From Archangiaceae bacterium (GTDB lineage Bacteria; Myxococcota; Myxococcia; Myxococcales; Myxococcaceae), in the NCBI GenBank assembly GCA_043750125.1, contig JAYVCD010000298.1, positions 1 to 29,284 of the forward strand: a DNA stretch of 29,284 bases, written 5' to 3'. The notes below the pieces were generated by a model. The model searched no databases and had not been told where the DNA came from. It was given only the letters and a program-made list of their open reading frames with translations. A program made the translations under genes and the position numbers. Positions 1-29,284 of the stretch are shown here, piece by piece; within the stretch, counting starts at the first letter, position 1; every line of letters begins with the position of its first letter.

Positions 1-96
1 AACGAAAGCCGTGTGCGGGAAATCCGCATGCACGGTTTGACTGGAGGTGGGGGAACCCGGATCGCGTGAGCGAAACCGGCGCCCCCATCCACCTAT
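1..96 (+). mobile_element. Group II intron, 3' terminal part (domain 5 + domain 6); the rest lies upstream of the window
   Basis: D5 at ~6-38: AAGCCGTGT GCGG GAAA TCCGC AT GCACGGTTT, with AGC catalytic triad, GAAA loop, AY bulge and a fully paired basal stem. A D6-like hairpin follows (GGAGGTGGGGG 43-53 pairing with CCCCCATCC-A-CC 82-93, candidate bulged A91) and ends in ...CCTAT, matching the AY terminus. Exact 3' boundary uncertain by 1-2 nt. Confidence 0.9.
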
Positions 97-2533
97 GAAA
101 ACTTCCGTTCGGCTGATGTGGCTCACTGGCATCGCCGCACTCGTCGGGTGCAACCCCAGCGTGATCGGCGCTCCGTGCGTGACCGAGGCGAACTGTCCCA
201 CCGGCCAGATTTGCGTGGCGGGGTTCTGTGCGTTGGGCACGGGAGGAAGCGGGGGAGGATCCGACGGCGGTTCCGGCGGAGGCAACGATGGGGGCGCGGG
301 CGGTGGGAATTCCCGGGTCGAAGGGCCGGGTTCGTCCTGCTCTGATGGGTTGGACAATGACTCGGACGGGCTGATCGACTGCAAAGACAGCGACTGCGCG
401 ACGAAGATCTGCCGCCCGGGTGTCGGCGGGTGCGACGTGGCCGAGGTGTGCACCAACGGAGAATGCCCGCCCGACGAAAAAGCCGCTCCCAACACGGTGT
501 GCCGTCCCGCGGTCGACGGGGGGTGTGACATCGCTGAGCTGTGTGATGGCACGAGTGGCGAGTGCGGGGCCGACGCGGTCGCGGCGACGGGCACCAGCTG
601 CCGGCCCGCGAAGGGTCTGTGCGACCTGGCTGAGTCCTGCAACGGTACGTCTGCCACCTGTCCTGCGGACGCATTTCACCCCGCCACCACGATGTGCCGC
701 GGCGCCTCAGGTGACTGTGACCTGGCCGATTTCTGCTCGGGCACTTCGGAAAATTGTCCGGACTCTTTGAAACCTTCGACCGCGGTGTGCCGTGCTTCTG
801 CGGGTGGCTGCGATCCCGAAGAGCTCTGCAGCGGCAGCTCGGTCGACTGCCCGGCCAACGTCATCTCGCGCCCCACCGTGGTGTGTCGCCCCGGCGCTGG
901 CCCCTGCGACTTCGCCGAGAACTGCGACGGTGTCCGGGTCGATTGTCCGGCCGATGGCTTCCTTGGCCAGGGCACCAGCTGTCGTCCTGCGGCCCCCGGT
1001 GGCTGCGATGTGGCCGAAGTGTGCAGCGGCACCAGCGCGGGCTGCCCGGTCGATGGGTTCTTGACCGGAACCGCGTGTCGCGCCAGCGCGGGAGCTTGCG
1101 ACATTTCCGAGCTGTGCTCCGGCAGCAGCGCGGCCTGTCCGGCCGACGTTTTTGCCGGCAGCTCGGTGGTGTGTCGCGCCTCGACCGGAGCGTGTGATGT
1201 CACCGAGAGATGCACCGGGGGCGCGACCTGTCCTGCAGACGTCTCGAGCTGCAACACGAGCCAGTATTGCGACGGCGCCAATGGCTGCGTCCTCAAGAAG
1301 CCGCTGAGCAGCGCCTGCACCGGCGCGGCCGAATGCAGCTCGGGATTCTGCGCAGGAGGCGTCTGCTGCAACTCGAGCTGCAATGGGGAATGCGAGGTCT
1401 GCTCGGTCCTGGGGGCCTGCAGCTTTCGGCCGCCGAACACCGTGTGCCGGTCTTCCGGCGGGGCGTGTGACCTGGCAGAGAGCTGCTCGGGTGCTTCCCC
1501 GACTTGCCCGATCAACCTCTTCGCCCCGTCCTCCGCGGTCTGCCGTTCGAGCGCGGGCTCCTGTGATGTCGCCGAGCAATGCACGGGCCTGGGGCCGGCG
1601 TGTCCCACCGACACCCTGCTGGGCGCTTCGACAACCTGTCGCACCAGCGCCGGCCTGTGTGACGTGGCTGAAGTGTGCTCGGGCTCCTCAGCCAGCTGCC
1701 CCAGCGACGTGGGCAGCCCGCCCGGAACGGTCTGTCGGGTCTCGGCGGGCTCTTGCGATGTCCCGGAGGCTTGCGTTGCGAACAACCCCAACTGTCCGAA
1801 CGATGGTTTCCAGGCGGCGAGCACTCCGTGCGGCCTGCCCAGCTGCAACAACGGCTCGTTTACTCCCGGGCCGGCGTGCGTGGGCAGCTCGAACACCTGC
1901 CAGATGTTCACCACCTCGAGCTGCAATGGTTTTCAGTGCAATCCGATGGGGACGGCGTGCCTGAACACCTGCGTCGCCAATACCGACTGTCTCTCGACCC
2001 ACTTCTGCCAGGGCAACGGCTGCGTCCCCAAGCTGGCGGACGGGGCCAACTGCATGAACAGTGGTGACTGCGTCAGTGGCAGCTGCCTGCAGGGGTTTGC
2101 TGATACCGACAACGACGGCTTTGGCAATGCGGCCGCCCCGGCGAAGTTCTGTGGCGCGCTTCCAATCTCGCCGGTGAAGTACGTCGCGAACGCCACCGAC
2201 TGCTGCGACACGGACGTCGATGTGCGGCCCAATCAGACCGTGTTCTTTGCGACTCCGGTGCCGGGGGCCTGCTCGAGCCGAGGCTTCGACTACAACTGCA
2301 GTGGCATTACCGAGCATCAGTTCGGGGTCAACGGCTGTGGGGGCGGCACTTGCAGCCCGACGATCGTCTCGTGCACATCTACCTCGGGGTGGAGCACGAG
2401 CAGCCCCCCCGGCTGCGGAGTCACCGGCTCGCTGCGGACCTGTTTCTTCGGAAATTTCGTCTGCGGCGGAGGCGAGCTGATCAACGGCTGCAACGGGGTG
2501 ATGACCAACGCCACCGTCGACAAGTGCCGCTGA
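95..2533 (+). CDS. Cys-rich surface lipoprotein with 13 disintegrin-like repeats and Asp-rich putative metal-binding motifs (812 aa)
   Basis: ATG95 gives the signal peptide MKTSVRLMWLTGIAALVG-C (lipobox). Then a Gly-rich linker, a CSDGLDNDSDGLIDCKDSDC motif, repeats CRxxxGxCDxxExCxGxSxxCPxD, and a C-terminal DTDNDGFGN...DCCDTD motif. The track's GTG47 start lies inside the intron. Confidence 0.88.
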   Translation: MKTSVRLMWLTGIAALVGCNPSVIGAPCVTEANCPTGQICVAGFCALGTGGSGGGSDGGSGGGNDGGAGGGNSRVEGPGSSCSDGLDNDSDGLIDCKDSDCATKICRPGVGGCDVAEVCTNGECPPDEKAAPNTVCRPAVDGGCDIAELCDGTSGECGADAVAATGTSCRPAKGLCDLAESCNGTSATCPADAFHPATTMCRGASGDCDLADFCSGTSENCPDSLKPSTAVCRASAGGCDPEELCSGSSVDCPANVISRPTVVCRPGAGPCDFAENCDGVRVDCPADGFLGQGTSCRPAAPGGCDVAEVCSGTSAGCPVDGFLTGTACRASAGACDISELCSGSSAACPADVFAGSSVVCRASTGACDVTERCTGGATCPADVSSCNTSQYCDGANGCVLKKPLSSACTGAAECSSGFCAGGVCCNSSCNGECEVCSVLGACSFRPPNTVCRSSGGACDLAESCSGASPTCPINLFAPSSAVCRSSAGSCDVAEQCTGLGPACPTDTLLGASTTCRTSAGLCDVAEVCSGSSASCPSDVGSPPGTVCRVSAGSCDVPEACVANNPNCPNDGFQAASTPCGLPSCNNGSFTPGPACVGSSNTCQMFTTSSCNGFQCNPMGTACLNTCVANTDCLSTHFCQGNGCVPKLADGANCMNSGDCVSGSCLQGFADTDNDGFGNAAAPAKFCGALPISPVKYVANATDCCDTDVDVRPNQTVFFATPVPGACSSRGFDYNCSGITEHQFGVNGCGGGTCSPTIVSCTSTSGWSTSSPPGCGVTGSLRTCFFGNFVCGGGELINGCNGVMTNATVDKCR
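410..1804 (+). repeat. 13 degenerate ~33-aa disintegrin-like coding repeats (9 + spacer domain + 4)
   Basis: Counted in the translation, e.g. CRPAKGLCDLAESCNGTSATCPAD and CRSSAGSCDVAEQCTGLGPACPTD. Confidence 0.9.
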
Positions 2534-2636
2534 AGTTGATCGACACCCCGTACGGGCCCCTTCATGCCGAAAGGGAATGACCCTTCGTCTCCCCACCCTC
2601 TCACGGTGTGGAGGCCGGGTTGGATATCCATGGGGC

Positions 2637-2771
2637 ATGACCCATTCACTCTTTCGAAGCGTCCGTTGCAGCCCCTCTTTCGAGGCTCGGCTTTGGTTCG
2701 CAGTGCCGGCCACTGCGGCCTTCGCGCTGCTGCTGGCATTCGCCGCTTTTCAGCGCCTCAACCTGCTGTAG
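2637..2771 (+). CDS. Possible small single-pass membrane protein (44 aa)
   Basis: MTHSLFRSVRCSPSFEARLWFAVPATAAFALLLAFAAFQRLNLL has one clear hydrophobic segment; no recognisable family. Confidence 0.35.
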   Translation: MTHSLFRSVRCSPSFEARLWFAVPATAAFALLLAFAAFQRLNLL

Positions 2772-2987
2772 CCATCGAAGCGAATGCAGGCCGGGCGCGC
2801 AGCTTCGCTCCATTCGCTGCGGCGGGGATCTTCGGGGCCCGGCCGCCGGCGAAGTGCGTCGAAATGCGGTCATCCCAGTACTGAATTCCCGCCGCATTTA
2901 GAAACTTCACGAAATGCTCGGGGGCCTTCAACGCCATCGCTCTGACGCGAGACCGGCGACTGCCGTCAGGTGCGGCCGTGGGGCGAC

Positions 2988-3420
2988 TTATGGCGGCAGC
3001 AGTCCGGGCTGAAGCGGAAGGGCGTGGGCAAAAAACGCGACCAGGGCGCGGACTTTCGGGGGCGCCGCTTTGCCACCCAGGTAGACGGCCGAAACAGCGA
3101 TCGGCTCGGGCGCGACGCCGGGAAGAACTTCAATCAGCTGTCCCCTGGAAATTTCGTTTTCGACGAGGTAGCGCGGCAGTCGACCCAGCCCGGCCGAGAG
3201 CAACACGGCATTCTTCAGCGCTCCGGAATTGGTGACCGAGAGCCAGCTGCGGGTCTTGAAGCAGAAGGTGCCGCGTCCCGAAAGTCCGTTCCAGCTGCTG
3301 CAGCCGCTTGCTCACGGTGGGCTGGGTGAGCCGGCGCTCGCGAGCGACCGAGGACAAGCTGCGGGTCTCGACGATGCGAGCGAACATCTGAAGAAGTTCG
3401 AAGTTCGACGTCAATGCCAT
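2988..3420 (-). pseudogene. LysR-family transcriptional regulator with a large internal deletion and frameshift
   Basis: The N-terminal HTH (MALTSNFELLQMFARIVETRSLSSVARERRLTQPTVSKRLQQLERTFGTR) is joined out of frame at ~3271 to the LysR C-terminus (…SVTNSGALKNAVLLSAGLGRLPRYLVENEISRGQLIEVL…PPKVRALVAF). Total 433 bp versus ~900 bp expected. Confidence 0.9.
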
Positions 3421-3522
3421 TGCGACGCAAGCCCTCAAGGTGATGGCCCGGCCCAACAGCCGCAGCGCGACAATCCGGGGTGGGTTTTCACCGAGACGCT
3501 CGAGTCCCCCGACGCTGCCTGT

Positions 3523-4800
3523 CTAACGGGACGCGTGGTGCTGAACGGTCTTGTCGACCAGGATCAAGAAGGCGCGAATCGACTTGTCGAGGTGTGGAAT
3601 CGGAGTGTCCTCGATGCGGGTATGCGACACGCCCGGCGAGCTTTGCGCAAAGACCATGGCGGTCGGAACCACCGCGGCCATCTCGGCAGCATCGTGGAGG
3701 GGACCGGATGGAATCTCGGGCGCGCTGCCCGTCACTTTTCGAACCGCCTGGCTGACGAACCGGGTGAGTGTCGGGTCGAAGATGCGCGGAGTGATCCGCA
3801 AGAGCGGACTCCACGCGACCGTCACCCGGTGCTTCTTTGCCGCGGCGACGGACGCCTTTTGGGCTCCGGTGAGCATCTTGGCCAGCACCTTCGCGTCGAG
3901 CGCACGAAGGTCGATCGACACTTCGGCGCGACCGGGAACGGCGGTGACGAAGTTGGGTTCTACCTTGACGACTCCGCAGGTGGCGACGACCCGGGTGCGC
4001 GGGGTCTTTCCCGACAGCTGCACCGCCACGTCCTGCGCGCCCAGCGCGAACTGCGCGGCAGCGAGGAACGCGTCCTGGCGCAAGTGCAGCGGCGCGGCGC
4101 CCGAGTGGGCGGTCTGCCCGGTGAACTTCAGGTGGTAGCGCTCGACCCCCATGGTGCCGAGCACGACTCCCACTGCTTTGTTCATCGACTGCAGCACCGG
4201 CCCCTGCTCGATGTGCAGCTCGAGGTAGGCCTCAGCCTCGAGCGCGTCGAAGTACTTTTTCGCGGTCTTCATTCCCTCGAGGGTGATTCCATTCTCTTTG
4301 AGGGCATCGGGGAGCTTGGCGCCATTGCGATCCGTCAAGTGGGCGAGCTCTTTGTGGGGATCCAGCGCGCCGGCCGAAGCTGCCGACCCGGTGAGACTGC
4401 GGCCGAAGCGCGCGCCTTCTTCATCGGCCCAATCGACCAGGTGCAATGTCAGGGGAGGGCGCGTGCCGGTGGCTGCGTACCTGCGCAGGACTTCCAGACC
4501 GGCGAGGACTCCGAGGCAGCCGTCCAGCCAGCCTCCGCCGGGCACCGAGTCGAGATGACTGCCGAGCACGATGCTCTTCTTCGAGTCGCCGGGAAGGGTG
4601 ACCCAGAGGTTGCCGGCGCCGTCGCGCGACGTGACCAGGCCCAGCTCTGTTTTCAGTTTCGCGGAGAACCAATCGCGCGCCTTGCGCCAGGTGGGGCCCC
4701 ACGCCACCCGCTGGGCCCCGCGCTCGTCTTCGGTCAGCGCGCGCAGCTGTTTGAGATCGGCAATGACGCGCTTGGAGGAAGCAGGGGGCAGTGGACGCAT
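3523..4800 (-). CDS. M20-family Zn-dependent amidohydrolase (hydantoinase/N-carbamoylase, allantoate amidohydrolase-like)
   Basis: Motifs GSHLDSVPGGGWLDG, DEEGARF, YLELHIEQGPVL, GQTAHSG, SGPLHDA, GVSH. Confidence 0.93.
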   Translation of the reverse strand: MRPLPPASSKRVIADLKQLRALTEDERGAQRVAWGPTWRKARDWFSAKLKTELGLVTSRDGAGNLWVTLPGDSKKSIVLGSHLDSVPGGGWLDGCLGVLAGLEVLRRYAATGTRPPLTLHLVDWADEEGARFGRSLTGSAASAGALDPHKELAHLTDRNGAKLPDALKENGITLEGMKTAKKYFDALEAEAYLELHIEQGPVLQSMNKAVGVVLGTMGVERYHLKFTGQTAHSGAAPLHLRQDAFLAAAQFALGAQDVAVQLSGKTPRTRVVATCGVVKVEPNFVTAVPGRAEVSIDLRALDAKVLAKMLTGAQKASVAAAKKHRVTVAWSPLLRITPRIFDPTLTRFVSQAVRKVTGSAPEIPSGPLHDAAEMAAVVPTAMVFAQSSPGVSHTRIEDTPIPHLDKSIRAFLILVDKTVQHHASR

Positions 4801-4944
4801 GGGGTCGGCCGATTACCACCGACGCCGTTCTCGTGGCGACCGGGTGCTTCTCAAATGCGTTGCGAGGTCATGACAATCCTTGAGCGGGCGCCGAGGCACT
4901 GACCGCCCCGACCCAAACGTTGTCCGAATGGGCCGCGGGGGCCT

Positions 4945-5895
4945 TCAGGCCGTCGGAACCGGGCGCGCCGCCGCTGCGGACAAAGCCCGCTGCTTGCCGC
5001 GCAGCACAAAAACGTTGCCGAGCAGCACGAGCATCATTCCGGACAGCGCGAGGGCCGACCACCGATAGCCCTCGAACACGGTGGACGTGGCCATCGCCAG
5101 AACCGGAATGACTGCGGCGGTGTAACCCGCCCGGCCGGCTCCGATGCGTCGAAGCAGAGTCAGAAAGCCGACGAAAGCGACCACCGACCCGAACAGCACC
5201 AGGTAGGTCAATGAGAGGACGTAGGGCAGCGAAGCGTCGAACGTGAAGGGCAGGCCCCGCAGCACGCAGTAGATCGCGACTGCAATCGACGCATAGAACA
5301 TCGCCCACGCCGTGCTCGGAGCGACCCCCACCTCGCGCGCGTACACCCGTTCAGACCAGAGGTTTCCGGCCGACGCGGTGATCGTCGCGAGCGTGGCGAG
5401 CCCCACTCCCCACAGCTGGTCCGTCGACCCGCGCACGTGGGAAACCTCGGGCCAGAACACCAGCGTCACGCCCGCGATGCCGATCACCGCACCGAGCAGG
5501 ATCGAGGGCGGAAGCGAGCGTCGAAAGAAGATCCGCGCCCCGATCAGGTTCCACGCGACGATCAGTACGAAGATCACCGCCACCAGGCCCGAGGTCAGGT
5601 GCCCTTCGCTCAGGTAGACGAGCACGTAGTTCAGCGCGTACTGCAGCAAGCCCAGCAGGACGAGGCTCGCGTGGGTTCGGGCATCGAAGCGCAGCGAGAT
5701 TCCGCGCACCCGGCACCAGGCGAAGAGCACGAGCGACGCCAGTCCGAAGCGATAGACGACCGAGACTTCAGGCGCGACGATTCCCAGCTGAAATTTGATG
5801 GTGAGCCAGGTGGTGCCCCAGATGAACGAGGGCACCAGAAACAGCAGCCACGTCGGCAACGGTGCGGGCCCCTTCACTTCGAGATCTGCACCCAT
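4945..5895 (-). CDS. EamA/DMT-family transporter
   Basis: About 10 hydrophobic segments; IWGTTW motif near the N-terminus; YLVLFGSVVAF and RIGAGRAGY in the second EamA repeat. Confidence 0.92.
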   Translation of the reverse strand: MGADLEVKGPAPLPTWLLFLVPSFIWGTTWLTIKFQLGIVAPEVSVVYRFGLASLVLFAWCRVRGISLRFDARTHASLVLLGLLQYALNYVLVYLSEGHLTSGLVAVIFVLIVAWNLIGARIFFRRSLPPSILLGAVIGIAGVTLVFWPEVSHVRGSTDQLWGVGLATLATITASAGNLWSERVYAREVGVAPSTAWAMFYASIAVAIYCVLRGLPFTFDASLPYVLSLTYLVLFGSVVAFVGFLTLLRRIGAGRAGYTAAVIPVLAMATSTVFEGYRWSALALSGMMLVLLGNVFVLRGKQRALSAAAARPVPTA

Positions 5896-6125
5896 GGGCG
5901 GGGACTGCTAGCCGATTGATCGCAGAATCTCCACGGTCCACCGCGGCGGTTGAGTCTGTCCGTGCCTCGGCCGGTCGGTTCCCGATGGTTTGTGGCAAGC
6001 CCCTTGGCAGTGCGCGGCCTTTCCGACGAAGTGACCGCCTCTTGTTTTTTCGCCGCCGGACCTCGGTCTGTGGCGTAAGCTTCGGTGATTCGTCGACTTA
6101 TTGCCGCATCCGAGGCCCGAACGCC

Positions 6126-7064
6126 GTGAACATTGACGACGACGACGACGACGACGAAGGCGGGCTGACGACGAACATCGCCGTTCCGATTCCCATGGCC
6201 CGGGGCGGCGCCGGCAAGGCAGGCTACCTGCTGGTCGTGAGCAGCAACGCGGCCGGAATCGGCGGTAAGATGTTCAAGCTCACCGGCTCGCACATGACCC
6301 TCGGGCGTGCGATCGACGTCCAGATCCGGATCGACGACGAAGGGGTCTCGCGCAAGCACGTCACCTTCGTCGCGACCACTCCAGGGTGCTTTCGTCTCGA
6401 AGATCTGGGCTCGCGCAACGGCACCTTCGTGAACGGGGAACGGGTGGTCACCGCCGAGCTCCATGACGGAGACAAGGTCTCAGTCGGCTCGACCGCGGTC
6501 CTGCTGTTTTCGCTTCAGGACGAGGCGGAAGAACAATTTACCGCCCGGATGTTCGAGGCCGCGACGTACGACGGGCTCACCCGGCTGTTGAACAAGAGCT
6601 ACTTCAATACTGAGTTCGAAAAAGAGATTTCCTACTCGGCGCGGTACCGTGCGCCGTTGTCGCTGATGATGATGGACGTAGATCACTTCAAGCGAATCAA
6701 CGACACCTACGGGCACCCGGTCGGAGATCAGGTGTTGACCCGCCTGGCCACCCGCTTGAGCCAGCTCATTCGCAAAGAAGACGTGGTCGCCCGCTACGGA
6801 GGCGAAGAGTTCGTCTCGCTGCTGCGTCAGGCAGATCTGGAATCAGGCCGAATCTGCGGAGAACGTTGTCGCGCCGGAATGGAAGCGCTCGCCATCAAAG
6901 CCGGGAAGGCGACGATCAACTTCACGATCAGCATCGGGATCATCACCTTGCTCCCGGGCCAATCGGCCAGTCGAGACGCGATGGTCGCCCGAGCGGACGC
7001 CAACCTCTACGAGGCGAAGAATGGGGGCCGAAATCGCGTCGTGGCCAGCATCTACAAGCCCTGA
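6126..7064 (+). CDS. FHA-domain diguanylate cyclase (FHA + GGDEF)
   Basis: FHA motifs LGR, VSRKH, DLGSRNGTFVNG; GGDEF-domain motifs DGLTRLLN, DVDHFKRINDTYGH, RKED I-site, RYGGEEF, AKNGGRNR. Start GTG6126 is inferred; the track's upstream extension looks non-coding. Confidence 0.92.
   Translation: MNIDDDDDDDEGGLTTNIAVPIPMARGGAGKAGYLLVVSSNAAGIGGKMFKLTGSHMTLGRAIDVQIRIDDEGVSRKHVTFVATTPGCFRLEDLGSRNGTFVNGERVVTAELHDGDKVSVGSTAVLLFSLQDEAEEQFTARMFEAATYDGLTRLLNKSYFNTEFEKEISYSARYRAPLSLMMMDVDHFKRINDTYGHPVGDQVLTRLATRLSQLIRKEDVVARYGGEEFVSLLRQADLESGRICGERCRAGMEALAIKAGKATINFTISIGIITLLPGQSASRDAMVARADANLYEAKNGGRNRVVASIYKP
6135..6155 (+). repeat. (GAC)7 in-frame trinucleotide repeat (poly-Asp)
   Basis: Seven perfect GAC units read directly at the 5' end of the cyclase gene. 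Confidence 0.9.
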
Positions 7065-7079
7065 GCTGCTGAGCCTTTC

Positions 7080-7826
7080 TTGAACGCCTTGCTGTCGCTG
7101 TGGACCTGGGTCGAGATCGCCGGGGTGGCGGTCGTCGCTTTCGTGCTCCAGGTTCTCGCGGCGCTGGTCACCGTACCCTTCGACCGGCGGCGATGGTTGG
7201 CCGCGTGGATCATCCACTCGGCGGGAGTGGTCGCCACCCGGCTCTCTCCGTTCTTCGATTTCGCCGTCCACGGGCAGCCCCCGCTTCAGCTGGCGCGGCG
7301 GACGGTGATCGTCTCGAACCACGAGTCGCACTGTGACCCCTTCTTGATCGCCCACCTGCCCTGGCAAATGAGATTTCTCGCCAAGGCCTCGCTGTTCCAG
7401 ATTCCGTTCATCGGGTGGGGGCTGTGGGTTGCGGGGGACATCAAGGTCAGGCGGGGCACGGCCGAGTCGGTCGAGGAAGCGATGCGCGAATGCGCGTGGT
7501 GGCTGGACCAGGGAACGCCGGTGATGATTTTTCCCGAGGGGACACGGTCCCAAACCGGCGAGCTGTTGACGTTCAAGGACGGGGCTTTTCGATTGGCGAT
7601 CGAAAGCAGCGCCGACGTGCTGCCCATCGGTCTGCGCGGAACGCGAACGGCGATGCCCAACCACACCTGGCGGTTTGGGTTCGCCCGGGCCCGCGTCGTC
7701 GTCGGCACCCCGATCGTGACGAAGGGGATGACCCTCGACGACGTCGAACGACTCAAGACGATGGCGCGCGATCAGATTGAGGCGCTTCGCAACCAGCTCA
7801 CCGCGCAGGTCGCTGGCCTCAGCTGA
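7080..7826 (+). CDS. 1-acyl-sn-glycerol-3-phosphate (lysophospholipid) acyltransferase, PlsC family
   Basis: NHESHCD (HX4D), FLAKASLF, IFPEGTRS, FKDGAFRLA; N-terminal hydrophobic helix; starts 15 bp after the cyclase stop. Confidence 0.92.
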   Translation: MNALLSLWTWVEIAGVAVVAFVLQVLAALVTVPFDRRRWLAAWIIHSAGVVATRLSPFFDFAVHGQPPLQLARRTVIVSNHESHCDPFLIAHLPWQMRFLAKASLFQIPFIGWGLWVAGDIKVRRGTAESVEEAMRECAWWLDQGTPVMIFPEGTRSQTGELLTFKDGAFRLAIESSADVLPIGLRGTRTAMPNHTWRFGFARARVVVGTPIVTKGMTLDDVERLKTMARDQIEALRNQLTAQVAGLS

Positions 7827-7929
7827 GGCCTTGAAGCGTCAGGGGCTGGAACGTTGCGCCGCCGGGCCGCTACGCGTTGCGGTGCCTGTTCCGGTCGGGT
7901 CAGCTCTGCGGAATCTCGACAGAAAAGGG

Positions 7930-7945
7930 TGGCGCAAAGATTGCT
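7930..7945 (+). promoter_or_regulatory. Putative sigma54 (-24/-12) promoter of the B-lectin gene
   Basis: TGGCGC-AAAGA-TTGCT: GG-N10-GC spacing, one mismatch to TGGCAC-N5-TTGCW; intergenic, ~40 bp before ATG7985. Confidence 0.65.
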
Positions 7946-7984
7946 CAAGGCGCCGGGATGGCTCTCTTCCTTCGCCGAACCGCA

Positions 7985-8776
7985 ATGCCCCTGTCGAACG
8001 CATTCCTCTTCTGCCTGCTGTCCTGGGTCAGCCTGGGCTGCGGAATTGAGCTCTCGAGCCCGGTCGCGGCCGACCCGAGCCCCCACACCGCAGCACTCAA
8101 CTGTGGCGAGCTGGGGCCGGGAGCGCGGCTGACTCCAGGCGAGCAGCTGAAGTCCTGCGGAGGAAGGACCCTGCTCGCGATGCAGGGAGATGGAAATCTG
8201 GTGGTCTACAGCGCGGGGGGAAAGGCACTGTGGAGCTCTGGGACGCAGAACCACCCGGGCTCGAAGCTCGCCGTGCAGGACGATGGAAACGTGGTGGTCT
8301 ATTCCCCCGGAGGGCAGGCGCTGTGGTGGAGCGGAAATACTCCCGCCCATGCGCCTTGCGGCCTCGATGCGGCAATGAATCTGACCGTGGGCCAGACGGT
8401 GAAGTCCTGCAATCAGCAGTTCGGGCTGGTGATGCAGGACGACGGGAACCTCGTCCTCTACGGGAACCAGGGCAACGCGGTGTGGGCGAGCGGGACCCAC
8501 GGGAATCCCGGGTCGGCGAGCCGCGGCTTCTGGAGTCGGCAGCTGACCGGGTCGGCCTTCGCGCAGCCTCGAGAACGCGAGCGCCACGGGTCCGGCGAGG
8601 TATTGGGCGCGCACACTGTCCTCGGCGCAAATGACCTGCACCGCGATCATCGCGTAGGGCGCGGCCAGGTTTTTCGATGGGCGAAAATTCTTCCGGTAGA
8701 GCGCGAGGGCGGGAAGGGTGTTCTCGGCTGGCGATGCCCGGCATGTTGTGGTGCTCGGCGAGCCAGAAGCGCTTGA
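7985..8776 (+). pseudogene. Bulb-type (B-lectin) mannose-binding lipoprotein, 3'-truncated at ~8515 and reading on into the antisense strand of the LLM remnant
   Basis: Lipoprotein signal MPLSNAFLFCLLSWVSLGC; three QxDxNxVxY sites (QGDGNLVVY, QDDGNVVVY, QDDGNLVLY). The second domain stops abruptly after THGNPGS and the rest of the frame is non-lectin sequence. Confidence 0.82.
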
Positions 8777-8912
8777 AGTCCAGGCGCTCGACGTGGCGGG
8801 CGAGCTCGATGGTGCCCAGCAACGCCTCGCGCGCGTTGGACCCGGTGCCGATGCTCGCAACTTCGAGTACGGAAAGTGGAACGCGTCGCAGTGAAGTCAC
8901 GCCGCCATCCAT
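8516..8912 (-). pseudogene. LLM-class (luciferase-like) flavin-dependent oxidoreductase remnant, internally deleted and 3'-truncated
   Basis: The N-terminus (VPLSVLE…[29 protein letters not shown]) is joined out of frame at ~8730 to a later part ([19 protein letters not shown]…[14 protein letters not shown]…GRPGQLPTPEAAA), which ends at the lectin junction. Confidence 0.88.
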
Positions 8913-8951
8913 AGCCTCGCGCGCCTCGCAGCGCTCAGCTACCGGCAAGCT

Positions 8952-10985
8952 TCAGCGCGGCGCGCCGCCCTGATTTACGTCTCCCCGCGCGAGGACCCAA
9001 CCGTGCCGGGGCAGCGCGGCATTCGGAACGTCGAAGGCATAGACCCCTCCGGTCGCGTTCTGATGCTGCGCGCTGATGAACAGTCGGCCGCCCTGCAGCA
9101 CCATTCCGGTCGGCCCATAGACGATGTTGCGGTCGAGCAGCAGGGGGCAGACGTCGGCCCGGTGACCGGTGGCATCGACGTGGGTCAGCGCCCACTGCTC
9201 GGTCAGATCAATCATCAGCACCGAGCCGTCATCGAGCAACGCGATGACTTCAGCGGGGTCGGCAATGGGCTCGTAGATGCCGCGAGGGTCGGACCACTTC
9301 ACCTGGCGGGTGGCCGGGTCAATCGCTCGCAGCCCCGCGTATTGCCCCACTTCGAAGAGCGCGAGCGTCGGGGTGACCAACCAGGATCCTTGCAGGTATT
9401 TGAGGTCCGAAAAGTTGAAGACCTGCGCCTCGCCGGCGGCGATGGGGGGCCCGGCCACCGCCTGGCCCGTCTGGGTGTCGAGCGTGTCGCCATGACCCAG
9501 GTAGAGGCGGCCTCCAAAAGCAGCCGAGGGAGCAGAGGGTCCCTTTCCACTCACCGGGGTCTGCCAGCGCAAAGCGCCGAGGCGATTGCGCGACTCGACC
9601 TTCGAAGCGGGGCCAGAGCTCAGCGAGTAGAAGTTGCCATGCTCGTCGGCCACCAGGCTGCTGGTGATTCCTGCGCTCAAATGTTTCCACAGCCGGGTGC
9701 CGGTCGCGAGGTCGAAGGCCACCAGCGCGGTGCCACTGGGCGAACCGACGCCTCCCATTTCGGGCGGGTAGAGTAAAAATTCGGCCACCGCGGTTCCGCT
9801 TCCGAGGTTCACCATCGCGATCAGAAAGCTCGAGATCGCCGGTCGGACCTCGGCGGCGGCGAAGTAGTCGCCAATCACCGCGTGGCTCCAGACGGACGCA
9901 CCGCTGGAAAGGCGCCAGGCTCCGAGCGTTCCTCCAGATTGTGCGGTCACCACGATTCCAGTCGGGTCGTCGACGAACAGGGGCATTCGACCGGTCGGAT
10001 TCCAGGTGCTCAGCGGGCTGCGAAAGCGGGGCGCGCCATCGCGGGTCACCGAGACCAGCTCTCGGGTGTTCACCGGGCCGTAGACGCTCTCAGTCCAGTA
10101 GAGGTTTCCGGGGGCGTCGAGCGCGAGGGTCGAGTTGAGCTGGTGGTTGGGGGCCGTCTGGTAGGACCACCGGGCGGGCAGCGCGAGCGTTGCGTTGTCG
10201 CAGTGCCCGGCGTGGCATTGCCCATTGCCGCACAGCGAATCGCAAGCGGTCCCTTCCGGAGGCACCGCGCTCACACATGCGCCGGCCAGACAGATGCGAG
10301 CCGCAGTGCAGTCTCGGGGCCCGCACGAGGTGCCGTCGTCCGCCGGGTGGGTCACACAGCCGCTCGCCTCGCAGCTCGCGATTTGGCAGGGGTCCAGGGG
10401 GGCCAGGCAGCTCAGGTGCTGGCATCCGGTCAGACCGCATGCGTCGGTCGTGCACGCGTTGCCGTCATCGCACGAGAGCACTTCGCCCTTGCACAGCCCG
10501 TTCTGGCATTGGGCGTTGCTCAGACAGGCGTCGGTGCAGGCGGTTCCGTTCGCAAGCGGGGCGTCGACGCAGCCCCGAATGGGATCCAGGCGCGTGCCGA
10601 CGCAGGCCGACGAGGCGACGCAGGTCGCGACGCCCTGAAGCGAGACCAGGGTTTGAAAGGTGCTCGAGACGAGCTTCAGCTGTGAGGGTTGGGGTCCTCC
10701 GGTCAGGGGAGAGAACCGCACGTCGACGGTGAGCTGCTGCCCGTCCTCGAGGGAGAGGGTCTGGGGTTCGACCGAATAAGGGGGCGAGGCTTCGAGCACG
10801 AGGACGAGCTTTCCGCCGGACTGGTTGGTGACCTGCAGCGGCGCGGTCACGCTGGCTCCGGGACTCACCGCGGCGAAGGTCAGCGGGTCGGGAGTCGCCT
10901 TCAGTTCCCCCCGAGCCGCCACGAGCCGATCGCCCGAGCAGGCCCAGTTCATCAGCGCTGCGATCATCAGGAGCTTCCGGTTCAT
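8952..10985 (-). CDS. Secreted lipoprotein: Ig-like (ASH/choice-of-anchor D-like) domain, Cys-rich repeats and PQQ/BamB-like beta-propeller
   Basis: Signal MNRKLLMIAALMNWAC; LTFAAVSPG…VTNQSG…VRFSP Ig-like segment; CDDGNACTTDAC repeats; propeller motifs LVAFDLATGTRLW and LRAIDPATRQVKW. Confidence 0.82.
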   Translation of the reverse strand: MNRKLLMIAALMNWACSGDRLVAARGELKATPDPLTFAAVSPGASVTAPLQVTNQSGGKLVLVLEASPPYSVEPQTLSLEDGQQLTVDVRFSPLTGGPQPSQLKLVSSTFQTLVSLQGVATCVASSACVGTRLDPIRGCVDAPLANGTACTDACLSNAQCQNGLCKGEVLSCDDGNACTTDACGLTGCQHLSCLAPLDPCQIASCEASGCVTHPADDGTSCGPRDCTAARICLAGACVSAVPPEGTACDSLCGNGQCHAGHCDNATLALPARWSYQTAPNHQLNSTLALDAPGNLYWTESVYGPVNTRELVSVTRDGAPRFRSPLSTWNPTGRMPLFVDDPTGIVVTAQSGGTLGAWRLSSGASVWSHAVIGDYFAAAEVRPAISSFLIAMVNLGSGTAVAEFLLYPPEMGGVGSPSGTALVAFDLATGTRLWKHLSAGITSSLVADEHGNFYSLSSGPASKVESRNRLGALRWQTPVSGKGPSAPSAAFGGRLYLGHGDTLDTQTGQAVAGPPIAAGEAQVFNFSDLKYLQGSWLVTPTLALFEVGQYAGLRAIDPATRQVKWSDPRGIYEPIADPAEVIALLDDGSVLMIDLTEQWALTHVDATGHRADVCPLLLDRNIVYGPTGMVLQGGRLFISAQHQNATGGVYAFDVPNAALPRHGWVLARGDVNQGGAPR

Positions 10986-10997
10986 CTCTGGCGCGCT

Positions 10998-11013
10998 AGC
11001 AAAACGCGGACCG
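10998..11013 (-). promoter_or_regulatory. Putative sigma54 promoter, possibly giving a leaderless transcript
   Basis: The minus strand reads CGGTCCGCGTTTTGCT (GG-N10-GC, TTGCT) 13 nt before ATG10985; no Shine-Dalgarno is present. Confidence 0.45.
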
Positions 11014-11113
11014 AATCAAGGCCCGCTTCAACCTCACGCAATTGGGCGCTTCGGTCGAAGGGGGCGACACTTTTCTGTGCGTGCGCGTCTGGGGAAGCAC
11101 AGGAAGTTGGCGC

Positions 11114-11597
11114 TCAGGGCTTGCCGCTGCAGGCCTGAATGAACTGGAGCCTTCCCGCGCCGAGCACCTCACCCTCTCCACCATCGGGGCTGGGCATCGG
11201 CTGTCCGCCGTCGGGCAGATCGAACCTGGCGTCTTCCAGCGCGGGGCCGGCATCGGGAAGTTGGCCTGCATCCGAACCGGTGCCTGCGTCGCGCGGGATT
11301 CCAGCATCAACCCGGGTGCCCGCGTCGGGTCGGGTTCCGGCGTCGGGTCGGGTTTGAATCGGAATAGGTCATTCCGTCGCGGGCGCGGGTGATCGCGTAC
11401 TTCTGGCCGCTGGCTTTCACCGAGGCCCAGTTGATGGTGCCCTGATAGTACGAGACATCAATGCCTGGCACCGTCGAAGCACCGGGGCACACGACGAGCG
11501 ACGACTCGACCGCTCCGAGGCAAAGCTCTTCGGCCGGAGTCGGCGCGCCGCACGAAATGATCAAAGTGGCGAGCGCGCAGCCGAGTACTTTCTTCAT
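11114..11597 (-). pseudogene. GH25 lysozyme (muramidase) lipoprotein with most of the catalytic domain deleted
   Basis: Signal MKKVLGCALATLIISC and GH25 start GIDVSYYQGTINWASVKASGQKYAITRARDGMTYSDS, joined out of frame at ~11354 to a DAG-linker tail (TRPDAGTRPDAGTRVDAGIPRDAG…) that ends at TGA 11114-11116. Confidence 0.85.
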
Positions 11598-11670
11598 GGT
11601 GAACAGAGTCGGGACTCGAGGGTCGAGCCGTCAACGTGTGCACAGCAGGTTGCGTCACTGGAGGGAGACG

Positions 11671-12441
11671 TTGGCGTGGCTGGCGCTGGCGACCGTGTGG
11701 GTCGGGGGCACCTGTTGGGCGCAGACCACCGTGACCGCGAATCGGCTATCTCCGGATCGGACGCAGGATCGGGTGTTTTCCGGCAGTCGCTTCTGGCTGC
11801 TCGATCCGGGGCAGTACGAGGTCGAGGTCTGGGTCAGCGACAAGTTCAAGCGCGACCACAGCGACGAAGGACTCCTGCAGGTCGAAATCGAGATCGGACT
11901 CGCGCCCCACCTGCAGCTCGACCTGTACCAGAACTTCAATTTTGGCTCAGGAGGCTTTGCGATCGAGGGCAACCAGCTCGAGCTGAGGATCGCGTTTGGT
12001 CGCGAGTACAACCAGGTTCCCCTCAACCCGGTGCTGTACCTCGAGTGGCATCCACGCAAGTCAGCTCAAGATCGCGCAGAGGTGCGATTGCTGGTGGGTG
12101 GAGATCTGGGGTCGCGGCTGATCGGGTCCGCCAACCTGTTTTTCGAAGGCAACATCGACGGGTACAACACCCCCGGAACCGAGGGCGCAGATCTCGAGGC
12201 AGGAGCGACCGCCGCCCTCAGTGCCTGCATCGTCGAAGACGTCTTTCGCATCGGAGCAGAATTGAAGATTGGCGCCGATGAGCATGGCGGCCCCAGCTTC
12301 CAGCCGATGCTGCTCGTCGGCCCCAACGTCCTGCTCAAAACGAAGCGCCTGGGTTTGAAGCTGACCGCGACGCTGCTGATCGGCTTGATGCCGAAGGACC
12401 CCAGGCTTCAGCCGTTCATCATCGCCGGGTGGCAGTTCTGA
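11671..12441 (+). CDS. Probable outer-membrane beta-barrel protein (256 aa)
   Basis: TTG11671 is preceded by GGAGGGAG; signal-like AWLALATVWVGGTCWA; alternating amphipathic strands; C-terminal IIAGWQF. Start is uncertain (GTG11638 is an alternative). Confidence 0.72.
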   Translation: MAWLALATVWVGGTCWAQTTVTANRLSPDRTQDRVFSGSRFWLLDPGQYEVEVWVSDKFKRDHSDEGLLQVEIEIGLAPHLQLDLYQNFNFGSGGFAIEGNQLELRIAFGREYNQVPLNPVLYLEWHPRKSAQDRAEVRLLVGGDLGSRLIGSANLFFEGNIDGYNTPGTEGADLEAGATAALSACIVEDVFRIGAELKIGADEHGGPSFQPMLLVGPNVLLKTKRLGLKLTATLLIGLMPKDPRLQPFIIAGWQF

Positions 12442-12465
12442 GCTGCGCCGGTGGGCCGCCCGCGG

Positions 12466-12909
12466 TCAGGGAAGCTCTACTCCGAGAGGTTGGCGCTCCA
12501 ATAGTTCCAGCGCGCGCTCGACCTTGGCGTGCAAACGAACCTGGTCGATTCCCACTGCGCCGGCCACGATCGCATCATCGAAGCTCTCGGCGGCATTCTC
12601 GAGTTGGCCCATCGACATCAACGCATCGCCGATTCGTTCGAGGCTGAGCACTTCGGACTTGGGGTGCTGCTCGGCGATGGTCTGGTAGCCCTCAATGGCC
12701 TCGGGGATCATGCCGAGGTCCACCAGCTTCTGGGCTGCCTGAAACTTGGCCTCGACATCCTTGCCGAGCAGCGCCGCAGCCAGCGCGTCAACAAGCCTGC
12801 TTTCCTCGGCCGCCTGGGATTCCCTTCCACCAGCCCCCTCGAACCCGTCGGCCGCGCGTTGACGCGGCAGCGACGAGCCCTGGTCGAAGCCGTCCTTGAC
12901 GTTTGCCAT
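12466..12909 (-). CDS. Hypothetical protein with TPR-like helical repeats (147 aa)
   Basis: LGMIPEAIEGYQTI and ERIGDALMSMGQLENAAESFDDAI fit the TPR pattern; ATG is 11 bp downstream of the M15 peptidase stop. Confidence 0.75.
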   Translation of the reverse strand: MANVKDGFDQGSSLPRQRAADGFEGAGGRESQAAEESRLVDALAAALLGKDVEAKFQAAQKLVDLGMIPEAIEGYQTIAEQHPKSEVLSLERIGDALMSMGQLENAAESFDDAIVAGAVGIDQVRLHAKVERALELLERQPLGVELP

Positions 12910-12920
12910 GGCTCGAGCGA

Positions 12921-13325
12921 CTAGCGCCTGAATTCCCAGTGCCACGGCTCGATCGGGACAGTGCGCTTGAAGCCGAACTGGGCGGCATGCGCGTGCAGCC
13001 ACTTGTAGGCCTTCGAACGGGTGCTTCCGACCGCCACGTCGACCGCGATGCCTTTTTCGTGATTCGAGCGGCCGGGCCGCGCCGCGAGGTTGCCCCGTCC
13101 CTGCCGATAGAGCTTGTACAGACGCGCCTGCTGCGCAGTCGATCGGTATGCGCTGACAGGCTGGAGGTTCACACCCGCCTTTCGCGCGCTCGCGTACATT
13201 CGGGTGTAGCTCGCTGCAGCGTCGCTGCGCATCATCATGCCGCCTGGAATTCGGCCCAGGTGGAGTGCCCCTGCAGACTGAGACGCGCGGCGGACGCTGA
13301 CGTGAGGCCGATGGACAGTGGTCAT
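12921..13325 (-). CDS. M15-family metallopeptidase (D-Ala-D-Ala carboxypeptidase, VanY-like)
   Basis: SAYRS..QQ..LY, PGRSNHEKGIAVD (SxHxxGxAxD) and EPWHW motifs; start uncertain. Confidence 0.92.
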   Translation of the reverse strand: MTTVHRPHVSVRRASQSAGALHLGRIPGGMMMRSDAAASYTRMYASARKAGVNLQPVSAYRSTAQQARLYKLYRQGRGNLAARPGRSNHEKGIAVDVAVGSTRSKAYKWLHAHAAQFGFKRTVPIEPWHWEFRR

Positions 13326-13511
13326 GGTGGGTATTGTCCGTCCGACCCCGGCCGGGTTGACGGGTGTTTTTGCCAACCCCTGTTACAGAGTCCGGGATTT
13401 TCGATGCGAAGTACCGCGCCTGCCGCAGTGACCTGATTTGCTGCAGCATGGGTACCCGCCGGACCAACTTCGTTGCGCCTGCCGCGGTGCGATGACAGAA
13501 GCGGGCGCGTG

Positions 13512-15056
13512 ATGAAGACCGCGTCCCTGACCGCTTCGCTGCTGATGTTCGCTCTCGGCTGTGGCTCGCCTCTGGTGAAGGCGCTGGAAGATGGGGGACA
13601 GGGTGCGGTCATCGACGCAGGGAACGCCGACGCCGGGCCCACTGCCGACGCCGGGCCCACTGCCGACGCCGGGTCCATCGCCGACGGCGGGCCCATTGCC
13701 GATTCTGGTCAGCCCCCACGACGTTGGCCCGACCCGCCCGCGACGTACACCCACGACGTAGACGTGAACCTTGCCGCCGTGCTCGAGACCGAGGCCCTGC
13801 GCGGTGCCTGCGACGCCGTTGACGCAGGAACGGCCGACGAGGCCACTGGCCTTCGATGCGGAAAATGGATGTTCTTCTACGAGACGTTCGGCACGGTCGG
13901 AGTCCCCGTCGGGCTGCTCGAGTTCGCCCAGAAGCACTACGTCGATTTCTACGGCCCCGGGTTCTCGCAGCTCGGGTTCATCGCGGATCCCGCCAACGCG
14001 AAGGGAATGCCGATCGGTTTGGCCCCGACTACGGGCAAGGTGGGCTCGATCGTCACCCGCGCCTTCACCTGCGCGTCGTGTCATTTTGGTCAGCTGCCCG
14101 ACGGGCGGTTCGCGGTGGGCTACGGCAACGCCAACCTCGACTACGGCACGTTCGTCGCTTCGCTCGGCGCTCCGCTTTCGCTGAGCCTCAACGCCAATGA
14201 TCCGAAGGTCGCGCCCGCTTTGCGGATGCGTTTGGCGAGCGCGGTGGCGGCGGCGAAGCTGAAGCCCGGCTACACGGTCGAGGCCGGGTTGCTTGGGCTG
14301 TCACTGCTGGGCGCAGGCAACACCGGCAGCGTCACAGTCGAAGAGCAGGAACGCTTCCTCGGATTGAAGCTGGGCACGATGGACTTCCTGACCAAGCCGT
14401 TGATCGACGACGGGGTCTGGACTGTGAGTCGGCTCATCTCGCTGTGGAACCTGCCCGACGACGGCCAGCGGTCGGCCGCGAAGATGCCGCACGAGATGCT
14501 CTCGTGGAACGGCGGCGTAAAACGCACGATGGATTTCCTCAAGGGGTTCGTGGCGATTGGAGTCGGCACCCCGTGGACCGAACAGCGACTGCTGCCCCTC
14601 GAGCTGTACCTGCGCACCTTGCGGGCACCCGCACCGCTTACGGCCGCTGAAGAAATCGAGACCGGGGCCCGGCTCTTCGTCGACAAGGGCTGCCTGGGCT
14701 GTCACTCCGGACCCAGCGGCGAAGGGACGCGGGTATTTACATTCGCCGAGATGGGCACCGATGACGCGTACGCCAACATCTACAACCCCGGGCCCAACGG
14801 AGCTCCCTGCTGCGGCCTGGGCACCGACCCGTCGAACGTCACCCGGGGGGTGAAGGCGCCCCGGATGGCGGGCCTGTTTGCCTCGCGTAGACTGCTCCAC
14901 AACGGCAGCGTTTCCGGGCTCGAAGAGCTGTTCTGTCTTTTGCCCCGCGACCCCACGCCGATGCTGGCGCAGACGTCCCAGGGTCACCGCATGACTTGCG
15001 AGGCATTGAGCGCGGGAGAAAAGCAGGCGCTGATTCGATATCTCCGCGCGCTGTAA
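13512..15056 (+). CDS. Di-heme c-type cytochrome lipoprotein (cytochrome c peroxidase/RoxA-like superfamily)
   Basis: Lipobox FALGC; two CXXCH motifs (CASCH, CLGCH); C-terminal KAPRMAGLFASRRLLHNGSV resembling the KAPxLxGxWxxxPYLHNGSV signature. Confidence 0.82.
   Translation: MKTASLTASLLMFALGCGSPLVKALEDGGQGAVIDAGNADAGPTADAGPTADAGSIADGGPIADSGQPPRRWPDPPATYTHDVDVNLAAVLETEALRGACDAVDAGTADEATGLRCGKWMFFYETFGTVGVPVGLLEFAQKHYVDFYGPGFSQLGFIADPANAKGMPIGLAPTTGKVGSIVTRAFTCASCHFGQLPDGRFAVGYGNANLDYGTFVASLGAPLSLSLNANDPKVAPALRMRLASAVAAAKLKPGYTVEAGLLGLSLLGAGNTGSVTVEEQERFLGLKLGTMDFLTKPLIDDGVWTVSRLISLWNLPDDGQRSAAKMPHEMLSWNGGVKRTMDFLKGFVAIGVGTPWTEQRLLPLELYLRTLRAPAPLTAAEEIETGARLFVDKGCLGCHSGPSGEGTRVFTFAEMGTDDAYANIYNPGPNGAPCCGLGTDPSNVTRGVKAPRMAGLFASRRLLHNGSVSGLEELFCLLPRDPTPMLAQTSQGHRMTCEALSAGEKQALIRYLRAL
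13626..13697 (+). repeat. 18-bp in-frame tandem repeat x4 (ADAGPT linker)
   Basis: gccgacgccgggcccact twice perfect plus two degenerate copies. Confidence 0.85.
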
Positions 15057-15208
15057 CTCTTCTTCGTGGTGACTTCCGTCGGTTGCTTCATTGAGCCAGT
15101 CGCACAGGCCCAAGTCACCTTGAACGTCGTTTCTCTCCCATTGGGAATGATCGATTTGCTCGAGAGGTCGACACCAGACCCTCGAAGCACCCACCACCGG
15201 GAGACACT

Positions 15209-16003
15209 GTGAACGACGCGCATGACGCGGGGCTGGCCCATGACTTGAAGATCCTCAACGCGCTGGCCGGACGGCGGCAGGTGCTGCGGTGGATGGCGGG
15301 AGCGAGCCTCCTTCCGTTGATCGGCTGCGGCGCGGCCAGTACTGGGGGCACGCTGATCACCGCCACCGACGGCGGGACCTGCGCGACGATTCCCGAAGAG
15401 ACGCAGGGGCCCTTCCCCGGCGATGGCTCGAACGGCGCGAAAGCACTGGCGCTGAGCGGAATCGTCCGCAGCGACATTCGCACCAGCCTCGGCTCGGCGA
15501 CCGGCACGGCGGAAGGGATTCCGCTGACGGTGAAGCTGACGCTCGTGAACACCAACGGCGGTTGCGCGCTGCTGTCGGGATACGCGGTGTACGTCTGGCA
15601 CTGCAACCGCGACGGGAAATATTCGATGTACGATCTGACCGACCAGAACTACCTGCGCGGAGTGCAGGAGACCGACGCGAACGGGCAGGTCACGTTCCTC
15701 ACCTCTTTCCCCGGGTGCTACTCGGGCCGGATGCCGCACATCCACTTCGAGATCTACCCCAGCGCAGCGAAGGCCACGTCGTCGGCCAACAAGCTCAACA
15801 CCTCGCAGCTCGCGCTGCCGACCGACATCTGCAACGCCGTCTATGCGACGACGGGCTACGGCGCGAGCGTGACTGCGCTGGCCTCGACGAGCTTCGCCAA
15901 GGACATGGTGTTCAGCGACGGCACGGGGCAGCAGCTCACCCGCGTGACCGGAAGTGTGGCCGACGGGTACGTGGCCAGCCTGATTGTCGGCGTCGGCGCC
16001 TAG
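15209..16003 (+). CDS. Intradiol ring-cleavage dioxygenase-like protein, probably a Tat-exported lipoprotein
   Basis: GRRQVLRW…LIGC N-terminus; ETQGPFP, VWHCNRDGKYSMY, NYLRGVQ, PGCYSGRMPHIHFE motifs; GGGAG upstream of GTG. Confidence 0.9.
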   Translation: MNDAHDAGLAHDLKILNALAGRRQVLRWMAGASLLPLIGCGAASTGGTLITATDGGTCATIPEETQGPFPGDGSNGAKALALSGIVRSDIRTSLGSATGTAEGIPLTVKLTLVNTNGGCALLSGYAVYVWHCNRDGKYSMYDLTDQNYLRGVQETDANGQVTFLTSFPGCYSGRMPHIHFEIYPSAAKATSSANKLNTSQLALPTDICNAVYATTGYGASVTALASTSFAKDMVFSDGTGQQLTRVTGSVADGYVASLIVGVGA

Positions 16004-16369
16004 AGCCGCAGCTCACCCCTGCAAGCGTCAGTGGGCGCGCGGGCCGGAAGTCCTCCCGTCGCTCGAACTGCAGCAGTGCACGAGCTGCAGGGTGGGCGAA
16101 ACACTTGCACGGCGGGAAGCACTTGAGCGCGCGCCGTATTCCGCGAGCGAAGGCGCGATCCTTGCGGGTGCCTGCCTATTGGCCATGCGACGTCCGGCAT
16201 AGAGGCAGCGTCAGCCTGGTTCGGGCTCCTACGTTGAACTGCGGGAACCTTCGATCGCGATGCAAAGGGAAAGGCGCAAGCCAGAGAGTCAAAGCGAATG
16301 GGGGAACGCTGCAACTGAACGAGGCTCGGAACGTCAGGGGTCGGGTGTAAGTACGCGTCAGGATCTTCC

Positions 16370-19300
16370 ATGCCGGCCCTACGAGTTTTCCCAGATGCAG
16401 ACCGGGTCGAGCAGGCCTTGCTCGAGGCGGCCTCGGCGCACGCGTTCGTCGATGCGACGGGCTACGTGTCGATCGCCTGGCTGGTCGAAGCGTGCGAGCC
16501 GGCGCGGTGGTTGAAGAAGAGTCCCGTCGACCCGTTGGGCGCGCGGTTGTTGATGGCCACCGCCGCCCGCGCGCTGGGGCCCGATGCGTTCGGGGACTAT
16601 GCGCGCGAGCCGGCGTTCGCCCGGTCCGCGTGGGACCTCGTGCAGCAGCTGAAGCTCCAGGACACCGGGCCTTTGGATCTCGAAGGCGCGATTGCCGCTC
16701 TGGGCCAGGCCCCTCATCTGCGGCTCGACTGCCTGCTGCGGCTGTGGTGCGAGTACGAACGGCGGCTGGCCGAGCAGCACCTGGCCGATCGCGGCGACCT
16801 GTTGCGGGCGGCGGCCGATCGCCTTTCCAAAGAGCTGCCCCCGCGGCTACAGCACTTCACCCAGGTCGAGGTGCACCACCTTCACGATCTTCCGCCCGCC
16901 CGCGCTCGACTGCTGCAGGCGCTGGCGACCACCTGCCACGCGCGAAAGTTGCCGGTGAAGGTGACCTTGCCGGCGGCGAACAATCCGCAAATCGACGTGT
17001 TGGTAAACGAGGCCTTCGCTGGAATGGAAAAGGCGTGGCAAGGGCTCGATGTCGATGCCTGGCCCGAAGTCCCCAACGCGCCGCTGGCGTGGATTGGGGG
17101 AACGCTGTTCGCAGACAGCCTTCCGCCGCAGACCGCTCCCAACCTTCACGCCTTCAGCGCCGCGACTCCGCGCGACGAGGCCCGGCAAATCGCCCACCAG
17201 GTCCGCGCACTGCTGGACCGCGGTACGGCTCCGGAGCAGGTGGCGATCGTCTTTCGCGACCTGGGCGATGACGCTGAAGCGATCGTCGAGGCCCTCGAAG
17301 AGGTGGGGGTTCCCGCTCGGGTGCGGCTGGGGATGCCGCTGGGAGCGACCGCTCCAGGTCGCCTCGCCCTCTTGCTTCCCCAGCTCGTCGAAGACGGCTT
17401 TCCCGTCGGCGGGGTGCTGGCCGTGCTCGAGAGCCGCTACGCGCCGAAGGTCTCACGGCATGCACCCGACGCTGCGCACTGGTTCGGATTTGCCGGGTTG
17501 CGCGATGACGTGTTGGGCGCAGAAGGCCGGCGCGGCGCCTACGAGGTCCGGCTGGGGGCGCTGGCCGACCGGCTCAAAGATCAGGACGCGAAGGAAGTTC
17601 GCAAGCTGGCCGATCGCGTGGCCCTGTTAATCCAATCGGGGAAGTTGCTGCGCGAATCGGCGACCGCACTCGAGTTCCTTTCCGGCTGGCAGAAGATGCT
17701 CGAGGTTCTCGGGCTCTCAGAAGGGCTGCAGGGGCAGGAATCGCGCGACTCGGAAGGCACCGCGCTCGGACGCGCCGTCGAGCGTGCGCTGGCCCGGGAC
17801 CAGGCCGCCGGTGAGGCGTTGATCAGCTTCTTCGAAGTGCTGCATCAGTCGCTGGTCACCTCGGGCGGTGGCGATCAGACGCTCAGCCGCCGGGACTTCG
17901 TGCGGCTGCTGGCCGATGCGGCCCGCGACATCAACCTTCAGGCCCGCGGGCCCCGCAGTGGCAGCGTGCGGGTGCTCGACGTCCGGGCCATCGCCGGGCT
18001 GAAATTCTCGCACGTGTTCATCGGTGGGCTGGTCGACGGGCGCTTTCCGGGCCGCCCGAACCCTTTGTCGCTGGTGACCGAAGACGAACGAGGGGCGCTC
18101 AACGCGGTGCGGCCCCGCCTCTTTCGCCTCGGCGTCGGTGACGGAGAGCTCAACCTGCCCCTGCGCCAGGCCGAAGACCGCTTGTTGTTTCACCTGGGGC
18201 TGTGCGCCGGAAGCTCGGTGACCTTGTCCCGCGCGCGAACCGATGCCGGCGGGCGCGAGCTGATCGCCTCGCCATTCCTCGATGAGCTGAAGCGGGTGGT
18301 CCCCGGCTTTCACGAAACGGCGATTCCGCGAAGCGCCGTGCCCCTGCTGCAAAACGTCAGATCCCGAGCGGACTTCCAGGCGCGCGTCGCTCTCGAGGCG
18401 CTCAGTCCACCCACCAGCCGCCTGTCGGGTCCGTCTGCGTTGGGGTCCACCTTTTTGCGGACGTTCGCCCTCGAGCCCTGGCTTCAGCGTGCGTCGAGCG
18501 TCTGCCAGATGGAAACCGAGCGGCTGCGCTTCTTCACCGACCCCGAGCTCGAGGCCCGCCCCTTCAGCGGAGCCCTGACCACCCCTGCTTTCGTTTCCGC
18601 CCGCCAGAAGTGGTTTGCCTTCGATGCCACCACCGGGCTGAGCGTCAGCGCGTTGGGCCGCTACGGCAACTGCGCCTTCGCCGGAGTGCTCTCTCAACTG
18701 CTCCGGCTCGAGGCGGTCGAAGAGCAGGGCGAGGAGCCCGATGCCCGGACCCGCGGGACATTCTGGCACCTGGTCTTCGAGCAGCTGATGCCGCAGATGA
18801 AAGCCCAGGGTTGGTTGGGGCTGCCGGTGAGCGCGTTGCCTGCGACGCAGCTCGACGCGTTGATCGACAAGGCGATCGACGAGGCAGCCCGGAAGGCCGA
18901 GACGCACCATGCGGTGGGTCACCCCGCGCTGTGGAAGTTGGGGCGAGAGAAGGCCCGGCGAATGGTGCGCCGAGTCCTCTATTCGGAAAACGAAGGCCAG
19001 CCGTTCAAAGATCAGCAGTGGCTGCCCGAAGCGGTCGAGGTCGTTTTCGGGCACCGCGCGACCGACGATCGGTTCAAAGCCGTGGTGGCTCCCGCCGCGC
19101 GCCCCGGGGAAAAGGATGTGTTTCTCAATGGAAAAATCGACCGTTACGACCTCGGGCCCAATGGCGCAGGAGTCGTCGACTACAAGGGCGGCCGGAAGAA
19201 CAAGAACGCCCGCCGCGAGCTGCTGCTGAGCGATTTTCAGCTGCCCGCCTACGTGCTCGCGCTGCGCCAGGCGCTGAAGCTTCCGAAGAACGACGCCGCC

Positions 19301-19567
19301 TGGCTGTACCTGGGAGATCAGTGCACCAGCTCGCTCTCGAAGCTGCTGGGCAAAGAGCAGACCCTCGATGAGCTGATGGCGCTCGACCTCGACACCCGCG
19401 ATCGCCTCGAGCGCGAAGGGAAAAAGAACTTCGCCAACGCGGTGCACGACGTGGCCGGCCAGCTGCGGGCGGGTGATGTCGGCGCGCGCCCCGAAGACTG
19501 CAGTCGATGCAGCTTCAAGCGGGTCTGCCGGATCTCGCAGCGTCGAATCGCTGAGGAATTCGCCTGA
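16370..19567 (+). CDS. addB: AddB/RexB-like PD-(D/E)XK nuclease subunit
   Basis: Inactive helicase-like body (EARQIAHQVRALL, QVAIVFRD, VFIGGLVDGRFP, EDRLLFH); nuclease motifs GKIDR…VVDYKG…QLPAY; four Fe-S Cys (YGNC…CSRCSFKRVC); TGATG coupling to addA. Confidence 0.85.
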   Translation: MPALRVFPDADRVEQALLEAASAHAFVDATGYVSIAWLVEACEPARWLKKSPVDPLGARLLMATAARALGPDAFGDYAREPAFARSAWDLVQQLKLQDTGPLDLEGAIAALGQAPHLRLDCLLRLWCEYERRLAEQHLADRGDLLRAAADRLSKELPPRLQHFTQVEVHHLHDLPPARARLLQALATTCHARKLPVKVTLPAANNPQIDVLVNEAFAGMEKAWQGLDVDAWPEVPNAPLAWIGGTLFADSLPPQTAPNLHAFSAATPRDEARQIAHQVRALLDRGTAPEQVAIVFRDLGDDAEAIVEALEEVGVPARVRLGMPLGATAPGRLALLLPQLVEDGFPVGGVLAVLESRYAPKVSRHAPDAAHWFGFAGLRDDVLGAEGRRGAYEVRLGALADRLKDQDAKEVRKLADRVALLIQSGKLLRESATALEFLSGWQKMLEVLGLSEGLQGQESRDSEGTALGRAVERALARDQAAGEALISFFEVLHQSLVTSGGGDQTLSRRDFVRLLADAARDINLQARGPRSGSVRVLDVRAIAGLKFSHVFIGGLVDGRFPGRPNPLSLVTEDERGALNAVRPRLFRLGVGDGELNLPLRQAEDRLLFHLGLCAGSSVTLSRARTDAGGRELIASPFLDELKRVVPGFHETAIPRSAVPLLQNVRSRADFQARVALEALSPPTSRLSGPSALGSTFLRTFALEPWLQRASSVCQMETERLRFFTDPELEARPFSGALTTPAFVSARQKWFAFDATTGLSVSALGRYGNCAFAGVLSQLLRLEAVEEQGEEPDARTRGTFWHLVFEQLMPQMKAQGWLGLPVSALPATQLDALIDKAIDEAARKAETHHAVGHPALWKLGREKARRMVRRVLYSENEGQPFKDQQWLPEAVEVVFGHRATDDRFKAVVAPAARPGEKDVFLNGKIDRYDLGPNGAGVVDYKGGRKNKNARRELLLSDFQLPAYVLALRQALKLPKNDAAWLYLGDQCTSSLSKLLGKEQTLDELMALDLDTRDRLEREGKKNFANAVHDVAGQLRAGDVGARPEDCSRCSFKRVCRISQRRIAEEFA

Positions 19568-22500
19568 TGGCGAAGCACAAGCCAAACCCCGACCAGTTCG
19601 GCCTGTTCGATTCTCTGGCGCCACCCCCGCGGGCGTCGGCGGGCCGCGGTGCTCAGCCGCTGCTTCCGATGGATCTGGGGCCCGTCCTCGAGGTTCCGGC
19701 CCCCGCGTTGGAAGACATCCGCTGGACGCCGAAGAGATCTTCGAGCGGGACCCTCGAGCTGGCCGAGGCGCTGCGGCTGGAATGCAACCTGGCCCTGATG
19801 GCCGGCGCGGGGACGGGGAAGACGTACAGCCTGATCACGCTGTGCCTGCATTTGTTGGCGGGCGCGCGCCACGCCGGGACGGGGCCGCTGGATCCCTCGC
19901 GGTTGTGCCTGGTCACGTTCACCGACAAGGGGGCCAGCGAGATGCGCGCGCGGTTGCGACGACGCATCGATGGCCTGGTCCACGGTGAAAACGATGGGGA
20001 CCTGAGCACGTCCTACGCCGTCCTCGCCCAGACGCCGCACCCCCAGAAATTCTGGCGGAAAGTCCGCGACGGCCTGGGCGGAGCGTCGATCGGCACCTTC
20101 CACGGCCTGTGCGTGCAGCTGGTGCGGCGAGCGCCGGCGGGCTCGGGAATCAACCCGACCTTCGAGCTGCTCGACGAACGCTCGGCTTCCGAGCTGCTCA
20201 GTGACACGGTCGAGCGGGTCGTGCTCGGAGCTCTGGAACGCGAAGAAACCGCAGTCGTCGACCTGTGCCGCGAGTACGACTTCGCCGGGGGCTATGCCGG
20301 TGGGCTGGTCACCTGGCTGGGGCGAATCTGGGCGCGCATTCGGGAAGAGGGGCTCGACCCGCGGCTGGTCGCAACCGGAGACGAAGCGCGCGCTCGCCTG
20401 GCGTTCGCCCAACAGCTCGAAGAGACACGTCGAACGGTCGGGCTCGCCCGTTCCCCGAAGACCGAGGACAAGACGCGCTACGCGCTGGCCGCGCTGGACG
20501 GAATGACGGTCGACAACGCGCACGAGAAGCCCCGACTTCATGATCTGGAAGAGACCTACAAGTCTTCGCCTTCGCCGGCGTTGACCCCCACCAAGAAGGC
20601 GATTCAAGCGCTGCGATCGGCGTATGGGGCGTGGCGGGTCGCTCCGTACGAGCAGACCGTGCGCTCGCTGTTGGTCCAGTTGCAGACGGCGTACGCCCGC
20701 GCCCTCGAGAAGAAGGGTGCGCTCGATTTCACCGGGCTGTTGGTGACCGCACGGGATCTGCTTCGGGACCACCCCGACTTTCGGCGCGAGGCGCAGCAGC
20801 GTTTCGGGGCACTGCTGGTCGATGAGTTCCAGGACACCAACCGGCTGCAGCTCGAGCTGGTGATGTTGTTGTCAGAGAAGCGCGCGGGTTCAAGGGCGGC
20901 CCTGACTCCCGCGTTCGCCGCCGATTTGGGCGATGAGATCCTCAAGCTGCCTCTCGAGCCGGCTTTTCTGTGTGCGGTCGGAGACCCAAAGCAGTCGATT
21001 TACGAATTTCGCGGCGCGGACGTGAGCGTCTTCGAGCGGCTGGCCCATCACATCGTGGACGAAGGAGGGGGCAGGGCGTTCCTCACCCAGTCCCGACGCG
21101 CGACCCCCGAGTTGGTCGAGTTCTTCAACGGCGCCTTTGCGCGGGTGATGCCTCTGCTGCCGCAGGCCCGCCCCTGGGACATTGCTTTCACCGCCAACGA
21201 TCACCTCACCGCCCACAGGCCCCCAGAGCCGCAGGCCGCCTCCGCTCATCCCGAGAGTCAGGCCTCCGCTCATCCCGAGAGTCAGGCCTCCGCTCATCCC
21301 GAGAGTCAGGCCTCCGCTCATCCCGAGAGCAGTCGAGGGACGCGCTGCGTGACGCGCCTGGTCTCGAGCCTCGATCGCTCGAAGTTGAAGGTCGATGAAT
21401 GGCGGGCGGCCGACGCCTCTGCGATCGCCCGTTATGTGGCGTGGCTGCTGCGCGGCTCGGGGACGATCGTCCACCCCAGAGACGAAGCGCCCCGGCCGCT
21501 TCGCGGAGGGGACGTAGCGCTGCTCTTTCGCCGCTTCACCCAGGTCGAGCTCTACCGCCAGGCGCTGGCCAGGCATGCGGTTCCGCATCGGGTGGTGCGG
21601 GGCCGCGGGTTCTTCGGGGCGCAGGAAGTCATCGACCTGGCGTGCCTGCTGGGCGTGGTCGCCGACCCTTCCGACACGGTGTCGCTGGCCGCCGTCCTGC
21701 GCAGCCCCCTGGTCGGCCTCACCGACGGTGCGCTGATCGCCCTGGGCGCCGACAAAGGCCTTCGTCCGCGGCAAGTGCTCGAGCACCCCGAGCTCGACTC
21801 CACCCTGCTTGAGAGCTGGGAAAAAGAGCGCCTCACCGCCTTCCGACAGGTGTGGAATCAACTGCGCGGCGAGCGCGACCGGCTCGGGCTGCGCTCTTTG
21901 CTGAAGGTTGCGCTCGAGCAGACCGGCTATCGCACCAACATCGCCGCCGCGCCTTTTGGAGAGCAGGCGCTGGCGAACCTCGACAAGCTGCTCGAGCTCG
22001 CCGCCGCACGTGACGCCCGCGGCATGGGCTGCGCGTCCTTTGCCCGTGAGCTGTTGGTGCTCTCAGAGACGGTTCCGCTCGAAGCTCAAGGCGAGGTCAT
22101 CGATGACGCCGACGCCGAAGCGGTCACCCTCTGCACGGTCCATCAATCGAAGGGGCTCGAGTGGCCGGTGGTGGTGTTGCCCGAGCTGTTTGCCAAGCGC
22201 CCTCCGGACAGCGACGCGCTGCGCTTCGACCGCGACCAGGGGCTGTCGCTTCGTCCCCCCGACGCCGATGACGGACGGCTGAAGTCCGATCGCCACACCC
22301 GCCTGGGCGACGAGCGCGAATCTCGCAGCAAGGCCGAGCAGCGGCGGCTCTTCTACGTGGCGATGACCCGCGCCCGCGACCACGTCGTGCTGGGGCTGGC
22401 GGTGGGGAAGGATCCCGACTTCGCTGAGCTCGCGCTCGAGGCGGTCAGCGCTCCTGAAGGGTTGCTGGATCCCGCGGTCGGCGAGCCCCAGGCGAATCGA

Positions 22501-23412
22501 CACGTGGAAGAAGTCGACGACTCGACGCTGACCGTCCCACCGCCGCCCCCGGTGCCGCAAGTTCCCGCTGACGCCGAGGCCCAGGCGCAGGTGATCATCG
22601 ATCGGGTTTTGAACGCACCGGCTCCGCAGTCGAAGGGGGCCTGTCTGCCGGTGACTCAGCTGCAGGACTTCGTGTTGTGCCCGCGCAGGTATCGCTTCGC
22701 GCACCTCGTCGGGCTGGCCGAGCGGCCCGTCGCCTTCACCTGGTCCACCGAGCCCAGCGAGTCCGAAGAGCCCTCGGTCGATCCCCGGCTGCGTGGAATT
22801 GCCGCCCACAAGTTGCTCGAGCTGACTCCGCTCGAGGCGGTGGGGACGGGGAAGCTGACCGACCGGCTGCTCGAGATTGCACGCCTCGAAGGGCTGCTGC
22901 CCCCGCCGGGAGTGGTGGAGTGGGTCGAGCGTTTCTGGGCGACGAAGTTTGGAAAGCAGCTCAAAGCCGCGGGAGTGCAGCGCGTTCACCGCGAGCTGCC
23001 CTTCATGCTGCGGCTCGATGACGGCCAGGGCTTCACCCTGATGTTGCGCGGACAAATCGACCTGCTGGTCGAGCAGGGTGACGGCAGCGCGCAGGTGGTC
23101 GACTACAAGACCACCCGCCAGCCTGCCGATGGGCTGGCCGCCTATTCCTTTCAGCTCGGGTGCTACGCGCTGGCGGCGGCGAAGTTCGTCAAGCCGGGGA
23201 CGGCGGTCCACACCGGGATCAGCTTCCTGCGCGACGAGGACCCGAGCCCCTTGTTCCAGACGGCTCCTCCCGGCCTCGAGGCCTCGCTCGCAGGCCAGGC
23301 CAGAGCGCTGGTGCAAGCGCAGCTTTCCGGACGGTGGGACGGGCGGGAAAAGAAGCAGTGCGAGGCGATCGGCTGCGGGTACATCTACCGCTGCCACCCC
23401 CCTGAGCTTTGA
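19567..23412 (+). CDS. addA: AddA/RexA-like UvrD-family helicase-nuclease
   Basis: SF1 motifs AGAGTGKT, VTFTDKGASEM, TFHG, VDEFQDTN, VGDPKQSIYEFRGAD, TVHQSKGLEW, RLFYVAMTRARD; C-terminal GQIDLL…VDYKT…QL..Y nuclease. Confidence 0.9.
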   Translation: MAKHKPNPDQFGLFDSLAPPPRASAGRGAQPLLPMDLGPVLEVPAPALEDIRWTPKRSSSGTLELAEALRLECNLALMAGAGTGKTYSLITLCLHLLAGARHAGTGPLDPSRLCLVTFTDKGASEMRARLRRRIDGLVHGENDGDLSTSYAVLAQTPHPQKFWRKVRDGLGGASIGTFHGLCVQLVRRAPAGSGINPTFELLDERSASELLSDTVERVVLGALEREETAVVDLCREYDFAGGYAGGLVTWLGRIWARIREEGLDPRLVATGDEARARLAFAQQLEETRRTVGLARSPKTEDKTRYALAALDGMTVDNAHEKPRLHDLEETYKSSPSPALTPTKKAIQALRSAYGAWRVAPYEQTVRSLLVQLQTAYARALEKKGALDFTGLLVTARDLLRDHPDFRREAQQRFGALLVDEFQDTNRLQLELVMLLSEKRAGSRAALTPAFAADLGDEILKLPLEPAFLCAVGDPKQSIYEFRGADVSVFERLAHHIVDEGGGRAFLTQSRRATPELVEFFNGAFARVMPLLPQARPWDIAFTANDHLTAHRPPEPQAASAHPESQASAHPESQASAHPESQASAHPESSRGTRCVTRLVSSLDRSKLKVDEWRAADASAIARYVAWLLRGSGTIVHPRDEAPRPLRGGDVALLFRRFTQVELYRQALARHAVPHRVVRGRGFFGAQEVIDLACLLGVVADPSDTVSLAAVLRSPLVGLTDGALIALGADKGLRPRQVLEHPELDSTLLESWEKERLTAFRQVWNQLRGERDRLGLRSLLKVALEQTGYRTNIAAAPFGEQALANLDKLLELAAARDARGMGCASFARELLVLSETVPLEAQGEVIDDADAEAVTLCTVHQSKGLEWPVVVLPELFAKRPPDSDALRFDRDQGLSLRPPDADDGRLKSDRHTRLGDERESRSKAEQRRLFYVAMTRARDHVVLGLAVGKDPDFAELALEAVSAPEGLLDPAVGEPQANRHVEEVDDSTLTVPPPPPVPQVPADAEAQAQVIIDRVLNAPAPQSKGACLPVTQLQDFVLCPRRYRFAHLVGLAERPVAFTWSTEPSESEEPSVDPRLRGIAAHKLLELTPLEAVGTGKLTDRLLEIARLEGLLPPPGVVEWVERFWATKFGKQLKAAGVQRVHRELPFMLRLDDGQGFTLMLRGQIDLLVEQGDGSAQVVDYKTTRQPADGLAAYSFQLGCYALAAAKFVKPGTAVHTGISFLRDEDPSPLFQTAPPGLEASLAGQARALVQAQLSGRWDGREKKQCEAIGCGYIYRCHPPEL
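21238..21340 (+). repeat. 24-bp in-frame tandem repeat (3 perfect + 1 partial; ASAHPESQ) ending in a REP-like element inside addA
   Basis: Unit gcctccgctcatcccgagagtcag at 21238, 21262, 21286 and 21310; the last copy continues as ccgctcatcccgagagcagtcgaggga. Confidence 0.92.
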
Positions 23413-23434
23413 GCCGGCGAATTGAGCTGCTGTT

Positions 23435-24721
23435 TTAGACCTGCAGGCCCAGCGGCTGACCGGTGTTCCGGCACACCCCGCTGCCAAACGAGGTGACCGA
23501 GGTCGCTCCCAGCAGCCCGAGAATTTCGAGGTGGAGATCCGACAGTGGCCGGCGGGTGGCAGGCACAATCTGCTGGCCGAAGCGAAGGTCAGTGCCCGCG
23601 CCACACAGCAGCATCGGCAGGTTCTCAGCCAGGTGCACGTTGCCGTCCGACATGTCCGAGCCGTAGAGCACCAGGGTCTCGGCGAGAAGGTTGGCTGCTT
23701 TGAGCCTTTCCAACAGGTCAGCCAGCAAGCCCACCTGCACCCGGTTCATCTGCTTCAGACGTTCGACGGTCGCGGGCGCGCCGAGGTTGTGCGCGCACGC
23801 GTGGTGACCGGGGCCAGAGCCGAGCTGCTCGGCGTAGTCCATCTGCTCCGAGACGCCAGGTCCGTACATCAAGGTGCCGACGTTCGTGAGCCCACACTGC
23901 ATCGCGAGCACCAACATCTGGTGCATCAGCTGAAAGCGCAGCACGTAGTTGGTGTTGGGCGCCGAGAAGTTCTGCGTGGGCGGCGGAAGGTTGGGGGTGC
24001 AGGTGAAGCCGCCCTGCGCGAGGCTCAACTCCACTTCCCGAACGGTTTCCATGTAGGAGGCCAACACCGGCTGGTAGCTGGCGGGAAGCCGGCTGGACAT
24101 GCGGGTGGCGTCTTTGTGCATCTGGTCGAGCACCGAGCGCTTGCGCGAGTGCAGGTAGCCAATCTGCGCGGCGCTGCCTTCTTCCGCGCCGAACAGCTTG
24201 GCGAACAGCTGGGCCGGGTTGGGAATGGGCGAACGGAACTTGTCGGGCGCCTGCCAGCTGATCCGGTTCAGGTAGTCGTTGGAATACCCGGGGTGATCAT
24301 TGAGCGGGTGCACGTGGTAATAAATTCCGCCGACTTCGAGCGAGCGAATCGAGCCCGGGTGACGATCTGCGACGAACTGGTCGAGCGTCTTCCCGCAGCG
24401 TGCGACGCCGGGGTCGCCCAGCACCATCGGCTCGCACGACAAGAAGCCCGCGCAGTTCTGCCAGTGCGGATCATTTCCCGGAAACCCATTGAACAGCTTG
24501 CGGATCAGCAGGGTGTTGCCCTGCAGGCCCTTCGTCACCAGCGGCTGCAGCGCGTCGGCGAAGGTCCAGTTTCCGTCGACTCCCATCGGCATGTAAGCGC
24601 CGTTGGGGACGTAGGCCCCGATGAAGCGTTTGCGCGTCACTGCGCCTTGCGCGTTCGCGACCAGAGGCAGCGCGAGCTGCAAGCCCATCCACTTGAGCAG
24701 GGTTCGGCGCGAGGGATTCAT
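23435..24721 (-). CDS. DUF1552 domain protein
   Basis: MNPSRRTLLKWMG..LALP Tat-like start; KRFIGAYVPNG, TLDQ..A, RSLEVG, ISW, P..LF.KLFG, RKRSVLD, SDMSDGNVH, LPMLLCG; ATGA overlap with the upstream gene. Confidence 0.9.
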   Translation of the reverse strand: MNPSRRTLLKWMGLQLALPLVANAQGAVTRKRFIGAYVPNGAYMPMGVDGNWTFADALQPLVTKGLQGNTLLIRKLFNGFPGNDPHWQNCAGFLSCEPMVLGDPGVARCGKTLDQFVADRHPGSIRSLEVGGIYYHVHPLNDHPGYSNDYLNRISWQAPDKFRSPIPNPAQLFAKLFGAEEGSAAQIGYLHSRKRSVLDQMHKDATRMSSRLPASYQPVLASYMETVREVELSLAQGGFTCTPNLPPPTQNFSAPNTNYVLRFQLMHQMLVLAMQCGLTNVGTLMYGPGVSEQMDYAEQLGSGPGHHACAHNLGAPATVERLKQMNRVQVGLLADLLERLKAANLLAETLVLYGSDMSDGNVHLAENLPMLLCGAGTDLRFGQQIVPATRRPLSDLHLEILGLLGATSVTSFGSGVCRNTGQPLGLQV

Positions 24722-26889
24722 GGCTTCACCGTCGTCAGCTCGAGGGCGTGGGTCAGGGCTTCGAGGGTCATCTCTTTGAACGTGGGCAGCGTGCCATCGA
24801 GGGGGCGGCCGATGCGCTGAGCGACGCACGCCTCGCCCCCCAGCGGCCCGCGGTTGAGCCCGAAGGTCAACAGCTTCGTCGCCACGCACGTCCGGTAATC
24901 GGCCGATGCGGTGATCGCCGTCGCCAGCTCGTAGGGGTTGCGGACCACGGCCTTGTCGAGCTCCAGGTTGGTCTCGATCGGCGCCCCGTTGGAATAGGTG
25001 TCGCGCCAATTGCCCTGGGGGTCATACTTCTCGAGCGCGAGGCCGATGGGGTCCATCAGGTCGTGACAGCCTCCGCAGCGGGTGGCGGTGCTGCGGTGAA
25101 TGGCCATCTTCTGCGGCAGCGGAAGCGTCTGGTCGATCGCCCCGAAGGACAGGCTGATCTCTTCCAGCGTCGCCGCGTCGAGGTGCGGCAGCGAGCGGCA
25201 CAGCAGCCGGGTGAGCACCCACAGCCCACGGTGAATCGGCCGTCGGAACTCTGAGCCGCTGCCGGTGCGGGCGAGGAACAAGCCCTGCGAGAGCAGCCCT
25301 CCTCGCTCGGAGGTCGTGACCCGATAGCGCGGCTCGCCCGTGGCCTGGTAGCGCAGCTGGTAGAACTGCGCGAGCGGGACGTCGACCAGGCTGAAGCCCG
25401 GCTTGATCAAGCGCTCGGGGGCGAGGTTTTCGCTCAGGACTGCCTTGAACATCTCGCGCGTCTCTTCCTGCATCGACGCGGTCAACGGCCCCAGGGTGAT
25501 GACCTCGCGGAAGTCGAGCCATTGCCCCCCGAAGTTCGTGGCGAAGCGATCGAGGTTCTGGTCGAGCAGGCGCTCGGCCTGGGCGCGCACGGACTTCGGC
25601 TCTGACAGGCCGCCGGTTCCGGCCAGCATCCACAGCTCTTCGTCGGCGATCGAGCTGCGGAAGAAGAGCCCCAGCCGCGCGGCCACCCCGAAGCCCCGCT
25701 CGTCCGGGTCGAGGCCTCCGGGCACCAGCTCAGGCTTGAAGACGAAGTTTGGGGACATGAAGACCGCCTCCAGCGCGGCCGCCATTGCCTCGGTGACCGG
25801 CTCGGCGAAGCCCGCCGCAGCCGCGCTCTGCCGCGAGGCCTCGTACAGCGCGGCGTAGTCGGCGAGCTCGACCGCGCGCACCGGGCGGCGGAAGGCGCGG
25901 CTGGCAAGCCTTGCCACCAGCGGCTCGACGCAGTTGCTCCAGGTCCACGCCTGCTTTCGCGGAATGGCGGTGAAGGTGATCGCGGCCGTGAAAGCGGTGG
26001 TGTCGTAGCTGGGGTTCGCTTTGCGGTTCACCACGAAGTCGAGCAGATCGTTCTGGGCCAGGCTCACGGTCAGGTTGAAGGGCGCTCCACCTGCGTTGGG
26101 CACGTCTTGAGTGAAGAGCGCGACTCCGTTTTTTCGAATCGTCACCAGCACCCCGTCGCCGCCGCCGGGATCTCCGTCGTTGAACGCACCCGCGATGATC
26201 GCCGTCCCGTCGATAGGGGTCTTCCAGCGGCGAACCGCGTCGACCGTCGAGCCGGGGTGGGCTCCGGCGGGCATCAGCAGCACGGTTTGATCGGGCTCTT
26301 TGCGCCACAGCGAACGGGTGTTGTCGAACACCATCGCCGCGCCGCTCGAGTCAAGATACGACCAGCACTCGCGGCCCTGCGAATCGGAGAAGTCGTCCAG
26401 CGCCGAGTACCGGGGCTTGAGGGTGCAGGTGGGCGTCTGCACCGGGCGAATGGCCGGGCAATTCGCGGTGAAGGTCGGCGTCGCCAGCACCAGTGCCGAA
26501 AGGCTCTCGGCGGTGGCGAACTGCACCTCGAGGCCCTGAGCGTCGATGCGCGTCTCGCTCATGGTGTCGAAGCCGTACACCTGCGCCACCGGTGTCCACT
26601 GCGCGAAGAGCGTGTCGTTGAGCGGCAGGCCGAGGACGTCGGCGGCGATGGTGCGGTACTCGAAATTCGACAGCCGCAGCAGCTTGGGGATTGGGGCCGA
26701 GGCCGGCGTGCAGAGAACCGGCCCCGCATCGACCGGACGCCCCGCCACCGGACGACCCGCAGGCCCCAGGTAGGAAGAGGGATCCGGCGGCAGAAACTGC
26801 CCTTCACACCCGGCGAGCGGAAGCAGCGCGCAGCCAATCAGCGCTCGCAGCACTGCCCGAAACGGTCTGGGAAAACGGGGTGGCGGCAT
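24718..26889 (-). CDS. DUF1592/DUF1588/DUF1587/DUF1595/DUF1585 lipoprotein with a CXXCH motif and an inserted beta-sandwich domain
   Basis: Lipobox LAGC; LLRLSNFEYRT, RAFRRPV, SPNFVF, NFGGQWL, RGGLLSQ, PIHRGLWV, CGGCH..MDPIGLALEKYD..G.WR. Confidence 0.9.
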   Translation of the reverse strand: MPPPRFPRPFRAVLRALIGCALLPLAGCEGQFLPPDPSSYLGPAGRPVAGRPVDAGPVLCTPASAPIPKLLRLSNFEYRTIAADVLGLPLNDTLFAQWTPVAQVYGFDTMSETRIDAQGLEVQFATAESLSALVLATPTFTANCPAIRPVQTPTCTLKPRYSALDDFSDSQGRECWSYLDSSGAAMVFDNTRSLWRKEPDQTVLLMPAGAHPGSTVDAVRRWKTPIDGTAIIAGAFNDGDPGGGDGVLVTIRKNGVALFTQDVPNAGGAPFNLTVSLAQNDLLDFVVNRKANPSYDTTAFTAAITFTAIPRKQAWTWSNCVEPLVARLASRAFRRPVRAVELADYAALYEASRQSAAAAGFAEPVTEAMAAALEAVFMSPNFVFKPELVPGGLDPDERGFGVAARLGLFFRSSIADEELWMLAGTGGLSEPKSVRAQAERLLDQNLDRFATNFGGQWLDFREVITLGPLTASMQEETREMFKAVLSENLAPERLIKPGFSLVDVPLAQFYQLRYQATGEPRYRVTTSERGGLLSQGLFLARTGSGSEFRRPIHRGLWVLTRLLCRSLPHLDAATLEEISLSFGAIDQTLPLPQKMAIHRSTATRCGGCHDLMDPIGLALEKYDPQGNWRDTYSNGAPIETNLELDKAVVRNPYELATAITASADYRTCVATKLLTFGLNRGPLGGEACVAQRIGRPLDGTLPTFKEMTLEALTHALELTTVKP

Positions 26890-27192
26890 GAGGGAGTGTC
26901 GGGACTATGCCCTCGGCAGTTGTCACCCACCGTGGCGGCTGGGAAAATGTCCGCAATACTTTGAATTTACTCGCCCTACACCCCCCCGTAAATGTCGTGA
27001 AAGAGATGACCTGCGGTCGCCCAAATCGGCTCGGCAGAGGGCGGGTTGAGCGGCTTGTTTACAGTGGAAAGGTCGATTCGCCATTTCCCAGACCGATTTC
27101 CGCTCGAGGCCCTGCCCGCGAAGTCAGCAGCCAACTTCCGACCCTTTGGCGAGGCTCAACTGTCTTCGCTCGCAGCTCGAAAACCGGTATGA

Positions 27193-29284
<2,092 letters not shown>

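What the first reader, a model, noticed from the sequence alone, without database searches (positions are those of the whole stretch)
1..150. Group II intron 3' splice site coincides with the start codon of a large surface lipoprotein gene
Seen: a canonical D5 and a D6 ending ...CCACCTAT at 96. The final AT plus G97 form the ATG of MKTSVR…LVGC. No Shine-Dalgarno lies near this ATG; the bases before it (CCCCCATCCACCT) are paired in D6, and the only GGAGGT (43-48) is buried in that stem. Inference: splicing would remove the AT and join an upstream exon to G-AAA-ACT. Expression of the lipoprotein could therefore be splicing-dependent, or it could be an exon fused to an upstream ORF. Known precedent: an ORF-less group II intron in Clostridium tetani uses alternative D5/D6 copies to splice one 5' exon to several surface-layer protein 3' exons. 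A domesticated intron or stand-alone D5/D6 cassette controlling myxobacterial surface proteins would be new as far as I know. A simple recent insertion at the start codon is the alternative.
Basis: partly seen in the sequence, partly recalled or inferred. Interest (0 to 1): 0.85.

Follow-up and report, generated by a model that had tools for sequence, protein, structure and literature searches.

The report
Intron family that homes to leaderless start codons
The start of this window is the tail of a mobile self-splicing intron from a family, found in many bacterial phyla, that inserts exactly after the start codon of genes that appear to lack a leader sequence, usually shares its reading frame with that codon, and ends in a replacement ATG.

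Summary
Window 1-97 is a real group II intron 3' end: D5, D6 and the branch-point A at 91. It is not a stand-alone or domesticated cassette. The contig simply breaks inside a multi-copy intron that encodes a reverse transcriptase (RT); the own genome has at least 8 copies. The ATG coincidence is systematic. At all 82 5' junctions examined, in Myxococcales and about ten other phyla, the 5' exon ends in ATG (77) or GTG (5) directly before GUGCG. The intron's EBS1 loop covaries with those bases. Of 77 unique 5' exons, 68 carry a TANNNT -10-type box 5-9 nt upstream, against 4-6% of gene starts in this genome. This is the geometry of leaderless mRNAs. The intron ends in its own AUG. In most copies one reading frame runs from the host start codon through the ribozyme into the RT. 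Empty sites in relatives confirm exact insertion after the ATG. No transcript data exist, so leaderless transcription, translation of the RT from the host AUG and use of the terminal AUG are inferences. I found no paper describing this. The nearest published case, IIB1 introns at start or stop codons, differs in defining features. This scan had already noted the same habit on other DNA.

The parts
1..97 (+). 3' terminal 97 nt of a multi-copy group II intron; the rest is lost at the contig end
   Evidence: Window base 1 is base 1 of contig C298. The same 95-99 nt occur at 7 other places in the own genome, 6 of them at contig ends. Copy C167 continues 1,147 nt further upstream into the RT ORF.
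1..69 (+). Last 22 codons and the TGA stop (67-69) of the intron-encoded RT/maturase ORF, which runs through D5 into the D6 loop
   Evidence: Frame read from the C167 copy. In relatives the stop sits in the apical loop of D6 as UGA, UAA or UAG.
6..38 (+). Domain V (catalytic hairpin with AGC triad and 2-nt bulge)
   Evidence: RF00029 alignment; minimum-free-energy and consensus folds.
43..93 (+). Domain VI; 5' strand GGAGG(43-47), 3' strand CCACC(89-93); branch-point A91 opposite A45
   Evidence: Consensus fold of 31 D5-D6 sequences. The A is 7 nt from the last intron base.
95..97 (+). Intron-borne terminal AUG, the last 3 nt of the intron; the 3' splice site is after G97; it serves as the gene's start codon in the unspliced DNA
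   Evidence: All 8 own-genome copies end CCACCTATG. In one search, 47 of 50 3' junctions in relatives end ATG, 2 end GTG and 1 is degenerate. An empty site shows a single ATG.
98..2533 (+). 3' exon: codon 2 to the stop of an 812-aa lipoprotein with 8 disintegrin-type repeats (CDS as it stands is 95-2533)
   Evidence: ORF list. Pfam PF00200 Disintegrin, 8 stretches, E 3.8e-51. Signal peptide MKTSVRLMWLTGIAALVGC. The closest same-genus homologue starts at the equivalent ATG without an intron.

Best explanation
SHOWN. Window 1-97 is the D5-D6 end of an ordinary-looking mobile group II intron. It is about 2.0 kb long and encodes an RT plus maturase with no endonuclease domain. Its other parts were lost because the assembly broke on a repeat. 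The intron belongs to a lineage found in Myxococcales and in metagenome-assembled genomes (MAGs) labelled as about ten other phyla. Members sit immediately after the start codon of a gene. The last four bases of the 5' exon (N-A/G-T-G) are IBS1 and pair with a CAUN loop (EBS1) in domain I. That loop changes to CACG where the exon ends CGTG, and to CAUU or CAUA where it ends A/G/T-ATG. The intron itself ends in AUG, so the DNA keeps an ATG directly in front of codon 2. In most copies a single open frame runs from the host start codon through ribozyme domains I-III into the RT. It stops in the D6 loop about 25-30 nt before the terminal AUG. INFERRED. The targets are leaderless or near-leaderless genes, because a TANNNT -10-type box lies 5-9 nt (mode 6) upstream of the start codon and SD motifs are rare there. 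If so, the RNA 5' exon is little more than pppAUG. Ribosomes that load on that 5'-terminal AUG would then read straight into the intron and make the RT; an internal SD plus ATG/TTG in domain IVa is an alternative start. Splicing would restore AUG plus codon 2. The intron-borne terminal AUG may let the host protein be made from unspliced RNA, for example by re-initiation after the D6-loop stop. How the intron RNA-protein particle (RNP) tells a leaderless start from any other NATG is unknown; four base pairs cannot do it.
For: Repeat and contig break. There are eight 3' junctions and four 5' junctions at contig ends, and further members on C3, C90 and C46. Intron identity: RF00029; RF02003 domain I at intron nt ~71-221, 84-91 bits; TIGR04416 at 401 bits, plus RVT_1 and GIIM. 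Start-codon position: 45 of 45 5' junctions in Myxococcales and the own genome are ATG (41) or GTG (4), found with a pattern anchored on the intron only. A further 35 of 35 new junctions in other taxa are ATG (34) or GTG (1), and C3 and C90 add two more. Empty sites: the GST gene of G186 is uninterrupted (...TAGGRT-6nt-ATG-CTCAAGG) in 5 related genomes. Coding frame after the terminal ATG: it has the highest GC3 in 42 of 47 junctions, and the ORF is open for at least 74 codons or to the end of the data in 45 of 47. EBS1 covariation: 65 of 65 junctions pair at the first start-codon base and 64 of 65 at -4; shuffles give mean 44, maximum 53 (structure). -10 box: 68 of 77 unique 5' exons (34 of 42 and 33 of 33 in the two sets), with a G two nt upstream in 62%. 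Background in the own genome is 0.59% of all ATG and 3.8-6.1% of 4,035 coding ORF starts. SD-like motifs occur in 5 of 77 exons, against 16-39% of candidate gene starts. Frame: 0 stops in frame 0 over domains I-III in 33 of 34 copies. Distinct stop columns number 0, 35 and 29 in frames 0, 1 and 2, and the distance to the internal start takes 10 values, a multiple of 3 in 29 of 30. Branch A at -7 from the terminal G. TANNNT as the -10 motif of high-GC bacteria, and the AUG preference of leaderless genes: passages of PMC8780764.
Against: There are no transcript data of any kind. No RNA run is listed for this stretch, so the transcription start, splicing and translation are all untested. Frame continuity is not universal. 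In the cross-phylum set, 10 of 35 copies have stops in frame 0 within the first 185 codons. In 7 of those the RT frame overlaps the open part of frame 0, so a single +/-1 indel or a MAG error is possible. [quoted passage not shown] That second set was found with a protein query that included the domain I-III translation, which may favour open frames. No -35-type TTG is enriched (4 of 68). Nine of 77 exons lack an exact TANNNT; in the first set 6 of the 8 without one are near-misses by my reading. Two of 47 3' junctions are not followed by a long ORF: C427 has 5 codons and L085 has 34. The window gene's own 5' exon was not found in this MAG. Its closest homologue has TATGGA, not TANNNT, plus a GGAG that could be an SD. 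5' ends were not located in 6 Myxococcales loci and 12 cross-phylum loci, because of truncation or divergence. Most sequences are MAG contigs, although complete or near-complete genomes (G186, G062, G076) show the same pattern.
Confidence: 0.75

Rival explanations
1. One reading: a domesticated intron or stand-alone D5/D6 cassette, possibly several alternative 3' cassettes as in C. tetani, that makes expression of surface lipoproteins depend on splicing to a shared upstream exon or ORF.
For: Eight near-identical D5/D6 ends in one genome each precede a different ORF, four of them lipoproteins. In this MAG only four matching 5' ends were assembled.
Against: The excess of 3' ends is an assembly and binning effect. 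C167 continues into an intact RT ORF. In complete genomes each D5/D6 belongs to its own 2.0-kb intron with its own 5' exon and promoter-like box: 3 copies in G186 and 2 in G062. 5' exons end in a start codon preceded by non-coding, promoter-like sequence, not by an ORF. Host genes are functionally diverse.
Confidence: 0.02
2. No special targeting: the intron inserts at any NATG (4-bp IBS1). Only insertions behind leaderless start codons survive, because only there is the RT expressed and the host gene not destroyed. This is selection, not mechanism.
For: RNA pairing covers only 4 nt. The RT frame depends on an upstream start codon in most copies. No hairpin or other obvious second motif lies in the 5' exon apart from the -10 box.
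Against: Dead or decaying copies (L053, L098, L100, ORF-less and mini derivatives) are still at start codons. None of 82 junctions lies inside a gene body, although one in-frame site in three would also give RT translation. Among 47 3' junctions only 2 lack a long ORF. Purging alone would have to be very fast and complete.
Confidence: 0.12
3. The TANNNT box is a DNA motif read by the intron protein or RNA as part of the homing site. It is not evidence that the genes are leaderless; the genes may have ordinary leaders from promoters further upstream.
For: No TSS data exist. No -35 element is enriched. The motif is nearly universal (33 of 33 in the cross-phylum set), as expected for a recognition element.
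Against: Spacing to the insertion site varies from 5 to 9 nt within identical intron copies (6 or 7 nt in the three G186 sites). That fits promoter-to-TSS geometry, not base pairing or a rigid protein contact. The box is present and conserved in empty sites of genomes without the intron. SD motifs are at or below the random level (5 of 77). AUG dominates over GUG (77 to 5), as reported for leaderless genes (PMC8780764 passages).
Confidence: 0.1
4. The open frame from the host ATG through domains I-III is not used to make the RT. It exists to keep ribosomes moving through the intron, avoiding Rho-dependent polarity or early termination, and to deliver them near the terminal AUG. The RT starts at the internal SD plus ATG/TTG.
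For: Seven of 7 ORF-less or deleted derivatives of at least 794 nt still keep frame 0 open to the D6 loop or beyond, although they encode no RT: L054, L060, L065, L103, L104, L105, L106. A conserved internal SD-like ATG/TTG exists. In lineages with a broken frame 0 the RT must start internally.
Against: A translating ribosome would unfold the ribozyme. Lineage-B ORF-less copies have no stop before the terminal AUG, and their length is not a multiple of 3, so re-initiation there is not set up. Nothing has been tested experimentally.
Confidence: 0.25

Closest known systems
Specialised IIB1 clade at initiation or termination codons (Avi.groEL, EcKTE56.groEL; Michel et al. 2007 as summarised in PMC12584367, whose introduction and passages I read; the 2007 paper itself was not seen)
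   Same: A monophyletic bacterial group II lineage whose members sit within or next to start or stop codons of protein genes. How they find such sites is stated to be unknown.
   Different: [quoted passage not shown] Here the domain I motifs start about 71 nt into the intron and the RT has no En domain. IBS1 is only 4 nt, hosts are diverse non-conserved genes, and only start codons with a -10 box are used.
Bacterial class C (IIC) introns, including IIC-attC (PMC12584367 introduction; PMC4424553 passages; PMC3001079 abstract only)
   Same: En-less RT; very short IBS1; target defined by a genomic context and not by a long sequence. Among solved structures the closest RTs are IIC (GsI-IIC, E 5.8e-53). 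IIC-attC introns also compensate the downstream gene, through outward promoters.
   Different: IIC introns insert after terminator or attC hairpins. Here 5' exons fold no better than their shuffles (-11.5 against -11.7 kcal/mol), and 1 of 77 has five or more T in the 12 nt before the start codon. Domains I-III here are about 558 nt, which by my recollection is longer than in IIC. The context is a promoter plus start codon, not a terminator.
Organellar group II introns whose IEP is read in frame with the upstream exon (yeast mitochondrial aI1/aI2; as stated in PMC3073962, passage read)
   Same: The RT frame is continuous with the upstream exon, so translation would depend on the host gene's initiation signal.
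   Different: PMC3073962 states that bacterial IEPs lie wholly within intron loops with their own ribosome-binding sites. Here the 'exon' part of the fusion is just the start codon. Proteolytic processing is unknown. An internal start is also conserved.
Clostridium tetani alternatively splicing ORF-less intron in a surface-layer gene
   Same: Group II D5/D6 units directly precede surface-protein ORFs.
   Different: Here each D5/D6 belongs to a separate full-length, RT-encoding mobile copy. There is no shared 5' exon and no restriction to surface proteins.

Membership tests
Group II intron (mobile, RT-encoding) | Domain V/VI fold with AGC triad and a bulged branch-point A 7-8 nt from the 3' end | tested here: met
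   RF00029 at 42.5 bits in the window. Consensus fold with the A at -7.
Group II intron (mobile, RT-encoding) | 5' GUGYG start and conserved domain I | tested here: met
   GTGCG at all own-genome 5' junctions. RF02003 at 84-91 bits in full-length relatives. The own-genome middle part is not assembled.
Group II intron (mobile, RT-encoding) | Intron-encoded RT plus maturase (X) domain | tested here: met
   TIGR04416 at 401 bits; RVT_1 2.5e-33; GIIM 8.3e-16 on P0001. The own-genome C167 copy encodes the same ORF.
Group II intron (mobile, RT-encoding) | EBS1-IBS1 pairing that covaries with the 5' exon | tested here: met
   Paired at 65 of 65 and 64 of 65 positions; five pair types.
Group II intron (mobile, RT-encoding) | Splicing and retrohoming activity | not testable with these tools
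   No RNA data. Multiple identical copies at different sites in one genome imply recent mobility.
Specialised IIB1 start/stop-codon clade (Michel 2007) | Insertion within or next to an initiation or termination codon | tested here: met
   82 of 82 5' junctions lie directly after ATG or GTG. None was seen at a stop codon.
Specialised IIB1 start/stop-codon clade (Michel 2007) | [quoted passage not shown] | tested here: not met
   Conserved domain I motifs begin at intron nt ~71. Domains I-III total 524-582 nt.
Specialised IIB1 start/stop-codon clade (Michel 2007) | CL1-lineage RT with a C-terminal endonuclease domain | tested here: not met
   No En or HNH match in Pfam or NCBIfam. The ORF ends about 55 residues after the GIIM domain, inside D5-D6. 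CL1 membership was not tested by phylogeny.
Bacterial class C (IIC) | Insertion downstream of a terminator or attC hairpin | tested here: not met
   5' exons fold no better than shuffles; 1 of 77 has five or more T in the 12 nt before the start codon.
Bacterial class C (IIC) | Short IBS1 (3-4 nt), no En domain | tested here: met
   4-nt covarying IBS1; no En domain. Presence or absence of EBS2 was not examined.
Bacterial class C (IIC) | IEP falls in the class C clade of reference trees | not tested
   Only PDB similarity is available: IIC RTs score best (5.8e-53) but T.el4h scores 9e-46. No reference set of classed IEPs was at hand.
Leaderless genes (as the target class) | -10 element placed so that transcription starts at or within a few nt of the start codon; no SD | tested here: met
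   TANNNT 5-9 nt upstream in 68 of 77 (mode 6 nt); SD-like motif in 5 of 77.
Leaderless genes (as the target class) | Mapped 5' end of the mRNA at the start codon | not testable with these tools
   No RNA runs hold the stretch.

The most novel reading that the evidence does not exclude
The intron RNP recognises a transcription-initiation complex and not a sequence. At leaderless promoters the RNA-polymerase open complex melts the DNA from the -10 box to about +3. This would expose the coding-strand ATG to a 4-nt, anticodon-like EBS1 (CAU), and the intron would reverse-splice at the downstream edge of the bubble. The element would then live as a translational parasite of leaderless mRNAs. It would take the 5'-terminal AUG for its own RT and hand the host an AUG of its own, so the gene is expressed with or without splicing. 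That would make it the first mobile element known to target promoter open complexes, and a bacterial counterpart of exon-fused organellar intron ORFs.
Probability: 0.15. Interest if true: 0.95.

Novelty: new variant of a known kind. Interest (0 to 1): 0.8.

Why it matters
Reviews list three target strategies for bacterial group II introns: sequence-specific homing, terminator hairpins and attC sites (PMC4424553 passages). One further clade at start or stop codons has an unexplained mechanism (PMC12584367). This lineage would add a fourth, clearly defined strategy. Its signature is simple and testable: a -10 box, then 6-9 nt, then NATG, then the intron. Four base pairs cannot explain the specificity, so some part of the transcription or translation initiation machinery is probably being read. 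That makes a long-standing question directly testable: how do En-less introns with minimal pairing find their sites? The lineage also contradicts the general statement that bacterial intron proteins are free-standing within intron loops (PMC3073962). It has practical consequences too. Gene callers will annotate the intron's terminal ATG as the gene start and will-aa 'RT' proteins whose first 190 residues are translated ribozyme. Assemblies break at these sites, as happened here. The insertions also mark candidate leaderless genes in uncultured phyla.

Tried and rejected
1) Pairing the window with its own 5' exon failed. None of the four 5'-junction contigs matches the region upstream of the closest homologue (G317), and upstream synteny is not kept (the homologous neighbour lies on C316). 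2) RNA evidence: no RNA holder is listed. 3) I laid DNA contigs from 4 runs on window 1-1500. They also break at the repeat, and no intron-free allele or bridging contig was seen. 4) A -35 element: TTG at a 16-18 nt spacer in 4 of 68, not enriched. 5) IIC-type hairpin in 5' exons: none. 6) Hypothesis that the 3' terminal AUG is held by pairing with EBS1: rejected, because L078, L079 and L089 have EBS1 CACG but end in AAUG. 7) Hypothesis that the GGAGG of the D6 5' strand is a Shine-Dalgarno for the terminal AUG: left as speculation. It is 47 nt upstream in lineage A and about 12 nt upstream in lineage B (from sequences), but G-rich 5' strands are normal for D6 (Rfam consensus). 8) Assigning the intron to a named IEP class (A-F, CL, ML): not possible, because no classed reference set was available. 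9) Literature: searches and term look-ups in PMC4424553, PMC3552965 and PMC8919778 found no description of start-codon/leaderless targeting or of bacterial exon-fused IEPs. Michel 2007 and Simon 2008 are not held, and supplementary tables were closed, so a mention there cannot be excluded. 10) Other contig-end repeat families are IS-like elements unrelated to the intron.
Full report
WHAT IS AT THE COORDINATES. Window 1-97 matches the Rfam group II D5/D6 model (RF00029, window 4-93, 42.5 bits against a gathering score of 40). It folds as D5 (6-38) and D6 (43-93), followed by UAUG (94-97). The window is contig C298 of a 460-contig, 89%-complete MAG, and window base 1 is the contig's first base. 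The same 95-99 nt occur at seven other places in that genome. Six of these are at contig ends (C439, C427, C363, C362, C134, C2) and one is internal (C167). All eight copies end ...CCACCTATG and then diverge. C167 continues 1.15 kb upstream into an RT (YADD) plus maturase ORF that runs through D5 and stops in the D6 loop; the equivalent stop in the window is TGA at 67-69. Clustering of contig ends found the matching 5' junctions. C317, C318, C319 and C79 all end ...(A/G)ATG|GTGCGTCGTGAAGG.... So the window holds the tip of a multi-copy mobile intron on which the assembler broke. It is not a stand-alone cassette. Contigs from other samples break at the same place. The D6 part has about 24 times the depth of the gene (about 200 against 8.4).

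THE COINCIDENCE WITH THE START CODON IS A PROPERTY OF THE LINEAGE. A DNA search of the order found related introns in 77 of 363 genomes. I fetched 57 loci from 3 calls (17, 41, 42). A pattern anchored only on the intron's first bases gave 46 hits. One was spurious (L064 minus strand) and was dropped. All 45 real 5' junctions, four of them from the own genome, have ATG (41) or GTG (4) immediately before GUGCG. In six further loci the 5' end was truncated or too divergent to place. At the 3' side, 47 of 50 junctions in relatives end ATG, 2 end GTG and one is degenerate. One search gave 47 usable 3' junctions, after dropping 1 spurious hit and 3 with no downstream sequence. The frame set by the terminal ATG has the highest GC3 in 42 of them, and it is open for at least 74 codons or to the end of the data in 45. 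The exceptions are C427 (5 codons) and L085 (34 codons). Host genes are diverse: GST-like proteins, Ser/Thr kinases, zf-HC2 anti-sigma factors, antitoxins, NUDIX, GlpK, SDR, glyoxalase and lipoproteins. The window's own host gene is an 812-aa lipoprotein with eight disintegrin-type repeats.

EMPTY SITES. The GST gene that carries an intron in the complete genome G186 is uninterrupted in five related genomes. These read ...GAAGTAGG(G/A)TG(G/C/T)GCGCATGCTCAAGG... and so have one ATG where the filled site has two. The intron is therefore an exact insertion after the ATG. The window gene's closest homologue is in same-genus genome G317 (61% amino-acid identity from residue 1). It also starts without an intron, at ...GCCTTCAATG|AAGACC. 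The window gene's own 5' exon could not be found in this MAG.

BOUNDARIES AND RNA RECOGNITION. A consensus fold of domain I shows a hairpin loop at about intron nt 265-285 whose tetranucleotide is complementary to the last four bases of the 5' exon. There are 76 unique junctions, and the loop was located in 65 of them. The first base of the start codon is paired in 65 of 65 and position -4 in 64 of 65; label shuffles give mean 44 and maximum 53 of 2,000. The pair types are CATG-CAUG (46), GATG-CAUU (9), CGTG-CACG (5, from four genomes), AATG-CAUU (3), TATG-CAUA (1) and one mismatch. The start codon is thus IBS1, and intron variants exist that are tuned to GTG starts. In D6 the bulged A lies 7 nt from the terminal G. 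This places the 3' splice site after the intron's own AUG: window A91 is the branch point and G97 is the last intron base. The ligated product is the same in either register.

PROMOTER CONTEXT. Of 77 unique 5' exons with at least 63 nt of flank, 68 have TANNNT 5-9 nt before the start codon. In the Myxococcales and own-genome set the figure is 34 of 42. In the cross-phylum set it is 33 of 33, with spacings of 6, 7, 8 and 9 nt in 21, 5, 5 and 2 cases. A G lies two nt upstream of the hexamer in 62%. In the window's own genome the same criterion is met by 0.59% of 106,991 ATGs. It is met by 3.8% of 4,035 coding ORFs at the longest start, and by at most 6.1% when any of the first six candidate starts is allowed. 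SD-like motifs occur in 5 of 77 5' exons, against 16-39% at candidate gene starts and 9% at random ATGs. No -35 TTG is enriched (4 of 68), and the exons carry no hairpin. TANNNT is the -10 motif reported for high-GC Streptomyces, where leaderless genes strongly prefer AUG (passages of PMC8780764). A leaderless transcript has also been proposed for a Myxococcus gene (passage of PMC12754779). The box sits at variable spacing in front of identical intron copies (6, 7 and 7 nt in G186), and it is conserved in empty sites. I therefore read it as the genes' own promoter, with transcription starting at or just before the A of the ATG. This is an inference; no 5' ends have been mapped.

THE READING FRAME. 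Reading from the host start codon, frame 0 has no stop over the first 190 codons (domains I-III) in 33 of 34 Myxococcales copies. The exception is a 419-nt mini derivative. Frames 1 and 2 have 0-12 stops each. Across 31 aligned copies there are 0 distinct stop columns in frame 0, against 35 and 29 in the other frames. The distance from intron nt 1 to a conserved internal ATG/TTG takes ten values (524-582 nt). It is a multiple of 3 in 29 of 30 copies; the exception is a decayed copy. Seventeen full-length copies have a single frame-0 stop about 10 codons before the 3' end. L053, L098 and L100 are decayed. The 666-aa product (P0001) has RVT_1 at residues 294-507 and GIIM at 537-611. TIGR04416 covers residues 237-601. 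No endonuclease domain is present. Residues 1-190 are translated ribozyme. Seven of 7 ORF-less or deleted derivatives of at least 794 nt also keep frame 0 open to D6. So the selection may be for translation through the intron as such, and not only for RT synthesis. In the cross-phylum set the frame is open in 25 of 35 copies. In 7 of the 10 exceptions the RT frame overlaps the open part of frame 0, consistent with a single +/-1 indel. A conserved SD-like ATG/TTG in domain IVa could serve as a conventional start.

DISTRIBUTION. A protein-guided scan of one genome per species returned 80 loci. The in-group, at 53% identity or more, has 53 loci. It includes records titled Myxococcaceae, Anaeromyxobacteraceae, Sandaracinaceae, Polyangiaceae, Nannocystis, Acidobacteriota, Thermoanaerobaculia, Planctomycetota, Brocadiaceae, Gemmatimonadota, Steroidobacteraceae, Rhodanobacteraceae, Ectothiorhodospiraceae, Aquabacterium, Spirochaetota, Eiseniibacteriota, Flavobacteriales and Acidimicrobiales. 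Nearly all are MAGs, so these labels depend on binning. A 5' junction was placed in 41 of the 53 loci. Six of those duplicate the first set, and the other 35 are reported above. The remaining 27 of the 80 loci are 38-48% identical. All but one, titled Nitrososphaerota, come from Bacillota-type records. I found no intron 5' end within 200 nt of the place where an ORF starting at the intron's 5' end would put it. The own genome also holds a second variant (C3 end), an ORF-less lineage-B copy (C90) and a 3' fragment (C46). The two 5' ends present (C3, C90) follow an ATG, and the two 3' ends present (C90, C46) end in ATG followed by an ORF.

COMPARISON WITH WHAT IS KNOWN. [quoted passage not shown] It has a 300-700 nt domain-I insertion and a CL1 RT with endonuclease, and its targeting mechanism is stated to be unknown (PMC12584367, introduction and passages). 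The present lineage lacks the insertion (RF02003 begins at nt ~71) and lacks the En domain. It uses 4-nt pairing and diverse hosts, so it is not a member of that clade. It resembles class C introns in its short IBS1, its En-less RT and its closest solved RTs, but it has no hairpin target. Its exon-fused frame resembles organellar introns, whereas bacterial IEPs are described as free-standing (PMC3073962 passage). Eight literature searches and three term look-ups found no description of this behaviour (63, 78, 79). Michel 2007, Simon 2008 and all supplements were not seen. This scan's earlier notes had already recorded the same habit for a related intron in another genome (e1-4911794). They also recorded a start-codon-homing ORF-less lineage with a 3' AUG (e1-2078247, e1-2078248). 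Those are unchecked AI notes and are not used as evidence.

VERDICT. What is there is one copy of a widespread intron lineage that homes to start codons of leaderless-type genes.

Noticed in passing
window 95-2533: The host gene encodes an 812-aa lipoprotein with eight Pfam Disintegrin (PF00200) repeats. It has paralogues on C376, C374, C11, C7 and C19, and expanded arrays in a relative (G349 has 34 DNA matches).
   Followed up: partly
own genome contig ends (e.g. C119, C208, C255 ... ; C110, C19, C207 ...): At least six other repeat families end contigs: groups of 13, 8, 6, 6, 5 and 5 contig ends, beginning for example TGATCCGGGCGGCTTGAAAGTGATCCACC or CTAG... They look like IS-element termini and explain much of the assembly's fragmentation.
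   Followed up: no
G000:C19:12354-12583: A 231-nt fragment of the intron's RT ORF, 91% identical, sits between two unrelated coding regions. It has no ribozyme parts and looks like a relic.
   Followed up: no
G000:C46:593-668: An unrelated group II D5/D6 (RF00029, 52.5 bits, the best hit in the genome) ends ...CCTACTCAC and is not at an ATG. A different intron family coexists in this genome.
   Followed up: no
L064 (G196), L109 (G325), L066 (G176): Mini derivatives of the intron (346, 419 and 131 nt) keep only the 5' end and D5/D6, still at ATG sites. They suggest repeated internal deletion.
   Followed up: partly
L155, L156, L160 (Steroidobacteraceae/Rhodanobacteraceae MAGs): Three species share a frame-0 stop at codon 44. 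In L155 and L156 the RT frame is open from codon 38; no YADD motif was found in L160, so its RT frame was not set. The break could be a fixed +/-1 shift or a programmed frameshift site in domain I.
   Followed up: partly
window 67-69 and the equivalent position in relatives: The RT stop codon always lies in the apical loop of the D6 extension but varies among UGA, UAA and UAG, as if the position and not the sequence is conserved.
   Followed up: partly
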